Shown: positions 1 to 64,000 of the stretch, piece by piece
How the letters are laid out: the number at the start of each line of letters is the position of its first letter
How positions within the stretch are numbered: position 1 is the stretch's first letter
The notes under the pieces: generated by a model
Databases searched by the model: none
What the model was told of the DNA's origin: nothing
Seen by the model: the letters and a program-made list of their open reading frames with translations, nothing else
Translations under genes and position numbers: made by a program
Assembly: GCA_050694275.1 (NCBI GenBank)
Contig: JBOGXF010000053.1
Location: forward strand, 8,382 to 72,381
Length of the DNA: 64,000 bases
Source of the DNA: Actinomycetota bacterium
Lineage (GTDB): Bacteria; Actinomycetota; CADDZG01; WHSQ01
Direction of reading: 5' to 3'

Positions 1-283
1 GCACCTCGGTCGGGTACTGGAACGCGAGAAAGATGCCCGCCTTGGCGCGCTCGTCGGAAGCGAGCCTGAGGACGTCCTCGCCCTTGTAGAAGATCTTGCC
101 CGCGGTCATCTCGTAGCCGGGACGACCCGTCAGCACGTAGGCGAGCGTCGACTTGCCCGATCCGTTGGGGCCCATCAGGGCGTGAATATCACCCTTGTCC
201 AGGGTGAGGTTGAGCCCCTTCAGGATCTCGCGACCCTCGACCTCGACGTGTAGATCCTCGATGTGCAGCAGGTTCTCGGCCAT
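1..283 (-). CDS. sufC: Fe-S cluster assembly ATPase SufC (N-terminal part; gene runs off the window start)
   Basis: Reverse translation from ATG (281-283) reads MAENLLHIEDLHVEVEGREILKGLNLTLDKGDIHALMGPNGSGKSTLAYVLTGRPGYEMT... It has a Walker A GPNGSGKST and a typical SufC N-terminus. It is absent from the ORF track because the window edge truncates it. Confidence 0.9.
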   Translation of the reverse strand, partial: MAENLLHIEDLHVEVEGREILKGLNLTLDKGDIHALMGPNGSGKSTLAYVLTGRPGYEMTAGKIFYKGEDVLRLASDERAKAGIFLAFQYPTEV

Positions 284-302
284 CAAAAAAACACTCCTCT
301 TC

Positions 303-629
303 TCACCGCTCGTTGGGGGGACCGACCATGACCAGGTCGCCGTCGATCTTGACCTCGTACGTGGGTTCGGGTCGAGTCGCCGGCAGGATCCGCACCTCGC
401 CCGTCTTAACGTTGAAACAAGAACCGTGGAGCGGACATTCCACCTCCATCTCGTCGGGATCGAATTCGCCCTCGGTGAGGTATGCCTCTTCGTGCGTGCA
501 GATGTCGCCGAGCGCGTAGACGTCCTCGCCCACTCGATAGAGGCCGACCAGGTCCCCCCTCACGACCACCTGCTTCATCCCCCCGTCGGGGATCTCGTCC
601 ATCTTCGCAACAGCTTCGTACTCGGCCAT
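303..629 (-). CDS. Rieske [2Fe-2S] ferredoxin-like protein of the suf operon
   Basis: This is the last 108 aa of track ORF 303..1322 (MAEYEAVAKMDEIPDGG...). Rieske motifs CTHEEA (C-x-H) and CPLHGSCF (C-x2-H) are present. The start ATG 627-629 overlaps the sufD stop (ATGA). The upstream part of the track ORF is out-of-frame overlap with sufD. Confidence 0.85.
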   Translation of the reverse strand: MAEYEAVAKMDEIPDGGMKQVVVRGDLVGLYRVGEDVYALGDICTHEEAYLTEGEFDPDEMEVECPLHGSCFNVKTGEVRILPATRPEPTYEVKIDGDLVMVGPPNER

Positions 630-1861
630 CACGCCGCTCCCCGAACGATCTGTTCGCCCTCGACCTTCAGCGCGATGACCCGGGCGAGCTTCTCGCGCAC
701 CGATTCGATCCGGATGCGATCGAGCACGTCCCCGAAGAACCCGAACACGATGAGCTTCTGCGCGGTCACCCGGTCGATGCCCCGACTCATGAGATAGAAC
801 AGGTGCTCTTCCTCGACGGGTGCGACCGTCGCGCCGTGCGTGCATCGCACCTCGTTTGCCTCGATTTCGAGCTGTGGGATGGACCGGGCGATCGCTTCCT
901 CGGAGAGGACCACGTTCCGGTTCGCTTGATAGGCATCGGTTCCCTGTGCGCCCTTGGCGACGCGGATCAAACCCGAGTATTCCGAGCGCGACTTCTCCTT
1001 GAGGGCGCCCTTGTAGAGGAGGTCCGAGGTCGCGTGTGGCGCATCGTGACTCTGTAGGGTGCGCTGCGCGAAATGCTGATCGGTATCGGCAAAGTAAAGC
1101 CCGAGCATCTCGGAGAAAGAACCCTCGCCGACGAGCACGGACTCGACCTGGGTGCGAGCGAACACCGCACCGAGATTCACGGCGAGGCTTCGCACGGTCG
1201 CGTCCCGGTCCGCCGTGAAACGCTGCGTCTGAAAATGGTGGACGTTGCGACCCCACTCCTGCAACGAGATGTAGTTGACGGTCGATCCTCGCCCGGCGGT
1301 GACCTCGACCACGCTCGAGCACAGAGAAGGTTTTGCGCCCGTGGGGGATGCGGAGCGATCGACAACCGTCAACGAGGCGTTCTCCTCGATCACGATCGTG
1401 AGATGAGGAAACGTGGAGCCCCCGTCCTCGATTTCACGCACGATCTCTATGGGCATTTCGACCTCGACGTTGCTCGGGATGTAGATGAGCAGATCGTCGG
1501 AGTGAAATGCTCCGTGAAGGGCGGTGAACTTGTGCTCGTCGACCGCGACGTGAGTGAAGAAATACTCCTCGAGCAGGTCCTCGTGGTCGCGCGCCGCGGT
1601 CGCGAGATCTGCGACGACGACGCCCTTCTTCACGAGGTCGGAAGACGGTTCGGGGACGCTCGAGCGCAGTTGCGGAGGATCGAACACCGAGAAGTCGAAC
1701 CGGCGCACGTCGATGTAGCGCCACTCTTCGCTCTTCGGGTCGGGCAGCTCGAGCTTTTCGAACGCGTCGAACGCGGCGACTCGCCGCTCGGCGATCCAGG
1801 AGGGCTCGCCGAGCCCGTCACTCAGGGCCCGCACGGCTTCCTTGGTCAGCTTGTCGGTCAT
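629..1861 (-). CDS. sufD: Fe-S cluster assembly protein SufD
   Basis: 410-aa ORF with a SufB/SufD-family C-terminal region (..[22 protein letters not shown]..). It lies between the Rieske/sufC genes and a suf-type promoter region. Confidence 0.9.
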   Translation of the reverse strand: MTDKLTKEAVRALSDGLGEPSWIAERRVAAFDAFEKLELPDPKSEEWRYIDVRRFDFSVFDPPQLRSSVPEPSSDLVKKGVVVADLATAARDHEDLLEEYFFTHVAVDEHKFTALHGAFHSDDLLIYIPSNVEVEMPIEIVREIEDGGSTFPHLTIVIEENASLTVVDRSASPTGAKPSLCSSVVEVTAGRGSTVNYISLQEWGRNVHHFQTQRFTADRDATVRSLAVNLGAVFARTQVESVLVGEGSFSEMLGLYFADTDQHFAQRTLQSHDAPHATSDLLYKGALKEKSRSEYSGLIRVAKGAQGTDAYQANRNVVLSEEAIARSIPQLEIEANEVRCTHGATVAPVEEEHLFYLMSRGIDRVTAQKLIVFGFFGDVLDRIRIESVREKLARVIALKVEGEQIVRGAA

Positions 1862-1943
1862 GCGAGAGGCTTCTCCTTCGGCCGTCGGCAGGCGGGATCC
1901 GGCGCCGGGGCCGATCGCTTGTGAACGCTTTCACGATGTTACC

Positions 1944-1991
1944 AGTTAGGGTTGCCTAACTCCACGGTCGCGAGCTGCATTTACCCTGCTC
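1944..1991. promoter_or_regulatory. Candidate operator/promoter module upstream of sufD: palindrome AGTTAGG-GTTG-CCTAACT (1944-1961), 18 nt, then TTTACCCTGCTC (1980-1991)
   Basis: Perfect 7-bp inverted arms, 83 nt upstream of the sufD start, in the divergent sufD/EamA intergenic region. The same bipartite arrangement with identical 18-nt spacing recurs upstream of sufB (9555-9602). Confidence 0.6.
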
Positions 1992-2059
1992 ACCATGCAT
2001 GAACCCGAATTGGGAGGGGGCTCCTGAAGGGGAGCCTTGCCGGGCTGGTCGCGGTCGCG

Positions 2060-2914
2060 GTGGCCGCCGCGCTGTGGGCGGTCGCCGCCAACGTCGCGAG
2101 CGCTCTGTTCGAAGTCGGCGTCGACCCAATCCACCTCGCTGAGGCGCGGGCGATCGTCGCGGCCGCAGGAATCGTTTTCATTCCCGGAGCTTGGACGCGC
2201 TCTCGTGGCGAGACCCCGCTGGGTGCACTTGTGGCTCTTGGTCTCTCGATCGCCCTCGTGAACGCGGCCTACTACCTCGCCATCGACCGGCTGGCCGTCG
2301 CCGTCGCCATCGTTCTTCAGTACACGGCGCCCGCCATGGTCGTTGCCTGGACCGCGGTCGCCTCCCGCCGGCGACCCTCCCCCCAGATCCTCGCCACGCT
2401 CGGCCTCGCGGTCGCCGGGGTCGTCATGGTCTCCGGACTCGTGACTCAGGGGGTGGGCCGGATAGACGCGTTCGGCGTGCTGATGGGGATCGCGTCGGCG
2501 GTTCTCTTCGCGACCTACACCTTGCTCAGCGAGAAGACCTCCGCGACCTACGGTCCGATCGGAGCAATGTCTCGAGCCTTTGTAGTCGCAAGCGTCGCGT
2601 GGCTCATCTTCCAGATTCCCAGGGGGTGGCCCCCGGGGCTTCTGGAAGGCACCAACGAATGGGGGGTGCTGTACGTCGGTATCGCCGGAACCCTCGCGCC
2701 GTTCTTGCTCTTTGTGTGGGGCATCGGGCGAATCCAGGCCGAGCGTGCCGCGATCGCCGCCACACTCGAGCCGGTCCTCGCCGGGCTGATCGCGTTTGCT
2801 TTCTTGGGACAAAGCCTCACCCCCGCCCAGATCGCAGGGGGCGTGCTGGTCATGGTCGCGGTCGTCGCGCTGCAGGCGAGAAGGCGCGAGCCATTGATCG
2901 CCGCGGAACCTTGA
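2060..2914 (+). CDS. EamA/DMT-superfamily transporter
   Basis: 284-aa polytopic membrane ORF with two EamA-like halves (..LQYTAPAMVVAW.., ..ATLEPVLAGLIAFAFLGQ..). The start is uncertain: GTG at 2060, with in-frame CTG at 2024/2045 possible. An in-frame stop at 2000-2002 bounds it. Confidence 0.7.
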   Translation: MAAALWAVAANVASALFEVGVDPIHLAEARAIVAAAGIVFIPGAWTRSRGETPLGALVALGLSIALVNAAYYLAIDRLAVAVAIVLQYTAPAMVVAWTAVASRRRPSPQILATLGLAVAGVVMVSGLVTQGVGRIDAFGVLMGIASAVLFATYTLLSEKTSATYGPIGAMSRAFVVASVAWLIFQIPRGWPPGLLEGTNEWGVLYVGIAGTLAPFLLFVWGIGRIQAERAAIAATLEPVLAGLIAFAFLGQSLTPAQIAGGVLVMVAVVALQARRREPLIAAEP

Positions 2915-2932
2915 GCCCACACTTAGTTCGAG

Positions 2933-5431
2933 TCAGCGAGTCGTGCCAGCGCGAACGTCGTTGCTGTTCTCATCGTCCCGCGTGGATGCGCTCAGGGGAA
3001 CCTCGCCCGCAACCGTGGTTCCCCGCTTGGGGTGTGAGTCGATGCTCAGGTCGCCCCCCAGGGAAGCGATTCGGTCGGTCATATTCTGGATCCCGTCACC
3101 GTGACGGACGGAGGCAGGGTCGAATCCCGGTCCCAGGTCGTCTATCGAGAACCTCAGCCTGTCTTTGTCGGCCTCGAGCGTGACGGACACCGGCCCGGCA
3201 CCAGCGTGCTTGACTGCGTTCTGTATCGCCTCGAGGCAGCAGAAATAGACGGCGTTTTCGATCTCCGTCGGCAATCTGGTCACGACGTTCCCCGTGATGC
3301 GCACATCGACGGGACACCTGCGAGCATGGGCCTCGAGGGCGGAGACGAGACCCTTGTCCGACAACACGGGAGGGAAAATCCCCCGCGCCAGGTCTCGCAG
3401 GGTCTGCAAGGCGTCGGTGGTGTCGGTCTGGAGCTCATCCAGCAGACGAGAGGCTTCCGAGGGATCGGTAAGGGCCCTCTCCTGAGCCAGGCGGAGCTTT
3501 ATGGAGAGAGCTACGAGCTGCTGTTGTGCCCCGTCGTGAATGTCGCGCTCGAGTCGTCTTCTCTCCGCGTCCTGGGCGGAGACGATGCGGTGGCGAGACG
3601 CCTGCAGGTCTGCGAGTCGCGCCTGCAGCTCTACGGTCAACTGAGCGTTCTTCAGGACGAGTCCGGCCTGTGACGCGACATCCTGCAGCAACTGCTCTTC
3701 GACCGGCGTAAGTTCCTCCCCAGTCCCTGCGACCAGGGTGATCGCACCCAGCAACTCGCCCTGGTGGCGCACCGGAACGGTCCGATCCGCACCCGCAACG
3801 GAGAATTCGTCCCCATTTATCGGCAGGCGATAGTGGGTTTCCGCCTCTTCCGGCCACGAGACCGAACGGACCATCTCCGCGTCGACCTTCAGCCAGATGT
3901 CGACCCGCGCCGCGCCCGTTGCCTCGCCTACCGTCTGAGCCATCCGCGGGAGCACCTCGTCGACCGCGTAGGCGTCGCCGACCCGCTTCGAGAACTCGGT
4001 CAGGACCTCATAAGGAGTCGCTCTCTTCCCATAGACGAGCCGGTTGACGAGCTGGCGCGCGCGCTCCCGCAAGGGCTGGAACGCGAGGGCCACGATCGCG
4101 GTGAGCAGGATCGACAGCACGAGGTTTCCCCGGCTCCCGACGCCCAGCGCCGTTCCAACGACCACCACCACCCCGAGGTAGACGAGGGTTATCAACCCCG
4201 CCAGGAGACCGTAGACGAGGGTCCTGTTGATGACGCGGTCGATGTCCCACAGCCGGAATCGGATCAGCCCGGCGAACAGCGCGACGGGAATGACCGTAAA
4301 CACCAACCTGAATATCCGGAAGGCGAACCTGGCGCTGTTGTTTCCCGAGAACTCCGCACCGATGAACAACGGGTCGGTCGCGGTGTTGTCCTCATAGATA
4401 GCGACATTGTGCAGGTCCGCGTCGAAGTTGGTGAAGCGTATCGCATGCTCTCGCCCGGCCACAAGGGTGATCCTGTTTTGGTTGAAGTCGTTGTCGCGCG
4501 CACTTAGAGCCAGGGGACGGGAGATCTCCTGCGCCTCGGACGAGTTCGGGCCCACGACCTCGACGATGCCGATCATGTCGTCGGGATGGGGATCGCAGCG
4601 GAAGAAGTAGGTCCCCTCCGCCGGCGCGGTGACCTCGTACACGACTTCCTCTTTGCGCTCCTCGGGCCCCCCGGAGGTCGTAAACAGCGCAAGGGGGACC
4701 GCGACGGATAGAGCCAGGGCGAGCGCGCCCAGAAGCACTTTGGACTGCTGACGGCTTTCCGCCGACGCCGGACGCAAAACGCGCACGAGCTGAGCCGCCA
4801 GGCCGGCCACCGCGATGAAGATGCCGAACACGAGCACGAGCCCGAGCGTGTGGTCGTCGGTGGTGATCAGCGACAGCCCGGTCGCGACGAGGGCGAGGAA
4901 GGCAAGAACCGGCACCTGAAGCATCTGAGTGAGCCAGTGGCGGGGGCGCAGCCGTCCTTCCGGGAACAGGAGCAAAGCGAAGAAGTAGCACAGTCCGGAG
5001 ATCACGTGCAGCAAGACGTGCCACACGTCCGCTTGCGACAGAAATGAGGCCGGAATCACCTGGAGGGCATCGTGTCCCTGCAGATTGAAGGCGACCGAGG
5101 TCCCGACCAAGCCGAACGCGAGCAACCGGGCGGTGAGATCGCCCGGCCGGAGCTTGATCAGAAGCAGACCGAGCCCCAGATTGAAGACGCTGAAGAGGTA
5201 GTCGAGCACGACCTGGCCGACCGGCTGGGCACTGTGGGTCGTGTGGGCGACGTTGAGTGCAACCTGCGCCGACAGACCGTCGCCTTGCCCCCACCGATGC
5301 AGGGCGTCATGGAAAGCGGGCCACTCCGAGGCCACAGCCGGAAGCACCCCCAGCAGCAGCCACAGGCTCGCAGTTCCGAATGCAAAGATGAAGGCCGCGA
5401 GAAAAGCCGCGTCCCGTCGAGAGGATTGCAT
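2933..5431 (-). CDS. Sensor histidine kinase: multi-TM N-terminus, cupredoxin-like extracytoplasmic loop, GAF-like domain, HisKA_3 and HATPase_c
   Basis: 832 aa. The HisKA_3 H-box is ERRRLERDIHDGAQQQLVAL. The ATPase N/G boxes are YFCCLEAIQNAVKHA and DDLGPGF. There are many hydrophobic helices in aa 1-250 and 372-460. The loop at aa ~251-372 carries FFRCDPHPDDM and DLHNVAI. Confidence 0.9.
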   Translation of the reverse strand: MQSSRRDAAFLAAFIFAFGTASLWLLLGVLPAVASEWPAFHDALHRWGQGDGLSAQVALNVAHTTHSAQPVGQVVLDYLFSVFNLGLGLLLIKLRPGDLTARLLAFGLVGTSVAFNLQGHDALQVIPASFLSQADVWHVLLHVISGLCYFFALLLFPEGRLRPRHWLTQMLQVPVLAFLALVATGLSLITTDDHTLGLVLVFGIFIAVAGLAAQLVRVLRPASAESRQQSKVLLGALALALSVAVPLALFTTSGGPEERKEEVVYEVTAPAEGTYFFRCDPHPDDMIGIVEVVGPNSSEAQEISRPLALSARDNDFNQNRITLVAGREHAIRFTNFDADLHNVAIYEDNTATDPLFIGAEFSGNNSARFAFRIFRLVFTVIPVALFAGLIRFRLWDIDRVINRTLVYGLLAGLITLVYLGVVVVVGTALGVGSRGNLVLSILLTAIVALAFQPLRERARQLVNRLVYGKRATPYEVLTEFSKRVGDAYAVDEVLPRMAQTVGEATGAARVDIWLKVDAEMVRSVSWPEEAETHYRLPINGDEFSVAGADRTVPVRHQGELLGAITLVAGTGEELTPVEEQLLQDVASQAGLVLKNAQLTVELQARLADLQASRHRIVSAQDAERRRLERDIHDGAQQQLVALSIKLRLAQERALTDPSEASRLLDELQTDTTDALQTLRDLARGIFPPVLSDKGLVSALEAHARRCPVDVRITGNVVTRLPTEIENAVYFCCLEAIQNAVKHAGAGPVSVTLEADKDRLRFSIDDLGPGFDPASVRHGDGIQNMTDRIASLGGDLSIDSHPKRGTTVAGEVPLSASTRDDENSNDVRAGTTR

Positions 5432-5538
5432 ACAAGAATTGTGTACGAACCCCCACCATCAGGAAAAGGGGGGTGGCGGCGACTTCCGGTGGTGCCAGCA
5501 CCACTGCCCATGTCTCCCCGACTCCCTATTCTGAGGGC

Positions 5539-6204
5539 ATGGCCATCAGGGTGGTGCTCGCCGAAGACAATCTCCTCGTGCGGGAGGGCGTGGCCGGTCT
5601 GCTCGCCATGCACGACGACGTCGACGTCGTGGCCGCATGCGTGGGTCTCGACGACCTGCTCGAGGCGGTCGAGCGCGAGCGCCCCGATGTCGTGCTCACC
5701 GACATCCGCATGCCGCCGACCAACAGCGATGAAGGCATCCGAGCGGCAAGCCAGCTACGTGATTCTTTCCCCGAGATCGGAGTCGTCGTGTTGAGCCAGC
5801 ACGACGAGCCCGAATACGCCCTCGCCCTCCTCGAGCAGGGATCCGAGCGCCGCGCCTACCTCCTCAAGGAGCGCGTGTCGGACCCCGCCCAGTTGGTGGG
5901 AGCGATCCGAGCGGTGGCCGAGGGCGGTTCGGTGATCGATCCGAAGGTGGTCGAATCGCTCGTGGACGCGCGCGCTCGCGCAGACCAATCGCCGCTCGCT
6001 TTTCTCACCGCGCGGGAGCGTGAGGTTCTGTCCGAGATGGCGCAGGGCAAGACCAACGCCGGAATCGCTGAGAGCCTCGTCCTGACCGAACGCGCCATCG
6101 AGAAACACATCAACTCGATCTTCTCGAAGCTCCATCTGTCGCACGAGTCGAACGTTCACAAACGGGTCAAAGCCGTCCTTCTTTTTCTCTCGGAGAATCA
6201 CTGA
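5539..6204 (+). CDS. NarL/LuxR-family response regulator (REC + HTH_LuxR)
   Basis: MAIRVVLAEDNLLVREGV..DVVLTDIRMPP.. is the receiver. The C-terminal LTAREREVLSEMAQGKTNAGIAESLVLTERAIEKHINSIFSKL is a LuxR-type HTH. I chose the internal ATG at 5539 of track ORF 5473..6204. The gene is divergent from the kinase. Confidence 0.9.
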   Translation: MAIRVVLAEDNLLVREGVAGLLAMHDDVDVVAACVGLDDLLEAVERERPDVVLTDIRMPPTNSDEGIRAASQLRDSFPEIGVVVLSQHDEPEYALALLEQGSERRAYLLKERVSDPAQLVGAIRAVAEGGSVIDPKVVESLVDARARADQSPLAFLTAREREVLSEMAQGKTNAGIAESLVLTERAIEKHINSIFSKLHLSHESNVHKRVKAVLLFLSENH

Positions 6205-6318
6205 CCCGCCCCACAGTAGTGCTGCCCTCCTGTGATCGTCGTGTCACCACCGTTTTGCCGTCTACCGGGTCGCGTCACGATGACGACGCAAGGTTTCCCC
6301 AGAGAAAGGGAGGACGGT

Positions 6319-6954
6319 ATGAAGCATTGGGTCAAGAAGACCATCGGACCGGTGATTCTCGGCGCGATGATCGTCGCGGCGTTCACCACGGGTGGGTCGG
6401 CCGGCACCGCTCGGCCTCGGGGTCTGGTGGCGGACATGCAAGACGCCACCGGCGCGTCCGTCGGCAAGATTAGGTTCATTCCTAAAGACGACGGAAAAGT
6501 GATCGTGAAAGCTCGAGTGAGTGGACTCACGCCCGGCTTCCACGGTTTTCACGTGCACACCGCCGGGGCCTGTGATCCGGACGCTCAGGACACGGCCGGC
6601 GCGACGGTGCCCTTCTTCACCGCCGGCGGTCACTACAACCCGGTGACCACCAACTCTCACGGTTTGCACGCGGGAGACATGCCGCCGCTGCTAGTCACGG
6701 ACGACGGGAGCGCGGTGCTCAGGCTCGCGACCGACCGATTCCGCAACCGCGACCTGCTCGACGAGGACGGGAGCGCGGTGATCATCCACGCGGGTCCCGA
6801 CAACCTCGCTCACGTCCCGGCGACGACGCCGGCCGGAGGCGAGCGCTACCACTCGCACGTAGACGACGTGTTCGGACCCGACACCGCGACCAGGGCGACC
6901 GGCGACGCCGGTGCGCGCTTCGCATGCGGGGTGGTAACCAAAGCCCCTCGCTAG
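6319..6954 (+). CDS. sodC: Cu/Zn superoxide dismutase, secreted
   Basis: Contains GFHGFHVHTAGACD, GGHYNP, HGLHAGDMPPL, AVIIHAGPDN and GDAGARFACGVV. The signal-like N-terminus MKHWVKKTIGPVILGAMIVAAF is preceded by the RBS GAAAGGGAGGA. I chose the internal ATG at 6319 of ORF 6232..6954. Confidence 0.9.
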   Translation: MKHWVKKTIGPVILGAMIVAAFTTGGSAGTARPRGLVADMQDATGASVGKIRFIPKDDGKVIVKARVSGLTPGFHGFHVHTAGACDPDAQDTAGATVPFFTAGGHYNPVTTNSHGLHAGDMPPLLVTDDGSAVLRLATDRFRNRDLLDEDGSAVIIHAGPDNLAHVPATTPAGGERYHSHVDDVFGPDTATRATGDAGARFACGVVTKAPR

Positions 6955-7008
6955 AAGGCAGCACGTGATTGGGGGCGCCGGTAGCCCGGCGTCCCCTTTC
7001 ACCCGTGC

Positions 7009-8046
7009 TTAACCGGTGGCGAGGTCGGCGAGGCGGCGGCCGATGAGGGGGGCGAACTTGAACCCGTGTCCGCTGCACGGCGACCCCACGACGATCGGGC
7101 CGTGCCGCTCGAGGATGAAGCGCTCGTCGTCCGTGTTCGTGTAGAGGCAGGTCTCGGCGTGGTGAGGGACGGGGTGAGCGTGGGGGAAGCGCTCGGCGAC
7201 CCACGCCGCCACTCGCTTGATCGACTCCTCGTTCACGGAACCGTCCTCGTCGGGATCGGTCGTCGGCCCGGCGATGTGCTCCCCCGCCTTGATTCCCTGG
7301 CCGGGACTCGGGAGAGCGTAGATGTGTGGCGGGCCCCATTCGACCAGAGTCGGAAGGGTCTCGCCGTCGTGGGCGAAGAACCCGACGGTCTCGCGCGTCG
7401 CCCGGGTGGGAAGGTCGATGCCGACCGGTTCCAGAAGCCCCCGCGCCCATGCTCCGGCGGTGACGACCGCGACCGGAGCGACGAAGACCTCGTCGCCTGC
7501 ATGGATCGTCGCCTGCTCGTCGCTCACTTCCAGGCGTTCGACCCGGCGGCGCTCGAGGATCTCGGCCTTTGCTTTCTGCGCGGAGGCGACGAACGAATTC
7601 AGGGCGCGATCGGCGAGACAGATACCGGCGTCAGGGTGATACAAGACGGTCCGGTCGGCAGGTAGAGATACCGCCGGGAACCGCCGGGCCGCGTCGCGTC
7701 CTTCGAGCATCTCGAAAGGCGCGCCCTTGTCCTGAAGAGCGCGCGCGTTGGCGTCGATATTCGGGCCGACATCGAGGCCCCCCGTGGTGACGATCAGCGC
7801 GTCGTCCGCCTCGCGTTCCGCCTCCCGCCACAGATCCAGGGCTTCCATCGCCATCCCGACGTAGAGCGGGTCGGGATAGGAGAAGCGAAAGATGCGGGCG
7901 CGACCGTGGCTCGAACCGCGCGTGTGGCCGAGACCGAATTGCTCCAGCAGCGCGACTTTCTTTCCCGCTCGGGCGAGTGCGCGCGCGGTCGCCGATCCCA
8001 TGACTCCCGCACCGACAACGATGACGTCGAACGACCGCACGCTCAC
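7009..8046 (-). CDS. FAD-dependent oxidoreductase, monomeric sarcosine oxidase / N-methyltryptophan oxidase (SolA) family
   Basis: N-terminal dinucleotide fold DVIVVGAGVMGSATARALARAG and the family signature ..SPCSGHGFKFAP.. near the C-terminus. It starts 24 nt after the sufB stop on the same strand. Confidence 0.8.
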   Translation of the reverse strand: MSVRSFDVIVVGAGVMGSATARALARAGKKVALLEQFGLGHTRGSSHGRARIFRFSYPDPLYVGMAMEALDLWREAEREADDALIVTTGGLDVGPNIDANARALQDKGAPFEMLEGRDAARRFPAVSLPADRTVLYHPDAGICLADRALNSFVASAQKAKAEILERRRVERLEVSDEQATIHAGDEVFVAPVAVVTAGAWARGLLEPVGIDLPTRATRETVGFFAHDGETLPTLVEWGPPHIYALPSPGQGIKAGEHIAGPTTDPDEDGSVNEESIKRVAAWVAERFPHAHPVPHHAETCLYTNTDDERFILERHGPIVVGSPCSGHGFKFAPLIGRRLADLATG

Positions 8047-8070
8047 ACAACAACTCTACGTGCGGATCCT

Positions 8071-9504
8071 TTAGCCGACCGAGCCCTCCATCTGGAGCTC
8101 GACGAGGCGCTGGAGCTCGACCGCGTACTCCATCGGCAGCTCCTTGGTGATCGGCTCGATGAAGCCGCGCACGATCATCTGCATCGCCTCGGTCTCGGAC
8201 AGGCCCCGGCTCATCAGGTAGAAGAGCTGCTCGTCGGACACCTTGGAGACGGTCGCCTCATGGCTGACCGCGGCCGACTCCTCCTCGATCTCCATGTAGG
8301 GATAGGTGTCGCTTCGAGACGTCTCGTCGAGGATGAGCGCGTCGCAGATCACGTGGGACTTCGAGTGATCGGCCCCCTCCTCGATTCGGACGAGCCCACG
8401 GTATCCGGCGCGTCCGCCGTCCTTGCTGATCGACTTCGACGTGATCGCCGAGGACGTGTCCGGGGCGACGTGGATGACCTTGCCGCCGGCGTCCTGATGC
8501 TGGCCCTCGCCGGCGTAGGCGACCGACAGGACCTCGCCGCGGGCGTGCTTGCCCATGAGGTAGATCGACGGGTACTTCATGGTCACCTTCGAGCCCAAGT
8601 TGCCGTCGACCCATTCCATGATGGCGCCGTCGTATGCCACCGCTCGCTTGGTCACGAGGTTGTAGACGTTGTTCGACCAGTTCTGGATCGTCGTGTAGCG
8701 ACAGCGCGCGTCGTTCTTGACGATGATCTCGACCACCGCGGAGTGGAGCGAGTCGCTCGTGTAGACGGGGGCCGAGCAACCCTCGACGTAATGCACGTAG
8801 CTGCCTTCGTCGACGATGATCAGCGTCCGCTCGAACTGACCCATGTTCTCCTGGTTGATGCGGAAGTAGGCCTGGAGCGGGATCTCGACCTCGGTGTTGG
8901 GCGGCACGTAGATGAATGATCCGCCGGACCACACCGACGTGTTGAGCGCCGAGAACTTGTTGTCTGCCGGCGGGATGATCGTCCCGAAGTACTGCTTGAC
9001 GACGTCGGGGTGCTCGCGCAGGGCCGTGTCCATGTCCATGAAGAGGACGCCGCGGGCCTCGAGCTCTTCCTTGGTCTTGTGGTAGACGACCTCAGACTCG
9101 TACTGACTCGAAACGCCCCCGAGATAGTTCTTCTCGGCTTCGGGGATGCCGAGCTTGTCCCACGTCGCCTTGATGTCCTCGGGCATGTCGTCCCACGACT
9201 TCACCTGCTCCATCGGCTTGATGTAGTAGTAGATGTCGTCGAAGTCGATCGTCGAGAGGTCGGCCCCCCACGTCGGCAGCGGCTTCCGCAAGAAGATGTC
9301 GAGCGACTTGTGGCGGATCTTCCGCATCCAGTCGGGCTCGCCCTTCTTGTCGCTCATCATGTCGATGACCGCGTGATTGAGGCCCTTTTCGGGCTTCTCC
9401 TTGTAGGCGGTCTTGTCGTGCCAGCCGTATTTGTAGGCGCCCTTCAGCGCCCTTACCTGCTCGTTTTCCTGCTGGACCTTGAGGTCTTCGGCCTCAGTCG
9501 ACAC
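8071..9504 (-). CDS. sufB: Fe-S cluster assembly scaffold SufB
   Basis: 477 aa with highly conserved SufB blocks (..[18 protein letters not shown].., ..[28 protein letters not shown].., ..[20 protein letters not shown]..). GTG start at 9502-9504. Confidence 0.95.
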
Positions 9505-9554
9505 AGGCGACCCCCCTTGGGGCTCGAGGTCTTGCGGTCACCGCCGAGTGTAGC

Positions 9555-9602
9555 AGTTAGGTATGCCTAACTCTACCCTGCGTATTAACGTTTTCCCTGC
9601 TC
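9555..9602. promoter_or_regulatory. Candidate operator/promoter module upstream of sufB: palindrome AGTTAGG-TATG-CCTAACT (9555-9572), 18 nt, then TTTTCCCTGCTC (9591-9602)
   Basis: Perfect 7-bp inverted arms, 51 nt upstream of the sufB start. The bipartite architecture matches 1944-1991. On the coding strand, a -10-like TAGAGT overlaps the left edge of the palindrome. Confidence 0.6.
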
Positions 9603-9636
9603 GTAAAGCCTAAACACGTGCCCGGCGCCCATTGTT

Positions 9637-9723
9637 CCCCGGCCTGAGTTGCGAGGTACATGGCGCACAATTATCGGCGGTCATGTACCCCGCTTCGCCC
9701 GGCCCGAGTTGCGAGGTACTTGG
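9637..9723. repeat. Two 27-bp imperfect direct repeats (CCCGGCC[T/C]GAGTTGCGAGGTAC[A/T]TGG core) separated by 33 bp
   Basis: Copies at 9637-9663 and 9697-9723, with a 60-bp period. The spacer contains a 7-bp inverted repeat, GTACATG..CATGTAC. The repeats lie between the LmbE-type gene stop and the sufB promoter. Confidence 0.7.
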
Positions 9724-9727
9724 GTGG

Positions 9728-10549
9728 CTACTCGTCTCGGCGGCGAACCGGGGCCGCGGCGGGGTTGATCGGGGGCCGGGCGAGCTCGATGTCGCCCTCG
9801 TCCCACTCGTCCTCACCGTGAAAGCCGGGGCCCTCGGAGATCACCTGGAAGGTCTCCGCGTGCGCGTAGCCGTGGGGCTTCCCCGCCTTCGCCGTCCATT
9901 CCCGGACCAGGCTTGCGATGCGGTCGGCATCGTCTCCCACCTGGCTCTCGTGGCACAGCAATGCCACAGTCTTCTTCTCGATCGTCGCGGAGATATCCGA
10001 CGCCACCGGCTTCGCTCCGGGGCCGGTGATCCAGAGCTCCCGCAGTCCCCGCCACGGCTCGAGACCTTCGTCCAGGAGTTCCGGGAAGATGCCGGGAGTG
10101 GTTCCTGCCGACATCGAGACATCGAGCGACGCCTGTCCGATCGCACGATGGTCGGGATGGTTGACGAAGCGATCCTCGATCGTCGGGCCGACGTCCATCA
10201 CGACGAACCTGTGGGGGCGCGCACGGCGGAAGACACGTGCGATGTCCCGTCGCAGGTCGAGCGTGTACTCGACCACGCCGTCGTCGTAGCCGAGAAAGAC
10301 GACATCCTCGACCCCGACCGCTGCAGCGGCGCGCTGCGATTCGTCCCGCCGTATCCGCGCGAGCGGGGCGCCCATCAGCGAACGATCCTGTGTACCGGTT
10401 GAACCGTCGGTGACGATGCAGTAGGTGACCTCCGCGCCCGCCGCGGTCCAGGAAGCGACCGTTCCGGCGCAAGCGAACTCGATGTCGTCGGGATGAGCTG
10501 CGACGACGAGCGCTCTGAACGAAGGTCGGCGATTGCCTCCCGGGCTCAC
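9728..10549 (-). CDS. PIG-L/LmbE-family N-acetylglucosaminyl deacetylase
   Basis: Contains ALVVAAHPDDIEFACAG and ..FVNHPDHRAIG.. (AHPDD and HPDH motifs). The start is assigned to the GTG at 10547-10549, overlapping the upstream USP stop (GTGA). The longer track ORF (to 10858) overlaps the USP gene out of frame. Confidence 0.8.
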   Translation of the reverse strand: MSPGGNRRPSFRALVVAAHPDDIEFACAGTVASWTAAGAEVTYCIVTDGSTGTQDRSLMGAPLARIRRDESQRAAAAVGVEDVVFLGYDDGVVEYTLDLRRDIARVFRRARPHRFVVMDVGPTIEDRFVNHPDHRAIGQASLDVSMSAGTTPGIFPELLDEGLEPWRGLRELWITGPGAKPVASDISATIEKKTVALLCHESQVGDDADRIASLVREWTAKAGKPHGYAHAETFQVISEGPGFHGEDEWDEGDIELARPPINPAAAPVRRRDE

Positions 10550-11403
10550 GCGGTTCTGAGAATCAACACGTCGGTCGGGGCGTGATGCGACACGCGGTGA
10601 GGGACGTTGCCCAGGGCGAAGCGCTTCGCGCCGCTCATCCCCACGCTTCCGACCGCGATGAGATCGAAGCCTTCGGATTCCGCGAGCGCCAGAAGAGTCT
10701 CTGCCGGACTCCCCTCGATGGCACGCACCTCTGCGTCTGCGCCCTGTTTTGACGCGTGCTCGGTGGCGCGCTCGAGAACGTCCTCGGCCTGTGAGGCTGC
10801 TGCGATGCGCCACTTGAACTCCTCTGGAGTCTCGCGTTGGGAACGTCCCGCGCCCCATTGCTCCAGCGGATCACCGGACTTCTTCATCCGATTGAGCTCT
10901 TGCTCGGTGGGCGGCTCATAGACGCAAACGATCACCGGGGTTACCCGAAGCTTTGCAGCAAGCCCCGATGAGATGTCGACCGCCCGCATTGCGGTAGGCG
11001 AACCATCCGTGCCGATCAGCAGCCTCTGGTAGTCACCCACCTCCTTCGGCGGTGGATCGGTCTTGACGATCAGCAGATCGGTCGGGGCGTGATGCGACAC
11101 CTTGTTCGGGACGCTGCCCAGCAGGAACCGGCGGGCGCCACTCATCCCGACGCTCCCGACCACGAGCAGATCGGCATCGAGTTCCTCGGTCTGGGAGATG
11201 AGCACCTCGGCAGGTTGGCCCCGCACCGCAAGCGAATCCGCTCCGTACTCCTCGGCGAGCGATGTGAGCGATTCTCCCGGGTCGGGACCCGCATGCACCA
11301 GGGTCAGCTTCGCCCCGAGGCTGCGTGCGAGCCTCGCGGCTCGATCCGTCGCGACCTTCGCCGTGCGGGACAAGTCCGTTCCCGCAACGATCCTCTCGTA
11401 CAT
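10546..11403 (-). CDS. Universal stress protein, tandem USP domains
   Basis: 285 aa with two repeats of the USP fold (..IVAGTDLSRTA..LVVGSVGMSGARRFLLGSVPNKVSHHAPTDLLIV.. and ..LIAVGSVGMSGAKRFALGNVPHRVSHHAPTDVLIL..). Confidence 0.85.
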   Translation of the reverse strand: MYERIVAGTDLSRTAKVATDRAARLARSLGAKLTLVHAGPDPGESLTSLAEEYGADSLAVRGQPAEVLISQTEELDADLLVVGSVGMSGARRFLLGSVPNKVSHHAPTDLLIVKTDPPPKEVGDYQRLLIGTDGSPTAMRAVDISSGLAAKLRVTPVIVCVYEPPTEQELNRMKKSGDPLEQWGAGRSQRETPEEFKWRIAAASQAEDVLERATEHASKQGADAEVRAIEGSPAETLLALAESEGFDLIAVGSVGMSGAKRFALGNVPHRVSHHAPTDVLILRTA

Positions 11404-11433
11404 GCGTAACGCTCCCTTCCGGTGGTCTGCTCG

Positions 11434-11841
11434 TTACTCGCCTAGTTTGCGTATCGCCAGGGTGCAGCGTGCCACCGCGACCGCATTGCCGTCCTGGTCG
11501 TTGATGTCGACGGCCCACACATGGATCGATCGTCCCTTTCGAACGGGGGCCGCAGTCGCCGTCACCGTCCCGGACCGGCGCGCGCTCAGGTGGCTGATGT
11601 TGAGATCTATGCCGACGGCGTATTCGGTGCTCGGGTCGCAGTTCAGATACGCGCCCATCGACGCGGCCGATTCGGCCAGCACGGCAGACGCGCCACCATG
11701 CAGAAGCCCGAACGGCTGATGAACCCTGGGGGTAACATCCATCTCCAGCACGACCAGATCGGGTCCCGCCTCGATCACGCGGATGCCGAGTACCTCGAGA
11801 ATGGTGTTCTCGGCGCGGAGCACGGCCCGGAGGGGATCCAT
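11434..11841 (-). CDS. PaaI/YbdB-type hotdog-fold thioesterase
   Basis: 135 aa. The blocks ..VHQPFGLLHGGASAVLAESAASMGA.. and ..GTVTATAAPVRKGRSIHVWAVDI.. are typical of the 4HBT/PaaI family. Confidence 0.75.
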   Translation of the reverse strand: MDPLRAVLRAENTILEVLGIRVIEAGPDLVVLEMDVTPRVHQPFGLLHGGASAVLAESAASMGAYLNCDPSTEYAVGIDLNISHLSARRSGTVTATAAPVRKGRSIHVWAVDINDQDGNAVAVARCTLAIRKLGE

Positions 11842-11850
11842 GGCCGGATG

Positions 11851-12762
11851 CTACAGGGACTGGTCCCTCACCCGCTTTTTCATCGTGCGCTTATCCCGGT
11901 ACATGGCCTGGTCGGCCGCCGCGAGAAGCTCCTCGGAGGTCTCACCGTCGACGCCCGAGAGCGCAACTCCGACGCTGACCGTTACGAGTTGATTCGGCGC
12001 GCCCGGCAGCCCCTCCTCGAGAAGCATGGAACGCATGCGGTTGGACACGATCTGCGCTCCCGGCCGGTCCGCGTCCTTGAGGATGATCACGAACTCATCC
12101 CCACCGTAGCGCGCGACGCAGTCACTCGATCGCACGACTCGACGGAGCACGTTGGCGACCAGCTGGATGGCAGCCGATCCCGTCTGGTGACCGTGGCGGT
12201 CGTTGATCGCCTTCAGATCGTCGAGATCAACCACCATCAAGGCGAATGGCGCTTTGGTCGCCTCGAGCAGCGCGAGGTCGTCATAGAAGCGCGACACGTT
12301 CGCCACACGAGTCAGTGGATCAGTGCGCGCGAGCTCCTTGAGGCTCGACTGAACCGAATAGTGGGCCTCGGCAAACGCGCCCAGGACCGCGGCGATCAGG
12401 CCGTACAAAGCGAATCGGCTCGCCGCGATACCGGCGAGGAGGGCGGGGTCGAGCTGGCCCGCGGTCGCGCTCAAATAAACCGCGCCCAGGATCGAAGCGC
12501 AGAGCGCTACGAACACGCCCTCCCTCAGCCCCCCGGCGATAGCCGACACGGCAACGGGCACGACGAACATCCAGCCTGAGTCGAGATTCAGACGAGAAGG
12601 AGCGAGCTCGATGAATGCGGCGATGACGAGCATGGTGCCGATCGCGCCCAAGCGCACCGATCGCTGCTCGAGGACCGCCCGGAGCTGCTCGGTGATGAGC
12701 GCTCGAAAGTCCTTGCGCGACGGCGCAGTGTTATCGGCCAGCGGCGCTGCTTCGACCGCCAT
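11851..12762 (-). CDS. Membrane-anchored diguanylate cyclase (GGDEF domain)
   Basis: C-terminal GGDEF domain (..DPLTRVANVSRF.., ..RYGGDEFVIIL.., ..TVSVGVA..) and an N-terminal hydrophobic domain. The start is assigned to the ATG at 12760-12762, preceded by GGGAAGGA. The track ORF extends to 12825. Confidence 0.85.
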   Translation of the reverse strand: MAVEAAPLADNTAPSRKDFRALITEQLRAVLEQRSVRLGAIGTMLVIAAFIELAPSRLNLDSGWMFVVPVAVSAIAGGLREGVFVALCASILGAVYLSATAGQLDPALLAGIAASRFALYGLIAAVLGAFAEAHYSVQSSLKELARTDPLTRVANVSRFYDDLALLEATKAPFALMVVDLDDLKAINDRHGHQTGSAAIQLVANVLRRVVRSSDCVARYGGDEFVIILKDADRPGAQIVSNRMRSMLLEEGLPGAPNQLVTVSVGVALSGVDGETSEELLAAADQAMYRDKRTMKKRVRDQSL

Positions 12763-12857
12763 GTTTCCTTCCCTTGAACGGACTAGTGCACTGGGACTAG
12801 TCACCACGTCATATATCGGCAGCAAGGGCGGGAAGCTATAGGACCTACGATTGAGCC

Positions 12858-13076
12858 ATGGACGCGCGTTCGATCGGCACGATCGTCATGATCGTGGGAC
12901 TCGGGGCCCTGCTGGTCGGGGGCCTCATCCTGACCGGGGCGCTGAGCTGGTTTGGCCGGCTACCGGGCGACATCCGCATCGAGAACGAAGGGAGTCGCAT
13001 CTACATCCCGATCACGTCGATGTTGCTGATTTCGGCCGCGCTGACTCTGATCGTGAGTCTTTTCCGGCGCCTATAA
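12858..13076 (+). CDS. Small membrane protein, DUF2905-like
   Basis: 72 aa with two hydrophobic helices flanking the GRLPGDIRIE motif that I recall as characteristic of DUF2905. Confidence 0.6.
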   Translation: MDARSIGTIVMIVGLGALLVGGLILTGALSWFGRLPGDIRIENEGSRIYIPITSMLLISAALTLIVSLFRRL

Positions 13077-13133
13077 GTTTCGGCACTTTGACAACAGCGC
13101 ACGGCGAAGCCGCCTCTGGTCAAAGTGTCGAAA
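13076..13133 (+). repeat. 58-bp palindromic element, copy 1
   Basis: AGTTTCGGCACTTTGAC-N24-GTCAAAGTGTCGAAA. It matches 14228-14285 at 55 of 58 positions in the same orientation. The outer stem is about 15 bp, and there is an inner CGGC-GAA-GCCG hairpin. Confidence 0.85.
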
Positions 13134-13142
13134 AAACCGAGC

Positions 13143-14099
13143 TCAGGGAAGCGGGTTGGGAACCAGACTCGCGGTCGCCAGTGGAGCCCCGGCGATCTGC
13201 AGAATGCGATCGATGTCGGTCCCTGCAATGAACGCAGGCAGATATCTCGTCCCCACGACGAGGTGGGTGAGGTTCCCCACCGCGTCGCCGGCCGCGGCTC
13301 TGACTCCTGAGCCCGAGTCTCCCGGCGATGCGGCGCCGTCCCACCCGTATGCGTTCGCCTCGGTGCCTTCTTCTCCGAGCCACGTCACCACGCCGGGCCG
13401 GGCGGTCCCCCCGGTGCCCACGACGAGACCGTGACCGACGTGGAGGATCGGATCGGGGATGGCCGGGGACTTGGAGCCGGTCGGTCCGGCGACGATCGCC
13501 ATCGAGGGGTTCACGAACTCGACCATCTCCGGATATATCTCGATGAGGGCGAAGTCGTCGCCGATATCGTTGTCGACGCTCGTGACGGTTGTCCCGATGT
13601 TCATGATCACGCCGGGCAGAGCGAGGATTGTGACCTCTTCGCCGACCTCGGCGCAGTGACCGGCGGTGCCGATGTAGACGCCGGACTTCGAGGACTGCGG
13701 TCCCTTGCCCTTGCCGTTGCCGCCGCCGTTACCGTTCCCCGGGCCCGATGTGGTCGCGCCATCGGGGTCCCCAAACACGAAGTTGAGGGTGCACCCCGAG
13801 GGCGAGATCATCCACGAGCCGGGTCTGATACCGGTGAACAGCAGCGCGCTGTCGACCTCGACGCCTTCCGGAATCGGGATGCTCTTGCCCTGCTTGCCGG
13901 CTCGCACCGCGCGCTCGTGCAGCGCCGGTGTGTACCAATCCGGGGAGGGGGCCTTGAGCGGGATGGCGTATGCGCCGCCCCCGAGATCCACCGTGCCGTC
14001 CGGCAGCTTCCGGGCAACCTCGTCGGTGCTTGCCGGAGCTGCCGCGGTCACGGCGAACAAAGCGATCACGGCGGTCAGTACGGCAAGGCTACGGCGCAT
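13143..14099 (-). CDS. Secreted chymotrypsin-fold (S1, alpha-lytic-like) serine protease
   Basis: The catalytic triad context is GTAGHCAE (His), GDDFALIEI (Asp) and SPGDSGSGV (Ser). The signal peptide MRRSLAVLTAVIALFAVTAAAPAS is preceded by GAGGGGG. I chose the internal ATG at 14097-14099 of ORF 13143..14246. A Gly/Asn-rich insert GNGNGGGNGKGKG is present. Confidence 0.75.
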   Translation of the reverse strand: MRRSLAVLTAVIALFAVTAAAPASTDEVARKLPDGTVDLGGGAYAIPLKAPSPDWYTPALHERAVRAGKQGKSIPIPEGVEVDSALLFTGIRPGSWMISPSGCTLNFVFGDPDGATTSGPGNGNGGGNGKGKGPQSSKSGVYIGTAGHCAEVGEEVTILALPGVIMNIGTTVTSVDNDIGDDFALIEIYPEMVEFVNPSMAIVAGPTGSKSPAIPDPILHVGHGLVVGTGGTARPGVVTWLGEEGTEANAYGWDGAASPGDSGSGVRAAAGDAVGNLTHLVVGTRYLPAFIAGTDIDRILQIAGAPLATASLVPNPLP

Positions 14100-14227
14100 G
14101 AAACCCCCTCGGGTCATCGGTCGTGGCGGGATTCTTTGGTCACTGTTTGATACGAATTCGACTGTAACCGGGAAAGTTCCTTCCCCGGTACAGGACAAGC
14201 GAAACAAGGGAGGAGCCATGCTCAAGG

Positions 14228-14285
14228 AGTTTCGGCACTTTGACAACAGCGCGGGGCGAAGCCTCCTCTGGTCAAAGTGTCGAAA
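14228..14285 (+). repeat. 58-bp palindromic element, copy 2 (inside the 5' region of mscL)
   Basis: Same element as 13076-13133, offset 1152 bp. It differs at 14253, 14254 and 14264. The changes at 14254 and 14264 hit the two sides of one inner-stem base pair (C-G becomes G-U). Confidence 0.85.
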
Positions 14286-14684
14286 GTAAGGGAGTTCGTG
14301 ATGAGAGGAAACATCCTCGAGCTCGCCGTCGCATTCGTGATGGGGGTCGCGTTCGCGGCGGTAGTTCAGTCCTTCGTGAACGACGTCGTCATGAACCTCA
14401 TCGCGGCGATCTTCGGCGAGCCCGACTTCAGCGACCTCACTTTCGGGATCGGTGACGGCGTCATCGCCTACGGCGCGTTCCTGACCGCGCTCGCCAACTT
14501 CGTGCTCGTCGCCTTCGCGCTCTTCGTGATCCTCAAGGCGGCGGAGAGGGCAAAGTCGCTGCGCAAGACCGGTGCAGAGGCCCCCGCGACGACCAGGCCA
14601 TGCCCTTACTGCGTCACCGGCATCCCGGTCGAGGCGACGCGCTGCCCCGCCTGCACGAGCGACCTCAGCAGAGCTCCCGCCTGA
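14277..14684 (+). CDS. mscL: Large-conductance mechanosensitive channel MscL with a C-terminal CxxC..CxxC extension; start codon uncertain
   Basis: ..KVREFVMRGNILELAVAFVMGVAFAAVV.. matches the canonical MscL S1/TM1 region, and ..GAFLTALANFVLVAFALFVILK.. matches TM2. Possible starts are GTG 14277 (inside the repeat hairpin), or GTG 14298 / ATG 14301 behind the SD AAGGGAG. See the findings for the interrupted upstream start at 14218. Confidence 0.85.
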   Translation: MSKVREFVMRGNILELAVAFVMGVAFAAVVQSFVNDVVMNLIAAIFGEPDFSDLTFGIGDGVIAYGAFLTALANFVLVAFALFVILKAAERAKSLRKTGAEAPATTRPCPYCVTGIPVEATRCPACTSDLSRAPA

Positions 14685-14697
14685 ATCAAGCCGCGGG

Positions 14698-14976
14698 CTA
14701 TGGATAGTAAAGGGAGCGAATCTGCTGATCGAGCGCGTACTGCGCGTCCGCCTGAGCGCGAGCCGGGGGCTCCTCCTGTCCGCGCAGGACCTTCAGTGCG
14801 AGCTCGACCGAGCGCTCGTTGATCGCGCCGTAGCCGACGAACTGGAAGGGCTCGATCGCCTGCGGAAGCGACGTCCACGCGATCGGCGTCGTCGTGCACC
14901 CGAGACAGAACGGGTTGGCTCCGGGGCCGAACTCCGTGTGATCCGGCGCGCGCGGCTCCCCCGCCCAGTGGATCAC
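14698..14976 (-). CDS. Hypothetical 92-aa protein coupled by GTGA to the S8 peptidase gene (alternatively a frameshifted C-terminal extension of it)
   Basis: Strong GC3 coding signature through (M)IHWAGEPRAPDHTEFGPGANPFCLGCTTTPIAWTSLPQAIEPFQFVGYGAINERSVELALKVLRGQ.. The GTG at 14974-14976 overlaps the S8 stop TGA at 14973-14975, a junction type used repeatedly elsewhere in this window. Confidence 0.45.
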   Translation of the reverse strand: MIHWAGEPRAPDHTEFGPGANPFCLGCTTTPIAWTSLPQAIEPFQFVGYGAINERSVELALKVLRGQEEPPARAQADAQYALDQQIRSLYYP

Positions 14977-16118
14977 CCCGTCGTCTTTGCCCTCGGCCGG
15001 GTGGGATTGGCCGTGTGGAAATACAGGTCGGTGAACTCCTCGAGCGTGAACTCGCCGTCCGCGAGCGGCCCCTCCTTCACCACGCCCTTCCGCCCGCGGG
15101 CGATCACGCCATCTTTGATGCCCGAGGTGCGGTCCCCCAGTATCGCCCGCGCCTCCTGAATGATCGCGACCGCGCCCCCCGCTGCGTAAGGAGCGGCGGC
15201 GCTCGTGCAGCACGCGATCGGCGCGGGCCGCATCTTTTTCGTGCTGTCGCGGATGGCCGTGAAACCCGAGTAAGCGTCTGCGACGACATGCGGCGGCGAT
15301 CCCGACCACAGAGTCATCTTGCCGTTGTCGTGGCCGCCGACCAGGATCACTCCCGGAGGCGCGGTCGACAACACATAGGTCGGCGTGGGGGCCGCGCCCA
15401 TGATGTACGCGGTCCCGTTACCCGAGGCGGCAATCGTCACCATCTTCTCGGCTGCATGGGCGAACGCTTCCGGAGTTGAGCTGTTGGCCGGCGGGGGCAC
15501 GAGATTCAGCCAGGAGTTCGACTGGACGTCGATCCACCCCGCATCGGCCGCCCACCGCACACCCTGTTCTCCGAGGCCCTCGATCATCACGATGCGCGCG
15601 TCGGGCGCAAGCGAGCGTGGCGCCCCCGCGGCCCGCGACGACGTCATGGTCCCGTGGCCGTGATCGTCGAGGATCACGTGCTCGTTGCAGCCGCCGCCGG
15701 CGTTGACCGGCGGAGGAGAGTCGCTGGAGCAGGTACCGCCCGCGCCGAACGAGATGGCGCCGACGATCCTCGTTCCCGGTATCCAGTAAAGAATCCCGCG
15801 CCTGGCCCGCGCCCACACCGCGGCATCCTTCTCGACCGCTTCTTCATAGGGCGCATCCAGCGTCAGGCGGAGCGCCTCGGCGTCCTTTGGATAGCCCGGG
15901 ATGTACGTCGAGGGGTGCCTGCGAGCGAGCGCAGATCGGTCGCGGAAGGCGACGCTGTAGGGGTTGATACCGGCGTCGATCAGGGCGACAACGCCCAACG
16001 GCCCGGCCCCGGAGGACAGATTCTTCTTCTTCGCCTTCGCTACCGACGCGGCCGGGAGCGAGGCCCCCGCCGCCACGGCGAACGCCAGACTCGCCGCCAC
16101 AAGGATGCGAGATCGCAT
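14973..16118 (-). CDS. Secreted subtilisin-like (S8) serine peptidase
   Basis: The triad context is VALIDAGIN (Asp), DDHGHGTMTSS (His) and CCTSAAAPYAAG (Ser). The signal peptide is MRSRILVAASLAFAVAAGAS. The start is assigned to the ATG at 16116-16118, with an alternative GTG at 16145. Confidence 0.8.
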   Translation of the reverse strand: MRSRILVAASLAFAVAAGASLPAASVAKAKKKNLSSGAGPLGVVALIDAGINPYSVAFRDRSALARRHPSTYIPGYPKDAEALRLTLDAPYEEAVEKDAAVWARARRGILYWIPGTRIVGAISFGAGGTCSSDSPPPVNAGGGCNEHVILDDHGHGTMTSSRAAGAPRSLAPDARIVMIEGLGEQGVRWAADAGWIDVQSNSWLNLVPPPANSSTPEAFAHAAEKMVTIAASGNGTAYIMGAAPTPTYVLSTAPPGVILVGGHDNGKMTLWSGSPPHVVADAYSGFTAIRDSTKKMRPAPIACCTSAAAPYAAGGAVAIIQEARAILGDRTSGIKDGVIARGRKGVVKEGPLADGEFTLEEFTDLYFHTANPTRPRAKTTG

Positions 16119-16205
16119 GTTCGGAGCCCCCGATTCGCTCGTCACTCCTGTTAAGGGTTCGCTCTTCCGCCCCCCGCTTCCTGCGGCCGTCTAACCTTCT
16201 CGCCG

Positions 16206-16703
16206 ATGGATGTTCTCGACGCGGTCCCCGTCCTCCGCGACCTCCCCCCGGCGGTCGCCGTCGCGCTGGTCGCGATGTTGCCGATCGTCGAGTTGCGCGG
16301 CGCGATCCCAATCGGCTTCTTACTCGGCCTCGGCCCCCTCGAGAACTTCGCGGCGGCGGTGGTCGGCAACCTCATTCCCGTGCCCGCCCTCGTCTGGCTC
16401 CTGGACCCCGCCCAGCGGTGGCTCTCGGCCCATTCCCGCGCCTTCGCCCGCTTCTTTTCGTGGCTGTTTGCCCGCACGCGTACCAGGCACAGCGCACGCT
16501 ACGAACGATTCCGCGACGCCGCGCTGATCCTGTTCGTCGGCGTCCCGCTTCCCGGAACCGGCGCGTGGACGGGCGCGGCGGCCGCGTTCGTCTTCGGGAT
16601 CAAGGGCTGGAAGGCGTTCCTGTTGATCACGGTGGGCGTGGTGATAGCCGGTATCGCGGTAACCCTGTTCATCGAGACCGGAAGAGCCGTCGTCAACAGA
16701 TGA
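16206..16703 (+). CDS. Small multidrug-export-like membrane protein (COG2426 / Sm_multidrug_ex type)
   Basis: 165 aa with 4-5 TM segments. From memory, the motif LPIVELRGAIPIG.. and the later PLPGTGAWTGA are typical of this family. Confidence 0.6.
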   Translation: MDVLDAVPVLRDLPPAVAVALVAMLPIVELRGAIPIGFLLGLGPLENFAAAVVGNLIPVPALVWLLDPAQRWLSAHSRAFARFFSWLFARTRTRHSARYERFRDAALILFVGVPLPGTGAWTGAAAAFVFGIKGWKAFLLITVGVVIAGIAVTLFIETGRAVVNR

Positions 16704-16792
16704 GGTCCGAGGGCGCGTTGCCGTCCCGGCTTGGGGTGAATAGGCACAATTAGGATCCGCGGGTTCGACGCCTCCTGATCCGGATCCGTATC

Positions 16793-18217
16793 ATGTTCGG
16801 ATTGCTTCCCGCTGAGGCCCGCCGGCAAACTCCGCCTGTTGCCTCATGTCAAGAGGTCCTCTTGAGGTCGGTTCGTTGCCTCACGGAAGATGTCCTCGAC
16901 GCGGTCCACGGATGGCCCACCGATCTTGCTCCGGGAGCAGCCCCCTCCCCAGGACGCGCCATCTTGAGCAACCTCGTCTGGAGGCGGCCGATCCTGCGGG
17001 CGAGCATCACCAGGTTGGTCTTTAGATACTGGGCACGGAGATCGGCCTTGACCGCTTCCGACACCAGATCGGTGGCCAGCAGCCGCTGAAGCGGAGTGCG
17101 GGCCTCGTCGTAGCGCCGCGTCACCCGGGCCCCTCGCCGGGTCTTGGAGACGAGCTTCTGCTGAGGGGAAAAGAAGTTCACCCACAGCCGCAGCCAGCCA
17201 TAGAGCTCGTTTAAGAGCTCGAGCGCGGCCTCACCCTCAAAGCGGCCGTAGCCGACCGACTGACGCACCACGGTCCAGTTCTTCTGCTCGACAAAGCAGT
17301 TGTCGTTCTTGCGATACGGCCGCGTGCGCGTGAAGGTGATCTCGTTCTCCGAGCAATAGCGGAAGAGATGGTCGTTGATGAACTCCGAGCCGTTGTCCGA
17401 GTCGATGCCGAGAAGCGGGAACGGCAGGCAGCTCTCGATGCCAACCAACGCCTCAAATACCCAGCGCTGGGCCTTGTTCTTGACCGCCTGCATCTCGGTC
17501 CACCCGGTGGCGACGTCGGTCACGTTGAGCGTTTGGCAGAACTCGCCCTGAGGATTGCCGCCGTCGTGGGCGACGAGGTCGATCTCGCAGAAGCCTGGCC
17601 CGGACTCATCCCACTCGGCGAAGGTCCGTATTGGGATCTGGGCTTTGAGCAGGCTCCCCGGTTTGGTCCCGCTGCGGCCCTTGACCTGCAAGCGTTTGCG
17701 GTCGGGGGCGAGCACCCGATCGATGGTCGCGGGTGAGATCACGATCAGCTTGTCTTTAACCCCGGGATCTAGGTACAGCTCGCCATGGCGCTCGAGGACC
17801 GAGACGATCTCGGAAAGGAAGGGCGCCAGGCGTTTGCCGCAGGGCCCACCGAGGACTATCCAGACCTTGCGCAGGGCGTCGACGACCGCGGCGTCGTAGA
17901 TCACCGGCCGGGGCTTGATCGGGGCCCTCGGTTGATCGGCGCGAGCTATCGCCCGACGGGCATGGCGGCGAGTCCAGCCCGTGAGCGCGCAGAGCTCGTC
18001 GAGGATCGCTCCCTTCTCGGTTTTGCTCGCCCGGGCGTAGCGGGTCGCGATCACCTTGGTCACTGCCCTGCGCTCAGACATCGACAACCCCATTTACGGA
18101 CTCCCCCCGCCGGCCCACACGACGGGCCAAGCGGACATTTCCTGATGAGGCATCGAACGGATTTCGAGGACATTTCTGATGATTCAAGTCGGGTGCTTGC
18201 CATCGAACATATGTTCG
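16793..18217 (-). mobile_element. Insertion sequence (single rve-type transposase); ends only approximately resolved
   Basis: The transposase ORF is flanked on both sides by two copies of a ~24-bp motif in inverted orientation: left 16838-16861 and 16871-16898, right 18131-18158 and 18166-18188 (consensus about GTTCGwTGCCTCAy..GAArTGTCCTCG). ATGTTCG occurs at 16793-16799 and 18211-18217, a candidate 7-bp target duplication, but 18204-18217 is itself a palindrome. Confidence 0.55.
16849..18093 (-). CDS. DDE transposase/integrase (rve core domain) with N-terminal HTH
   Basis: 414 aa. The DDE candidates are EIDLVAH, GIDSDNGSEF and NCFVEQKNW (a DD-35-E-like spacing), and TRPYRKNDN.. resembles the IS481/IS3-type TRPY..NGKVER block. 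The family is not assigned. Confidence 0.85.
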   Translation of the reverse strand: MGLSMSERRAVTKVIATRYARASKTEKGAILDELCALTGWTRRHARRAIARADQPRAPIKPRPVIYDAAVVDALRKVWIVLGGPCGKRLAPFLSEIVSVLERHGELYLDPGVKDKLIVISPATIDRVLAPDRKRLQVKGRSGTKPGSLLKAQIPIRTFAEWDESGPGFCEIDLVAHDGGNPQGEFCQTLNVTDVATGWTEMQAVKNKAQRWVFEALVGIESCLPFPLLGIDSDNGSEFINDHLFRYCSENEITFTRTRPYRKNDNCFVEQKNWTVVRQSVGYGRFEGEAALELLNELYGWLRLWVNFFSPQQKLVSKTRRGARVTRRYDEARTPLQRLLATDLVSEAVKADLRAQYLKTNLVMLARRIGRLQTRLLKMARPGEGAAPGARSVGHPWTASRTSSVRQRTDLKRTS

Positions 18218-18291
18218 CATATAGTAGAGGTGAGGAGGGGCACCGGGGAGCCCCTGGTGGGAAGGGGCCGCTGCTTTACAAGAGGTGCCCG

Positions 18292-19443
18292 ATGTACGAC
18301 GACCCGATCAACGACCACGACGCCATTACCACACGAGAACTCCTCGAGGGCTTCGACCGCAGCTCGGCGGTGGTCGGTGCCGCCCAGCGGCGCCATCTTG
18401 CGTTCATCGTCGCGTGCGACGCCGCCCGCGTGTGGGCCGACGACGACTGCCGCGACATCGCTCACTGGGTCGCGCTGCGCGACGGCATCTCCACCTGGAA
18501 AGCCCAGCGCATGGTGGCCGCCGGCTACGCCCTCAAAAGCCTGCCGGCGATCTGCCGCGCCTTGGAGGATGGGGTCCTGTCGCTCGACAAGGTTGTGGAG
18601 CTGACCCGCTTCGCCACCCCCTACGACGAAGACGACCTGATCGCGTGGGCGAGCCGGGTCGCGCCCGCGGCGATCCGCGAGAAAGCCGACGCCGCGCGGC
18701 GCTTGTCCGACGAGGAGCTGAGACAAAACCGGTGGCGAGAACTGCGGTGGTGGTGGGAGGACGACGGTAGCCGCATGAGCCTGTGGGGATCGCTTCCCGC
18801 CGACAAGGGAGCGGTGGTCGCCAAGGCCCTCGATCGCTTGGCCGAGCACATCCCCGAGCTGCCCGACGATGTTCCTTCCTGGACCGAGGACGGTCCTTCG
18901 ACCATCGACGCCCGGCGCGCCGATGCGCTCGTGGCGATGGCCTCGGCGACGATCGCCGCAGACCCCGATCCGGACCGGGCGACGCTCGTGGTCCACGCCG
19001 AGCTTTCCGCGCTCATCGGCGATGGCCCCAGCGGCGTGATCGCCGGGGGTCCGGCGATTCCTCCCCAGATGGTCCAGCGGCTGGCGTGCGACTGCCGGCT
19101 CCAGGCGGTGCTGCACGGACAAGAGGGCGGCATCGTCTCAATCGGGACGACCGCGCGCAACATACCCCCGTGGCTCAGGCGCCAGGTCGAGCACCGCGAC
19201 GGCTACCGGTGCACGTTCCCGGGCTGTGGAGCCAAGCGTTTCGTCGAGGTGCACCACATCGTGCCGTGGCCGAAGGGGCCCACCGAGATCGGAAACCTCC
19301 TGTGCGCATGCTCCTTCCACCACGACCTGCTCCATCTGCACGGGTGGCATGCGGGGCTGGGGGTCGACGGAGCGGCGCGTTGGTTCCGCCCGGACTGGAC
19401 GCCCTACGAACCACGACCTGCGCCTGCGGCGCTGCCGAACTGA
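18292..19443 (+). CDS. DUF222-domain HNH endonuclease (actinobacterial 13E12-repeat-type)
   Basis: The N-terminal DUF222-like region is ..RRHLAFIVACDAARVWADDDCRDIAHWVALRDGISTWKAQRMV.. The C-terminal HNH region is ..RQVEHRDGYRCTFPGCGAKRFVEVHHIVPWPKGPTEIGNLLCACSFHHDLLH.. I chose the ATG at 18292 inside track ORF 17785..19443. The upstream part of that ORF overlaps the transposase antisense. Confidence 0.85.
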   Translation: MYDDPINDHDAITTRELLEGFDRSSAVVGAAQRRHLAFIVACDAARVWADDDCRDIAHWVALRDGISTWKAQRMVAAGYALKSLPAICRALEDGVLSLDKVVELTRFATPYDEDDLIAWASRVAPAAIREKADAARRLSDEELRQNRWRELRWWWEDDGSRMSLWGSLPADKGAVVAKALDRLAEHIPELPDDVPSWTEDGPSTIDARRADALVAMASATIAADPDPDRATLVVHAELSALIGDGPSGVIAGGPAIPPQMVQRLACDCRLQAVLHGQEGGIVSIGTTARNIPPWLRRQVEHRDGYRCTFPGCGAKRFVEVHHIVPWPKGPTEIGNLLCACSFHHDLLHLHGWHAGLGVDGAARWFRPDWTPYEPRPAPAALPN

Positions 19444-19482
19444 ATCTCGGCCGCCAAAAGACCGGCAGGACGCGTAGATTAG

Positions 19483-20181
19483 ATGGCCTCGATCATGGAG
19501 ACGTCCCGTCCTGATCTCGAGTTGAACGATGTTGCGGTCGAGCGCGACGGCGTCCGCGTGCTCGATGGCCTGGATCTGACTGTTACGGGTGGCACCATCA
19601 CATCCGTTGTGGGCCCATCGGGGGTCGGCAAAACCTCGCTGCTGCGCTGCATGAACGGGCTCACGCGCCCCGCGCGGGGAACGATCCGTCTTCGAGGGAT
19701 CGACGTCTCCGATATCGATCCCCGAGAGCTGAGACGTCGAGTGGGGATGATCTTCCAGGTCCCGGTGATGTTCGAAGGCAAGGTGCGAGACAACCTCGCA
19801 TACGGCCTCGACGATGCGCGCGGGAATGCGGCTGAGGAGGAGCTCGCGACGGTCGGGCTCGATAGATCGTTCCTCGATCGACCGGCGACCGCTCTGTCTG
19901 TCGGTCAGGCGCAGAGAGTCTGCATCGCTCGCGCGCTGCTCCGCCGACCGGAAGTGCTGTTGATGGACGAGCCAACGTCATCTTTGGACCGGGACGCCGT
20001 CGCCCTGATCGAGCGCCTGGTGAAAAGGCTCCGGGATAACGGACTGACAATCGTCTTCGTCACACACGACCTACAACAAGCTCGGCGCATCGCGGACGCG
20101 GCTGCACTGCTGTTCGATGGCCGCCTCCGTTACTTCGGCGATCCCGATTCGATCGACGATCTGTGGGAGGAGCACCAATGA
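19483..20181 (+). CDS. ABC transporter ATP-binding protein, FetA/YbbL-like
   Basis: Walker A GPSGVGKTS, signature LSVGQAQR and Walker B LLMDEPTSSLD. It is paired through an ATGA overlap with a YbbM/FetB-type permease. Confidence 0.8.
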   Translation: MASIMETSRPDLELNDVAVERDGVRVLDGLDLTVTGGTITSVVGPSGVGKTSLLRCMNGLTRPARGTIRLRGIDVSDIDPRELRRRVGMIFQVPVMFEGKVRDNLAYGLDDARGNAAEEELATVGLDRSFLDRPATALSVGQAQRVCIARALLRRPEVLLMDEPTSSLDRDAVALIERLVKRLRDNGLTIVFVTHDLQQARRIADAAALLFDGRLRYFGDPDSIDDLWEEHQ

Positions 20182-20921
20182 TCGAAGTCCTCATGTCCCT
20201 GACTCTGGTCGCCATCGCTGTTGGCGTGTCCGTCGTCTACCGGTTCGGCGTGGAGAAAGACCTCCTGGTCGCAACGATCCGAGCCATCGTTCAGCTCGCT
20301 TTCCTCGCGTCTCTCATCCACCTGGTTCTCGGTCAACTCGGATGGTCCGCTCCGCTGCTGATCGTCATGTTGCTGGTCGCGGCCTTCACCGCCGCCCGCC
20401 GCATGAAGGACATCTCCGGGGCCTTCATCCTCGCGCTCGTATCGATAGGCACCGCCTCTGGTGTGGCCCTGTTGGTGCTATTCGGCCTCGGCGCTTTCCC
20501 CCTCGAGCCTCGCTACCTCATCCCACTGGGTGGGATGGTCATCGGGAACGCGATGAACGCAGTGTCGATTGCAGGTACGAGACTTGGAGACGAAGTGTTC
20601 GACAAGTCGCTCGAGGTCGAAGCCCGGCTCGCTCTGGGGGTCGGTGGGACCGAGGCTCTGCGCCCCTATGTCCGAAGGTCCGCGATCACAGGGCTTATCC
20701 CAACGCTTGACTCGACGAAAAACGTCGGCCTCGTCTTCCTACCCGGCGCGTTCGTGGGGATGATCCTGGGCGGCGCCAGTCCGAGAGATGCGGCCGAGGT
20801 GCAACTCGTCGTGCTCTTCATGCTTTTAGGGGCCGTTTCGATCGCCGGTTTGGTCGCCACACTGCTCATCGCCCGAGCACTCATCACGCCGGATGAGCGA
20901 TTGATCGTGCCGACGAAGTAA
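20178..20921 (+). CDS. ABC transporter permease, FetB/YbbM (UPF0014) family
   Basis: MIEVLMSLTLVAIAVG.. with about 7 TM segments. The organisation resembles the putative iron-export FetAB pair. The start ATG at 20178 overlaps the upstream stop. Confidence 0.7.
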   Translation: MIEVLMSLTLVAIAVGVSVVYRFGVEKDLLVATIRAIVQLAFLASLIHLVLGQLGWSAPLLIVMLLVAAFTAARRMKDISGAFILALVSIGTASGVALLVLFGLGAFPLEPRYLIPLGGMVIGNAMNAVSIAGTRLGDEVFDKSLEVEARLALGVGGTEALRPYVRRSAITGLIPTLDSTKNVGLVFLPGAFVGMILGGASPRDAAEVQLVVLFMLLGAVSIAGLVATLLIARALITPDERLIVPTK

Positions 20922-21045
20922 ACCCGGGGGTCGGGCCGCCCGATCGCACCGATCGCACCGTGAGGAGAAGCCGCCTTCGTTTGCGCAGGGTTTAAAGAAC
21001 TGCGGGAAATCGCATTGGCCTCTGAGACCTTGCCGAATGGCGCAC

Positions 21046-21051
21046 TAGAAT
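21046..21051 (+). promoter_or_regulatory. Possible -10 hexamer TAGAAT giving a leaderless dtxR-family transcript
   Basis: TAGAAT ends 6 nt before the ATG at 21058, and there is no Shine-Dalgarno sequence in between. No convincing -35 element was found. Confidence 0.3.
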
Positions 21052-21057
21052 CAAGCA

Positions 21058-21744
21058 ATGGCTACGCGCTCCCCCGACCTTCACGGCCTGAACCCGGCCT
21101 CCAAGGAGTACCTCGAAGCGATCTACGAGCTCGAGGAAGAGGGTCAGCGCATCCTCCAGGCGCGCATATCCGAGCGGCTCGGCCTCGCGCCGGCGACGGT
21201 ATCGGAGGGGATCAAGCGCCTCGTCGCCGAGGGCTTCGTGACGATCGCGGGGGCCCGCGACATATCCCTCACCGACACCGGACGCACGATCGCCGAGACG
21301 CTCGTGCGCCGTCACCGCCTCGCCGAGCGCATGCTCGTCGATCTCCTGGGCATCCCGTGGCACCTCTGCCACGAACAGGCCGAGGACTGGGAGAAGGTCA
21401 TGACCTCCGAGGTCGAGGAGGCGATCCTCGACAAGCTCGAGGGAGCGCCCACCTGTCCGCACGGGAACCCGATCCCGGGCACCGACTCCGCGCTCCCCTG
21501 GTCCGAGCTCAAGCCGGTCGGCGAGATGGACGTCGGCGAGACCGCCCGCCTCACGCGGCTGCTCGAGGACGTCGAGCTCGACCACGGCGTGCTGAAGTAC
21601 CTCGAGGACCACGGGCTCATGCCGGGCCGCGATCTGACCCTGATCGAGATCGCCCCCGACGGGACGCTCAACCTCGAGGTCGATGGCGACCGAGTCGGCC
21701 TGGGCAAACGGCTCGCCGACAACCTCTGGGTCCTGGCCGACTGA
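21058..21744 (+). CDS. DtxR/IdeR/MntR-family metal-dependent transcriptional regulator with a C-terminal FeoA/SH3-like domain
   Basis: ..SKEYLEAIYELEEEGQRILQARISERLGLAPATVSEGIKRLVAEGFV.. is the wHTH. ..RRHRLAERMLVDLLGIPWHLCHEQAEDWEKVMTSEV..CPHGNPIP.. contains the metal-site residues. Confidence 0.85.
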   Translation: MATRSPDLHGLNPASKEYLEAIYELEEEGQRILQARISERLGLAPATVSEGIKRLVAEGFVTIAGARDISLTDTGRTIAETLVRRHRLAERMLVDLLGIPWHLCHEQAEDWEKVMTSEVEEAILDKLEGAPTCPHGNPIPGTDSALPWSELKPVGEMDVGETARLTRLLEDVELDHGVLKYLEDHGLMPGRDLTLIEIAPDGTLNLEVDGDRVGLGKRLADNLWVLAD

Positions 21745-21815
21745 GTGACGTCCAGGTGATTGACACCACCCCCCGCAGCCGATAGCTTGCGGCCAGACAG
21801 GAACTGATCCGGAGC

Positions 21816-21848
21816 AACGGCGCTCGTTCGCGGGCGCCGTTTTGTTTT
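21816..21848 (+). terminator. Rho-independent terminator after the dtxR-family gene
   Basis: Perfect 8-bp stem AACGGCGC (21816-21823) / GCGCCGTT (21834-21841), followed by TTGTTTT. Confidence 0.7.
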
Positions 21849-21909
21849 GCCCGCAGTGTGAGCACAAAGCCCGTCGACCTTTGCACTCAGTTCATCGAGA
21901 GGATCCGAC

Positions 21910-24900
21910 TTGTACGATCCGAAAAGGGACGAACGAGACGCATGCGGCATCGGCTTCGTCGCCGACGCGCGCGGGCGCGCCTCGCGCGCCATCGTGGACG
22001 CGGCTCTCGACGCACTTTGCCGCGTCAAGCACCGGGGGGCGGTGGCGGCCGACGCCCTCACGGGCGACGGTGCCGGCGTGTTGCTCCCGGTGCCCCGCAC
22101 CCTCCTGGCAGACGGACTCGGGTCGAGAGGTGTCGATGCCGACCGGCTGGGCGTGGCGATGTGCTTCCTCGATCCCGAAGACCCCGAGGCCGAGCGGACG
22201 ATCGTCGCGGATGCCTGCGGTGCCGAGAGCCTCGAGCTGGTGGGGTGGCGCTTGGTCCCGGTCGACGAGCGCGCTCTCGGGGACCGGGCCCGCGCCTCGA
22301 TGCCGGGGATTCAGCAGGCTCTCGTCCTGCGGCCTGTCGGCAGCGACGTCGACGATGGCGAGCGCCGGGCCTTCCGGGCGCGCCGGCGCGTCGAGCAGGT
22401 TGCCGCGAGCCGGGGAGCGAGCCTCTACGTTGCGTCGTTCTCCTTCAAGACGGTGACCTACAAGGCGCTCTGCGCGGCGGATCAGCTCGCCACCTTCTAC
22501 GGCGATCTCACCGACTCTCGATTCGACGCCTGGTTCGCGCTGTTCCATCAGCGTTACTCGACCAACACCGCTCCGACGTGGGAGCGTGCCCAACCGTTTC
22601 GGTTCCTCGCGCACAACGGAGAGATCAACACGATCCGCGGCAACGTCGCCCTCTTGAGAGCGCGCGAAGGACGTCTCGGCTCGGCCGATCTCGCCCCTGA
22701 AGACCTCCTCCGTCCCGTTCTCGACGCGTCGAGCTCGGACTCCGGCATTCTCGACCAGGCGGTCGAGCTCCTGGTGCGCGGCGGACGCGACCTGCGGCAC
22801 GCGGCCGCGATGCTCGTGCCCCCCGCATGGGAAGAGGTGCTCGACATGGACGCCGAGGTGCGTGACTTCTTCCACTATCACGCGTGTCTGATCGAGCCCT
22901 GGGATGGCCCCGCCGCGCTCGTGTTGGCCGACGGCGATCGCGTCGCAGCCGCGCTCGATCGCAACGGGCTTCGGCCGCTGCGCGTTTCGGTGTGCGACGA
23001 TGGTCTCGTCGCGTGCGCTTCCGAGGCGGGTGCGGTGTCGACCCGCGGGCACGGTCGCGTCCGCCGGCTCAAGATCGGGCCCGGCGAGGCGTTCTGCGTC
23101 GATCCGGCCGATGGCGGAGCAATCGAGGACGCCGACATCAAGTCGCGCCTCGCCCATCGGCGCCCCTACGGCGACTGGCTCGCCGACCACCTCGAGGTCC
23201 GCTCGACGGGAGATCCCGTGGAGTGGCCGCCGGCCGACGTCCTCCCACGTCAGGTCGCCGCGGGCTACTCGAAGGAGGAGTTCACCGTCGTGCTGCGGCC
23301 GATGGCGACCGAGGGGGCCGAGCCGACGTCGTCTATGGGAGACGACACCGCCCAGCCACCGCTCGCCGAGCACGGGCGCCCGATCTTCGCCTTCTTGAAA
23401 CAGCGATTCGCCCAGGTCACCAACCCTCCGATCGATCACCTGCGCGAACGACATGTCATGTCGATCACGACCCGTCTCGGCCCCCGAGCGCCGCTGCTCT
23501 CGGAGCGCCCCGAAGCCGCACGCGTCGTCGAGCTCGATTCGTTCCTGTTGTTCCCCAACGAGGTGGATCGCATCGTTTCGGAGGGAGGCGCGGTCGTCGA
23601 CGCGACCTTTGGGATCGAAGAGGGGCCGGACGGGCTGGAGGGCGCGTGCCGTCGTGTCGCCGACGCCGCCGCGGCGGCCGTGACATCGGGAGCACCCTAC
23701 GCAATCGTGTCCGACCGCAACGCGGGGGCCGAGCGGGCCGCGATTCCGTCGGCCCTCGCCGCGGGCGCGGTCCATCACCGCTTGGTGGATGCCGGATTGC
23801 GCTCTCGCACGAGCCTCGTCGTGGATGCCAACGACCCGCGCGAGACCCACCACGTTGCGTGCCTGCTCACCAACGGCGCCGATGCAGTGTGTCCGCGCCT
23901 CGCGCTCGAGTCGATTGCCGAGCTCGCCGCGCGAGGGCGCCTCGGCGGGGACGCTCCCGCCGACGAAGCCCAACGGCGCTACTTCCACGCAATCGAAGAC
24001 GGGCTGCTCAAGGTGATGTCGAAGATGGGCATCTCGACGCTCGATTCGTACCGCGGCGCGCAGATCATCGAGGCAATCGGGCTGGGCCCGGACGTGATCG
24101 ACGTCTGCTTCCGAGGGGTGTCGTCACCCATCGGCGGGCTCTCGTTCGTCGAGCTGGGAGCGGACCTGCTCCTTCGTCACGACGCCGCGTACGCGACGAA
24201 GCCCGCGCTCGTCAACACCGGCTTCATCAAACACAAGAAGGGCGGCGAGTACCACGCCTTCAACCCCGGTGTCATCGACGCGGTCCACGAGACGGTCGGC
24301 CTCAAAGAAAGCGACGAGATGAAGGCGGCCCACGAGCTCAGGCGCGCGGTCCGCGGCGAGACCATCGCGTACGAGCGGTTCGCCGCGCTGGTCAACGAGC
24401 GGCCCCCCACAGAGCCGCGCGACCTGTTGGATCTCGTCCCCGGCGGCTCGGCGGTCCCCCTCCACGAGGTCGAGCCGGCGTCCGCCATCGTGTCGCGCTT
24501 CTCGACCGGGGCGATGTCACACGGAGCGCTGTCGGCCGAAGCGCACGAGACGATCTCGATCGCCCTCAACACGATCGGCGGCCAAGCGAACACCGGAGAG
24601 GGCGGGGAGGCCCCCGAGCGCTATCGCGACCGGCGTAACTCGGCGATCAAACAGGTCGCGTCCGGGCGTTTCGGCGTGACGCCCGACTACCTCGCCTTCG
24701 CCGAGGAGCTGCAGATCAAGATGGCCCAGGGCTCGAAGCCGGGCGAGGGCGGCCAGCTTCCCGGAAAGAAGGTCTCGGTGGAGATCGCGCGCCTCAGGCA
24801 CACCGTCCCGGGCGTCGCGCTGATCTCGCCGCCGCCTCATCACGACATCTATTCGATCGAGGATCTCGCGCAGCTCATCTTCGATCTCAAGCAGGCAAAC

Positions 24901-26346
24901 CCGAGGGCCAAGGTGTCGGTGAAGCTCGTCTCGTCCGAAGACGTGGGCACGATCGCCGCCGGCGTGGTCAAAGGGCTCTCGGACATCGTTCACATCGCAG
25001 GGGCGGACGGAGGGACGGGGGCCAGTCCGCTGTCGTCCATCAAGAACGCCGGGCTCCCATGGGAGATCGGCCTCGCCGATACTCAGGCCGCGCTGGTGGC
25101 GAACGGGCTGCGAGGTCGGGCCCGGGTGCGAGTGGACGGCGGCTTCAAGACCGGTCGCGACGTCGTGATCGCAGCGCTCATGGGCGCGGACGAATACTCG
25201 TTCGGAACCGCGGTACTGGTGGCCGAAGGCTGCATACTCGTGCGCACCTGTCATCGCAACACGTGTCCGGTCGGCATCGCCACACAGGATCCCGAGCTGC
25301 GAAAGAAGTTCGCCGGAACGCCCGAGATGGTCGCGCGCTACCTCCTGATGGTCGCGGAGGAAGTGCGTCTGTTGCTCAGCTCGCTCGGACTGAGGTCGCT
25401 CGATGAAGCAATCGGCCGCACCGATCTCTTGCGTCAGAGAACCACGGGCCAGCCGCGCTCGGACGCGCTCGATCTCTCCCCGCTCTTCGTCGATCCCGGC
25501 GACCACGAGCGTCGGTTCACCGGCAGCCTCGACGTTCAGCGCCCTCGGTCCGAGCTCGGCGATCGCCTCTACGAGGACTCCATCCGCGAGCTGCAGGCGG
25601 GTCGTTCGGTCGCGCTCACCTACCCCATCACTACCTCGGACCGGACGGTCGGCGCGCGCCTCGGGTGCGCGCTCGGCTACGAACTCGCCGACGGTCAAGG
25701 CGGACGCCGGGTCAGCGCGACCTTCGAGGGCGAGGCGGGTCAGAGTTTCGGAGCGTTTCTGGCCGATGGGATCGAGCTTCGGCTCGTGGGTGAGGCGAAC
25801 GACTACGTCGGCAAGGGAATGGGCGGGGGCCGGGTGATCGTGCAGCCCCCCGCAAACGACGCGGGCGACCCGTACCTGGTCGGCAACACGGTGCTTTACG
25901 GCGCGACCGGTGGCCAGCTCTACGTCGCGGGCCGCGCCGGCGAGCGCTTCGCGGTGCGCAACTCTGGCGCGGTCGCGGTGGTCGAAGGCGTCGGTGAGCA
26001 CGCGTGCGAGTACATGACCGCAGGGGCGGTGGTGATACTCGGGCCCACCGGCAAGAACCTGGGGGCCGGGATGAGCGGCGGAGAGGCATACGTGTACGAC
26101 ACCGATAAAACGCTCGAGGGCCGCATCAACCCGCAGCTCGTCGCGACGTACCCGCCGACCGAAGGTCAACTCGAGTCCCTTCGCAGGATCATCGAACGTC
26201 ACTCCGAATACACGGGCTCGGCGGTCGCCGCAAGGATCCTGGCAACCTGGGATCAGTCGTGTCGTCATTTTCGCCGGGTCGCCCCGGTGGCCGAGGTGGC
26301 CCGCCTCGAAGCCCTGTTCGAAGGCACGGCGGTCTCGGCCGCCTAA
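21910..26346 (+). CDS. gltB: Glutamate synthase large subunit
   Basis: 1478 aa. It has an N-terminal propeptide and then the amidotransferase CGIGFVAD, plus FMN/3Fe-4S and GXGXG domains (..SGRFGV.., ..LISPPPHHDIYSIEDLAQLI.., ..GGTGASP..). TTG start at 21910 behind GAGAGGA. Confidence 0.95.
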   Translation: MYDPKRDERDACGIGFVADARGRASRAIVDAALDALCRVKHRGAVAADALTGDGAGVLLPVPRTLLADGLGSRGVDADRLGVAMCFLDPEDPEAERTIVADACGAESLELVGWRLVPVDERALGDRARASMPGIQQALVLRPVGSDVDDGERRAFRARRRVEQVAASRGASLYVASFSFKTVTYKALCAADQLATFYGDLTDSRFDAWFALFHQRYSTNTAPTWERAQPFRFLAHNGEINTIRGNVALLRAREGRLGSADLAPEDLLRPVLDASSSDSGILDQAVELLVRGGRDLRHAAAMLVPPAWEEVLDMDAEVRDFFHYHACLIEPWDGPAALVLADGDRVAAALDRNGLRPLRVSVCDDGLVACASEAGAVSTRGHGRVRRLKIGPGEAFCVDPADGGAIEDADIKSRLAHRRPYGDWLADHLEVRSTGDPVEWPPADVLPRQVAAGYSKEEFTVVLRPMATEGAEPTSSMGDDTAQPPLAEHGRPIFAFLKQRFAQVTNPPIDHLRERHVMSITTRLGPRAPLLSERPEAARVVELDSFLLFPNEVDRIVSEGGAVVDATFGIEEGPDGLEGACRRVADAAAAAVTSGAPYAIVSDRNAGAERAAIPSALAAGAVHHRLVDAGLRSRTSLVVDANDPRETHHVACLLTNGADAVCPRLALESIAELAARGRLGGDAPADEAQRRYFHAIEDGLLKVMSKMGISTLDSYRGAQIIEAIGLGPDVIDVCFRGVSSPIGGLSFVELGADLLLRHDAAYATKPALVNTGFIKHKKGGEYHAFNPGVIDAVHETVGLKESDEMKAAHELRRAVRGETIAYERFAALVNERPPTEPRDLLDLVPGGSAVPLHEVEPASAIVSRFSTGAMSHGALSAEAHETISIALNTIGGQANTGEGGEAPERYRDRRNSAIKQVASGRFGVTPDYLAFAEELQIKMAQGSKPGEGGQLPGKKVSVEIARLRHTVPGVALISPPPHHDIYSIEDLAQLIFDLKQANPRAKVSVKLVSSEDVGTIAAGVVKGLSDIVHIAGADGGTGASPLSSIKNAGLPWEIGLADTQAALVANGLRGRARVRVDGGFKTGRDVVIAALMGADEYSFGTAVLVAEGCILVRTCHRNTCPVGIATQDPELRKKFAGTPEMVARYLLMVAEEVRLLLSSLGLRSLDEAIGRTDLLRQRTTGQPRSDALDLSPLFVDPGDHERRFTGSLDVQRPRSELGDRLYEDSIRELQAGRSVALTYPITTSDRTVGARLGCALGYELADGQGGRRVSATFEGEAGQSFGAFLADGIELRLVGEANDYVGKGMGGGRVIVQPPANDAGDPYLVGNTVLYGATGGQLYVAGRAGERFAVRNSGAVAVVEGVGEHACEYMTAGAVVILGPTGKNLGAGMSGGEAYVYDTDKTLEGRINPQLVATYPPTEGQLESLRRIIERHSEYTGSAVAARILATWDQSCRHFRRVAPVAEVARLEALFEGTAVSAA

Positions 26347-26358
26347 CCCCATCTTGTC

Positions 26359-26407
26359 GCCGAGTGGTCGCAGAACGCCCTCAGAGGGCGCGTGACGACC
26401 ACTCGGC
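26359..26407. repeat. 49-nt hairpin element, copy A: GCCGAGTGGTC-N27-GACCACTCGGC
   Basis: Perfect 11-bp stem. The same stem sequence and the same 27-nt loop length occur at 43965-44013. It lies between convergent gltB and the UDG gene, and the right arm overlaps the last UDG codons. Confidence 0.8.
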
Positions 26408-27088
26408 AGTCAGTTGGCGGGCGCGGTGGAAGACTGCGTCGAGCATCTCTTCGGTGAGCTTGCCGGTGAATGTGTTCTGCTGGCTCGGGTGGTAGGAGCC
26501 GACGAGCACCAGTGAGCCGAGGTCGGTCTCCGTCAGGTGACCAAAGCGGGGCTTGGGCCGTACTCGCTCGCCCCCGCGCGCCACATGGGCCCGCAGGGCC
26601 GCGTCCCACGCGAAGGACCCGAGGGCGACCACCACGCGCAAGCGCTCGAGCAGATCCATCTCGCGCACGAGATAAGGCAGACAGTTGTCGCGCTCGGTCG
26701 GCATCGGCTTGTTCGCGGGAGGGGCGCACTTCACTGCCGCGGTGACGTACGCCCCGGAGAGCTCGAGTCCGTCGTCACGAGAGATCGACGTCGACTGGTT
26801 CGCATAGCCGCACCGGTGAAGGGACGCGAAGAGCCAGTCGCCCGAACGGTCGCCGGTGAAGACTCTCCCGGTGCGGTTCCCGCCGTGCGCTGCCGGAGCG
26901 AGACCCACGATCAGCAGGGTCGCCCTCGGGTCACCGAAGCCCGGCACGGGCTTGGCCCAGTACTCCTCGTCGGCAAAAGATGCTTTCCGATCGCGCCCGA
27001 CGCGCTCGCGCCACGCCACGAGCCGGGGGCAGATCCGGCACGACGCGACTTCCTCGGCCAGCATCACGAGGGGAGGCTTTGATGGCAT
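26381..27088 (-). CDS. Uracil-DNA glycosylase, family 4/5 type (UdgB-like, Fe-S)
   Basis: ..CRICPRLV.., ..LLIVGLAPAAHGGNRTGRVFTGD.. and ..LVGSYHPSQQNT.. The GLAPA-HG-NRTG motif suggests family 5. The start is assigned to the ATG at 27086-27088, with an alternative at 27139. Confidence 0.8.
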   Translation of the reverse strand: MPSKPPLVMLAEEVASCRICPRLVAWRERVGRDRKASFADEEYWAKPVPGFGDPRATLLIVGLAPAAHGGNRTGRVFTGDRSGDWLFASLHRCGYANQSTSISRDDGLELSGAYVTAAVKCAPPANKPMPTERDNCLPYLVREMDLLERLRVVVALGSFAWDAALRAHVARGGERVRPKPRFGHLTETDLGSLVLVGSYHPSQQNTFTGKLTEEMLDAVFHRARQLTAEWSSRAL

Positions 27089-27189
27089 ACGCGCAGTATG
27101 TCCTGAAAGTGCTGTCACTCTCGGAGAGGATTCCCCCACTCTACGTAGAAGAAGCCTTACAACTCATCTGCCGCCTGGGAGGGAGACCT

Positions 27190-28077
27190 GTGCCGATCGC
27201 CCGCTACCTTTCCGTGGGTCTGTCCCTGTGCCTGATGGTAGCGGCGGTGCTGGCGCCGCACTCCGGAGCACAGGTGGCGGCTGTTCCGGAGCTCACGCTC
27301 ACTGAGGGGCAGCTTCTCGAGATCGCACGGGTGGACGCGCCCCCCGCGGGTACCGGTCTCCAGATCCACGCCGATTTCCCAGAGGAACACCCTCTTCTGC
27401 TCGACGGTCTGACGATCTACGCGCTGACTGCCGACATCACGCCGGAGGGTGCCGTCGTCGTCCGCAGCGCGGTGACCGACGAGGGCCACGACTCCGGGCT
27501 CGAGCAGCAGAGCGATTGCAATGACCCCACGTTCAGGCCGCTCGGGGTCTTGTGGGACGCCGACGACATGCCGGTCAAGTGGCGCTTCAACATCCGGACG
27601 GCCCCCGAGAAGCTGAAGGACCGCCTCACTATTCGCTCTGCTCGCAGGGCCCACCGCGTGTGGCCGCGGGCCAAGACCAACTGCAACAACCCCGATGCCA
27701 ACGAGTTTCGCTTCTGGTTCACGGGATTGATTCGCAAGCACGTCAAGTTCGACGGCGTAAATATCGTCGAGTTCGGCGGGCTCGGCTCGGGTGCGCTGGC
27801 GGTCAACTACACCTGGTACCGCGGGACCAAGATCACCGAGGTCGACCTCCGGCTCAACCGCTACGACTACCCGTGGACGAACTGGATACGCGGCGGAAGG
27901 TGGTCTTACCAGGTCATGAACGTCGTCACCCACGAGCTCGGCCACCAGCTGGGCCTCGATGACCTCTCGGAGCCACACGGGGCGCTGACCATGTACGGCC
28001 GCATCGGCAAGGGCGAGATCAGCAAGATCACGCTCGGTCGCGGCGATCTGAAGGGAGCAGCAACGCTCTCTCCTTGA
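27190..28077 (+). CDS. Secreted zinc metalloprotease, matrixin/metzincin-like
   Basis: HExxHxxGxxD motif VVTHELGHQLGLDD, followed by a Met-turn-like ALTMYG. The signal peptide is (M)PIARYLSVGLSLCLMVAAVLAPHSGA. The start is assigned to the GTG at 27190 behind GGGAGGGAG. The track ORF (from 26980) would overlap the UDG gene. Confidence 0.7.
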   Translation: MPIARYLSVGLSLCLMVAAVLAPHSGAQVAAVPELTLTEGQLLEIARVDAPPAGTGLQIHADFPEEHPLLLDGLTIYALTADITPEGAVVVRSAVTDEGHDSGLEQQSDCNDPTFRPLGVLWDADDMPVKWRFNIRTAPEKLKDRLTIRSARRAHRVWPRAKTNCNNPDANEFRFWFTGLIRKHVKFDGVNIVEFGGLGSGALAVNYTWYRGTKITEVDLRLNRYDYPWTNWIRGGRWSYQVMNVVTHELGHQLGLDDLSEPHGALTMYGRIGKGEISKITLGRGDLKGAATLSP

Positions 28078-28117
28078 GAGCCCGCCACACTCGTCCCCGA
28101 ACGGCGACAATGCCGGG

Positions 28118-28480
28118 GTGGATCTTGATGTCCTGCGCGCCCACTGCCTCACCAAGCCCGGAGCCTCCGAGGAGTATCCCTTCGGGCCGGGGGCCCTGGT
28201 GATGAAAGTTGCGGGGAAGATGTTTGCGATCGTCGCCGAGGACGCGCGCCCCCTCACCGTCAGCCTCAAGTGTGAGCCGGAGATCGCGATCGTCCTGCGG
28301 AACAGACACGAAGCCGTCGGGCCCGGATACCACTTGAACAAGCGCCACTGGAACACCGTGACGCTGGACGGCACGATCAACGATTCCGACATTCGCGACT
28401 GGATCGACGACTCCTACGACCTCGTCGTCGACGGCCTCCCGAGCAAGGCGCGCGCCGCGCTCACTGGCAAGGCGGAATAG
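28118..28480 (+). CDS. MmcQ/YjbR-family protein
   Basis: 120 aa. ..CLTKPGASEEYPFGPGALVMKVAGKMFA.. and ..GYHLNKRHWNTV.. match my recollection of the YjbR fold family. Confidence 0.65.
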   Translation: MDLDVLRAHCLTKPGASEEYPFGPGALVMKVAGKMFAIVAEDARPLTVSLKCEPEIAIVLRNRHEAVGPGYHLNKRHWNTVTLDGTINDSDIRDWIDDSYDLVVDGLPSKARAALTGKAE

Positions 28481-28575
28481 CAATCCGGCTCGCGTTCTAA
28501 CGGGGAAGAGGCACCGTACCGGTCGCTCAGCCCCGACAGAATGTCTGCGCCTGTGGCCCGTTGCTCACCGGAGGG

Positions 28576-28980
28576 CTATTCCGTTCCAACGACCGCGAAC
28601 TCACCTACCATGCCCTGGTCGGCGTGGTACCGGCAAAAGACCTGATAGATACCGGGCTCCAGGATGTCTCCGACCGGAGCGAACCGCAGCTCCTTGCCGG
28701 GCCGAACGTCTCGGTCGATGTCCGTGTCCACGACAGTGAAGTTGTGGAGGTTGCGGCCCTGGTTCTTGATCACGAGCGGCCGGTCCGCGGCGATCTCGGG
28801 AGCTTCGTCGGGATGGATGTCGTGAAAGTGGTTGTCGACCGCGGTGGACACGAACGGACCGGTGGTGGGTTGAAGCTTGCCCTCCCTTACGAAGGGGGAA
28901 TTCTCGCCACCGGAGCCGCACGCCGCCGACACGAGAAGGAGTGCAGCAGCGGCCCCCACAACCACTCGTCTACAGGACAT
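28576..28980 (-). CDS. Cupredoxin (type-1 copper) lipoprotein
   Basis: Lipobox LLLVSAACGSG. The canonical ligand order is NLHNFTVV (His) ... YQVFCRYHADQGMVGEF (Cys-x2-His-x4-Met). The start is assigned to the ATG at 28978-28980, which overlaps the ABC ATPase gene end by 11 nt. Confidence 0.75.
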   Translation of the reverse strand: MSCRRVVVGAAAALLLVSAACGSGGENSPFVREGKLQPTTGPFVSTAVDNHFHDIHPDEAPEIAADRPLVIKNQGRNLHNFTVVDTDIDRDVRPGKELRFAPVGDILEPGIYQVFCRYHADQGMVGEFAVVGTE

Positions 28981-29710
28981 GAGAGAGGAAGGATCGGCAG
29001 CGCTCGTCTCTAGGGTTCGCGAATACTTCCTTAGGAACTCCGTCCTCCACGATTTGTCCGTCGTCAATGAACAAGAGTCTCGTTCCCACCTCTCGGGCGA
29101 AGCCCATCTCGTGGCTCACGACGAGCATCGTCATGCCTTCTTCGGCAAGTCGCTGCATCGTATCGAGCACCTCCTTGACCAATTCGGGATCGAGAGCCGA
29201 CGTGACTTCGTCGAAAAGCATTAACTTCGGCCGCATCGCAAGCGCCCGGGCGATGGCAACTCGCTGCTGCTGCCCGCCTGAAAGCTGTGACGGATAAGAG
29301 TCGGCCTTTTCTGGGAGACCCACGTGGTCGAGTTCCTTCGCGGCACGCTCGCGCGCCTCGTCCCCGGACATTCTCAAGACCTTCTCGAGCGCGACGGTAA
29401 TGTTCTGAAGAGCGGTCTTGTGCGGAAACAGGTTGAACGACTGGAACACGATGCCGATTTCGGTGCGGGCCTTGTTGAGGTCGGTACGGATGTCTGTGAG
29501 TTCCTTGCCGTCGAATAGAACTTTTCCCTCGCTCGGTTCCTCAAGCATGTTGATCGTACGCAAGAGAGTCGACTTCCCCGATCCCGACGGTCCAATCACC
29601 ACCACGACCTGACCCTGGTTGATGGCGAAATCGATGCCTCTGAGGACGTGCAGGTCCCCGAACCACTTATGGATACGCTCAAGCCTCACGAGGGAGCCGT
29701 CCGGATTCAT
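28970..29710 (-). CDS. Polar amino-acid ABC transporter ATP-binding protein (GlnQ type)
   Basis: Walker A GPSGSGKST, signature LSGGQQQRVAIARAL and Walker B LMLFDEVTSALDPE. Confidence 0.9.
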   Translation of the reverse strand: MNPDGSLVRLERIHKWFGDLHVLRGIDFAINQGQVVVVIGPSGSGKSTLLRTINMLEEPSEGKVLFDGKELTDIRTDLNKARTEIGIVFQSFNLFPHKTALQNITVALEKVLRMSGDEARERAAKELDHVGLPEKADSYPSQLSGGQQQRVAIARALAMRPKLMLFDEVTSALDPELVKEVLDTMQRLAEEGMTMLVVSHEMGFAREVGTRLLFIDDGQIVEDGVPKEVFANPRDERCRSFLSHVL

Positions 29711-30852
29711 GCCTGTCCCACGATCCCGGTGAGACCGCTGCGCAGACGACTCTCGACCAAGTTCACCGCCCTGATGAGCGGGAGGGTGATCACCAGGTAG
29801 CCGACGGCGGCCGCAACATAAAAAGTCGCATTGAACGTCGTCGCGAAGCCTTCCTGTGCGACGCTGAACAACTCCTGCTCAGAAACCAGCAGTCCGATGA
29901 AGACCACCAGAGCAGTGTCCTTGATGAGGATCACGAACTCGTTCATCAACGGGGGAATCACGCGCCTGACTGCTTGCGGAACGATCGAGTAGCGCATCGC
30001 CTGGAGGTACGTCATCCCGAGCGAGCGGGCGGCCTCCATCTGGCCACGCTCGATCGACTGGATGCCGGCGCGAAACACCTCCGCCGCGTACGCACCGGTG
30101 TTGAGAGCGAAGACGAGCATCGCGGTGTTGAGGGTCGATAAGTTCAGGTCTAGACCGAGAGCGATGCCGAAGTAGAAGAAGCTAAGCTGCCATACCAGGG
30201 GCGTGCCGCGGAAAAAATTGATGTACGCACGCGCAGGCGCACGAACCGCCCGGCGCGCGGACAGAGCCAGGACCGCCAGAATTAGACCGATGACGATCCC
30301 GCCGAACTCCCCGACCCCGGCAAGCAGTATCGTGTTCTTGGCACCCCGTAAGAACGCCCCGATTGAGCCTTCTTGCTGCAGGACTGCGACGTTGAGGAAG
30401 TTACGAGCGAACACAACCAGGTCACCAGCGCGGAACCATAAGAGAAACCCACCTAGCGCTACCCCTTGAATGCCCAGGACCGCTCCGGTTATCGCGTGCT
30501 CGCGCATCCGCTTGGTCGTCATGCGTTTATAGGTGCCAAAGCCCACGACGACCGCGGCAAGCCCGACCAGGATTCCAGCAACCAGAAGAATGGTCTCCGG
30601 CGTTGATCTCAGGCCTTCGACGATGTGGCAGACTCCCCGGGCACCGACGATCCTTCCCGGCTCAAGCCCTTCGTCGATACAGAACTGGGTGACTCGGCCC
30701 CCCCAGAGAGCGAAACCGAGCTGGACGAATATCGAACCCAGGAGGACCACCGCGAGGGCTCCGGCCCCCGCAGCGAGGGTCGAGAGTGGTAAAGGCCCGG
30801 TCTTGCCTTTGACATCCGGAGGGCCGATCCTTCGCTCCACCGCTATCGCCAT
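29707..30852 (-). CDS. Polar amino-acid ABC transporter permease (HisM/GlnP type) with an N-terminal membrane extension
   Basis: The C-terminal half has the His/Glu/Gln/Arg/opine permease block ..NFFRGTPLVWQLSFFYF.. and the EAA-like loop ..IERGQMEAARSLGMTYLQAMRYSIVPQAV.. Confidence 0.85.
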   Translation of the reverse strand: MAIAVERRIGPPDVKGKTGPLPLSTLAAGAGALAVVLLGSIFVQLGFALWGGRVTQFCIDEGLEPGRIVGARGVCHIVEGLRSTPETILLVAGILVGLAAVVVGFGTYKRMTTKRMREHAITGAVLGIQGVALGGFLLWFRAGDLVVFARNFLNVAVLQQEGSIGAFLRGAKNTILLAGVGEFGGIVIGLILAVLALSARRAVRAPARAYINFFRGTPLVWQLSFFYFGIALGLDLNLSTLNTAMLVFALNTGAYAAEVFRAGIQSIERGQMEAARSLGMTYLQAMRYSIVPQAVRRVIPPLMNEFVILIKDTALVVFIGLLVSEQELFSVAQEGFATTFNATFYVAAAVGYLVITLPLIRAVNLVESRLRSGLTGIVGQA

Positions 30853-30940
30853 CGCTGCCTCACTTCCTCACTTGCACATGGACGACAACACCCGCCCTCC
30901 ATTGTGGAGGACGGGTGTGAAGACCTCTTGCTCTCGACGA

Positions 30941-31792
30941 CTAGGCTTGGAACTGCTCCGGTACCGGGGTGCCGGGGAAGTAGGTCTCGAAGATCTCGGC
31001 ATAGGTGCCGTCGGCGATGAGATCCGCCAAGGTTTGGTTGACCGCCTCGATCAGCTCCTGGTTCTCCTCGGAGAAGGCAAACCCGTAGTTCTCACCGGTG
31101 TCGAACGCCTCTGTGACCTCAAGTCCCGGGCGCTGCTCGACCTCGGCCACGGACGACGGCTCGTCGTTGACGATCGCGGTGACACGTCCTCCCTCGAGAT
31201 CGGTGAACGCCTGCGAGATGACCTGGAAGGTCTTGATCTCGACCCCTTCGGGGGCATTCTCCTCGGCATAGGCTTTGCCGGTTGTCCCCTTCTGAACCCC
31301 GATGACGTCCCCTTCGCCTAGGTCGTCCAACGAGTCGACATCGGGCGTCTCCTCGGTGTTGACTGCGAATCCCTGGCGAGCGGCGTAGTAAGGGTCGGAG
31401 AAGTCAACGACCTGGTCGCGTTCTTCGGTGATCGTCGAGGCCGCGGCGACAATATCGAACTGCCCCGCTGCAACAGCGGTGAAGATCGTGTCGAAGTTTG
31501 CCTTCTTGAACTCGACCTCGAGCCCGAGCCGCTCGGCGATCGCCCCCACCAAGTCGACATCGAATCCCTTGAGCTCGCCGCCCTCTCGGTACTCGAACGG
31601 ACGGAAATCGAGACACGACCCCACCAAGAGCGTGCCCTCCGTGAGAGTGGTAACCGCCGGGGCTTCGGTCTCGGTGTCGCCCAAGCCCCCCGTGTCTTCC
31701 GGCTCCTCCTCGCCGCAGGCAGCCGCGACCAGCATGACCGCAGCGAGCACCGCCAGCAGCTTGATGACGTATCGCCTTCGTTCGAACATCAT
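30941..31792 (-). CDS. Amino-acid ABC transporter substrate-binding lipoprotein
   Basis: Lipobox LVAAACGEE and a family-3 SBP core ..GFDVDLVGAIAERLGLEVEFK..FDIVAAASTITEERDQVVDFSDPYY.. Confidence 0.85.
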   Translation of the reverse strand: MMFERRRYVIKLLAVLAAVMLVAAACGEEEPEDTGGLGDTETEAPAVTTLTEGTLLVGSCLDFRPFEYREGGELKGFDVDLVGAIAERLGLEVEFKKANFDTIFTAVAAGQFDIVAAASTITEERDQVVDFSDPYYAARQGFAVNTEETPDVDSLDDLGEGDVIGVQKGTTGKAYAEENAPEGVEIKTFQVISQAFTDLEGGRVTAIVNDEPSSVAEVEQRPGLEVTEAFDTGENYGFAFSEENQELIEAVNQTLADLIADGTYAEIFETYFPGTPVPEQFQA

Positions 31793-31820
31793 GTCCCCCT
31801 TCCAGTTACTGCCGGACGAC

Positions 31821-32576
31821 TCAGTCCATCTCCCCGAGATAAGCGCTGCGCATCTCGGGATTCTTCAGGAGACCCTCGGCCGTGTCGGCCAGCACGATCC
31901 TTCCGGTCTGCAGGACGTAGCCATGGTCGGCGATCGATAGCGCCATGTTCGCGTTCTGTTCGACCACGAACACCGTCGTCCCCTGTTCGTTGATCTGTTT
32001 GATGATGTCGAAATTCTGAGCGACGAGCACCGGCGCGAGCCCCATCGAAGGCTCGTCCATCAGGAGCACCTTGGGCCGGGCCATCAGGGCCCGGGCCATC
32101 GCCACCATCTGTTGCTCCCCGCCGGAGAGGGTTCCCGCACGCTGGCTCAGCCGCTCCTTCACGCGCGGGAAGAGATCGAAAATGCGGTCCAGGTCCTCGG
32201 AGACCTCCTTGTCCTTGCGGAGGTACGACCCCAGCTCGAGATTCTCCCGAACCGTCATCCGGTGGAACAGCCGGCGGTTCTCGGGGACCATCGAGATGCC
32301 CTTCTCCACCAAAGTCTGAGTCTGCTGCCCGCTTACCGTCTCGCCGTCGAGAACGACTCTGCCGGTGGTCGGTTTGACGTAGCCGAGGATGGTCTTGAGC
32401 GTGGTCGTCTTGCCACTCGCGTTGCCCCCGAGCAGACAGACGATCTCCCCTTCCTTGATCTCGAGGTTGACGTCACGCAGGACCTGGACGGGCCCGTAAT
32501 GCGTGTTGACCCCTTGGAGTTCGAGCACCACCCGGCCGTCGGTCGCCGCAGATGTACCGCCCCCCTGCGAGCTCAT
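31821..32576 (-). CDS. livF: Branched-chain amino-acid ABC transporter ATP-binding protein (LivF type)
   Basis: GGNASGKTT, LSGGEQQMVAMARAL and LLMDEPSMGLAP. The gene is adjacent to livG/M/H/K-type genes. Confidence 0.9.
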   Translation of the reverse strand: MSSQGGGTSAATDGRVVLELQGVNTHYGPVQVLRDVNLEIKEGEIVCLLGGNASGKTTTLKTILGYVKPTTGRVVLDGETVSGQQTQTLVEKGISMVPENRRLFHRMTVRENLELGSYLRKDKEVSEDLDRIFDLFPRVKERLSQRAGTLSGGEQQMVAMARALMARPKVLLMDEPSMGLAPVLVAQNFDIIKQINEQGTTVFVVEQNANMALSIADHGYVLQTGRIVLADTAEGLLKNPEMRSAYLGEMD

Positions 32577-33358
32577 GTCGCGGTCGCCGCCTTCGTGCCG
32601 AGGTACGCCTCGATCACACGCTCGTCGTGGGCGACTTCGTCGAAGGGCCCCTCTGCGATCTTTCTTCCGTAGTCGAGGACCACGACGCGATCGGACACGC
32701 CTCTGACAACCCGCATGTCGTGCTCGATCAATACGACGGTGAAGCCCTTTTGGTCGCGCAGCTTGCCGATGAGCTCGGTCAGCTCCTTCGTCTCGCGCGG
32801 GTTCATGCCGGCGGTGGGCTCGTCGAGAAGGATCACCTTGGGATCCGAAGCCATCGCCCGCGCGATCTCGAGCCGGCGCCGGTTGGCGTAGGACAGCGAG
32901 ATCGCCGACTGGTCAAAGCGGTAACCAACCAGCCGCGTCCCGAAGAAGGCCAGGCTCTCCTCCGCCCGCTTCCTCGTCTCCTCCTCCTCGGCGCGAAAAC
33001 GGGGCGTCCGCAGGATCGCGCCGAGCATTCCGGACTTGGTTCTGCAGTGCCGGGCGACCATCACGTTCTCGCGCACGCTCATCTCCGCGAACAGGCGCAC
33101 GTTCTGGAAGGTCCGAGCGATGCCGAGCTCGAGGATCTGACTGGGGACCAAGCCTACGATGTCCTCGGAGTTGAAGAGGATCTCGCCCGAGTCCGCGCCG
33201 ATCATTCCGGTGACGAGGTTGAAAAAAGTGGTCTTGCCGGCCCCGTTCGGTCCGATGACGCTCACGACCTCACCTTCGTCGACATGGAGGTCGAGAGCGT
33301 CGATGGCGTTGACGCCCCCGAACGACTTGTGCAGGGCTTTTATCTCGAGCAACGCCAT
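32573..33358 (-). CDS. livG: Branched-chain amino-acid ABC transporter ATP-binding protein (LivG type)
   Basis: MALLEIKALHKSFGGVNAIDAL.. GPNGAGKTT.. and ILLDEPTAGMNP. The start is assigned to the ATG at 33356-33358, 2 nt after the livM stop. Confidence 0.9.
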   Translation of the reverse strand: MALLEIKALHKSFGGVNAIDALDLHVDEGEVVSVIGPNGAGKTTFFNLVTGMIGADSGEILFNSEDIVGLVPSQILELGIARTFQNVRLFAEMSVRENVMVARHCRTKSGMLGAILRTPRFRAEEEETRKRAEESLAFFGTRLVGYRFDQSAISLSYANRRRLEIARAMASDPKVILLDEPTAGMNPRETKELTELIGKLRDQKGFTVVLIEHDMRVVRGVSDRVVVLDYGRKIAEGPFDEVAHDERVIEAYLGTKAATAT

Positions 33359-33360
33359 GG

Positions 33361-35160
33361 TTATGCCTCGCTCGGCACGGCTTCGGCCTTCTCTTGCTTT
33401 ATTTGTTCCTGCCTGAGCCACTCGTCCTGCGCGATCTCATCCTCGTGCAACTCGGCCGCGCGTCGCCTGCTCGGGATGAAGCCCTCAGGCTTCTTCAACA
33501 TCATGAATATCAGCACCGCTCCGTACGTGAGGAATCTGAACTCATCGAACTCTCGCAACAGCTCCGGAAGTCCCACCAGCACGAAGGCGCCCACGAGAAC
33601 CCCGGGAACGCTGCCCAGCCCGCCAATGATCACGATAATGAGTATGTTGATCGACACGACGACCGAGAAACTGCTCGGGAAGATGGCACCGATCTTCGTA
33701 GCGAAGAGCGCTCCTCCCAATCCACCGAGAATGGCGCCGATGATAAACGCGTAGAGCTTCGCCGCGACGATATTGACTCCCATCGCTTCCGCCACGGACT
33801 CGTCCTCGCGCATCGCCATCCATGCTCGGCCCATACGGGAGTCCTCGAGCGCGTACGTTACATACGCAGCGACGATGGCGAGGCCGAAGATCGCGTAGAA
33901 GAACGCCTGCGACCCCTGGAGCTCTATCGGGCCGACGACGATGTTCGGGATGTTGATGATCCCCTGTGCGCCCCCGAACGTTCCACTGAGCGCATCGGAA
34001 AAGAACAGGATCCGGGCGATCTCGCCGAACCCGAGCGTGACGATCGCAAGGTAATCGCCGCGCATCCGGAGGACCGGCACGCCGACGACGATGCCGGAGA
34101 AGGCGGCGGCTATCGCCACGAACGGAAGCGCGAGGAAGAAGGTCATCTCGGGCGAGAAGGCCGGCGCCGACGGCGAGGTGAGCACTCCCGCCGTGTACGC
34201 GCCGATCGCGAAGAAGGCAACGTAGCCGAGGTCCAAAAGCCCGGCGAAGCCGACCACGATGTTGAGCCCCAGGGCCATCAACAGGAAGATCCCGGCGAGA
34301 TCGGCGACCTCGCTCAGGAAGACCCCGAGGATCCGCGGAAGGACCGCGATCAGCAGGAGAAGGACGACCATGCCGACGATCGCTCTCTTGCGCCGTTCGC
34401 TCTCAGGCAGAGAGTAGAAACTCTCCCGCAGCGACTTCTCCCGGCGCCCGGACGCAACGTAGAGCGCGAAGAACACCGCGAACACGATCACCGCGCCGGC
34501 TATGGACAGTCCGCTGACCTCGAACAGGAAGCTGTTCACCCCCGGCAGGCCAGCGCCTCTGAAAAGCTGCTTCACCAGCGCTTCCAGCAAACCCACGACC
34601 ACCACCCACGTGACCGCCATGGATAGCGGCCTGCGCCACCGCTCGACGAGAAGGTGAGCCGCGCCCCCGATCGAACCCAGCACGGCCCCACCGAGCAAGT
34701 AGAAGCCAAACGAAGCCCCGAGCCCGCCGCTCAGAGTGAGCGTGTCCACGAGCTCGGGAGAGAAGTGAAGAAAGATGTCGCGAATGTCGAAGGCGTTGAT
34801 GAAAGCGACGAACAGGCCGAATATCACGCCCGCGATCGCTCCGGCGATCGCTCCCGCCACGACGTTACGGGAGCCGGGGCGCGATGCCTCGAAACCCTCC
34901 CGCTGCTCCGGCGGAGTCCCGCCGATGTAGCCGAACACGAACGGAATGGTCAAGAGCAGAAGGTTGGCGAAGGACAGCCCGACGATTACCTCGCGCGTCT
35001 GAAACGCCATGACCATGCCCACGGCCGCAACGAAGACGAGCGCGAGCCCGGCGATCAGGCCCATGCGGGCCGCCCGCCTGAGGTCGACCTCGCGCGCCGG
35101 AACCAGCTTCTGCGGCTCGGGAGCGGCCGTCTGCTCGATCCTGGTCGCCGTCTCCGCCAT
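33361..35160 (-). CDS. livM: Branched-chain amino-acid ABC transporter permease (LivM type) with a long N-terminal multi-TM extension
   Basis: 599 aa. The C-terminal ~300 aa show the LivM core ..GLLDLGYVAFFAIGAY.. and ..RMRGDYLAIVTLGFGEI.. Confidence 0.85.
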   Translation of the reverse strand: MAETATRIEQTAAPEPQKLVPAREVDLRRAARMGLIAGLALVFVAAVGMVMAFQTREVIVGLSFANLLLLTIPFVFGYIGGTPPEQREGFEASRPGSRNVVAGAIAGAIAGVIFGLFVAFINAFDIRDIFLHFSPELVDTLTLSGGLGASFGFYLLGGAVLGSIGGAAHLLVERWRRPLSMAVTWVVVVGLLEALVKQLFRGAGLPGVNSFLFEVSGLSIAGAVIVFAVFFALYVASGRREKSLRESFYSLPESERRKRAIVGMVVLLLLIAVLPRILGVFLSEVADLAGIFLLMALGLNIVVGFAGLLDLGYVAFFAIGAYTAGVLTSPSAPAFSPEMTFFLALPFVAIAAAFSGIVVGVPVLRMRGDYLAIVTLGFGEIARILFFSDALSGTFGGAQGIINIPNIVVGPIELQGSQAFFYAIFGLAIVAAYVTYALEDSRMGRAWMAMREDESVAEAMGVNIVAAKLYAFIIGAILGGLGGALFATKIGAIFPSSFSVVVSINILIIVIIGGLGSVPGVLVGAFVLVGLPELLREFDEFRFLTYGAVLIFMMLKKPEGFIPSRRRAAELHEDEIAQDEWLRQEQIKQEKAEAVPSEA

Positions 35161-35163
35161 GGT

Positions 35164-36252
35164 CTAGGCCCTCTCCCGCGCCAGTCGCTCGCCGAGGATG
35201 CCGGAGGGACGGAAGATCAACACCAGGATCAACGTGAGGAACGCGACGACGTCCTTGAGCTGATGCGCTGCGTCAACTCCGAGCCCCGTGAGGACGAGGC
35301 TGGGGCCCATTGATTCGACGCCTCCCAGAACCAGTCCTCCCATCATGGCGCCGATGATGTTGCCGATGCCGCCGAGCACTGCCGACGTGAACGCTTTGAT
35401 CCCGGGGAAGAAACCTGTGAAGAAGTCGACACTGCCGAACTCGAGCCCGAAGAGCAAGCCGGCGACCCCCGCCATCGCGCCCCCGACCGCGAACACCAGG
35501 ACGATCGTTCGGTCGACGTTGATGCCCATGAGCCGAGCGATCTCTTGATCTTCGGACACCGCCCGTATCGCTTTGCCCGCCTTAGTCTTCTCGACGAATA
35601 GATAGAGCCCGGCCATCATCGCAAAAGCGGCGATGATGATGAGAAGCTGCACCTTGAGAAAGGGTATCCCCAGGATTTCGACCGAGCCTTGCAGCGATTG
35701 CATCGTCGGAAAGGCCTTCTTGTCGGTCCCGAACATCCCCGCGACCGCGTACTGGATGAAGAACGACGCGCCGATAGAGGTGATCAGCGGGATGAGACGG
35801 GGCTTACCTCGCAAGGGGCGATATGCGACCCGTTCGAGCACCACCGACACGAGCATCGACACCGCCATGCAGCAGATCAGCGTGAACGCCAGCGAGAAAA
35901 CGGGCTGGCTGTTCCACAGCCCCGCGTCGGCCAGCGCGGTCGAAACGAAGAACCCGGTCATCGCGCCGGTCATGAACACCTCGCCGTGGGCGAAGTTGAT
36001 GAACCGAAGCACGCCATAGACCATGGTGTAGCCGAGCGCGATCAGCGCGTACACAGATCCCTGGGCGACCCCAAATATCACCAGATCGCGCCACTGCGCG
36101 CCGCTGAGTCTCCCGCTGCTGATGCTGTTGAACGCGCCCCAGGCGATGGCGAGGACCGCGCCGATGCGCACCAACCACAGAAAGCTGTCGATGATCGGGA
36201 GCTGGACCTTGCGGCGCGCTCCTACAGGACCCTGCGCTACATCCTGCGCCAT
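35164..36252 (-). CDS. livH: Branched-chain amino-acid ABC transporter permease (LivH type)
   Basis: ..GSVYALIALGYTMVYGVLRFINFAHGEVFM.. is the typical LivH N-terminal block. About 8 TM segments. Confidence 0.85.
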   Translation of the reverse strand: MAQDVAQGPVGARRKVQLPIIDSFLWLVRIGAVLAIAWGAFNSISSGRLSGAQWRDLVIFGVAQGSVYALIALGYTMVYGVLRFINFAHGEVFMTGAMTGFFVSTALADAGLWNSQPVFSLAFTLICCMAVSMLVSVVLERVAYRPLRGKPRLIPLITSIGASFFIQYAVAGMFGTDKKAFPTMQSLQGSVEILGIPFLKVQLLIIIAAFAMMAGLYLFVEKTKAGKAIRAVSEDQEIARLMGINVDRTIVLVFAVGGAMAGVAGLLFGLEFGSVDFFTGFFPGIKAFTSAVLGGIGNIIGAMMGGLVLGGVESMGPSLVLTGLGVDAAHQLKDVVAFLTLILVLIFRPSGILGERLARERA

Positions 36253-36346
36253 GTCACCTCATGTCACCCGACGGTCATCTCGAGTCAGACACGGACCGGG
36301 TGCCCGGCACCCCACGGGGCACCCGGTCGGTCTCGCTCCCAAAATC

Positions 36347-37612
36347 TTACAGACCGGCCGCCTCTTCGTCGAACGAATAGAGCGGGTCGCCGCGGACGTC
36401 GTCGATCGTCACCTTCTCTTCCGTGTTCTGGAAGACCTGGATGTTCGGGTCGGCGCAGTCACCGAACTCGTCGCACGTCAGCGTTCCGGTGAGCCCTTCA
36501 AAACCTTCGGTCGCGCCCACCGCGTCGCGCAGCCCCTGGCGATCGATGTGTAGCGTGCCGTCGTCGTCCTCGACGACGATCTCCTCCAGCGCCTGGAACA
36601 GGATGTTGGCCGCATCGTACGCGTGGCCGTGGAACGACTGGATCGGCCTCTCCCCGAACTTCTCCTCGTACTTGGACACGAACTCGCTGTACGCGTCGCC
36701 CGTCGGGGTGCCGGGACCAGAGAAGTACATCCCTTCGGTCGCGGGGATCTCGACGAAGGTATCCGACAGGAGGCCGTCGGCCCCCATCAGGATCTCCTCG
36801 CCGAAGCCGACGTCGCCCGCCTGCCTCGCGATGAAGTCGCCGGCAGGCTGAAAGATCGGGAAGAACAGAAGCCCCGCGCCCGATGCCTCGACCTCGGTGA
36901 GGACCGGACGCATATCCGTTTGATCCGGGCTGACCGCCGAGCTCAGCGTGATCGTGCCGCCGAGCTCCTCGAAGGATCTGTCGAAGACGCTCACAAGACC
37001 CTGGGTGTAGGGGTCGCCGTCGTGGATCGAGGCGGCCTCGGTGACGTCGAGCTCCTCGAACACGTACGTCGCGGCGGCCGCGCCCTGGATCTCGTCGTTG
37101 TGCGCGGTGCGGAAGTAGCCCGGGTTGTAAGCCTCGCCCTCCTCGCCCAGCAGCGAGGTCAGCGCGGGCGACGTGTTGGAGCCGGAGATCATCGTCAGAC
37201 CGGCCTCGGACATGATCTGAGACGCAGGTACTCCGGCGCCCGAGCAGCTCGTCCCGATGATGCCGACGATCTGAGGATTGGACACGAGAGCCTGCGCCGC
37301 GGTCGTGCCGCCCTCGGCCGCGCATTGGCCGTCCTCGCTCGAGAGCTCGATGGAATGGCCTCTGAACTCGCCGCCGAGATCGTCGATCGCGATCTCGATC
37401 GCACGCACCTGGTCCTCGCCGAGGCTGGCAGTATCGCCAGAGATCGCCTGAATGGAGCCGATCTCGAGCGGCTCGTCGGGTCCGATCGTGACCGCGCCCA
37501 GCGCGCCGGGTTGGAACGCCTCCCCGTCGCCGCCGTCGTCGTCGGCGCAGGCCGCCGACACCAGCGCCAAGGCAAGCAGCATGGCCGAAAGCGTGAACCA
37601 CCTCTTTCTCAT
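36347..37612 (-). CDS. Branched-chain amino-acid ABC transporter substrate-binding lipoprotein (LivK/LivJ type)
   Basis: Lipobox LALVSAACADD and a periplasmic-binding type-1 fold core ..IVGIIGTSCSGAGVPAS.. RBS AAGGGGGAG. Confidence 0.85.
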   Translation of the reverse strand: MRKRWFTLSAMLLALALVSAACADDDGGDGEAFQPGALGAVTIGPDEPLEIGSIQAISGDTASLGEDQVRAIEIAIDDLGGEFRGHSIELSSEDGQCAAEGGTTAAQALVSNPQIVGIIGTSCSGAGVPASQIMSEAGLTMISGSNTSPALTSLLGEEGEAYNPGYFRTAHNDEIQGAAAATYVFEELDVTEAASIHDGDPYTQGLVSVFDRSFEELGGTITLSSAVSPDQTDMRPVLTEVEASGAGLLFFPIFQPAGDFIARQAGDVGFGEEILMGADGLLSDTFVEIPATEGMYFSGPGTPTGDAYSEFVSKYEEKFGERPIQSFHGHAYDAANILFQALEEIVVEDDDGTLHIDRQGLRDAVGATEGFEGLTGTLTCDEFGDCADPNIQVFQNTEEKVTIDDVRGDPLYSFDEEAAGL

Positions 37613-37826
37613 TTACTCCCCCTTGCTCACGCGGACGTGCTCGCGGCGATGCCGACTGAGAACGCCCTCTCTTAACCCCAAACCGCTCCCATCTGCTAGA
37701 TGATGGAAAGCGGGCCTAGTTTACTCAGGCGGCCGCAAAAGTCCAAGCGATGGCCTTTGGCCCCCCCACAAGGGCTTTTCGCCTCTACTACGCGGGTCGG
37801 AGAGAGTCATCCGGGCTCGTCCCCTC

Positions 37827-38420
37827 CTATCCGGAGAGGATGGTCTGGGCGACGTCCTTCATGGAGCGGCGATCGTCCATCGCCTGCTTCTGGATGTGCC
37901 TGAACGCTTCGCTCTCGGTCATGCCGCGCTCGTCCATCAGCCTCCCTTTCGCCCGATCGACGACCTTGCGGGTCTCGAGCCGATCGGAGAGGTCGGCCGA
38001 CTCCTTCTTCAGGGTCGAGAACTCCGCGTGTCGGGCGAGCGCGACCTCGATGGCGGGAAGCAGGTCCGACTTTTGAAAGGGCTTGACGAGATAGCCGATC
38101 GCCCCGGCCTCCGCAGCCCGCTGAACGAGATCCTTCTGTGAGAACGCGGTCAGGATCAGGACGGCCGCGATGTCCTCCTCGACGATCTTCTCGGCGGCCG
38201 AGAGGCCGTCGAGCCCGGGCATCTTGATGTCCATGATCACGAGGTCGGGGGTCTTCTCCCGTGCCAGGCGCAGGGCCGCATCTCCGTCGGCCGCCTCACC
38301 GACGACCGTGAGACCCTCCTCCTCGAGCATCTCCTTGAGATCGAGCCGGATGATCGCTTCGTCCTCGGCGATGAGGACCCGGGCGGGTGCTGCAGAGGGA
38401 TCGGTTGAAGGCTCGGCCAT
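37827..38420 (-). CDS. ANTAR-domain response regulator (PdtaR-like: REC + ANTAR)
   Basis: REC is ..RVLIAEDEAIIRLDLKEML..DLVIMDIKMPGLDG.. ANTAR is ..LETRKVVDRAKGRLMDERGMTESEAFRHIQKQAMDDRRSMKDVAQ.. The ATG at 38418-38420 shares one base with the upstream stop. Confidence 0.85.
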   Translation of the reverse strand: MAEPSTDPSAAPARVLIAEDEAIIRLDLKEMLEEEGLTVVGEAADGDAALRLAREKTPDLVIMDIKMPGLDGLSAAEKIVEEDIAAVLILTAFSQKDLVQRAAEAGAIGYLVKPFQKSDLLPAIEVALARHAEFSTLKKESADLSDRLETRKVVDRAKGRLMDERGMTESEAFRHIQKQAMDDRRSMKDVAQTILSG

Positions 38421-38698
38421 CACGCGTCGAGCATCCGGTCGAGCAGGCGATCCTGCTCGGCCTGCAGCTCCTCGATCTCGGCCGTCACGCGCGCCCGCTC
38501 ATGCGTGAGCCGGTCGTAGTCGTCGCGCGCGACCCTGAACTCGCGGTCGGCGAGCGGGGTCTCGGCGACGAGCATCCGGGTCTTGGCCTCCTCGAGGACG
38601 TCCATCTGGAAGAGGATCTGCTCCTCGACGATCCGGAGGTCGGCCCGCGCCTTCGTGAGGCGGTCCCCGAGCTCGGAGAGGTTCTTCTGGATACGCAT
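38420..38698 (-). CDS. Hypothetical 92-aa coiled-coil protein, translationally coupled to the ANTAR regulator
   Basis: MRIQKNLSELGDRLTKARADLRIVEEQILFQMDVLEEAK..EIEELQAEQDRLLDRMLDA is heptad-rich. I chose the internal ATG at 38696-38698 of track ORF 38420..38839. Confidence 0.5.
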   Translation of the reverse strand: MRIQKNLSELGDRLTKARADLRIVEEQILFQMDVLEEAKTRMLVAETPLADREFRVARDDYDRLTHERARVTAEIEELQAEQDRLLDRMLDA

Positions 38699-38865
38699 TG
38701 GGACGGGAAAGTATAGGGCCGCGGGCCGGGCTAAGGAATCCCCCATTTTTCGCGATTTTCTTGTCGTAGCCGGGTCAGTTTTTCGCGTTTTTTGTCCTAG
38801 CCGGGTGATTGGATGGAGCCACGAGTTTCGGCCGCGCACCCGGGACCGGGCTGGAGGCTGCCCAA

Positions 38866-39639
38866 ATGCGTCCCGACGCGGAATTCGAGATGGTGCACTA
38901 CCTGATCCAGATGGGCCTAAACGACTGTCAGATCGCGCGGGCCAGCGGCATCCCCAGGGGAACGATCCGGGACTGGCGACACCTGAAAAGGAAGGCTTCC
39001 GGAGACAAGCATTCCACTCAAGGCGACTGCCCCAGGTGCGATCACGCTGTGCTCGATGGCCATTGGTACGCCTACTTGCTCGGGTTGTACCTCGGCGACG
39101 GATGCATCTCCGAGCACAGACGCAAGGTATTCAAGCTGCGGATTAGCCTCGATCAGAAATATCCGGGCATCATCGAGGAATGTGCACGGGCCATGAAAGC
39201 AGTGCGACCTACCACCAAGATGTCAGTCGGCCGAGTGACATGTATCGGGTGCATCGAAGTCAACTCTCATTGGAAGCACTGGCCTTGCCTGTTCCCGCAG
39301 CACGGCCCAGGGCGCAAGCACCTTCGACAGATCAAGCTCGAGCCCTGGCAGCAGGAGATTGTCTTCGCCTATCCCGACCGGCTCCTGCGGGGATTGATTC
39401 ACTCCGACGGAACCCGATCCATGAATCGGATTTTCCGAACATGGGGGAACGGACACTCTAGGTGGTACGAGTACCCGCGGTATCAGTTCACCAACTTCTC
39501 GCCCGACATTCGCAAGATCTTCTGCGACGCGTGCGATGCCTACGGGATTTCGTGGCGTCAGATGAACGCTCGCACGATCTCCGTGGCGCGCGGACCGGAC
39601 GTGGCAAAGCTCGACCTCGTCATCGGTCCGAAGAGATGA
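38866..39639 (+). CDS. Free-standing HTH + double-LAGLIDADG-like protein (homing-endonuclease-derived)
   Basis: There are two LAGLIDADG-like helices, YLLGLYLGDGCI and LLRGLIHSDGT, about 100 aa apart. The N-terminal HTH-like region is ..NDCQIARASGIPRGTIRDW.., followed by a CPRC motif. The region has visibly lower GC than its surroundings. ATG at 38866 behind GGAGG. Confidence 0.6.
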   Translation: MRPDAEFEMVHYLIQMGLNDCQIARASGIPRGTIRDWRHLKRKASGDKHSTQGDCPRCDHAVLDGHWYAYLLGLYLGDGCISEHRRKVFKLRISLDQKYPGIIEECARAMKAVRPTTKMSVGRVTCIGCIEVNSHWKHWPCLFPQHGPGRKHLRQIKLEPWQQEIVFAYPDRLLRGLIHSDGTRSMNRIFRTWGNGHSRWYEYPRYQFTNFSPDIRKIFCDACDAYGISWRQMNARTISVARGPDVAKLDLVIGPKR

Positions 39640-39687
39640 GACCGTGGAATCGTATGTGCTAGAGCGCGGTTCTACACTGTTACCGTC

Positions 39688-39771
39688 GCCGGGGTGGCCA
39701 AACTGGTAGAGGCGATGGATTCAAAATCCATTGGGCTTCGGCCCGTGCGGGTTCGAGTCCCGCCCCCGGCA
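39688..39771 (+). tRNA. tRNA-Leu (anticodon CAA), type II with a long variable arm
   Basis: Acceptor GCCGGGG/CCCCGGC, anticodon stem ATGGA/TCCAT with loop TTCAAAA, variable arm TGGGCTTCGGCCCGTG, T arm GCGGG-TTCGAGT-CCCGC, discriminator A. CCA is not fully encoded. Confidence 0.9.
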
Positions 39772-39784
39772 CCGCCCCCGGCAC
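39761..39784 (+). repeat. Perfect 12-bp tandem duplication CGCCCCCGGCAC x2 covering the tRNA-Leu 3' end
   Basis: 39761-39772 (the tRNA T-stem 3' side, acceptor and discriminator) is repeated exactly at 39773-39784. Confidence 0.9.
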
Positions 39785-40132
39785 TCGTTTGGCCAAAAAC
39801 CACCGCACGTGTGGCTAACGGCAAAAAGAGCTCACGTGCGAGCGCGCGGCTTGCTCGGAAGGTTCTCGAAGGAGGGGTCGCGGGGAGGATCGACGCCGGT
39901 CGGTGCGGCGCGGATGTGCGGCGATGCTTACGGGCGAGGTCTGCGGCCCTTCTGAATCCTGATCTGTCTCATCGTTCTCTCCCCCCGGAGCAGGCGATGT
40001 ATTTACTGTTTCATTCATCGGTCAACATCCCGCGGATTTAAGAAAAATCGCATCGGCATTACTACGTATGTGTCTAGATTTGCCCGGTAGCGGGGCATAG
40101 TCATTTCGAGTCATTTCTGAGTAGCCCTGCAA

Positions 40133-40164
40133 GCAAAACAACCCGGCCCGAGCGGGCGGGGCCC
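40133..40164 (-). terminator. Probable rho-independent terminator after trpA
   Basis: On the minus strand, a GC-rich imperfect hairpin (GGGCCCCGCCCG..CGGGCCGGG) directly after the trpA stop is followed by TTGTTTTGC. Confidence 0.55.
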
Positions 40165-40167
40165 TTC

Positions 40168-40941
40168 TTAGGCGTCGAGGGCCGCTCGCACCTCGGCGAG
40201 GAAGGTGGCAGCGGCCTCGGCCCCCTGCTCAAGAACGAGGCGCACGACGGCGCTTCCGATCACCACGCCGTCGGCCGTGGCCACCGCGGCACGCGCCTGC
40301 TCCGGTGTCGAAACGCCGATGCCGACGACCACCGGGAGCGAGGTCGCCCGGCGACACGATTCGACAACCTTGGCGGCGCGTTCCGAGAGCTGCTCGCGCG
40401 TCCCGGTGACCCCGAGGGTAGATACCGCGTAGACGAACCCCGTGGCGGTCGCGACGATCGCATCCACGCGCTCGGGCGGGGACGTGGGCGCGACGAGCGG
40501 AACCCACGCGAGCCCCTCTTCCGCAGCGGCACGGCGCAGGTCGCCCGACTCCTCGACCGGAAGGTCGGGGACGATCAGACCGGCGAGGCCGGCCTTAGCG
40601 GCGCGGCGACAGAACTCCTTCTCTCCCGTCCGGTGGATCGGGTTGTAGTACGTCATCGCGACCGAGGGCACGTCGAGATCGACCGTGGCGGCGAGATCGA
40701 GAGCGTCGAGAGGCCGGACGCCCAGGGCTATGGCGCGCTCGCCGGCGGCGGCGATGACCGGTCCGTCCATCAGCGGATCCGAGTAGGGAAGCCCGATCTC
40801 GCATGCGTCGGCGTGACGGGCGACGGCTGCGAACGCGACCCCAAACGACGCGGGCTCGGGAATACCGGCCATGAGGTACGGCACGAGCAACTTGTGTCCC
40901 CGCGCGCGGAGGCCGTCGAGGTGCTCGAGCAAGCGGATCAC
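40168..40941 (-). CDS. trpA: Tryptophan synthase alpha chain
   Basis: ..[12 protein letters not shown].., ..[15 protein letters not shown].. and ..[13 protein letters not shown].. The GTG start overlaps the trpB stop (GTGA). Confidence 0.95.
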
Positions 40942-42116
40942 TCCCCGAGCGCCTCCGCGACCGTCGCCACGTCCTTGTCGCCGCGTCCGGACAACCCGAT
41001 GAGCAGTAGTTCCTTATCGGCGCCGGCGCGCAGCGCGTAAGCGATCGCGTGAGCAGGTTCGAGTGCCGGGATGATTCCCTCGGTCTCGGACAGGATCCCG
41101 AACGCGGCGAGCGCCTCCTCGTCGGTCGCCGTCGTGTAAGTCGCCCGTCCCGAGGACGAGAGCCATGCATGTTCCGGTCCCACTCCCGGGTAATCGAGTC
41201 CGGCGGAGATCGAGTGCGCGTGAGCAATGAGGCCCTCGTCGTCTTGCAGCACGAGGCTGCGCGCGCCGTGGAGCACGCCGGGCTCCCCCCGATTGATCGA
41301 CGCGCCGTGACGGCCGTCGAGACCCTCCCCGGCAGCCTCGACTCCCGTGAGTCGGACGGCCTCATCCCGATAGAAGCCTCGGAACAGCCCGATGGCATTC
41401 GATCCCCCGCCCACGCACGCCACGACCTCGTCGGGGAGACGGCCCTCGGACTCGAGGACCTGGGCGCGCGCCTCGGTGCCGATAACGGTCTGGAGCCATG
41501 CGACCAGCTCGGGATAGGGATGGGGACCGACGACTGAACCGATGACGTAATGGGTGTCTTCGACATGGGTGACCCAGTCGCGCAGGGCCTCGTTGATCGC
41601 GTCCTTGAGTGTCGCGGACCCTGCCTCGACGGGCACGACCTCGGCGCCGAGCAGGCGCATCCGCACGACGTTGAGGTGCTGGCGTCGGACATCGACCGCT
41701 CCCATGAAGACGACACACGGAAGCCCGAAGTACGCCGCCGCGGTCGCGGTGGCGACGCCGTGTTGACCCGCTCCGGTCTCCGCGATCACGCGTGTCTTCC
41801 CCATGCGCTTTGCCAGAAGCACCTGCCCGAGCGTGTTGTTGATCTTGTGTGCACCGGTGTGGGCGAGATCCTCCCGCTTGAGGAGCACCTTGCACCCGAC
41901 CCGCTCCGATAGCCGCTCCGCGAAGTAGAGGGGCGTGGGCCGACCGACGACGTCTCGGTAGAGCCGGTCGAGCTCCGTCGCGAATCCGTCGTCGGCGCGC
42001 GCCGCCTCCCACTCCCGTTCGAGCTCGTTCAGCGCGGCCATGAGGGCCTCGGGGACGTAGCGCCCGCCGAACTCGCCGAATCGCCCGTGCTCGTCGGGCA
42101 CCCGGCCGGTCTTCAT
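40938..42116 (-). CDS. trpB: Tryptophan synthase beta chain
   Basis: ..[13 protein letters not shown].., ..[16 protein letters not shown].. (the PLP lysine) and ..GGGSNAIG.. Confidence 0.97.
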
Positions 42117-42886
42117 GGCCGGCCGAGCAGCTCTCGGAGCTTGGCGGCCGGGTCCGACGCGGTGACGAGGCTTTCGCCCACCAGCACCGCGTGCGCGCCG
42201 GCCGCGGCGAGCTCGTTCACCTCGGCGCGCGTGGAAACCCCCGACAGCGCGACCACCGTCGTCCCCTCCGGCACCTGGGGAGCAAGCTTTGCCGTGCGTT
42301 CCGGATCGACCTCGAAGGTTTCGAGATCTCGATGGTTCACCCCGATGAGCGCGGCACCCGCTTCGAGGGCGCGCGCCAGGTCGGACTCGTCGTAGACCTC
42401 GACCAGGGCGTCCATCCCAAGAGCACGCGAGGCAGTTAAAAGACGGCCGAGCTCGTCGCCGAGGATCCGAACGATGAGTAACACCGCGTCGGCCCCCTCG
42501 GCGCGCGATTCGAGCACCTGCATCTCGTCGAGGATGAAGTCCTTCCGGAGCACGGGCAGGCGGGCGCTTCTCGCCCCGTAGAGGTCCTCGAGCGATCCCC
42601 TGAAGTAGTCGGGCTCGGTCAGCACCGATATCGCCGACGCCCCGCCGCGGGCATAGTCGGATGCGATGGCCGATGCGTTCAACTCGCGGTTGAGATCGCC
42701 CCTCGCCGGGGTCGCGCGCTTTATCTCGGCGATGATCGCGACGGCATCTCCATCAAGCGAACCCCGGAAACCGCGCGGCTCCTCGGCGGCCGCGAGACGT
42801 TGCTCGAGCGCCTCGGGCGTGACGCGCTGCTTCAACAGCTCGATTCGAGCTCTGGTCGAGGCCATGAGATCGTCAAGAAAAGTCAT
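42113..42886 (-). CDS. trpC: Indole-3-glycerol phosphate synthase
   Basis: ..[16 protein letters not shown].., ..[14 protein letters not shown].., ..LRKDFILD.. and ..[11 protein letters not shown].. An ATGA overlap joins it to trpB. Confidence 0.93.
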
Positions 42887-42897
42887 GACACGCGACC

Positions 42898-43653
42898 CTA
42901 CCCGGCCCCCGTCGTGAGGTAGTGGAGCAGCGCGTCACCAACCGCGTCGGCACCTCCGGCGACGACCGCCGCCTCGAAGCCGGCGGCCTCGAACACCTCG
43001 CGCGTCGGGCTCTCAAACCCAATCGTGGTGCGTGCGCCCGGGCCATTGATCTCGCCGGCACGATCACCATCCACAACCAGACCGCCCGTCTTCGACACGG
43101 TGGAGAGAACGATCACGAACGGCTTTCGCTCCTGGTCGCGGAGGTATTGCACCAGTCGCCGGGAACCGAGCCGGCCCCCCTCGGTTTCGGCCTTCTCGGC
43201 CCCAAGGGCGGCGAACGATACCCCGTGATCTTCGTTAGCTACGCGCAGCGCGCGGGCGAGCTCGAGCCAGACCCCGATTGCGAGACCGCTCGGATCCTCG
43301 TCGGGCCCGGTGTCGTACGAGACCACGACGACGACTTGCGGCTCGGAGGCACCGGGGGGCAGGGCGATCACGTTGGTCGAGCGCACGAGGTTCCCTACCG
43401 GGACGCCGTCGAGCAAGGTCGCGTATCCGGCGTTCCCGAGATGGCCGAGGAGGTAGGTCGCGGCAACCTGCTCCTCCTGCGACCCGGCCCGGCGAGTCGG
43501 CACGTCCACGTCGAATTGCTCGGCGTGGCGAGTGACGATCTCGGGCTGGATGGTCGGGGGCCCCGAGGGGGTCGCCTCGGGCCGGCGGGTGACGTCGGAG
43601 CCGCACGCAGTGGTGGCCAACGCGATTGCCGCCACTAAAACAATCGACTTCAT
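42898..43653 (-). CDS. Lipoprotein with a degenerate M28-peptidase-like fold; first gene of the trpCBA unit
   Basis: Lipobox VAAIALATTACGSD. The layout resembles M28 (..AGSQEEQVAATYLLGHL..NVIALPPG..VVVVVSYDTGPDEDPSGLAIGVWLELARAL..FAALGAEKAE..), but the usual His/Asp/Glu-Glu metal ligands appear to be replaced. I chose the ATG at 43651-43653 of track ORF 42898..45210. The rest of that ORF is antisense to trpE. Confidence 0.6.
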   Translation of the reverse strand: MKSIVLVAAIALATTACGSDVTRRPEATPSGPPTIQPEIVTRHAEQFDVDVPTRRAGSQEEQVAATYLLGHLGNAGYATLLDGVPVGNLVRSTNVIALPPGASEPQVVVVVSYDTGPDEDPSGLAIGVWLELARALRVANEDHGVSFAALGAEKAETEGGRLGSRRLVQYLRDQERKPFVIVLSTVSKTGGLVVDGDRAGEINGPGARTTIGFESPTREVFEAAGFEAAVVAGGADAVGDALLHYLTTGAG

Positions 43654-43695
43654 GCCCACAGCTTGCCAGCAGCGCGCTCGCTTACGATCCTCGTC

Positions 43696-43956
43696 ATGAG
43701 CGATCGCTCCATAGCGTGGTCTGGTCTCGAGCGAGGCACCTCGGTGTACGCGTCCGGCGGCGAAGAGATCGGCAAGGTCACCGACGTCGTCGCCGACGAA
43801 CAGAAGGACATCTTCTCCGGGATTGCGATCCGCACCGGATTGTTCGAGTCCGACGTCTTCGTCCCGGCCGATCTCATCGCCGAGCTCACGGAGGCCGCGG
43901 TCCGGCTGACGATCTCGGCGAACCAAGCCGAGGCCCTCAAACCCTACGAGCCCTAA
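43696..43956 (+). CDS. Small PRC-barrel / DUF2171-like protein
   Basis: 86 aa, MSDRSIAWSGLERGTSVYASGGEEIGKVTDVVADEQKDIFSGIAIRTG.. I chose the internal ATG of ORF 43663..43956. It is the only plus-strand gene inside the trp region. Confidence 0.5.
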   Translation: MSDRSIAWSGLERGTSVYASGGEEIGKVTDVVADEQKDIFSGIAIRTGLFESDVFVPADLIAELTEAAVRLTISANQAEALKPYEP

Positions 43957-43964
43957 ACCTCTCC

Positions 43965-44013
43965 GCCGAGTGGTCTGTGAGGGGGCCTGGAGCCGACCTA
44001 TCGACCACTCGGC
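43965..44013. repeat. 49-nt hairpin element, copy B: GCCGAGTGGTC-N27-GACCACTCGGC
   Basis: Its 11-bp stem and loop length are identical to 26359-26407, but the loop sequence is unrelated. It lies between the convergent PRC-barrel gene and trpE. Confidence 0.8.
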
Positions 44014-44030
44014 GCCCGGACGGGGGGCTG

Positions 44031-45530
44031 CTAGTCCCGGAGCGCGTTGTGGGCCGCGACCGCCTTGAGCACACCCTCGGCCTTGCGCCGGGTCTCGTCC
44101 GCTTCGCTCTCCGCCACCGAGTCCGCTACGACTCCGGCCCCCGCCTGGACGTAGGCCCGGCCGTTCGTCGCCACCACGGTGCGGATCGCAATGCACGTGT
44201 CGAGGTTGCCGGAGAAGTCGAAATACCCCACGACCCCGGCGTATGGGCCGCGGCGAGTGACTTCGAGAGCGTCGATGATCTCCATCGCTCGCACCTTGGG
44301 GGCCCCGGACACCGTGCCGGCCGGAAAGCACGCTGCCAGAGCGTCGAAAGCGGTCCGGTCGGGAGCGAGCCGGCCGCTGACGCTCGACACGATGTGCATC
44401 ACGTGCGAATAGCGCTCGACCACCATCAGCTCGTCGACGTTCACCGTGCCGTAGCGAGCCACCCGGCCGACGTCGTTTCGAGCGAGATCGACGAGCATCA
44501 CGTGCTCGGCTCGCTCTTTCTCGTCGGCGAGAAGCGACTCTTCGAGGGCGCGGTCCTCTTCCTCGGTTCGACCGCGGCGAAGAGTGCCGGCGATTGGACG
44601 CGCCACGATGAGATCGCCCTCCACTCGCACCAGAGGCTCCGGAGAGGAACCCGCGATCTCGATGGTGTCCGCCCGTCCTTCGGGACCGAACCTGAGGAAA
44701 TACATATAAGGGCTCGGGTTGAGCATGCGCAGCGCGCGGTAGGCGCCGAACACTGAGCCGTCCACCGGGGTTTCGAAGCGACGCGACGGGACCACCTGGA
44801 AGATGTCGCCGGCGAAGATGTGTTCCTTCGCCAGTTCCACCCATTTGGCGTACTCGTCGTCGTCGACGACCGAAGAGAACTCGACCGGCAGGTCCAGGTC
44901 CGGCGAGAACGACGGTGCCGATAGCGGTGCCGACAGCCGATCGATCATCTCTTCGCATCTCCCCACCGCCTCGTCGTAGGCCGCTTTCGGATCGTCGGGC
45001 GTCGCGACGTTGGTGATGACGAAAGCGCGTTGCGCAAGGTGATCGAAAACCACAAACGTGCGCGTGAGCAGAAGGGCCAGGTCCGGGAGCCCGAGATCGT
45101 CCGGCGGGGGGTCCGGCAATCGCTCGAGCTCGCGGACGCAGTCGTAACCCAGGAAGCCCACGGCCCCGCCGTGAAGCGGTGGGAGCCCCTCGAGCCGCGG
45201 CGAGGTGCATCTCGAAAGAAGCCGCTTAACGTACGCGAGCGGCCCCTCGCCCGCTTCGGGCACCACCGGAGGGTTGCCCTCCACTTCGACCTCGCCATGC
45301 CGGGCCGTCACGAACGCGAACGCGTCGCCTCCGAGAAACGAGTAGCGCGCCCAGCGTTCCCCTCCCTCGACGCTTTCGAGAAGAAACGCGTTGTCGAGGT
45401 CGCGGCCGACTCGCAGGTATGCGGCGACGGGAGTCTGTGTGTCTGCAAGAATCTCGCGCCACACGGGAACGACGGTGTAGCGACTGCACAGGGCCTCGAA
45501 CTCGGCCCGGTCCGGAAGGTAGTTGCTCAC
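44031..45530 (-). CDS. trpE: Anthranilate synthase component I
   Basis: ..[18 protein letters not shown].., ..FQVVPSRRF.., ..[17 protein letters not shown].. and ..[11 protein letters not shown].. The start is assigned to the GTG at 45528-45530, overlapping the hisI stop (GTGA). The track ORF extends to 45722 across hisI. Confidence 0.92.
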
Positions 45531-45859
45531 GATTGCCGGGAGCGGTCGAACGATCGAAAAAAGCACGAGTACTCCCCGGTGTGGCACGCGGGGCCCTGTG
45601 GCTCCACGAGCATCAACAGCGCGTCTGCGTCGCAGTCGTACCGGACCTCGACCACCCTCTGCGTGTTGCCAGAGGTAGCCCCTTTGTTCCAGTACTCGCG
45701 CCGCGATCTGCTCCAGAACCACGTCGTTTTCGACTCGAGAGTTCGGCGCACCGCCTCGGCGTCGACGTAGGCAAGCATCAGGACCTCTTTGGTCTTTGCG
45801 TCCTGGACGATCGCCGGCGCAAGCCCCTTTTCGTCGTAGACGAGGTCTTCCGGGCGCAT
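45527..45859 (-). CDS. hisI: Phosphoribosyl-AMP cyclohydrolase
   Basis: ..[22 protein letters not shown].., ..[19 protein letters not shown].. and ..[21 protein letters not shown].. Confidence 0.92.
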
Positions 45860-45861
45860 GG

Positions 45862-46998
45862 CTATAGCTCCAGGTCGTAGGGGAAGGGGTCGGTGAAGTG
45901 CTCGACGCGGTCTTCCGTCACGAGGACGGTGTCTTCGAGCCTTACTCCCCCGATCCCGAAGAAGTAGAGGCCCGGCTCGACGGCGACGACGTCGCCGGCC
46001 ACGAGTGCATCGGCGCGACCTCTCAAGTTGGGTTTCTCGTGCACCTCGAGGCCGACCCCGTGCCCGAGGGCATGAGAGAAGCCCTCCTTGAGCTGCCCTG
46101 GATCGTGTTTCTGCGTGGGAAACCCCTGTTCGTGGAAATACCCGGCGACTCGCAGGTAGGCATCGTCGGCTCCGGGCCTCAGGGCGTCAAACGCGATGTC
46201 GAGGGCGGTCCGGCAGTGGCGGTGCAACTCCCGCACTTCGGTCGACGGCTCGCCGGAAACGAACGTGCGGGTCATGTCGGTGTAGGCGCCCGTTCTGCGA
46301 TCGCGCGGGTAGCAGTCGATCACGATGGTCGCGTTTGGAGCGATCGGCCCCCGGCCCGGGTCGTGGCCCCTCAAACAGGCGTCCCCGCACTGGACGAGGA
46401 TCTCCTCGCTCTCGGCCCCGAGGGAGATCAGTTCGTTGCTCATCGCCTCCCTTATCCACTCCGCGGTAAGCACGTCGCCATCGAAACGAAGCTCGCCCCT
46501 AAACGTGGGCTCGGCCTCGCGTATCATGCGCGCCGCGACGAGCATCGCCGTGTCTGCCGCTCTCTGGGCCCGCTCGATGCCTTCGATTTCCCAAGGGGCC
46601 TTCTGCCGTCTTCTTTCGGACCACGCTTCGGCGTCGATTTGTACCTCGATGCCCTTGCGGCGCAGATAATCGGCAACCAACACATCGAGCGTCGGAGGCA
46701 CTGCGACTCTGGACGCACCCACCCGTTCCAGAGCCCGCGACGCGATCTCCGGCCAGATGTCGTGGTGCGGTACGTCGTGATCGTCGACCAGGTCGCGGTA
46801 GCCGAGCGAGTGCGCGTCCCAGAACTCGTCGATCACGTCATCCCGCCCGGAGAGGAGATCCTTCTCGAGCACAGATCCAACGACCACCCGTTTGCCGTCG
46901 TGCTCGATGAAGGCGAGCGTGTCGCCGACGGGCTCGGCGATCTCGTGCCGCAGCTCGGGGCTCCTCAGGGCATCGCCGTATAAAAAGAAGGTCGTCAT
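45862..46998 (-). CDS. M24B-family Xaa-Pro aminopeptidase/dipeptidase embedded in the his operon
   Basis: Pita-bread metal ligands are all present: ..VIDCYPRD.., ..YTDMTRTF.., ..[15 protein letters not shown].., ..[10 protein letters not shown].. and ..VRLEDTVLV.. The ATG at 46996-46998 overlaps the hisF stop (ATGA). The stop is 2 nt before the hisI start. Confidence 0.85.
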
Positions 46999-47768
46999 GG
47001 GCGGGGAATCCTAACTGCGAGGCCGCGCTCCTGAAGCGCTCGCTTGGCGTCGAGGACCGAGAAAATCCCGAAATGGAAGACCGACGCGGCCAGCGCCGCC
47101 TCCGCACCGCCCCGCGCGGGATCGACCGCGTCGGCGAGGTGCTCGGGGGAGCCCGCTCCACCGGACGCGATGACCGGCACACCCACGGCGTCGACCACGC
47201 GCCGGGTGAGCTCGAGGTCGTAACCGTCGGTCGTCCCGTCTCGGTCCATGGAGGTGAGAAGGATCTCGCCGGCCCCCAGATCGCACACCCGCTCGGCCCA
47301 GCCGACCGCGTCGAGCCCGGTCGGAGTCCGGCCGCCCTCCACGCAGACCTCCCAGAAGCCCGCCTTGGAACGGCGCGCGTCAATGGCCGCCACGATGGCC
47401 TGGGAGCCGAACTCGTCGGACGCAGCGCGCACCAGGAGGGGATCCTCGACGGCCGCGGTGTTCATCGAAACCTTGTCCGCGCCGGCCCGCAGCAGCTTGC
47501 GGACGTCGTCCACGTTTCGGACCCCACCTCCGACCGTGAACGGGATGAACAGGGTCTCGGCCGTTCGGGTCGCGACGTCGTAGATGAGCTCGCGCTCCTC
47601 GTGGGACGCGGTGATGTCGAGGAACACCAGCTCGTCGGCGCCCTCGGCGTCGTAGCGTGCCGCCAGCTCGACCGGATCGCCGGCGTCGCGCAGGTCGACG
47701 AACTTGACGCCCTTGACGACTCGGCCCTTGTCGACGTCGAGGCAGGGAATGATGCGCTTGGCCAGCAT
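46995..47768 (-). CDS. hisF: Imidazole glycerol phosphate synthase cyclase subunit
   Basis: [23 protein letters not shown].., ..[10 protein letters not shown].. and ..[10 protein letters not shown].. Confidence 0.96.
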
Positions 47769-47791
47769 CTCACCAGGTTACGGTGGGGTGA

Positions 47792-48562
47792 TTACTCGGG
47801 GGGCAGCGGCTCTTCGGCTTCCAGCGCCGCGGCCTCGTCGGCCGCCCAGTTGGCCTCGGCGACCCCAAACTTCTGCTCGTAGAGGGCGCGGCCCACGATC
47901 GCTCCCCGAAGGCCGAGCGAGTGCAGGCGCGCCACGGAGCGGAGCTCCTCGAGCGAACCGATTCCCCCCGACGCGATGACCGGCAGGGCGGTGGTCTCCG
48001 CGAGCCGGATGAGCCCACCGACGTTCGGGCCCGACATCGTCCCGTCGCGGGTCACGTCGGTGTAGATGAACAGACCGACGCCGGCCGACTCGAATCGTTC
48101 AACCGCGTCGATCACCGGTACGCCACTTCCGACGGTCCAGCCGTGCGACGCGAGCTCCCCGCCACGGGCGTCGAGAGATACGGCGATGCGATCTCCGTAT
48201 CGTTTACACGCCCGCTCGAGAGCGGCCGGATCTTCGAGCGCGACCGTCCCCAGCACGGCGCGGCTCGCGCCGGCGGCGATGACCTCCTCGACGTCTTCGA
48301 GGCTCCTGAGGCCGCCCCCCGCCTGAACCGGGCAGGACGCGCGCTTCACCGCTTCGATCACCAGCTCCCGGTTCTCGGCCACTCCCGTCTTCGCGCCGTC
48401 GAGATCCACGATGTGAAGCCAGCGCGCCCCGGCCCGGCAGAAGCCGAGCGCGACCTCGACCGGATCGTCCGAGTAGACGGTCTCGGTCCCGAAACGTCCT
48501 TGAAGGAGCCGCACGCAACGACCCTCGGAGATGTCGACCGCGGGCAAGACCGCGAAGGTCAT
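47792..48562 (-). CDS. hisA: HisA/PriA-type phosphoribosyl isomerase
   Basis: ..LPAVDISEGRCVRLLQG.., ..LHIVDLDGA.. and ..VIASGGIGSLEEL.. Whether it is the bifunctional PriA of Actinobacteria cannot be told from sequence alone. Confidence 0.9.
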   Translation of the reverse strand: MTFAVLPAVDISEGRCVRLLQGRFGTETVYSDDPVEVALGFCRAGARWLHIVDLDGAKTGVAENRELVIEAVKRASCPVQAGGGLRSLEDVEEVIAAGASRAVLGTVALEDPAALERACKRYGDRIAVSLDARGGELASHGWTVGSGVPVIDAVERFESAGVGLFIYTDVTRDGTMSGPNVGGLIRLAETTALPVIASGGIGSLEELRSVARLHSLGLRGAIVGRALYEQKFGVAEANWAADEAAALEAEEPLPPE

Positions 48563-49134
48563 GCGGCCGCCTTAGCCCAACGGCTCAACAGATCGATGCC
48601 GGCTCGTCCGCTTTTCTCGGGATGGAATTGCACCGCGGTGATGGATCCGGTCTCGATCCACGCGGCGAACCGATCGCCGTGCTCGCACCATCCCGCAACG
48701 TCGGACTCGTCGCTCGGGTGCGGGGCATATGAATGGTCGAAATAGAAATACTCGTCGTCGACACGATTCCATCCGATGTGAGGCACGGTCACCGACTCGG
48801 GAAGTCGAGTCACACTGCCCGGCACGATGCCGAGTCCTGGGCCCCCGCCGCGCTCCTCGCTCTCGTCAAACAGCACCTGCATACCCAGGCAGATCCCGAG
48901 ATAGGGACGTTCTTTTGCGATCCAGTCCCGCACGGACTCGTCGAGGCCGCCCGACGACAGGTTCGTCACGCACCGGCCGAAGATGCCCTGACCGGGAACG
49001 CACATCGCGGCGCACCGGTCGATCGTGGAACGGTCCGAGGTCAGCACGACGTCCGCTCCGGCGGCCTCGAGCGCCTTGGCGACGCTTCGAAGGTTTCCCA
49101 TCCCGTGATCGATCAGCGCCGTCCGAAGGGTCAC
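48559..49134 (-). CDS. hisH: Imidazole glycerol phosphate synthase glutaminase subunit
   Basis: ..ALIDHGMGNLRSVAKALE.., ..PYLGICLGMQVLF.. (the catalytic Cys) and ..VQFHPEKSG.. The start is assigned to the GTG at 49132-49134, overlapping the hisB stop (GTGA). Confidence 0.9.
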   Translation of the reverse strand: MTLRTALIDHGMGNLRSVAKALEAAGADVVLTSDRSTIDRCAAMCVPGQGIFGRCVTNLSSGGLDESVRDWIAKERPYLGICLGMQVLFDESEERGGGPGLGIVPGSVTRLPESVTVPHIGWNRVDDEYFYFDHSYAPHPSDESDVAGWCEHGDRFAAWIETGSITAVQFHPEKSGRAGIDLLSRWAKAAA

Positions 49135-49721
49135 AGAACTCCCTTGGTCGAGGGAATGTCCCCCGGCGATCTCGGATCGATCGACACCGCTTCGCCCAGC
49201 GCGCGGGCGAGACCCTTGAAGACCGCCTCGACGCAATGGTGTGCGTTGCGTCCGGCTAGCAATCGGACGTGAAGGGTCAGTCCCCCGCTGCGGGCGAAGG
49301 CCTGGAGGAACTCCTCGGTGAGCACGGTGTCGTACTGGCCGATCGTCTCGGCCGGCACGTTCGCCTCGTACACGAGCAAGGGCCGGCCCGAGATATCGAG
49401 CGCGACCTGGGCGAGGGCCTCCTCCATCGGCACCAGCGCGTCGCCGTAGCGCCGGATCCCGCGCTTGTCGCCGATCGCCTGAACCAGCGCCTCCCCCAGA
49501 ACGATGCCGACGTCCTCGACCGTGTGGTGCGCATCGACCTCGAGGTCACCGGCGGCCTCGATCACCAGACCGAGCCGGCCGTGTCGCCCGAGCTGATCGA
49601 GCATGTGGTCGAAGAACGGGACTCCGGTAGATGCCTCGACCGAACCCCCGGCGAGGTCGAGCTCGGCCGTGACCTTGGTCTCACCGGTCTGTCGCTCGAC
49701 GCGGGCGCGCCGATCACTCAT
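49131..49721 (-). CDS. hisB: Imidazoleglycerol-phosphate dehydratase (monofunctional)
   Basis: ..RETGETKV.., ..TGVPFFDHMLDQL.., ..DAHHTVEDVGIVLG.. and ..GRNAHHCVEAVFK.. At 196 aa it has no phosphatase domain. Confidence 0.96.
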   Translation of the reverse strand: MSDRRARVERQTGETKVTAELDLAGGSVEASTGVPFFDHMLDQLGRHGRLGLVIEAAGDLEVDAHHTVEDVGIVLGEALVQAIGDKRGIRRYGDALVPMEEALAQVALDISGRPLLVYEANVPAETIGQYDTVLTEEFLQAFARSGGLTLHVRLLAGRNAHHCVEAVFKGLARALGEAVSIDPRSPGDIPSTKGVL

Positions 49722-50793
49722 CCATGACCTCTTCCATCGCCCGCACGAACGCGTCGGATTCCTCCGGCAGCCCCGCGGTCACCCGGAGGCATCCCTCGAG
49801 CCCCGGATAATCCGAATAGTTGCGGATGAGCACACCGCGCTCGAGCAGCCCCTCCCAGATGCGGTTCGGCTCCTCGACCTGGAACATCACGAAGTTAGCT
49901 TTCGACGGAAAAGTCTTGATTCCCATCGCCTGAAGCTCGATTGCGATCCGATCGCGTTCCTCCCCCAAGGCTTTCGCCGGCTCGAGCGTCTCGGACACGT
50001 GTCGGATGGCGGCCGCGCCGATCCTCTGGGTGATGCTCCCTAGGTGGTACGGCAGACCCACGCGGGCTATCCCATCGACGATCTCGGGGGCGGCCAGCAG
50101 GTAGCCGATCCTCGCCCCCGCAAGCCGCCAGGCCTTCGAGAAAGTCTTCACGAGCACGAGATTTCGATGCTCGTAGAGGAGCGGGCGCACGCTGTCCGAG
50201 GCATCGGCGAACTCACCGTACGCCTCGTCGACCACCACCAGGCCATCGGTCTCGGCGGCGAGGGCGCGGACCGTGTCGTGCAGCTCGCACCCGCCGCTGG
50301 GATTGTTTGGCGAACACACCAGGACGACCGTCGGCCGGTGCTCGTGGATGGCCGCGATCGCCGAGTTGAGCTCTATCGCATAATCCTCGGCGCGCTGGAC
50401 CTGGAGCGTGTGCGTGCCGGCGATCCGGGGGATCAGGGTGTGCAGCGAGTAGGTGGGCTCGAACGTGAGCGAGATTCGTCCCGGCCCCCCGTAAGCGAGA
50501 AAGAGGTGCATGAAGACCTCGTTCGAGCCGTTCGCGACCCACAAGCCGTCACGCGGCCACCCGGTGAGCTCCGAGAGGCTGGATAGAAGGTCGGCGGCGT
50601 CGCGGTCCGGGTAGCGATTGAGAGCGAGATCCTGAAGGTCGGCGATGACGTCTTCGAGCACCCCAGCGGGAGGCGGGTAGGGCGACTCGTTCGTGTTCAT
50701 CCGGTACCGAGCGGGCTGCTGCGGCGATACGTACGGTTCGACGTCCTCAAGATCGGGTCGCACCGACAACAGATAGCGTTCGGCCACCGTCAC
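49714..50793 (-). CDS. hisC: Histidinol-phosphate aminotransferase
   Basis: ..MNTNESPYPPP.., ..VCSPNNPSG.. and ..KTFSKAWRLAGARIGY.. (the PLP Lys). The start is assigned to the GTG at 50791-50793, overlapping the hisD stop (GTGA), with an alternative ATG at 50823. Confidence 0.9.
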   Translation of the reverse strand: MTVAERYLLSVRPDLEDVEPYVSPQQPARYRMNTNESPYPPPAGVLEDVIADLQDLALNRYPDRDAADLLSSLSELTGWPRDGLWVANGSNEVFMHLFLAYGGPGRISLTFEPTYSLHTLIPRIAGTHTLQVQRAEDYAIELNSAIAAIHEHRPTVVLVCSPNNPSGGCELHDTVRALAAETDGLVVVDEAYGEFADASDSVRPLLYEHRNLVLVKTFSKAWRLAGARIGYLLAAPEIVDGIARVGLPYHLGSITQRIGAAAIRHVSETLEPAKALGEERDRIAIELQAMGIKTFPSKANFVMFQVEEPNRIWEGLLERGVLIRNYSDYPGLEGCLRVTAGLPEESDAFVRAMEEVMDE

Positions 50794-52088
50794 TTCCTCC
50801 CGGAACGATCCAGCCTCGCCCATACCGCACGGGCGTGCGCCAGTAGGCCTTCGGCCTCGGCGAGCGCATCAACGTGCGGGGCGAGACGCGCAAGCGCGCT
50901 CGGCTCGAGGCCCGAGACGTAGATGCGTTTGACGAAGTCGCCGACCCCGAGGCCCGATGACCACCGCGCTGCGCCCCCGCTGGGAAGTATGTGGTTCGTA
51001 CCAGCGACGTAATCCCCCATCGACACCGGCGAGGCCGCTCCAACGAACACCGCGCCCGCGTTGCGCACCTCGTCGAGTAAGTCGAGCGCTCCCGCGCACA
51101 CGAGCTCGAGGTGCTCGGGAGCGAATGCGTTGGCTGTGTCGATGGCGTGGGCGAGATCGCGCACCACCACCGTGCATCCCCCTTCGATCAGCGCGTTCTC
51201 GACATCTTCGGGCCTCTCGTGGCGTGCGACCTCTATCTCGAGGGCGGCGTTCACCCGCTCGGCGAGCTCGGCCGATGGGGTGATCAGGACATACGCGCCA
51301 TGGGGGCCGTGCTCGGCCTGCGCGACGATGTCGGCCGCGAGCACGTCGGGCGCTGCGGTCTCGTCGGCGACGATCGCGATCTCTGTCGGCCCCGCGTCTG
51401 AATCGGTCCCGACCCACCCCCGGACCGAGCGCTTCGCGAGAATCACGTAGACGTTGCCGGGACCGACGATCTTTTCGACCGGTCGCACCGAGATCGTCCC
51501 ATAGGCGAACGCCGCGATCGCCTGGGCGCCCCCCATGCGGTAGACCTCGTCTATACCGACCACCGTGCATGCAGCGAGGACGGCCTCGGCGATCTCGCCA
51601 CCGGGGGAAGGCGGCGAGCAAACCGCGATCCCCTCGACCCCGGCCACCTGCGCGGGGACGGCCGCCATGACCACGGTCGACGGGTATGCGGCCCGGCCCC
51701 CCGGGGCGTAGATCCCGACCCGCCGAAGAGGACGGATGAGTTCGCCGACCAGTTCGTCGTCCTCGCGCTCGAGCCACGTCTCGGGCAGCTGCCGTTCGCT
51801 CGTGCGACGCAGCCTCGCGGCCATCACCTCGAGCGCGTCGATAACTTCGGGGCGCACGAGCGAACGCGCCTTTTCGATTGTCGTTTCGTCGACCCTCAGG
51901 TCCTCCGGCGTGAGGCGCGCCCGATCGAGCCGTTCGGTGTGCTCGAGCAACGCGGCGTCGCCGCGCAGCCGGACGTCGTCGACGATCTCGCCGACCGTCT
52001 CCGCCGGGTCACCTTGGGGGCCGACGAGTTTTGGCCGCGGAACGTGTACGGGAGTGCGCTGATCGCGTGCGTCGATGATCTCGAGCAT
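50790..52088 (-). CDS. hisD: Histidinol dehydrogenase
   Basis: ..YAPGGRAAYPSTVVM.., ..GPGNVYV.., ..AGPTEIAIVADE.., ..QAEHGPHG.. and ..VGDYVAGTNHILP.. Confidence 0.96.
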   Translation of the reverse strand: MLEIIDARDQRTPVHVPRPKLVGPQGDPAETVGEIVDDVRLRGDAALLEHTERLDRARLTPEDLRVDETTIEKARSLVRPEVIDALEVMAARLRRTSERQLPETWLEREDDELVGELIRPLRRVGIYAPGGRAAYPSTVVMAAVPAQVAGVEGIAVCSPPSPGGEIAEAVLAACTVVGIDEVYRMGGAQAIAAFAYGTISVRPVEKIVGPGNVYVILAKRSVRGWVGTDSDAGPTEIAIVADETAAPDVLAADIVAQAEHGPHGAYVLITPSAELAERVNAALEIEVARHERPEDVENALIEGGCTVVVRDLAHAIDTANAFAPEHLELVCAGALDLLDEVRNAGAVFVGAASPVSMGDYVAGTNHILPSGGAARWSSGLGVGDFVKRIYVSGLEPSALARLAPHVDALAEAEGLLAHARAVWARLDRSGRK

Positions 52089-52122
52089 GGCACGAGCCTA
52101 CGCGGTCGTGAGCATGGCCGCC

Positions 52123-52371
52123 TTACGTCGGAGTGTGCGCCGGCCAGTCCGCGTTGCACTCGCGGCACACGACCGATCCCAGCATCACGGACAGCCGGGT
52201 TGCGTCACACTCAGGGCAGCGATCGAGCGACTCGGTCCAGCCGGGGTTCTCCGTCTGACACTGCGGACAGACGAGGATCTGCTCGCCGTGCACGACGCCG
52301 CGCGCCCATGGGGACGCTCCCTTGGCCGGATCGGTCTGAACGCGCTGACAGCGATAGCAGGGCACGCCCAA
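52123..52371 (-). CDS. Small cysteine-rich zinc-ribbon protein (four CxxC pairs)
   Basis: 82 aa containing CYRC..CPQC..CPEC..CREC, with good GC3 bias. It lies between dnaE and hisD. Confidence 0.5.
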   Translation of the reverse strand: MGVPCYRCQRVQTDPAKGASPWARGVVHGEQILVCPQCQTENPGWTESLDRCPECDATRLSVMLGSVVCRECNADWPAHTPT

Positions 52372-52464
52372 ATCATCGCCGCTGTTCGCTCAGCGGTCGA
52401 GTGCGAATTGGAGGGACGAGGCGTCCCGCCTCACACTCATGGCCGGGCTCGGCCGCTCGGGGAT

Positions 52465-55400
52465 TTATTGCGTCTCAAACACCGAGGGGCCCAGCAGGGC
52501 TTTGATCTCGGCGTGCAGGCCGTTGCCGGTGTCGACCCACAGCTCGCTCGTCAGTCGCAGAACGGTCTCCTCGCCGCCCACGAGACGAAGAAACACCTGG
52601 GTCGAGCCTGGATGCGCCGCGAGCACCTCCTTGAGCTCGTCGATGACCTTGCCGGAGCACATCTCACGCTGGAGATTGATCACGAGCGGTCGAGCGTCGC
52701 CCAGCTCGGGCTCGTGGAGCTCCATGGCGATCAGCTTGATCGAATCGTCCCGCACGTCTTGGTCGACCCGGCCCTTGACGACCAGGATGGCGTCGGGCCT
52801 CAGCATGGCGGCGTATTGCTCGTGGGCCTTCGGAAATACGATCACCTCGACGCCGGCGCCCGACAGGTCCTCGAGTTGCAGCAAGACCATGATGTCTCCG
52901 CGTTTGGTCACGCGCTTGCGAATGTCGGAGACGAGGCCCCCGACGTTCACCACCTCGCCAGGGGGCCGCGAGTCGAGCGCCGAGATCGGACAGTCGCACA
53001 TACGCGCCAGCAGCCCCTCGACTCCCAGAAGCGGATGGTCGGACACGTACAGTCCGAGCATCTCCTTCTCGCGCGCGAGGAGATAGTCCTTTGGGTACTC
53101 ATCGATCGGGATGGGCGTCTCGTGGTGACCGTTGCCGTTCGGGTCGGGCTCTCCTCCGGAGGAGAACAGAGAGAACTGTCCCGCCTCTTGCTGCTTGCGC
53201 TCGGTGACGACCTCCTGGCAGATGCCCTCGAAAGTCTCGGCCAAGCCCTTGCGCGTGTGGCCCAAAGACTCGAACGCCCCTGCCCACACAAGCGACTCGA
53301 CCGTCTTCTTGTTGAGACATGCGTAATCGACCTTGCGGCAGAAGTCGTAGAAGGATGTGAACTCGCCCTTGCTGCGGCGCGCCTCGATGATCTTTTCGAC
53401 CACCCCTTCGCCGACGTGTCGCACCGCGGACAGCCCGAACCGGATCGAATCGCCGACCGGGGTGAAATCGATCTCGGACGAGTTGACATCCGGCAGCAAG
53501 ACCGGGATGTCCATCTTGCGCGCCATGTGCAGGTACTTGGGCTTGTCGTCCTTGCGGTCCTTGACCGAGGTCAGGAGCGCCGCCATGTACTCGACCGGGT
53601 AGTGCGCTTTGAGCCACGCGGTCTGATACGCGACGTAGGCATACGACGCGGAGTGTGCTCGGTTGAATGAGTAATCGGCGAAAGGCTGGATCAGGTCCCA
53701 CAGCTTCCGCGCCTCTTTCTCGCTCAGGCCGGTCTGCGCGCAGCCCGCGATGAATCGGGGCTCCTCCTTTTTCATGATGTCGCGCTTCTTTTTGCCGATG
53801 GCCTTGCGAACCAGGTCGGCCTCGCCGGGGGTATAGCCGGCCAGCTTTTGGAGCATCTGGACGATCTGCTCCTGATAGACGAGGACTCCGTAGGTCTCTT
53901 TCGTGATGTCCTCGAGCGCGGGATGAAGATAGACGACCTTGCTCGGGTCGAGCTTGCGCTCGATGTAGGTCGGGATCTGCTCCATCGGTCCCGGCCGGTA
54001 CAGCGCGATCAGGGCCATGATCTGCTCGAAGCGGTCGGGCTTGAGCTGATGGATCAGCCGGCGCATGCCCTCGGACTCGAGTTGGAACACGCCGTCCGAG
54101 TCCCCCCTTTGCAGCATCTCGTAGACCTTGGGGTCGTCGAGCTCGAGGGAGTCGACATCGACTTCGACGCCGCGGTTTGCCGCGACGTACTCGCGCGTGA
54201 GATCGATGACCGTCAGGTTCCTCAGCCCCAGGAAGTCCATCTTCAGAAGGCCGAGTTCCTCTACTCCGTTCATATCGAACTGGGTCACGACCTCGCCGTG
54301 CTCGCCGCGCTTGAGCGGGAGATGTTCCACCAGTGGGTCGCGTCCGATCACCACACCTGCGGCGTGGATCCCCGCGGAGCGCTTGAGGTTCTCGACCTTG
54401 AGGGCGACATCGATGATCTCCTTCGCCGCGCCCCCGGCGGCGTATGCCTCGCGCAGCTCGACCGAGGTCTCGAGCGCCTTCTGGAGTCCGGAGTCGCGCC
54501 CCATGATCAGCGGCGGATACATCTTGGTCAGACGGTCGCCGTCGGCGTAGGAGAACCCGAGCACGCGCGCGGCGTCTCGGATCGCCTGCTTCCCCTTGAT
54601 CGTGCCATAGGTGACGATCTGAGCGACACGGTCCTCGCCGTACTTGTCCTGGACATAACGGATGACGTCGCCGCGTTTGCGCTCGTCGAAATCGATGTCG
54701 ATGTCGGGCATCTGCTTGCGTCCGGGGTTCAGGAAGCGCTCGAACATGAGGTCGTAGCGAAGCGGATCGAGCTCGGTGATGCCGAGCGCGTAGGACACGA
54801 CCGAGCCCGCCGCGCTACCCCGGCCGGGGCCGACGCGGATTCCCCGGCGCTTGGCCCAATTGACGAAGTCCTGCACGACGAGGAAGTAGCCGGCGAAGCC
54901 CATGTCGAAGATGACCTTGAGCTCGTAACGGGCGCGGTCGCGGACCTCGGGAGTGACGTCGTCGAAGCGGCGCCTGAGACCCGCTTCCACGAGATCCTCG
55001 AGATGGCCTTCGAGGGTCTTGTTGTCCGGGACCTCGTAGACCGGCAAGACGAGGTTGCCGAGCTGAAGCGTGACGTTGCATCGTTCCGCGACCTCGAGGG
55101 TCGTCTCGCACGCGCCCGGCCAGCGCGCGAACTTCTCGGCCATCTCCTGAGGGGTCTTGAGATAGAACTCGTTCGAGTCGAACTTGAAACGGTTGGGATC
55201 CGACATCTCCGACCCGGTGTTGATGCACAGGAGGACGTCGTGGCCGGCGGCATCGTCTTTGTGGGTGTAGTGCGAGTCGTTGGTCGCGACCCATGCGATG
55301 GCCATCTCCTTGCCGATGGCGACGAGCTCGTCGTTGAGAGCTTGCTGCTCGCGCAGGCCGTGGTCCTGGAGCTCGAGATAGAAGCGGTCGCCGAACAGCT

Positions 55401-55893
55401 CCCGGTACTGAGCGGCTTTGCGCCGGGCTCCGGCGCGGTCTCCCGCCACTATGAGCTTGGGGATCTCGGCCGACAGACATCCGGAGAGGCAGATGATCCC
55501 CTCCGAGTGCTCGCCGAGCAGGTCCCAGTCGGTGCGAGGGAAATAGTGGAACCCCTCGAGCCAGGCGCGCGAGGAGACCTTGACCAGGTTGCGATAGCCG
55601 GCGTCGTCTGCCGCCAGCAGGGTGAGGTGGTAGGTGCGGTTCGAGGCCTCCTTCTGGGGGGGTTTCTCGCGGCGGTCGCCGCCGAAGAGGTAGCCCTCCA
55701 TCCCGAGAATCGGCTTGACCCCGGCTTTGCCCCCGGTCCGATAGAACTCGAGCGCCCCGTACATCACCCCGTGGTCGGTGATGGCGCAGGCCGGCATGTC
55801 GGCGGCGGCGGCGGCCTCGAACAGCTCGGGAATCCGGCTGGCGCCGTCGAGCATCGAGTACTCGGTATGAGCATGGAGATGGACGAAGCTCAA
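52465..55893 (-). CDS. dnaE: DNA polymerase III alpha subunit (DnaE1 type)
   Basis: 1142 aa. The PHP domain starts MSFVHLHAHTEYSMLDGA. The polymerase core includes ..PDIDIDF.. and ..LGLLKMDFLGLRNL.., and there is a C-terminal OB domain. Confidence 0.97.
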   Translation of the reverse strand: MSFVHLHAHTEYSMLDGASRIPELFEAAAAADMPACAITDHGVMYGALEFYRTGGKAGVKPILGMEGYLFGGDRREKPPQKEASNRTYHLTLLAADDAGYRNLVKVSSRAWLEGFHYFPRTDWDLLGEHSEGIICLSGCLSAEIPKLIVAGDRAGARRKAAQYRELFGDRFYLELQDHGLREQQALNDELVAIGKEMAIAWVATNDSHYTHKDDAAGHDVLLCINTGSEMSDPNRFKFDSNEFYLKTPQEMAEKFARWPGACETTLEVAERCNVTLQLGNLVLPVYEVPDNKTLEGHLEDLVEAGLRRRFDDVTPEVRDRARYELKVIFDMGFAGYFLVVQDFVNWAKRRGIRVGPGRGSAAGSVVSYALGITELDPLRYDLMFERFLNPGRKQMPDIDIDFDERKRGDVIRYVQDKYGEDRVAQIVTYGTIKGKQAIRDAARVLGFSYADGDRLTKMYPPLIMGRDSGLQKALETSVELREAYAAGGAAKEIIDVALKVENLKRSAGIHAAGVVIGRDPLVEHLPLKRGEHGEVVTQFDMNGVEELGLLKMDFLGLRNLTVIDLTREYVAANRGVEVDVDSLELDDPKVYEMLQRGDSDGVFQLESEGMRRLIHQLKPDRFEQIMALIALYRPGPMEQIPTYIERKLDPSKVVYLHPALEDITKETYGVLVYQEQIVQMLQKLAGYTPGEADLVRKAIGKKKRDIMKKEEPRFIAGCAQTGLSEKEARKLWDLIQPFADYSFNRAHSASYAYVAYQTAWLKAHYPVEYMAALLTSVKDRKDDKPKYLHMARKMDIPVLLPDVNSSEIDFTPVGDSIRFGLSAVRHVGEGVVEKIIEARRSKGEFTSFYDFCRKVDYACLNKKTVESLVWAGAFESLGHTRKGLAETFEGICQEVVTERKQQEAGQFSLFSSGGEPDPNGNGHHETPIPIDEYPKDYLLAREKEMLGLYVSDHPLLGVEGLLARMCDCPISALDSRPPGEVVNVGGLVSDIRKRVTKRGDIMVLLQLEDLSGAGVEVIVFPKAHEQYAAMLRPDAILVVKGRVDQDVRDDSIKLIAMELHEPELGDARPLVINLQREMCSGKVIDELKEVLAAHPGSTQVFLRLVGGEETVLRLTSELWVDTGNGLHAEIKALLGPSVFETQ

Positions 55894-56213
55894 TTGCAGG
55901 CCACCACCCGGATGAAATTACAGGGATGTACTTTTCCACTATGCACCCGGCCCCCGACCGACTTCAAGCAATCCCCGCCGACCTGGGAAAAGGGCGCTGT
56001 CAAGGACCCCAAAGTGACCATCGCGGCATCCGCCTGTGGGGCACAAGACGGACAACCTGTGGATTACGTGGCCGGAGGCAGAGGCCGGCCGCTGAGGTAA
56101 CGAGACCGGCGGCCTCTTAGTTCATGGGGCGGGCCTCATCCCGCGCCTGCGGGCGACCTTGTTGCCTCTAGCCACCCGAGCGGTGGCCAGCCGCGACAAG
56201 AACGGCCGGCCGG

Positions 56214-56861
56214 CTACTCCTCGGCCTCGGGTGCGCAGGCCTTGGCCCCCTTCGGCGGGAAGCATTCGAACTCGACCTTGGAGTCCGCAGTCGCGTAGAA
56301 CGCTCGCGCGAACGACGGCGCGCCTCCAATCACCGGAGTTAGCTGGATCATCATGACCGACTCAGCGGTGAAGTCGAGCCCTTCGATAACCGCTTCGACC
56401 GTTCCCTCGCCCGATGGCAGGGGGACCTCCACAGCGCCGGCCTCGGGAACGTAGTCGTCGTTGCAGGCTTGGGCGTTGACGTCCGGCCACACCCGGATCT
56501 CGACCGATCCACCCGACGCGAAAGCGTTGAAAGTCACCTTCATGTCTCCAACGACCCGGCCGGAGAGATCCCCCACGAAGACCGGAACCAGTCCGTTGCC
56601 GGCACAGTTCGTGTTCGGGCCGGCGACGTAGTTGGGGATGCCGTGAGACTTCTCGCTCGAGGGCTCCGCCGTACCCAGTGTCAGAAACGTGCCGTCTATC
56701 AGCTGATCCTGCTCGCCGAAGCTGTTCGCTCCGTCCATGAAGAGGGTCGTCGCCACCGGCTTGGGCTTCTTCTTTTTCTTCTTCTTCGCTGCCTCCGCTG
56801 GAAGGCCGACGGCTCCGGCCAGGAGACCGGCCACGAGCCCAATGACTATGAGTCTTTTCAT
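56214..56861 (-). CDS. Secreted hypothetical protein with a poly-lysine tract after the signal peptide
   Basis: MKRLIVIGLVAGLLAGAVGLPAEAAKKKKKKKPKPV.. behind the RBS GGGAGG. I chose the internal ATG at 56859-56861 of track ORF 56214..57089. I recognise no family. Confidence 0.5.
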   Translation of the reverse strand: MKRLIVIGLVAGLLAGAVGLPAEAAKKKKKKKPKPVATTLFMDGANSFGEQDQLIDGTFLTLGTAEPSSEKSHGIPNYVAGPNTNCAGNGLVPVFVGDLSGRVVGDMKVTFNAFASGGSVEIRVWPDVNAQACNDDYVPEAGAVEVPLPSGEGTVEAVIEGLDFTAESVMMIQLTPVIGGAPSFARAFYATADSKVEFECFPPKGAKACAPEAEE

Positions 56862-56973
56862 GCTGGGAACCTCCCTCTGCCACACCGTCTTGCTATGTGA
56901 CTTCTGTGCCCGGCCGGAGATTCCTCTTTGCCCGAGTTCGTCCCGTTTTGGGGTGCTTGGTCTGGTTCGGCCG

Positions 56974-57888
56974 TCAGGGGGCCGGAATGCCAGCCTCGGC
57001 GAGAGCCGAAACCAGCTCCTCTGGAAGCGGATCGGCGACCTCGACCGTGCGGCCGTCGTCGGGATGGGGGAACGCCAGCCGCCACGCATGGAGGAAGGGA
57101 CGCTGCAGGCCGAGGCGTCGCGCGAGATCTCCCCCTCCCCCGTAGGCCCGGTCGCCGATCACCGGGTGGCCGAGGTGGGAGAGGTGGACTCGGACCTGGT
57201 GGGTCCGACCGCTCTCGAGCGAAACGTCGAGCAGCGCGCAGTCGCTCGCGTCGCCGAGCACCCGGTAGTGGGTCACCGCCGGGCGCCCGTCGGGGACCAC
57301 CGCCATCAGCCAGCGCCGCGCCGGATGCCGTCCCACGGAGGCGTCGATCGTCCCCCTGGCCGCCGCCGGTACCCCGCGCACGAGGGCGAGGTAGCGGCGG
57401 CCGACCCGCCGCTCCTTGAGGGCCCGGGCGAGCTTCGCGTGGGCGTCGTCGTCGCGCGCCACAAGCAGAAGGCCCGACGTGTCCTTGTCGAGCCGGTGGA
57501 CGATGCCGGGCCGCTCGGTCCCGGCCCCCGACAACGGCCCCCCGAGAGCCAGCAGGGCGTTCACGAGCGTCCCCGCCCTCTGCCCGGCGGCGGGATGGGT
57601 GACGAGCCCGGCGGGTTTGCTCACCACGAGCACGCGCTCGTCCTCGTAGCGCACGACGATCGGGATCGCCTCGGGCTCCGGGGGGCGCTCCTCGGGCGCG
57701 ACCACCTCGCCGGCGACGACGTCGCCCTCGGACAGGCGATAGCTCGGCTTGGCCGTCGCCCCCGACACGGTCACCGCCCCGGCTTTAAGCGCGTCCCGGG
57801 CGACCCGGCGGGCGACCCCGGCCCGGGCGGCGACGACGACGTCGGCCCGCTCCCCGACCTCGTGGGGGGCCGGCGTGAACCGGATCAA
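56974..57888 (-). CDS. rluD: RluA/RluD-family 23S rRNA pseudouridine synthase
   Basis: An S4-like N-terminus, then ..GLVTHPA.. and ..GIVHRLDKDTSGLLLVA.. (the catalytic Asp), and ..HQVRVHL.. The start is assigned to the TTG at 57886-57888, overlapping the lspA stop (TTGA). Confidence 0.85.
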   Translation of the reverse strand: MIRFTPAPHEVGERADVVVAARAGVARRVARDALKAGAVTVSGATAKPSYRLSEGDVVAGEVVAPEERPPEPEAIPIVVRYEDERVLVVSKPAGLVTHPAAGQRAGTLVNALLALGGPLSGAGTERPGIVHRLDKDTSGLLLVARDDDAHAKLARALKERRVGRRYLALVRGVPAAARGTIDASVGRHPARRWLMAVVPDGRPAVTHYRVLGDASDCALLDVSLESGRTHQVRVHLSHLGHPVIGDRAYGGGGDLARRLGLQRPFLHAWRLAFPHPDDGRTVEVADPLPEELVSALAEAGIPAP

Positions 57889-58373
57889 GCGCTCTCCTCG
57901 GGCTCCTCGGATTCCTTGTGCCGGGCGCCGAGGATCAGGAGCAGCGCGGCCCCGACGACGATGGCGCTGTCGGCGAGGTTGAAGACCGGCCATACGTGCA
58001 GATCGACGAAGTCGACCACCCTGCCGTCGAAGTCACGGAACAGGCGGTCGTAGAGGTTCCCGAGCCCTCCGCCGAGCACCATGCCGAGCGGCACCGTCCA
58101 TGAGTGGTTCTCGAGACGCCGCACCATCATGAGGATCACCGCTACCACGACGATCGTGGCAATAAGAAAGAAGCCCGGAAGGCCCGGCAGGAGCCCGAAT
58201 GCACCTCCGGCGTTGAAGGTCAGGTTCAGCGACACCGCCCCTTCGATGATGTCGATCGGACCGTCCATGAGGTGGTCGAGCGCGAGCTGCTTGGTGACCT
58301 GATCGAGCACGGCGACGACGACCCCGACCCCGAGCAAGGTCAGGTAGGCGCGCGCGAGCCGGATCCCGGACAT
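57885..58373 (-). CDS. lspA: Lipoprotein signal peptidase II
   Basis: 162 aa with 4 TM segments, ..LNLTFNAGGAFG.. and ..VVDFVDLHVWPVFNLADSAI.. Confidence 0.9.
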   Translation of the reverse strand: MSGIRLARAYLTLLGVGVVVAVLDQVTKQLALDHLMDGPIDIIEGAVSLNLTFNAGGAFGLLPGLPGFFLIATIVVVAVILMMVRRLENHSWTVPLGMVLGGGLGNLYDRLFRDFDGRVVDFVDLHVWPVFNLADSAIVVGAALLLILGARHKESEEPEESA

Positions 58374-58400
58374 GGCCTCAGGTTCGCAGGTTTTCGAGGC

Positions 58401-59102
58401 TCAGCGGGCCCGCTCTTCGCGGCGCTTGCAGTCCATGCACAGGAGCGCGTGCGGGAGGGCCTTGAGCCGGGGGGCATCGATCGGCTGACCGCAGCGCTCG
58501 CAGATCCCGTAGGTGCCGTCCTCTATGCGTCTCAGCGCGCGCTCGATCTGGTCGATGAGGTCCCGGATGTTGTTGCGGAGGGAGAGGTCACGTTCCCGCT
58601 CGAAAGTCGCGGTTCCCGCATCGGCGAAGTCCTCGTCGAGACCCACCTCGCCGGTCATGTCCGACTGGGTGTCCCCGAACGAGTCTTCCTCGAGCTCCCG
58701 CTGACGCTCGCGCAGGTCGACGAGCTCCTCGTTGAGCTGTTCGGTGATGGAGGCGAGGGCCTTGGCGTCGAGCTTCGCCCGGCGCGGTGCGCGGGGTCTG
58801 GGAGCCGGACGGGGCGCCGGCTTCCTGACCGCGGCCGGCTTGCGCGCGGTCGTCTTCTTCGCCGGGGCCGCCGCCTTCGTGGTTTTCTTCCGGTTCGTCT
58901 TCTTCGCGGTCTTCTTGGCCGCAGGCTTCTCGCGGGCCGAGGACTTGGGCGCGGACTTCTTCGAGGTCGCCTTGCTCGCGGTCTTCTTGCGCGCGGTCGT
59001 CTTCCTGGCCCTTGAGGCCGCCGTCGGCTTCTTCTTAGTGGTCTTCTTCCGGGCCGGCTTCTTGGCGTTTTTCTTGCCGGTCGGCTTCTTGGCCGGGCTC
59101 AT
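58401..59102 (-). CDS. DksA/TraR C4 zinc-finger protein with a long N-terminal Lys/Ala/Thr-rich (histone-H1-like) tail
   Basis: The C-terminal region is ..GTYGICERCGQPIDAPRLKALPHALLCMDCKRREE (CxxC-N17-CxxC), preceded by a coiled coil. The N-terminal ~115 aa consist of AKKP/KKTT/ARKK repeats. Start ATG at 59102, with an alternative at 59123. Confidence 0.7.
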   Translation of the reverse strand: MSPAKKPTGKKNAKKPARKKTTKKKPTAASRARKTTARKKTASKATSKKSAPKSSAREKPAAKKTAKKTNRKKTTKAAAPAKKTTARKPAAVRKPAPRPAPRPRAPRRAKLDAKALASITEQLNEELVDLRERQRELEEDSFGDTQSDMTGEVGLDEDFADAGTATFERERDLSLRNNIRDLIDQIERALRRIEDGTYGICERCGQPIDAPRLKALPHALLCMDCKRREERAR

Positions 59103-59415
59103 GGGCGCGGGACGATAACACACGGTCCAGGCGTGTCACGACCTCTTCTTGGGGGATTCCGGTGACCGCGATCCGCTTGCGACGGCTCGAGTGTCCCCCC
59201 ACCACGACGACGCCCGACCGAGGCAAGTCGAGCACCTCCGCGAGGAGCTCTTCGACCGCCCGATTCGCCCGGTCGTCGGTCGGGGGCGCCTTGACCTTGA
59301 GCTTGAGGGCCGTGCCGTGAATCCCCACCACGGCGGTTCGCGCGGCGCGCGCCTGCACGAACGCGTCGATCAGCACGCGGTCTTTCGATCGGGTCACGAA
59401 CGGGAGCGGTCCCAC
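59035..59415 (-). CDS. DUF167 (YggU-like) protein
   Basis: ..VQARAARTAVVGIHGTALKLKVKAPPTDDRANRAVEELLAEVL..SGVVVVGGHSSRRKRIAV.. Its 3' end overlaps the next gene by at least 68 nt in another frame. Confidence 0.6.
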   Translation of the reverse strand: MGPLPFVTRSKDRVLIDAFVQARAARTAVVGIHGTALKLKVKAPPTDDRANRAVEELLAEVLDLPRSGVVVVGGHSSRRKRIAVTGIPQEEVVTRLDRVLSSRAHEPGQEADRQEKRQEAGPEEDH

Positions 59416-59440
59416 GGTGCGCTCACGCTACCCTTTGCTC

Positions 59441-62400
59441 ATGCCCGAGGCCCTGTACCGCCCGGTCGATCCGCACGTCTCCTTCCCGGAGATGGAGCAG
59501 CGCGTCCTCGAGCGGTGGCTCGCCGAAGCTGTCTTCAGGCGGTCGCTGGAGGCGCGTCGGGAACGCCCGGAGTGGGTCTTCTACGAGGGCCCTCCGACCG
59601 CCAACGCCAAACCGGGCGTCCACCACGTCGAGGCGCGGGCGTTCAAGGACATCTTCTGCCGCTTCCAGGCGATGCGCGGTCACTACGTCCACCGCAAGGG
59701 GGGGTGGGACTGCCACGGCCTCCCGGTCGAAGTCGAGGTCGAGAAGGAGCTCGGGATCACCAACAAGCGCGAGATCGAGGAGCGCGTCGGCATCGCCGAG
59801 TTCGTCGAGCGCTGCCGGGCCTCGGTCAAGCGCTACGTCGACGAGTGGGAGAAGCTGAGCGACCGCATGGGGTTCTGGGTCGACCTCGACGACGCCTACT
59901 GGACGATGGATTCGACCTACGTCGAGACGGTGTGGTGGCTGCTCAAACAGATCTGGGACAAGGGCCTGCTCGAGGAGGACTTCAAGGTCGTTCCCTACTG
60001 CCCCCGCTGCGAGACCGCGCTCAGCAACCACGAGCAGCACCAGACCGATGCCTACCAGATGGTGTCCGACCCGTCGGTGTACGTGCGCTTCCCCCTCGTC
60101 GACGAGCCCGACACCGCGCTTCTGGTGTGGACGACGACCCCGTGGACGCTGCTCGCCAATCTCGCCGCGGCCGTCCGCGAGGACGTCGCCTACGTCAAGA
60201 TCGCCGATCCCGGGCTCGAGGGCCATAATCTCGTCCTGGCGCGCGACCGGCTCGAGCCCCTCTTTGGGGAAGGCGTCGAGGTCCTCGCCACCATGACCGG
60301 CGCCGATCTCCTCGACCGCCGCTACGAACCCCCGTTTCCGTTCGTCCAATCGGGTGAGAGGGGCCACACCGTGCGAGCCGGGGACTTCGTCACTACCGAA
60401 GACGGCTCCGGGATCGTTCACCTCGCGCCCTACGGCGAGGACGACATCATGGTCGCGCGGCGCGACGACCTTCCGGTGGTGCAGATGATCGACGCCTCCG
60501 GCCGGGTGATCGAGCGGGGGGCCGAGTTCGCCGGGATGTGGTTCAAGGACGCCGACCCGCTGATCGTGCAGGAGCTCGAAGAGCGCGGACGCCTCCTGCG
60601 CTCGGAGACGTACGAGCACTCCTACCCCCACTGCTGGCGGTGCCGGACGCCGCTCCTCTATTACGCCCGCAAGGACTGGTACATCCGGACCTCGCAGATC
60701 CGCGCGCAGCTCCAGGCGAGCAACGAGGAGACCAACTGGCAACCGCCCGGCATCAAACACGGCAGGTTCGGCGACTGGCTCGCCAACAACGTCGACTGGT
60801 CGCTGTCGCGCGACCGCTACTGGGGGACGCCCCTTCCCATCTGGCGCTGCCCCGAGGGGCACACCACCTGTGTCGGGTCCTTCGCAGAGCTCTCCGAGCT
60901 CGCCGGCAGGGATCTCGGCACGCTCGATCCCCACCGGCCGTGGGTCGACGAGATTGCGTTCGGGTGCCCGGAATGCGGCACCCAGGCGCGCCGCGTCCGT
61001 TACGTGATCGACGCGTGGTTCGACTCCGGGTCCATGCCCTTCGCGCAGTGGCACTATCCGTTCGAGAACACCGACGTCTTCGATCGGCGCTTCCCCGCGG
61101 ATTTCATCTCCGAGGCAATCGATCAGACGCGCGGGTGGTTCTACACGCTGCTGGCGATCGCAACGCTCGTGCGCGGTGAAAACTCGTTCCGCAACGTCGT
61201 CTGCCTCGGCCACATCGTCGACGCCGAGGGACGCAAGATGAGCAAGTCGCTGGGCAACGTCATCGATCCGTGGACGATCTTCGGCGTGCAGGGAGCCGAC
61301 GTGCTGCGCTGGTATCTCTTCACCGGTGGCTCTCCGTGGGCGCCGCGCCGGGTGTCGATCGATGTGCTGCAGGAAACCCTGCGCAAGTACCTCATGACCT
61401 TGTGGAACACCTATTCGTTCTGGGTCACCTACGCGTCGCTCGAGGGCTTTGACCCTTTGGCCGAGTCAATCCCGGTGAAGGATCGGCCCGAGATGGATCG
61501 CTGGATCCTCGCCGAGCTCGACGACACCGTCCGCGTCGTCACCGATGGACTCGAGTCGTTCGACTCGACGACCGGGGGCCGAAGGATCGAGCAGTTCGTG
61601 GACGATCTGTCGAACTGGTACGTCCGGCGGTCCCGCCGGCGCTTTTGGCGATCGAGGGAGGAGGCCGACACGCGCGCCGGCTTCCTGACTTTGTGGGAGT
61701 GTCTCGTCGCCGTCGCGCAACTGAGCGCGCCCTACACGCCGTTCGTCGCCGATGAGATCTACACCAATCTGACCTCGACCGATCCCAACGCGCCCGGCTC
61801 GGTCCACCTGTCGGACTGGCCCGAGCCGGACGACGCTCGGCCCAACGACGACCTCCGCAAGCGCATGAGGCTCGCCCGGCGGCTGGTGACCCTGGGGCGT
61901 GCCGCGCGCACCGATGCGAAGGTTCGAGTTCGTCAGCCGCTTCAGCGCGCCCTGGTCGTCCTGCCGGGGGCCGAGAGGGCCGACGCCGCCTCGCTGTCTT
62001 CTCTCATGGCCGACGAGCTCAACGTCAAGGAGGTCGAGATCGCGCGCGGCCTCGAGGAATTGGTGACCTACTCTCTCAAGCCCAACTTCAAGACGCTCGG
62101 CCCCCGTTTCGGCGCGCGAGTCAGAGACCTCGCCGCGGCACTCGATCAGACCGACGCCCACGCGTTCGTATCGGAGCTCGAGTCGGCGGGCGCGGCGAGG
62201 GTGACGGTGGACGGCGAAGAGGTGTCGCTGGGCATCGACGACGTCGACGTGCGCGTCGAGGGGCGCACCGGCTTCCAGCTCGCGCAGGATGGCCCCTACG
62301 GAGTGGCGCTCGACCTCGATCTCACCGACGATCTCGTCGCGGAGGGCATTGCCCGCGAGGTCGTGCGCGCGGTCCAGGACCTGCGCAAGGCGAGTGGGCT

Positions 62401-62623
62401 CGCGGTCGAGGACCGCATCGAGCTGTGGCTCGCGGCCTCCAACGAGCGAGCCCGCGCCGCGCTCGAAGCGCACTCCGACTACGTCGCGGCCGAGGTCCTC
62501 GCCACCGGTCTATCCGTCGACGAACAGCGGCCCGCCGATGCGGCCACCGGAGACGTCGACGTCGAAGACGGCACGATCTCGATTGCCATCCGCCGCAACC
62601 TGACGGCAGCGGACAAACCTTAG
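59441..62623 (+). CDS. ileS: Isoleucyl-tRNA synthetase
   Basis: The HIGH-type block is ..PPTANAKPGVHHVEARAFKD.. Also present are ..GWDCHGLPVE.., KMSKS (..GRKMSKSLGNV..), an editing-domain insertion and a zinc-binding CPECG. I chose the ATG at 59441 inside track ORF 59417..62623. Confidence 0.95.
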   Translation: MPEALYRPVDPHVSFPEMEQRVLERWLAEAVFRRSLEARRERPEWVFYEGPPTANAKPGVHHVEARAFKDIFCRFQAMRGHYVHRKGGWDCHGLPVEVEVEKELGITNKREIEERVGIAEFVERCRASVKRYVDEWEKLSDRMGFWVDLDDAYWTMDSTYVETVWWLLKQIWDKGLLEEDFKVVPYCPRCETALSNHEQHQTDAYQMVSDPSVYVRFPLVDEPDTALLVWTTTPWTLLANLAAAVREDVAYVKIADPGLEGHNLVLARDRLEPLFGEGVEVLATMTGADLLDRRYEPPFPFVQSGERGHTVRAGDFVTTEDGSGIVHLAPYGEDDIMVARRDDLPVVQMIDASGRVIERGAEFAGMWFKDADPLIVQELEERGRLLRSETYEHSYPHCWRCRTPLLYYARKDWYIRTSQIRAQLQASNEETNWQPPGIKHGRFGDWLANNVDWSLSRDRYWGTPLPIWRCPEGHTTCVGSFAELSELAGRDLGTLDPHRPWVDEIAFGCPECGTQARRVRYVIDAWFDSGSMPFAQWHYPFENTDVFDRRFPADFISEAIDQTRGWFYTLLAIATLVRGENSFRNVVCLGHIVDAEGRKMSKSLGNVIDPWTIFGVQGADVLRWYLFTGGSPWAPRRVSIDVLQETLRKYLMTLWNTYSFWVTYASLEGFDPLAESIPVKDRPEMDRWILAELDDTVRVVTDGLESFDSTTGGRRIEQFVDDLSNWYVRRSRRRFWRSREEADTRAGFLTLWECLVAVAQLSAPYTPFVADEIYTNLTSTDPNAPGSVHLSDWPEPDDARPNDDLRKRMRLARRLVTLGRAARTDAKVRVRQPLQRALVVLPGAERADAASLSSLMADELNVKEVEIARGLEELVTYSLKPNFKTLGPRFGARVRDLAAALDQTDAHAFVSELESAGAARVTVDGEEVSLGIDDVDVRVEGRTGFQLAQDGPYGVALDLDLTDDLVAEGIAREVVRAVQDLRKASGLAVEDRIELWLAASNERARAALEAHSDYVAAEVLATGLSVDEQRPADAATGDVDVEDGTISIAIRRNLTAADKP

Positions 62624-63072
62624 GGCTTGCACACCCCGCACGGCTCGTAGGCGCGGCGGCGCGCTGCCGACTTCGACATGCGCTCGCCCCCCTTCGACTT
62701 GGCGTAGCGGCAGTCGAGGCGATGGAACTTCTTTCGCTCCGGAATCGCGACGACCTCGCCGTCGGGAAGGTTGCGCTGGCGTCGGGTCGGGGCGGGCGTC
62801 TCGGGGCGAGTCGACGCCGCAGGGGAGAATCCGCCGACCTGCGTGGCGACCCCGCCCGGCGAGTTCGCAGCGGGCTCCTGGGGGGCCCCCGCCGACGCTT
62901 CCTCGACCTCGGCCCGGCTGCGGTTATAGGCAAGGGCGAGCAAGACCGCGGCCCCGACGCTCGCCGCAATAGACGTCCAGATCAGCGACTCGTCCGATGT
63001 CACCCACCCGAACGCGAGCGCGATCGCGGAGCCGGCGATGAGCAGGATGGACCCGCCGATGAGCAGGGTCAC
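62620..63072 (-). CDS. Hypothetical membrane protein with a C-terminal Cys-rich (FHRLDC..CGVC) motif
   Basis: Two N-terminal TM helices, a Pro/Ala-rich linker, and a C-terminal ..KFHRLDCRYAKS..YEPCGVCKP that resembles Ada-type metal-binding tails. Confidence 0.5.
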   Translation of the reverse strand: MTLLIGGSILLIAGSAIALAFGWVTSDESLIWTSIAASVGAAVLLALAYNRSRAEVEEASAGAPQEPAANSPGGVATQVGGFSPAASTRPETPAPTRRQRNLPDGEVVAIPERKKFHRLDCRYAKSKGGERMSKSAARRRAYEPCGVCKP

Positions 63073-63075
63073 GGA

Positions 63076-63813
63076 TCAGCCCTCGTCGCGCCAGAACAAC
63101 CCGCGCACGCTGCGCCGAGTGGTCGGTGCAGGTTCTTCGGCATCTTCGACTCGCACCACTCCCGGCCCCCGGTCGGATGTGGGCCGGCTTTCGGCCGGCG
63201 CGTCCTTACTCTCCGACGGCTCTGGAGCGGGGGTCGGGTGGGGCGCCCCACGCTGCGCGCCGGGACCGCGTGCCGAAGGACCGGCCACCTTTGGAGGCGT
63301 TTGCTCCGGGAGAGTCTGGAGAGCTCTGAGCTGTTGCTCCAAGAAACTCTTCAGCCGCGTCCTGAGATCTTGTTCGTACGCACGCAGTCGCTCGATGGCG
63401 GAATCGATCTCGCGCTTCCGAGTCGCGAAATCGCGCTCCTGCTCGGTCGACTTCCGCCGCATCTCGGCCTCGGCTTGGGACGCGCGCGTGCGCGTCTCTT
63501 CCGACGCACGACGCGCTCGCTCCTCGGCTTCGCCGATGAGCTGCTCGGCCTTCGCTTTGGCTTTGCCGATCGCCTCCTCGGCCGCCTGCTGCGCGGTGAC
63601 GAGCGTCTTCTTGAGCATCTCCTCGGCCTCGCGGCTCGTCGCGACGGTTTGATCGAGCTCGCGCATCCGCTGATGGAGCGAGAGATTCTCACGCTGGACG
63701 CGATCGAGGACTTCGGCGACGCGGTCGAGGAAATCGTCGACTTCCTCCTGGTTGTATCCCCTCCACGCGTCGTGGAACTGCTTATCGTGGATATGGCGCG
63801 CGCTTAGATCCAT
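63076..63813 (-). CDS. divIVA: DivIVA-domain protein (Wag31-like)
   Basis: The N-terminus is MDLSARHIHDKQFHDAWRGYNQEEVDDFLDRVAEVL, followed by a long coiled coil. It is located after yggT, as at the end of actinobacterial dcw clusters. Confidence 0.85.
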   Translation of the reverse strand: MDLSARHIHDKQFHDAWRGYNQEEVDDFLDRVAEVLDRVQRENLSLHQRMRELDQTVATSREAEEMLKKTLVTAQQAAEEAIGKAKAKAEQLIGEAEERARRASEETRTRASQAEAEMRRKSTEQERDFATRKREIDSAIERLRAYEQDLRTRLKSFLEQQLRALQTLPEQTPPKVAGPSARGPGAQRGAPHPTPAPEPSESKDAPAESRPTSDRGPGVVRVEDAEEPAPTTRRSVRGLFWRDEG

Positions 63814-63853
63814 GAATCAAGTATCTCAGACGAGCCGCACGCCTGGGCGGTTA

Positions 63854-64000
63854 TCAGACCAATGCGCTACAGATCAGCTGAATCCCGATGAAGACGACCA
63901 GCGGTGAAAGATCGAGCCCGCCGACCGGCGGGATGTACCTGCGCACGAAACCCAGCACCGGCTCGGTGAGGTCATAGATGACCCGGATCCCTGCGGACAG
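63854..64000 (-). CDS. YggT-family membrane protein (C-terminal part; gene runs off the window end)
   Basis: Reverse translation reads ..IYDLTEPVLGFVRRYIPPVGGLDLSPLVVFIGIQLICSALV*, with the YggT motif PxR..IPP.GG.D.SP. The stop is at 63854-63856. Confidence 0.7.
   Translation of the reverse strand: MSAGIRVIYDLTEPVLGFVRRYIPPVGGLDLSPLVVFIGIQLICSALV

What the first reader, a model, noticed from the sequence alone, without database searches (positions are those of the whole stretch)
4316..4681. Histidine kinase with an apparently circularly permuted type-1-copper (cupredoxin) sensor loop
The ~120-aa extracytoplasmic loop between TM helices (aa ~251-372 of the 832-aa kinase) first contains EGTYFFRCDPHPDDMIGIVEVVG. 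This is Cys-x2-His-x3-Met followed by a strand, the C-terminal ligand loop of plastocyanin, amicyanin or pseudoazurin-type cupredoxins. About 55 residues later comes ITLVAGREHAIRFTNFDADLHNVAIYED, which matches the N-terminal strands and the upstream His ligand (the 'HNV' motif). Canonical cupredoxins have the opposite order. The ordinary cupredoxin in this same window (28576-28980) shows it: NLHNFTVV ... FCRYHADQGMVGEF. So all four T1Cu ligands are present but permuted, and they are grafted into a multi-TM GAF/HisKA_3 kinase. The neighbours are a divergent NarL-type regulator followed by Cu/Zn SOD, inside the split Fe-S assembly operon. That context suggests a copper- or redox-sensing two-component system. 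I do not know of a described kinase with this sensor architecture. Neither the fold assignment nor the claim of novelty could be tested here, because I ran no structure prediction or database search.
Basis: partly seen in the sequence, partly recalled or inferred. Interest (0 to 1): 0.72.

Follow-up and report, generated by a model that had tools for sequence, protein, structure and literature searches.

The report
Permuted blue-copper domain inside sensor kinase
A membrane sensor kinase of an uncultured actinobacterium carries, in an outward-facing loop, a complete blue-copper (cupredoxin) domain whose two halves are in swapped order. About a hundred relatives keep this arrangement, and it usually sits next to a copper-zinc superoxide dismutase gene, so it looks like an undescribed sensor built around a copper centre.

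Summary
Residues 261-363 of the 832-aa HisKA_3 kinase (window 2933-5431, minus strand) form a complete type-1-copper cupredoxin in circularly permuted order (strands 6-7-8, linker, strands 1-5). It is inserted between TM7 and TM8 of a 10-TM scaffold and faces outward. Pfam and PDB profiles match the two halves in swapped order, and the re-permuted sequence matches full-length models above the curated cut-offs. The loop is collinear with the junction between two domains of tandem-cupredoxin proteins, which indicates how the permutation arose. Cys279, His282, Met286 and His341-Asn342 are invariant in about 97 homologues that go down to 38% identity. AlphaFold2 folds the loop within one chain (pLDDT 92, pTM 0.81). 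Foldseek, which depends on residue order, finds nothing, and ligand distances could not be measured. The pairing of a divergent NarL-type regulator with sodC recurs in 12 of 15 species. Paralogous kinases that lack the insert are always preceded by a lipoprotein with two cupredoxin domains (6 of 6 loci). A version without the kinase feeds a SpoIIE/STAS partner-switching cascade (6 of 6 loci). The most likely function is a sensor based on the copper centre, reading its redox state or, alternatively, whether copper is bound, and controlling the exported SOD. Copper binding is untested. No description was found in the literature.

The parts
2933..5431 (-). Sensor histidine kinase gene, 832 aa (identical to P0001, annotated at NCBI as 'histidine kinase', Actinomycetota MAG)
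   Evidence: ORF list; 100% identical database entry; Pfam domains; full-length AlphaFold2 model with pLDDT 83.7
4676..5431 (-). N-terminal membrane scaffold, TM1-TM7 (aa 1-252). Invariant histidines lie on the outer face: H41, H45, H66, H120, H138, H142, H194
   Evidence: AlphaFold2 helices at 5-36, 71-94, 99-114, 128-155, 166-219 and 224-252, pLDDT above 90; invariant columns; no Pfam or PDB relative
4343..4651 (-). Circularly permuted type-1-copper cupredoxin domain (aa 261-363), inserted in the outward-facing TM7-TM8 loop
   Evidence: absent from paralogues that share the scaffold
4553..4651 (-). Segment A (aa 261-293): equivalent to cupredoxin strands 6, 7 and 8 with the ligand loop C279-D-P-H282-P-D-D-M286
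   Evidence: Matches Copper-bind model positions 70-98/99; amicyanin 72-104 and plastocyanin 65-96; predicted strands at 261-268, 273-278 and 287-293
4517..4552 (-). Linker (aa 294-305) that joins the former C-terminus (strand 8) to the former N-terminus (strand 1). Its length varies among homologues
   Evidence: Columns that are mostly gaps in the alignment; Met-to-Phe316 spacing of 19-32 residues, median 24; short helix at 298-302 in the model
4343..4516 (-). Segment B (aa 306-363): equivalent to cupredoxin strands 1-5 with the upstream ligand His341 and Asn342
   Evidence: Matches Cupredoxin_1 model positions 15-63/104; auracyanin A 19-61; 49% identity to P0164 residues 52-116; predicted strands at 307-312, 320-324, 328-335, 344-346 and 354-357
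4595..4597 (-). Codon of Cys279 (thiolate ligand)
   Evidence: conserved in 98/98
4586..4588 (-). Codon of His282 (ligand-loop His)
   Evidence: conserved in 98/98
4574..4576 (-). Codon of Met286 (axial ligand)
   Evidence: conserved in 98/98
4406..4411 (-). Codons of His341-Asn342 (upstream His ligand and the cupredoxin-typical Asn)
   Evidence: conserved in 97/98, the exception being the truncated entry P0094
4031..4336 (-). TM8-TM10 (aa 366-467). These three helices connect the outward-facing insert to the cytoplasmic domains
   Evidence: AlphaFold2 helices at 366-390, 398-430 and 437-467; the conserved FRxFR...RFRLWD motif is also present in paralogues without the insert
3722..3964 (-). 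Cytoplasmic GAF-like domain (aa ~490-570)
   Evidence: Partial Pfam GAF match at 551-592, E 2.9e-6; alpha/beta segment in the model
2993..3565 (-). Kinase core: HisKA_3 (aa 623-689, phospho-accepting His632) and HATPase_c (aa 726-813)
   Evidence: Pfam E 1.4e-13 and 3.1e-11; invariant H632-D-G, N738 and D765xGxG; Foldseek matches DesK
5492..5501 (.). Palindrome GTGCCAGCAC in the 107-bp divergent promoter region, centred 42 bp upstream of the regulator's ATG. Candidate operator
   Evidence: Conserved as GTGC-N2-GCAC in 14 aligned intergenic regions of nearly constant length, 99-113 bp. That the regulator binds it is an inference
5539..6204 (+). NarL/LuxR-type response regulator, 221 aa, transcribed divergently from the kinase
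   Evidence: Pfam Response_reg and GerE; orthologues of 67-75% identity at the same position in 15 loci; start chosen to match the 220-221 aa orthologues
6217..6254 (+). Conserved elements upstream of sodC (AGTGCTGC ... GTGTCACCACCGTT), similar to the divergent-promoter palindrome
   Evidence: Alignment of 12 regulator-sodC spacers. Function is inferred
6319..6954 (+). Exported Cu,Zn superoxide dismutase (SodC), 211 aa, with an N-terminal signal or anchor helix
   Evidence: Pfam Sod_Cu E 4e-30; closest NCBIfam model is mycobacterial SodC; present after the regulator in 12 of 15 loci

Best explanation
The loop is a genuine, complete type-1 ('blue') copper cupredoxin domain in circularly permuted order (strands 6-7-8, linker, strands 1-5). 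It is inserted in the outward-facing TM7-TM8 turn of a 10-TM HisKA_3 histidine kinase. It most likely arose in one step, from the junction of a tandem-cupredoxin gene (the end of one repeat plus the start of the next). I propose that the domain is the sensory element. It binds copper through Cys279, His282 and Met286 (tethered to TM7) and His341 (tethered to TM8). The state of that copper centre would be passed through the TM7/TM8 hairpin, TM9-TM10 and the GAF-like domain to the kinase core. The kinase then sets the phosphorylation of the divergently encoded NarL-type regulator, which controls its own promoter and the adjacent exported Cu,Zn superoxide dismutase gene. My preferred signal is the redox state of the copper, Cu(II) versus Cu(I), as set by extracytoplasmic superoxide, oxidants or an electron donor. 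Whether copper is bound at all is the main alternative. Shown here: the domain identity, the permutation, ligand conservation, outward topology, and the gene associations. Inferred: copper binding, the signal, how it is transmitted, and sodC as the target.
For: Identity and permutation: swapped-order matches to Pfam and PDB profiles and full-length matches after re-permutation. Two alignments in swapped order with the single-domain cupredoxin P0164. A collinear 108-residue alignment across the inter-domain junction of the tandem protein P0128 (its two canonical domains are confirmed). Many tandem proteins align contiguously to loop residues 12-122 in the exhaustive search. Functional site: C279, P281, H282, M286 and H341-N342 are invariant in about 97 homologues down to 38% identity, together with the cupredoxin-typical Gly and aromatic residues. 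Fold: AlphaFold2 gives pLDDT 97-98 across both halves and the linker, pTM 0.81, and eight strands. The same result is obtained in the full-length model, with three TM helices between the insert and the cytoplasmic domains, so the insert faces outward. Insertion: paralogues share the whole scaffold and kinase but have about 20 residues at this position. Sensory role: kinases without the insert are directly preceded by a lipoprotein with two cupredoxin domains that carry C..H..M motifs, in 6 of 6 distinct loci. The same scaffold-plus-permuted-cupredoxin module without a kinase is followed by GAF-SpoIIE, two STAS proteins and a 235-aa protein in 6 of 6 loci. Output: the kinase, divergent regulator and sodC occur together in 12 of 15 species-level loci whose other neighbours are unrelated. 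A palindrome is conserved in the divergent promoter and similar elements lie upstream of sodC. The kinase core is intact. For redox rather than occupancy (from general knowledge, not tested here): T1 copper sites are electron-transfer centres that hold copper almost irreversibly, which suits a redox read-out better than a reversible metal sensor. Short amicyanin-like ligand loops show redox-linked protonation and flipping of the His ligand. None of more than 25 loci examined contains a copper-homeostasis gene, whereas SodC and the partner-switching cascade are stress outputs.
Against: Foldseek found no cupredoxin for the loop model; this is expected for a permutation but gives no support. T1 sites are rigid and change little between Cu(I) and Cu(II), or between empty and loaded forms, so how a signal would reach the membrane helices is unclear. 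The residues flanking His282 are mostly acidic (D280 in 99%, position 285 acidic in about 85%). That would repel superoxide and could favour capture of copper ions. The link to sodC rests on synteny and shared DNA motifs only, and 3 of 15 loci lack sodC. SodC is itself a copper enzyme, which fits a copper-supply signal equally well. All sequences come from uncultured organisms and there are no experimental data.
Confidence: 0.45

Rival explanations
1. Copper-supply sensor. The permuted cupredoxin is empty when copper is scarce and loaded when copper is available. Loading links the TM7-tethered half (Cys, His, Met) to the TM8-tethered half (His341) and switches the kinase, so that the copper-requiring SodC is made only when its cofactor is available.
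For: The only conserved target gene encodes a copper enzyme in the same compartment. The ligands sit on the two halves, which are tethered to different TM helices. Conserved acidic residues flank the exposed His ligand. The outer-face His cluster of the scaffold could funnel metal ions. Copper-dependent control of Cu,Zn-SOD is known in plants and yeast (general knowledge).
Against: T1 sites bind copper extremely tightly and release it very slowly, which is a poor basis for a reversible sensor (general knowledge). Known copper-sensing kinases use different sites and folds. No copper export, chaperone or oxidase genes lie near any of more than 25 loci. The kinase-less variant feeds a partner-switching stress cascade.
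Confidence: 0.3
2. Domain-swapped dimer. The two halves do not fold together within one chain. Segment A of one kinase subunit pairs with segment B of the other, so that two copper sites form across the dimer interface and report on or enforce dimer geometry.
For: Histidine kinases are obligate dimers. The insert corresponds to a junction between two separate domains in tandem proteins. Some homologues have short linkers: the Met-to-Phe spacing goes down to 19 residues, the same range as tandem proteins, where the halves belong to different domains.
Against: AlphaFold2 folds the single chain into one compact domain with pLDDT 97-98 for both halves and the linker, and pTM 0.81. The full-length model gives the same result. 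No multimer prediction could be run.
Confidence: 0.12
3. Not the sensor. The cupredoxin is a docking or electron-transfer accessory, or only a structural spacer. The real signal is read by the His-rich outer face of the 7-TM scaffold or by the cytoplasmic GAF-like domain.
For: H41, H45, H66 and H138 (and mostly H142) are invariant in kinases with and without the insert. The scaffold has no known relatives. A GAF-like domain is present.
Against: Strict invariance of all four copper ligands plus Asn342 argues for a working copper site. The scaffold is always associated with a cupredoxin, either within the same protein or encoded next to it. Some kinase-less members (P0086) have lost H41, H45 and H66 but keep the T1 ligands.
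Confidence: 0.12
4. Artefact: an assembly chimera, a frameshift, or a chance resemblance in a low-complexity loop.
For: The sequence comes from a metagenome-assembled genome.
Against: The same architecture occurs in about 98 distinct protein clusters from independent assemblies in NCBI, JGI, ENA and Logan. The reading frame is uninterrupted. Profile matches are significant.
Confidence: 0.01

Closest known systems
Single-domain type-1 copper cupredoxins (amicyanin, plastocyanin, pseudoazurin, auracyanin; Pfam PF00127 and PF13473)
   Same: The ligand set is His...Cys-x2-His-x3-Met. An Asn follows the first His. The motifs C-x-P-H and M-x-G are present, with an amicyanin-like short ligand loop. 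There are eight predicted strands, and profile matches to both halves are significant.
   Different: The strand order is 6-7-8-1-2-3-4-5 instead of 1-8. The domain is not a free or lipid-anchored electron carrier but an insert between two TM helices of a histidine kinase.
Tandem-cupredoxin membrane or secreted proteins with CDVHPxxM and PHNFAVY motifs (e.g. P0126, P0128, P0129, P0121; Actinomycetota, Dehalococcoidia, methanogens)
   Same: These are the closest sequence relatives, at 33-40% identity. The kinase loop is collinear with their inter-domain junction.
   Different: Their domains are complete and in canonical order. They have no kinase and no polytopic scaffold.
Engineered circular permutants of azurin (cpN42, cpF114)
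   Same: They show that a T1-copper cupredoxin tolerates a change of chain connectivity while keeping its main structural characteristics (bioRxiv 10.1101/2025.10.10.681544).
   Different: They are man-made, cut at different positions, and are not part of a signalling protein. I found no natural permuted T1 cupredoxin in the literature searched.
HisKA_3 kinases with NarL-type regulators (DesK/DesR, NarX/NarL, LiaS/LiaR)
   Same: The kinase core and partner regulator type are the same. Foldseek matches DesK at E ~1e-8, and Pfam and NCBIfam agree.
   Different: The input is different: 10 TM helices with an outward-facing copper domain, not a membrane-fluidity, nitrate or envelope-stress sensor.
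Copper-sensing two-component systems CusS/CusR and CopS/CopR (from general knowledge)
   Same: An extracytoplasmic metal site in a histidine kinase.
   Different: CusS uses a PDC/PAS-like periplasmic domain between two TM helices, with interfacial His/Met/Phe sites. It has HisKA and an OmpR-type regulator, and it controls copper efflux. None of these features is found here.
Cofactor-based redox sensor kinases (FixL/DosS haem, NreB Fe-S, ArcB/RegB quinone-thiol; from general knowledge)
   Same: The proposed logic is the same: a bound redox cofactor reports on the oxidant or electron status.
   Different: Those cofactors are cytoplasmic or membrane-embedded. To my knowledge, an outward-facing blue-copper centre has not been described as a sensory cofactor.

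Membership tests
Type-1 copper cupredoxin (PF00127 / PF13473) | Four ligands: an upstream His, plus Cys-x(n)-His-x(n)-Met in the C-terminal loop | tested here: met
   H341; C279-x2-H282-x3-M286. Conserved in 97-98 of 98 homologues and aligned to the ligand columns of plastocyanin and auracyanin.
Type-1 copper cupredoxin (PF00127 / PF13473) | Asn directly after the upstream His, and Pro within the C-x-P-H motif | tested here: met
   H341-N342 in 99%; P281 in 100%.
Type-1 copper cupredoxin (PF00127 / PF13473) | Profile match above the curated cut-off over the whole domain | tested here: inconclusive
   In the native order there are only two partial matches. For the excised loop, Copper-bind reaches 26.0 bits (cut-off 21.2) but Cupredoxin_1 reaches only 23.9 (cut-off 27). 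For the whole kinase, both are below cut-off (19.2 and 16.8 bits). After re-permutation, both models match full-length above cut-off (28.5 and 29.4 bits).
Type-1 copper cupredoxin (PF00127 / PF13473) | Canonical strand order 1-8 (upstream His N-terminal to the Cys/His/Met loop) | tested here: not met
   The order is inverted relative to Pfam models, PDB chains and the single-domain relative P0164. It is therefore a permuted variant, not a canonical member.
Type-1 copper cupredoxin (PF00127 / PF13473) | Greek-key beta-sandwich with the four ligands converging on one site | tested here: inconclusive
   AlphaFold2 gives a confident eight-strand domain (pLDDT 91.8, pTM 0.81). Foldseek, which depends on residue order, gives no cupredoxin match.
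Type-1 copper cupredoxin (PF00127 / PF13473) | Binds copper with the blue (~600 nm) band and T1 EPR signature | not testable with these tools
   Requires protein expression and spectroscopy.
Circular permutant arising by duplication and truncation | Two alignments in swapped order against a single-domain relative | tested here: met
   Against P0164: loop residues 53-116 align to 52-116 (49% identity) and loop residues 9-36 align to 113-140 (54% identity).
Circular permutant arising by duplication and truncation | Collinear with the junction of a tandem duplicate | tested here: met
   A 108-residue alignment with one gap to P0128 residues 175-282, spanning domain 1 into domain 2. The same holds for many proteins of about 300 aa.
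HisKA_3 sensor histidine kinase with NarL-type regulator | HisKA_3 dimerisation domain with the phospho-accepting His, and HATPase_c with N and G boxes | tested here: met
   Pfam E 1.4e-13 and 3.1e-11; invariant H632, N738, D765xGxG; structural match to DesK.
HisKA_3 sensor histidine kinase with NarL-type regulator | Adjacent Response_reg + GerE regulator | tested here: met
   Window 5539-6204. Orthologue adjacent in 15 of 15 loci that have upstream sequence.
CusS/CopS-type copper-sensing two-component system | Periplasmic PDC-like sensor between two TM helices; OmpR-type regulator; copper-efflux regulon | tested here: not met
   There are 10 TM helices and a cupredoxin insert, a NarL-type regulator, and no copper-efflux genes nearby.

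The most novel reading that the evidence does not exclude
The scaffold plus the permuted cupredoxin is a new, portable class of extracytoplasmic sensor based on a bound cofactor. A blue-copper centre, possibly wired to a second metal site formed by the invariant outer-face histidines of the 7-TM scaffold, measures superoxide, oxidant or electron flux outside the cell. It relays this either to a histidine kinase (output: exported SOD) or to a SpoIIE/STAS partner-switching cascade. In sister systems the copper protein is a separate lipoprotein co-sensor.
Probability: 0.2. Interest if true: 0.9.

Novelty: new variant of a known kind. Interest (0 to 1): 0.74.

Why it matters
Three points would interest specialists. 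First, this would be a natural circular permutation of a type-1 copper cupredoxin. The likely intermediate, a tandem-repeat junction, still exists in related proteins, which makes it a clean example of permutation by duplication in a classic metalloprotein fold. Second, blue-copper centres are known as electron carriers and enzyme sites, not as input domains of signalling proteins. A kinase that reads a copper centre outside the membrane would add a new kind of cofactor-based sensor. Third, the conserved pairing with an exported Cu,Zn-SOD gives a simple, testable regulatory circuit for periplasmic or cell-wall superoxide defence in widespread uncultured soil Actinomycetota. The cis (inserted) and trans (lipoprotein) variants offer a natural experiment on how accessory proteins become fused into sensors.

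Tried and rejected
Foldseek of the loop model against PDB and BFVD gave no hit with E below 0.2. Only weak matches to assorted beta-sandwiches appeared (SOD, nanobodies, chaperones) and no cupredoxin. I take this as a limit of residue-order-dependent alignment on a permuted domain, not as evidence against the fold, but it gives no support.

Foldseek of the full-length model returned only the kinase core (DesK and similar) and said nothing about the sensor.

The profile of the 7-TM scaffold against PDB, and Pfam at E up to 10, found nothing.

NCBIfam has no model for the sensor part. The kinase-core matches (MctS, UhpB, LiaS, NarX) are all far below their cut-offs.

The small genes next to the system led nowhere. 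These were the 187-189 aa gene after the kinase in L001 and L003, and the 195 aa membrane protein that replaces sodC in L005 and L009. They have no Pfam family and do not recur.

I first thought the C-terminal 'ARFAF' was a second copy of strand 6. I rejected this because the FRxF motif is present in paralogues without the insert, and it is predicted to be helical as the start of TM8.

Literature searches found only engineered azurin permutants and unrelated papers. The term combinations were cupredoxin with 'circularly permuted', with permutation, or with 'histidine kinase' and 'sensor domain'; 'plastocyanin-like' with 'sensor kinase'; and sodC with two-component, copper and Actinobacteria.


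Full report
**What is there.** The finding lies in the ORF at 2933-5431 on the minus strand. It encodes an 832-aa protein that is identical to a database entry from an Actinomycetota metagenome-assembled genome, annotated only as 'histidine kinase'. The stated coordinates 4316-4681 correspond exactly to aa 251-372. Pfam finds HisKA_3 (aa 623-689), HATPase_c (726-813) and a partial GAF domain. In the loop it finds two partial cupredoxin matches in the wrong order. Copper-bind covers aa 265-292 and matches model positions 70-98 of 99. Cupredoxin_1 covers aa 299-347 and matches model positions 15-63 of 104.

**Is the permutation real?** Four independent tests say yes.
- When the second half of the loop is placed before the first, both Pfam models match nearly full-length and above their curated cut-offs. 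The sequence then also aligns in one piece to plastocyanin 1pla residues 14-87.
- A profile of 59 homologous loops hits auracyanin A (E 8.7e-8), plastocyanins and amicyanins. Where both halves match, they are in swapped order.
- Against the closest single-domain cupredoxin found (P0164, 141 aa), BLASTP gives two alignments in swapped order, with 49% and 54% identity.
- Against proteins with two or three tandem canonical cupredoxin domains (P0126, P0128, P0129; Pfam confirmation), the loop aligns in one collinear stretch across the junction between two domains. The P0128 alignment covers 108 residues with one gap, E 7e-17. The exhaustive search shows many such cases.

This is the textbook signature of a circular permutation derived from a tandem duplication: the end of one repeat, the inter-repeat linker, and the start of the next repeat.

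**Conservation.** A search with the N-terminal 488 aa returned 1603 relatives. Of the best 120, 98 carry the loop, and every one has C-x-P-H-x(2-4)-M followed by H-N. In the alignment, C279, P281, H282 and M286 are conserved in 98 of 98. H341-N342 is conserved in 97 of 98, the exception being a truncated entry. G273, Y275, F316, G358 and F361 are nearly invariant, although overall identity falls to 38%. A remnant that no longer bound copper would not keep the full T1 ligand set, the Asn that follows the first His, and the C-x-P-H and M-x-G motifs.

**Structure.** AlphaFold2 with this alignment gives a confident single-chain domain for aa 252-378 (mean pLDDT 91.8, pTM 0.81, and pLDDT 94-98 over both halves and the linker). 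It has eight strands. The C-terminal 'ARFAFRIFRLVF' is predicted as a helix. The full-length model (pLDDT 83.7) reproduces this. It shows seven helices before the insert and three after it (366-390, 398-430, 437-467) before the cytoplasmic GAF-like and kinase domains. With the positive-inside pattern of the short loops, the insert therefore lies outside the cell. Foldseek found no significant match for the loop model in PDB or BFVD, and only DesK-type kinase cores for the full model. Foldseek aligns in residue order, so a permuted domain is expected to escape it. That test remains open.

**It is an insertion into a pre-existing scaffold.** About 20 of the best 120 relatives are kinases of roughly 745 aa that align with the query from end to end, through all ten TM helices, the GAF-like domain and the kinase core. 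They have only about 20 residues between TM7 and TM8. The FRxF motif at the start of TM8 is present in these too, so it belongs to the scaffold and not to the cupredoxin. The insert is about 100 residues, one cupredoxin domain. The scaffold itself has no relative in Pfam or PDB.

**The scaffold always travels with a cupredoxin.** In six distinct loci, the insert-less kinases are directly preceded (4-38 nt gaps) by a gene of 375-422 aa. It encodes a lipoprotein with a lipobox and two canonical-order cupredoxin domains that carry C..H..M motifs. The copper domain is therefore either built into the kinase or encoded next to it. This is a 'Rosetta-stone' argument that it is the kinase's co-sensor. 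A third architecture of about 550-630 aa has the scaffold and the permuted insert but no kinase. In six of six loci it is followed by a GAF-SpoIIE-HATPase_c_2 protein, two STAS proteins and a 235-aa protein, which together form a partner-switching cascade. The module is thus a portable input device.

**Output.** In the window the kinase is divergent from a NarL-type regulator (5539-6204), which is followed by an exported Cu,Zn-SOD (6319-6954). The same triad is found in 12 of 15 species-level loci, and the other neighbours differ. The three exceptions have an unrelated membrane protein or nothing in place of sodC.

The kinase-regulator spacer has a nearly constant length (99-113 bp). It contains a conserved palindrome GTGC-N2-GCAC (window 5492-5501), centred 42 bp upstream of the regulator's start codon. 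TA-rich hexamers lie a few bases before both start codons, which suggests leaderless transcripts. The regulator-sodC spacer carries related conserved elements (window 6217-6254) about 60 nt upstream of a strong ribosome-binding site. That the regulator binds these elements is an inference.

**Mechanism.** What is shown is an outward-facing, conserved T1-type copper site. Three of its ligands are on the segment attached to TM7 and the fourth is on the segment attached to TM8. It sits in a catalytically intact HisKA_3 kinase that is genetically tied to sodC.

I infer that the state of the copper centre is the signal. I favour redox state (confidence about 0.45). T1 centres are electron-transfer sites that hold copper almost irreversibly. 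Short amicyanin-like ligand loops undergo redox-linked protonation of the His ligand. No copper-homeostasis gene appears in any of more than 25 loci. The known outputs, an exported SOD and a partner-switching cascade, are stress responses.

The main alternative (about 0.3) is sensing of copper supply for the copper enzyme SodC. The acidic residues around His282 and the outer-face His cluster are more in line with that. A domain-swapped dimer (about 0.12) and a non-sensory role (about 0.12) cannot be excluded.

**Comparison and novelty.** The domain works like, and descends from, amicyanin- or plastocyanin-type cupredoxins. It fails one defining feature of the family, the canonical strand order, so it is a permuted variant. 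The kinase core is an ordinary DesK/NarX-class HisKA_3 kinase. It is not a CusS/CopS-type copper sensor: the fold, the regulator type and the regulon all differ.

Circular permutants of azurin have been engineered and keep the main structural characteristics of the wild-type protein (bioRxiv 10.1101/2025.10.10.681544). I found no report of a natural permuted T1 cupredoxin, nor of a cupredoxin as a kinase input domain. Automated JGI labels ('histidine kinase/plastocyanin') show that the similarity has been noticed by pipelines, but nobody has interpreted it. I rate this a new variant of a known kind, with high interest and an untested function.

Noticed in passing
window 4850-5311 (-), kinase aa 41-194: Seven invariant histidines lie on the outer face or outer leaflet of the 7-TM scaffold: H41/H45 and H138/H142 as HxxxH pairs, plus H66, H120 and H194. 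H41, H45, H66 and H138 are also invariant in kinases without the insert, and H142 in 17 of 20 of them. H120 and H194 are invariant only in insert-bearing kinases. This could be a second metal or cofactor site next to the cupredoxin. The scaffold has no Pfam or PDB relative.
   Followed up: partly
L049:3704-4963, L051:3695-4963, L052:3767-4978, L053:2794-3969, L054:1221-3613, L055:1-889: Paralogous kinases that lack the insert are directly preceded by lipoproteins of 375-422 aa (one entry is truncated). These have two canonical-order cupredoxin domains with C..H..M motifs, and L054 has two such genes. This looks like a trans version of the same sensor.
   Followed up: partly
L004:6001-10856; also L012, L019, L020, L021, L024: A kinase-less form (~550-630 aa) of the scaffold plus permuted cupredoxin, with extra N-terminal TM helices. 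It is followed in 6 of 6 loci by GAF-SpoIIE-HATPase_c_2, two STAS proteins and a conserved 235-aa protein with no Pfam family. A BTAD/AAA_16/TPR regulator is also nearby in most of them.
   Followed up: partly
window 5432-5538 and 6205-6318: The divergent promoter region has a nearly fixed length (99-113 bp in 14 loci). It holds a conserved palindrome GTGC-N2-GCAC (5492-5501) and TA-rich hexamers 6-9 nt before both start codons, which suggests leaderless mRNAs. Related conserved elements (6217-6254) lie upstream of sodC, which unlike the other two genes has a strong GAAAGGAG ribosome-binding site.
   Followed up: partly
window 303-9504: In this genome, sufB (8071-9504, -) is separated from sufD (629-1861, -) and a Rieske gene (303-629, -) by five genes: an EamA transporter, the kinase, the regulator, SodC and a DAO-family FAD oxidoreductase. 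In other genomes the kinase-regulator-SodC triad sits in unrelated contexts, so it behaves as a movable three-gene unit.
   Followed up: partly
CRYHADQGM). Its Pfam match is weak: Cupredoxin_1 at 24.9 bits, below the cut-off of 27, covering only the C-terminal part of the model (positions 43-102 of 104).
   Followed up: partly
loop model of window aa 252-378: Method note: Foldseek (3Di+AA) returned no cupredoxin at E up to 10 for a confidently modelled permuted cupredoxin. Fold searches that depend on residue order can therefore miss circular permutants completely, whereas sequence profiles still detect the two halves.
   Followed up: yes

Follow-up and report, generated by a model that had tools for sequence, protein, structure and literature searches.

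Probable insertion of a small hairpin repeat into the first codons of mscL in an uncultured actinobacterium

The mscL locus and its interrupted 5' end

The window, by which the whole analysed stretch of 64,000 nucleotides is meant, belongs to the genome of an uncultured actinobacterium that was recovered as a 2.83-Mb bin (G000; 210 contigs, 66% GC, 99% complete) and whose MscL has its closest named homologues in Thermoleophilia and Solirubrobacterales. At the locus studied here, the sole long open reading frame (ORF) with high GC3 extends from 14277 to 14684. It encodes the channel protein MscL, as its residues 3-102 match positions 4-107 of the Pfam profile PF01741 (E=1.5e-28, 100 bits). The match spans the first transmembrane segment, the loop, and the second transmembrane segment (TM1-loop-TM2), and the first positions of the profile are absent. 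At its other end the protein carries a zinc-ribbon-like tail of the form CPYC-N13-CPAC (14601-14654). A CxxC...CxxC tail is also found in the homologues P0002, P0003, P0004, and P0007, which share 58-62% identity and include a protein of a named Thermoleophilia isolate; judged from these sequences, the tail is a clade trait and not peculiar to the MscL of the window.

The beginning of the gene is found in a different reading frame from that of the MscL body. The Shine-Dalgarno (SD) sequence at 14206-14215 pairs with the 16S tail at -11.8 kcal/mol in an accessible site and is followed by an ATG at 14218 that encodes MLKEFR. This frame enters a hairpin at 14230-14285 and ends at the TAA at 14287-14289, which leaves a 23-codon stub. 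The initial 14 nt of the stub (ATGCTCAAGGAGTT) are collinear with intact mscL in two related alleles, and a Pfam search with the stub ORF returned no match. The native N-terminus M-x-x-KEF-[KR]-x-F no longer lies directly behind the SD sequence, because 56 nt and a frame shift part KEF from REF. As 56 equals 2 modulo 3, the stub is read in one frame and the channel body in another. For the mscL 5' region as a whole, the folding energy is -47.3 kcal/mol (z=-4.0). Further possible start codons are a GTG at 14298 and an ATG at 14301. The preliminary description of this DNA had located the SD sequence, ATG 14218, the TAA, GTG 14277, GTG 14298, and ATG 14301 correctly to the base. The features are collected in Table 1.

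Table 1. Features of the mscL 5' region, the two element copies of the window, and the parallel copy in an ABC ATPase gene
Feature	Position	Strand	Basis or remark
Element copy 1, 64-nt insertion: core 13078-13133 plus AAACCGAG	13078-13141	+	Absent from L053 and L054, present in L055
Native mscL SD sequence, AAGGGAGGAG	14206-14215	+	Retained in the empty alleles L053 and L054
Stranded native start and stub ORF, MLKEFRHFDNSAGRSLLWSKCRK, 23 codons then TAA	14218-14289	+	ORF reading
Element copy 2, 56-nt hairpin core, TTTCGGCACTTTGAC-N26-GTCAAAGTGTCGAAA	14230-14285	+	Alignment, folding, shuffles
mscL as publicly annotated in this genome, 135 aa (P0121), MSKVREFVMRGN...	14277-14684	+	GTG borne by the element
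CGA AAG TAA at the stub end, possible -1 slip site (A-AAG beside the stop) into the MscL frame	14281-14289	+	Speculative, from sequence alone
AAGGGAG-N6-ATG, internal SD-like sequence and native Met10 codon, opening the 127-aa MRGNILELAV...	14288-14303	+	Duplex and accessibility scoring
Element copy sense to the gene, after codon 4 (MGEE) of the ATPase of a BMP-type ABC transporter operon	C129:8485-8542	-	Locus L004/L048

A small hairpin repeat and its empty sites

The hairpin in mscL is one copy of a dispersed repeat. A second copy, 95% identical, is found in the window at 13076-13133, between the convergent stop codons of a DUF2905 gene and a trypsin-like peptidase gene. The 56-nt core has a folding energy of -30.9 kcal/mol (z=-6.0), its 15-bp arms form terminal inverted repeats, and it contains no ORF. 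An alignment of 11 copies yields a 24-pair hairpin in which 96.6% of the cells are paired, whereas sliding the partners gives no more than 51%, and compensatory changes on both sides were observed at four of the 24 base pairs. The palindromic element proposed in the preliminary description is thus real, given about 13 copies in the genome, this covariation, and two copies in the window against none in 100 shuffles. One G.U pair does not vary among the 11 copies. A strand-specific RNA function, at which this pair hints, was considered as the main reading and set aside, as the copies lie both sense and antisense to their neighbours.

The orientation of the copies relative to neighbouring genes is mixed, and so is their placement. 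Three copies directly follow stop codons (copy 1, C84, and C36), copy 1 and the C68 copy lie between convergent genes, the C159 copy is found in a 5' UTR, and three copies (mscL, C129, and C178) are located within reading frames. An antisense copy (C50:18386-18438, locus L009) lies 7 nt upstream of the 16S rRNA 5' end (AGAGTTTGATCCTGGCTCAG), which places it inside the pre-rRNA leader. The C178 copy (C178:13981-14039, - strand, locus L007) is read through in the open frame of a 573-aa ORF (..LDEALRFRHFDNGAGRSPLRSKCRKCSGRKPRVVVTIVWDG..), where it links segments that resemble the C-terminal and N-terminal regions of phosphodiesterase/AlkP-type proteins, and the ORF may represent either an in-frame fusion or a pair of genes that the insertion has brought together. 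The genome also contains another family of hairpin repeats, about 55 nt in length (ATGAGTGCAAAGG...CTTTGTGCTCAC), with at least 13 copies, for example at C68:2751-2867, C4:236-303, and C36:13758-13830. One of its copies is nested in the first element (in C68) at TTTGACA/ACAGCG, with a possible CA duplication.

Among 60 genomes of the same family one further copy was found, in another genus, and a pattern scan of 185,579 GTDB species genomes and JGI metagenomes detected no copy beyond that same locus, which belongs to one organism represented in two collections. The extra-genus copy (G050 C116:5715-5767, L049/L056, with the same locus in L057) is 94% identical and is located immediately 3' of a stop codon and is followed by another GC-rich hairpin; a relic and a transfer are both conceivable.

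Searches for a known family or a mobilizing enzyme were negative within their scope. Rfam 15 covariance models, run over 12800-14800 at a permissive threshold, gave chance-level matches only (E>2), none of them over the element. A profile search of the genome for Y1_Tnp/RAYT (PF01797) returned no match while its controls were positive, and no GTAG or CGTC tag is conserved in the element alignment (A1). When a parent IS was sought through arm pairs at IS-scale spacing, the arms were paired at 40 nt only, in a fragmented bin of the kind that can lose IS copies. A target-site duplication was sought in three comparisons of filled and empty sites, which gave a possible AAG/AAG (ATPase), AAG/AAA (copy 1), and none at mscL, so that no consistent rule emerges. 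A sigma-70 promoter within the element had been considered on account of its TTGACA and was rejected, since no -10 box lies at 16-18 nt. The element has the traits of a selfish, non-autonomous, MITE/REP-like repeat that is private to its lineage, and the family itself is undescribed, though its kind is known.

The empty sites were provided by close relatives. The 90% protein cluster of this MscL comprises four sequences: P0121 (135 aa, MSKVREF..., the call of the window itself), P0123 (127 aa, MRGN..., from the NCBI assembly GCA_975304845.1), and two proteins of 136 aa from Logan contigs, P0001 (MLKEFREFVMRGN...) and P0122 (MLKEFREFVLRGN...). The contigs of the cluster are syntenic, with GGDEF, DUF2905, trypsin-like peptidase, mscL, and S8 peptidase genes in this order. 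The contig that encodes P0001 (L053) shares 95-97.5% DNA identity with the window and the one that encodes P0122 (L054) about 85%, and both lack both copies of the window, whereas an independent NCBI assembly (L055, 99.92% identity over 6.4 kb) carries both. In L053, mscL begins with ATG CTC AAG GAG TTC followed directly by AGG GAG TTC GTG ATG, and the window is longer by a net 56 nt. Deleting 56 nt from the window gives MLKEFREFVMRGNILELAV, which matches the N-terminus of P0001 exactly, as had been predicted for the uninterrupted ancestor. Likewise, the window is longer by 64 nt (13078-13141) at the junction of the DUF2905 and peptidase genes.

The exact boundaries of the mscL insert can be placed in two ways, at 14233-14288 relative to L053 (TTC AGG, with TTC now TTT) or at 14236-14291 relative to L054 (TTT CGG). 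The imperfect repeat AAGGAGTT/AAGGGAGTT at the junctions, together with the AAGGAG/AAGGGAG that had been taken for a duplication, turned out to be the native KEF/REF codon pair, the two halves of which also occur in the empty site, and not a target-site duplication. More distant relatives (35-64% identity, 26 loci) all begin with M(x)LKEF[KR]xFxLRGN right after the SD sequence. An intact start at the gene is therefore found in the near alleles as well as in the 26 distant loci, and the uninterrupted MLKEFREF... alleles in syntenic contigs bear out the earlier suggestion that the element had inserted into the gene. We consider it highly probable that the element was recently inserted between codons 5 and 6 of mscL, with the junction falling at the fifth or the sixth codon depending on its placement. 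On these alignments, the insertion is younger than the split at about 96-97% identity.

Possible expression of mscL and a parallel case in an ABC ATPase gene

By the insertion of 56 nt, the native SD sequence, the ATG, and five codons would have come to head the 23-codon stub. A scan for promoters and terminators returned none of either, and no U-tract follows the hairpin, so that read-through is expected; transcription would run on from the native promoter through the hairpin. Three starts can then be compared. The native ATG 14218, with the SD duplex given above, is open. GTG 14277 has essentially no SD sequence (-2.7 kcal/mol) and is buried in the stem (P(unpaired)=0). ATG 14301 is preceded by AAGGGAG at a 6-nt spacer (-8.5 kcal/mol), and its start codon is 0.76-0.95 unpaired.

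It had been suggested that a replacement start evolved after the insertion. GTG 14277, however, is part of the right arm of the element (GTCAAAGTG) and is found in almost every copy, and AGG GAG TTC GTG ATG (14289-14303) is native, corresponding to Arg6-Glu7-Phe8-Val9-Met10 exactly as in L053. Everything from AGG 14289 onward is native, including GTG 14298, ATG 14301, and the AGGGAG, while the A at 14288 belongs to the insertion. Since all restart codons are either borne by the element (GTG 14277) or were there before it (Val9 and Met10), no replacement start evolved.

Two routes to a channel protein may be envisaged. In route (a), ribosomes would initiate independently at ATG 14301 behind AAGGGAG, giving a protein of 127 aa without MLKEFREFV and hence without the amphipathic N-terminal helix. 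In route (b), ribosomes translating the stub would melt the stem, terminate at the TAA, and reinitiate close by, either 13 nt back at GTG 14277 (135 aa, MSKVREFVM..., with MSKV replacing MLKEF) or 12 nt ahead at ATG 14301. Public assemblies of what is essentially one organism disagree on this point, as one gives 135 aa (GTG 14277) and the other 127 aa (ATG 14301), and neither annotation recognises the stranded native start.

In E. coli, every N-terminal MscL truncation from d2-4 to d2-7 raises the gating threshold, and none protects a strain devoid of channels against osmotic downshock (PMC4917966). By analogy, the 127-aa form is expected either not to function or to be very insensitive. In the 135-aa form REF is preserved, the first Phe is lost, and the Lys is shifted, so that this form is altered at best. 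An altered 135-aa or a truncated 127-aa protein, i.e., a weakened or dead channel, is thus the most likely outcome. Such a loss is affordable, since the genome has two MscS-family genes and mscL is missing from 12 of 41 relatives. The body of mscL shows no decay, with four synonymous changes and one conservative K to R change on this lineage. This fits continued selection on a working channel and a very recent insertion alike, and the changes are too few for a branch-wise dN/dS to separate selection from recency. On this reading the cell tolerates the insertion, which we take for an ordinary recent event and not for an evolved control device.

A comparable case is found in the ATPase gene of a BMP-type ABC transporter operon. 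Its native start lacks an SD sequence (ATG GGC GAG GAA, MGEE) and now heads the stub MGEEVSAL, whose TGA stop lies in the left arm of the element, within CTTTGAC, and overlaps a TTG of the element (TTGA). This TTG is the sole in-frame start that gives a complete ABC domain, and both public annotations start the ATPase there (MTTARGKAASGQSVEKGHGGAPLVALEG...). In relatives the ATPase is uninterrupted, beginning with MGEEGRVNDEAGRTAAPLV... (88% identical) or MAEEGSS... (same 90% protein cluster).

Thus, two of the approximately 13 copies sit among the first five codons of their gene, and each is preceded by a purine-rich GGAG or GGAAG. These early-codon sites may reflect a target preference. More simply, they may be a matter of survivorship, since an insertion there keeps the ribosome loading site and leaves a start codon reachable by coupling. 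Such survivorship would, in principle, back route (b).

The two genes offer a datable natural experiment, with filled and empty alleles in one species-level lineage. In both, the native start region (SD, ATG, and stub) is described as kept, and the sole usable restarts are carried by the element or follow it closely. The two genes show how selfish palindromes of very small size can persist in 5' coding ends and re-code protein N-termini. For annotation, caution is advised, since the public starts that give 135 aa and 127 aa are equally unverified. For MscL biology, the locus provides a natural variant of the N-terminal helix that is known to be essential for tension sensing. No new mechanism is revealed by these observations.

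Alternative readings and known systems

An alternative to a tolerated insertion is that the stub ORF and the hairpin form a selected leader-peptide device that tunes mscL translation, in which translation of the stub would open the stem and license a restart. The layout would permit such coupling: ribosomes loaded at the strong SD sequence and the ATG run into the stem, the stub terminates 13 nt past GTG 14277 and 12 nt short of ATG 14301, and the ATPase gene shows an overlap of stop and start (TTGA). However, the arrangement is missing from the 97%- and 85%-identical alleles and from the 26 relatives examined, and its absence from the 97%-identical relative in particular argues against a selected regulator. 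Moreover, the hairpin is a generic selfish repeat that occurs in unrelated contexts and in both orientations, and no mscL-adapted change has occurred since the insertion. We therefore regard this regulatory reading, which the preliminary description had offered beside the insertion, as unlikely.

The insertion might also act as a reversible on/off switch. Precise deletions are known to be frequent where direct repeats enclose a long palindrome, and the palindrome in mscL is flanked by 6-nt GGAGTT repeats (14226-14231 and 14291-14296). Slippage between them would delete 65 bp and restore an in-frame MLKEFVMRGN. As the repeats measure a mere 6 nt and no such allele is found among the cluster members, such switching appears very unlikely.

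A further possibility is that the mobile hairpin itself causes recoding, through a 65-nt hop or a -1 slip, and so yields a near-native channel; in a milder version, the family would be a portable coupling cassette whose stop and start codons in the arms let it live in the first codons of genes, as it does twice here. If recoding were true, the locus would parallel T4 gene 60 and the mitochondrial byp elements on a bacterial chromosome, but we hold this proposal to be highly improbable. For mscL, the hop would lead from GAG-UUU (14227-14232) to GAG-UUC (14292-14297), and these matched codons (GAG 14227/14292, UUU 14230/UUC 14295) enclose a very stable hairpin beginning at the would-be take-off site. 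They follow trivially, however, from the native KEF-REF repeat. Neither a stop nor a rare codon follows the take-off site (the next codons are UUU CGG CAC), and no nascent-peptide signal is known in a nascent chain of just 4-5 residues. The -1 slip would occur at A-AAG-UAA (14283-14289). An A-AAG with a stop right behind it, a context classically prone to shifting, is present at the end of the stub, but the product would bear a 24-residue N-terminal extension. Besides, the gap consists of a generic repeat for which there was no selection at mscL, and recoding without stimulators is usually about 1% efficient or less. That either event yields a near-native channel is hence far-fetched.

Finally, an assembly artefact had been named as a possibility in the preliminary description. 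Such an artefact, a repeat-induced misjoin or a collapsed repeat made conceivable by a repeated element in a 210-contig metagenome bin, is effectively excluded, because both flanks of the element are mscL and collinear with the intact alleles, and the same structure is found in a further Logan contig and in a second, non-identical assembly (L055), whose independence follows from a K to T difference within another element copy (the ATPase N-terminus, P0245 versus P0124).

Recent insertion of a selfish repeat, the reading we prefer, can be set against several known systems. The coding gap of T4 gene 60 and the mitochondrial byp elements are inserts of about 50-65 nt that form hairpins within a coding sequence, with matching codons on either side. 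The mscL insert shares the hairpin and the matching codons, but the defining stop-codon context at take-off and the nascent-peptide signal are missing. REP/REPIN sequences, which are mobilised by RAYT (Y1) transposases, resemble the element in being imperfectly palindromic, with one mismatch or wobble (G.T) conserved, in their mostly extragenic location, and in the lack of a clear target-site duplication. In contrast to them, the element carries no GTAG or CGTC tag, its genome has no Y1_Tnp gene, and its copies are single instead of forming inverted doublets.

The mycobacterial MIRUs, reportedly described by Supply et al. in 1997 (Mol Microbiol), are said to be intergenic repeats with small ORFs that overlap the flanking stop and start codons and thereby preserve translational coupling. 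The TTGA overlap at the ATPase and the 13-nt GTG...TAA overlap at mscL are similar in this respect, although MIRUs are tandem 40-100-bp units between operon genes and not hairpins in the first codons of a gene.

Bacterial MITEs and other small repeats of palindromic type (Correia/CREE of Neisseria, ERIC, RUP, and BOX; reviewed in PMC10969869 and PMC2229807) are likewise short, non-coding, and hairpin-folding. The element is MITE-like in its 15-bp terminal inverted repeats and its dozen dispersed copies, mostly at gene ends, as well as in its presence or absence between close strains and the nesting of one family in another. It differs in being, at 56 nt, at the very small end of the size range, in having no clear target-site duplication or matching parent IS, and in being private to one lineage of uncultured Actinomycetota (probably Thermoleophilia).

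The Rickettsia palindromic elements (RPEs), likewise, are selfish palindromic repeats that survive in ORFs and alter the protein. They measure 100-150 bp, lie in frame, and add a peptide, whereas the element in mscL shifts the frame and severs the native start; RPE-like in-frame read-through is seen in the C178 copy only. In its effect on the genes that it enters, the element resembles other intragenic insertions of small repeats, such as those of RPE, ERIC, and Correia (PMC10969869).
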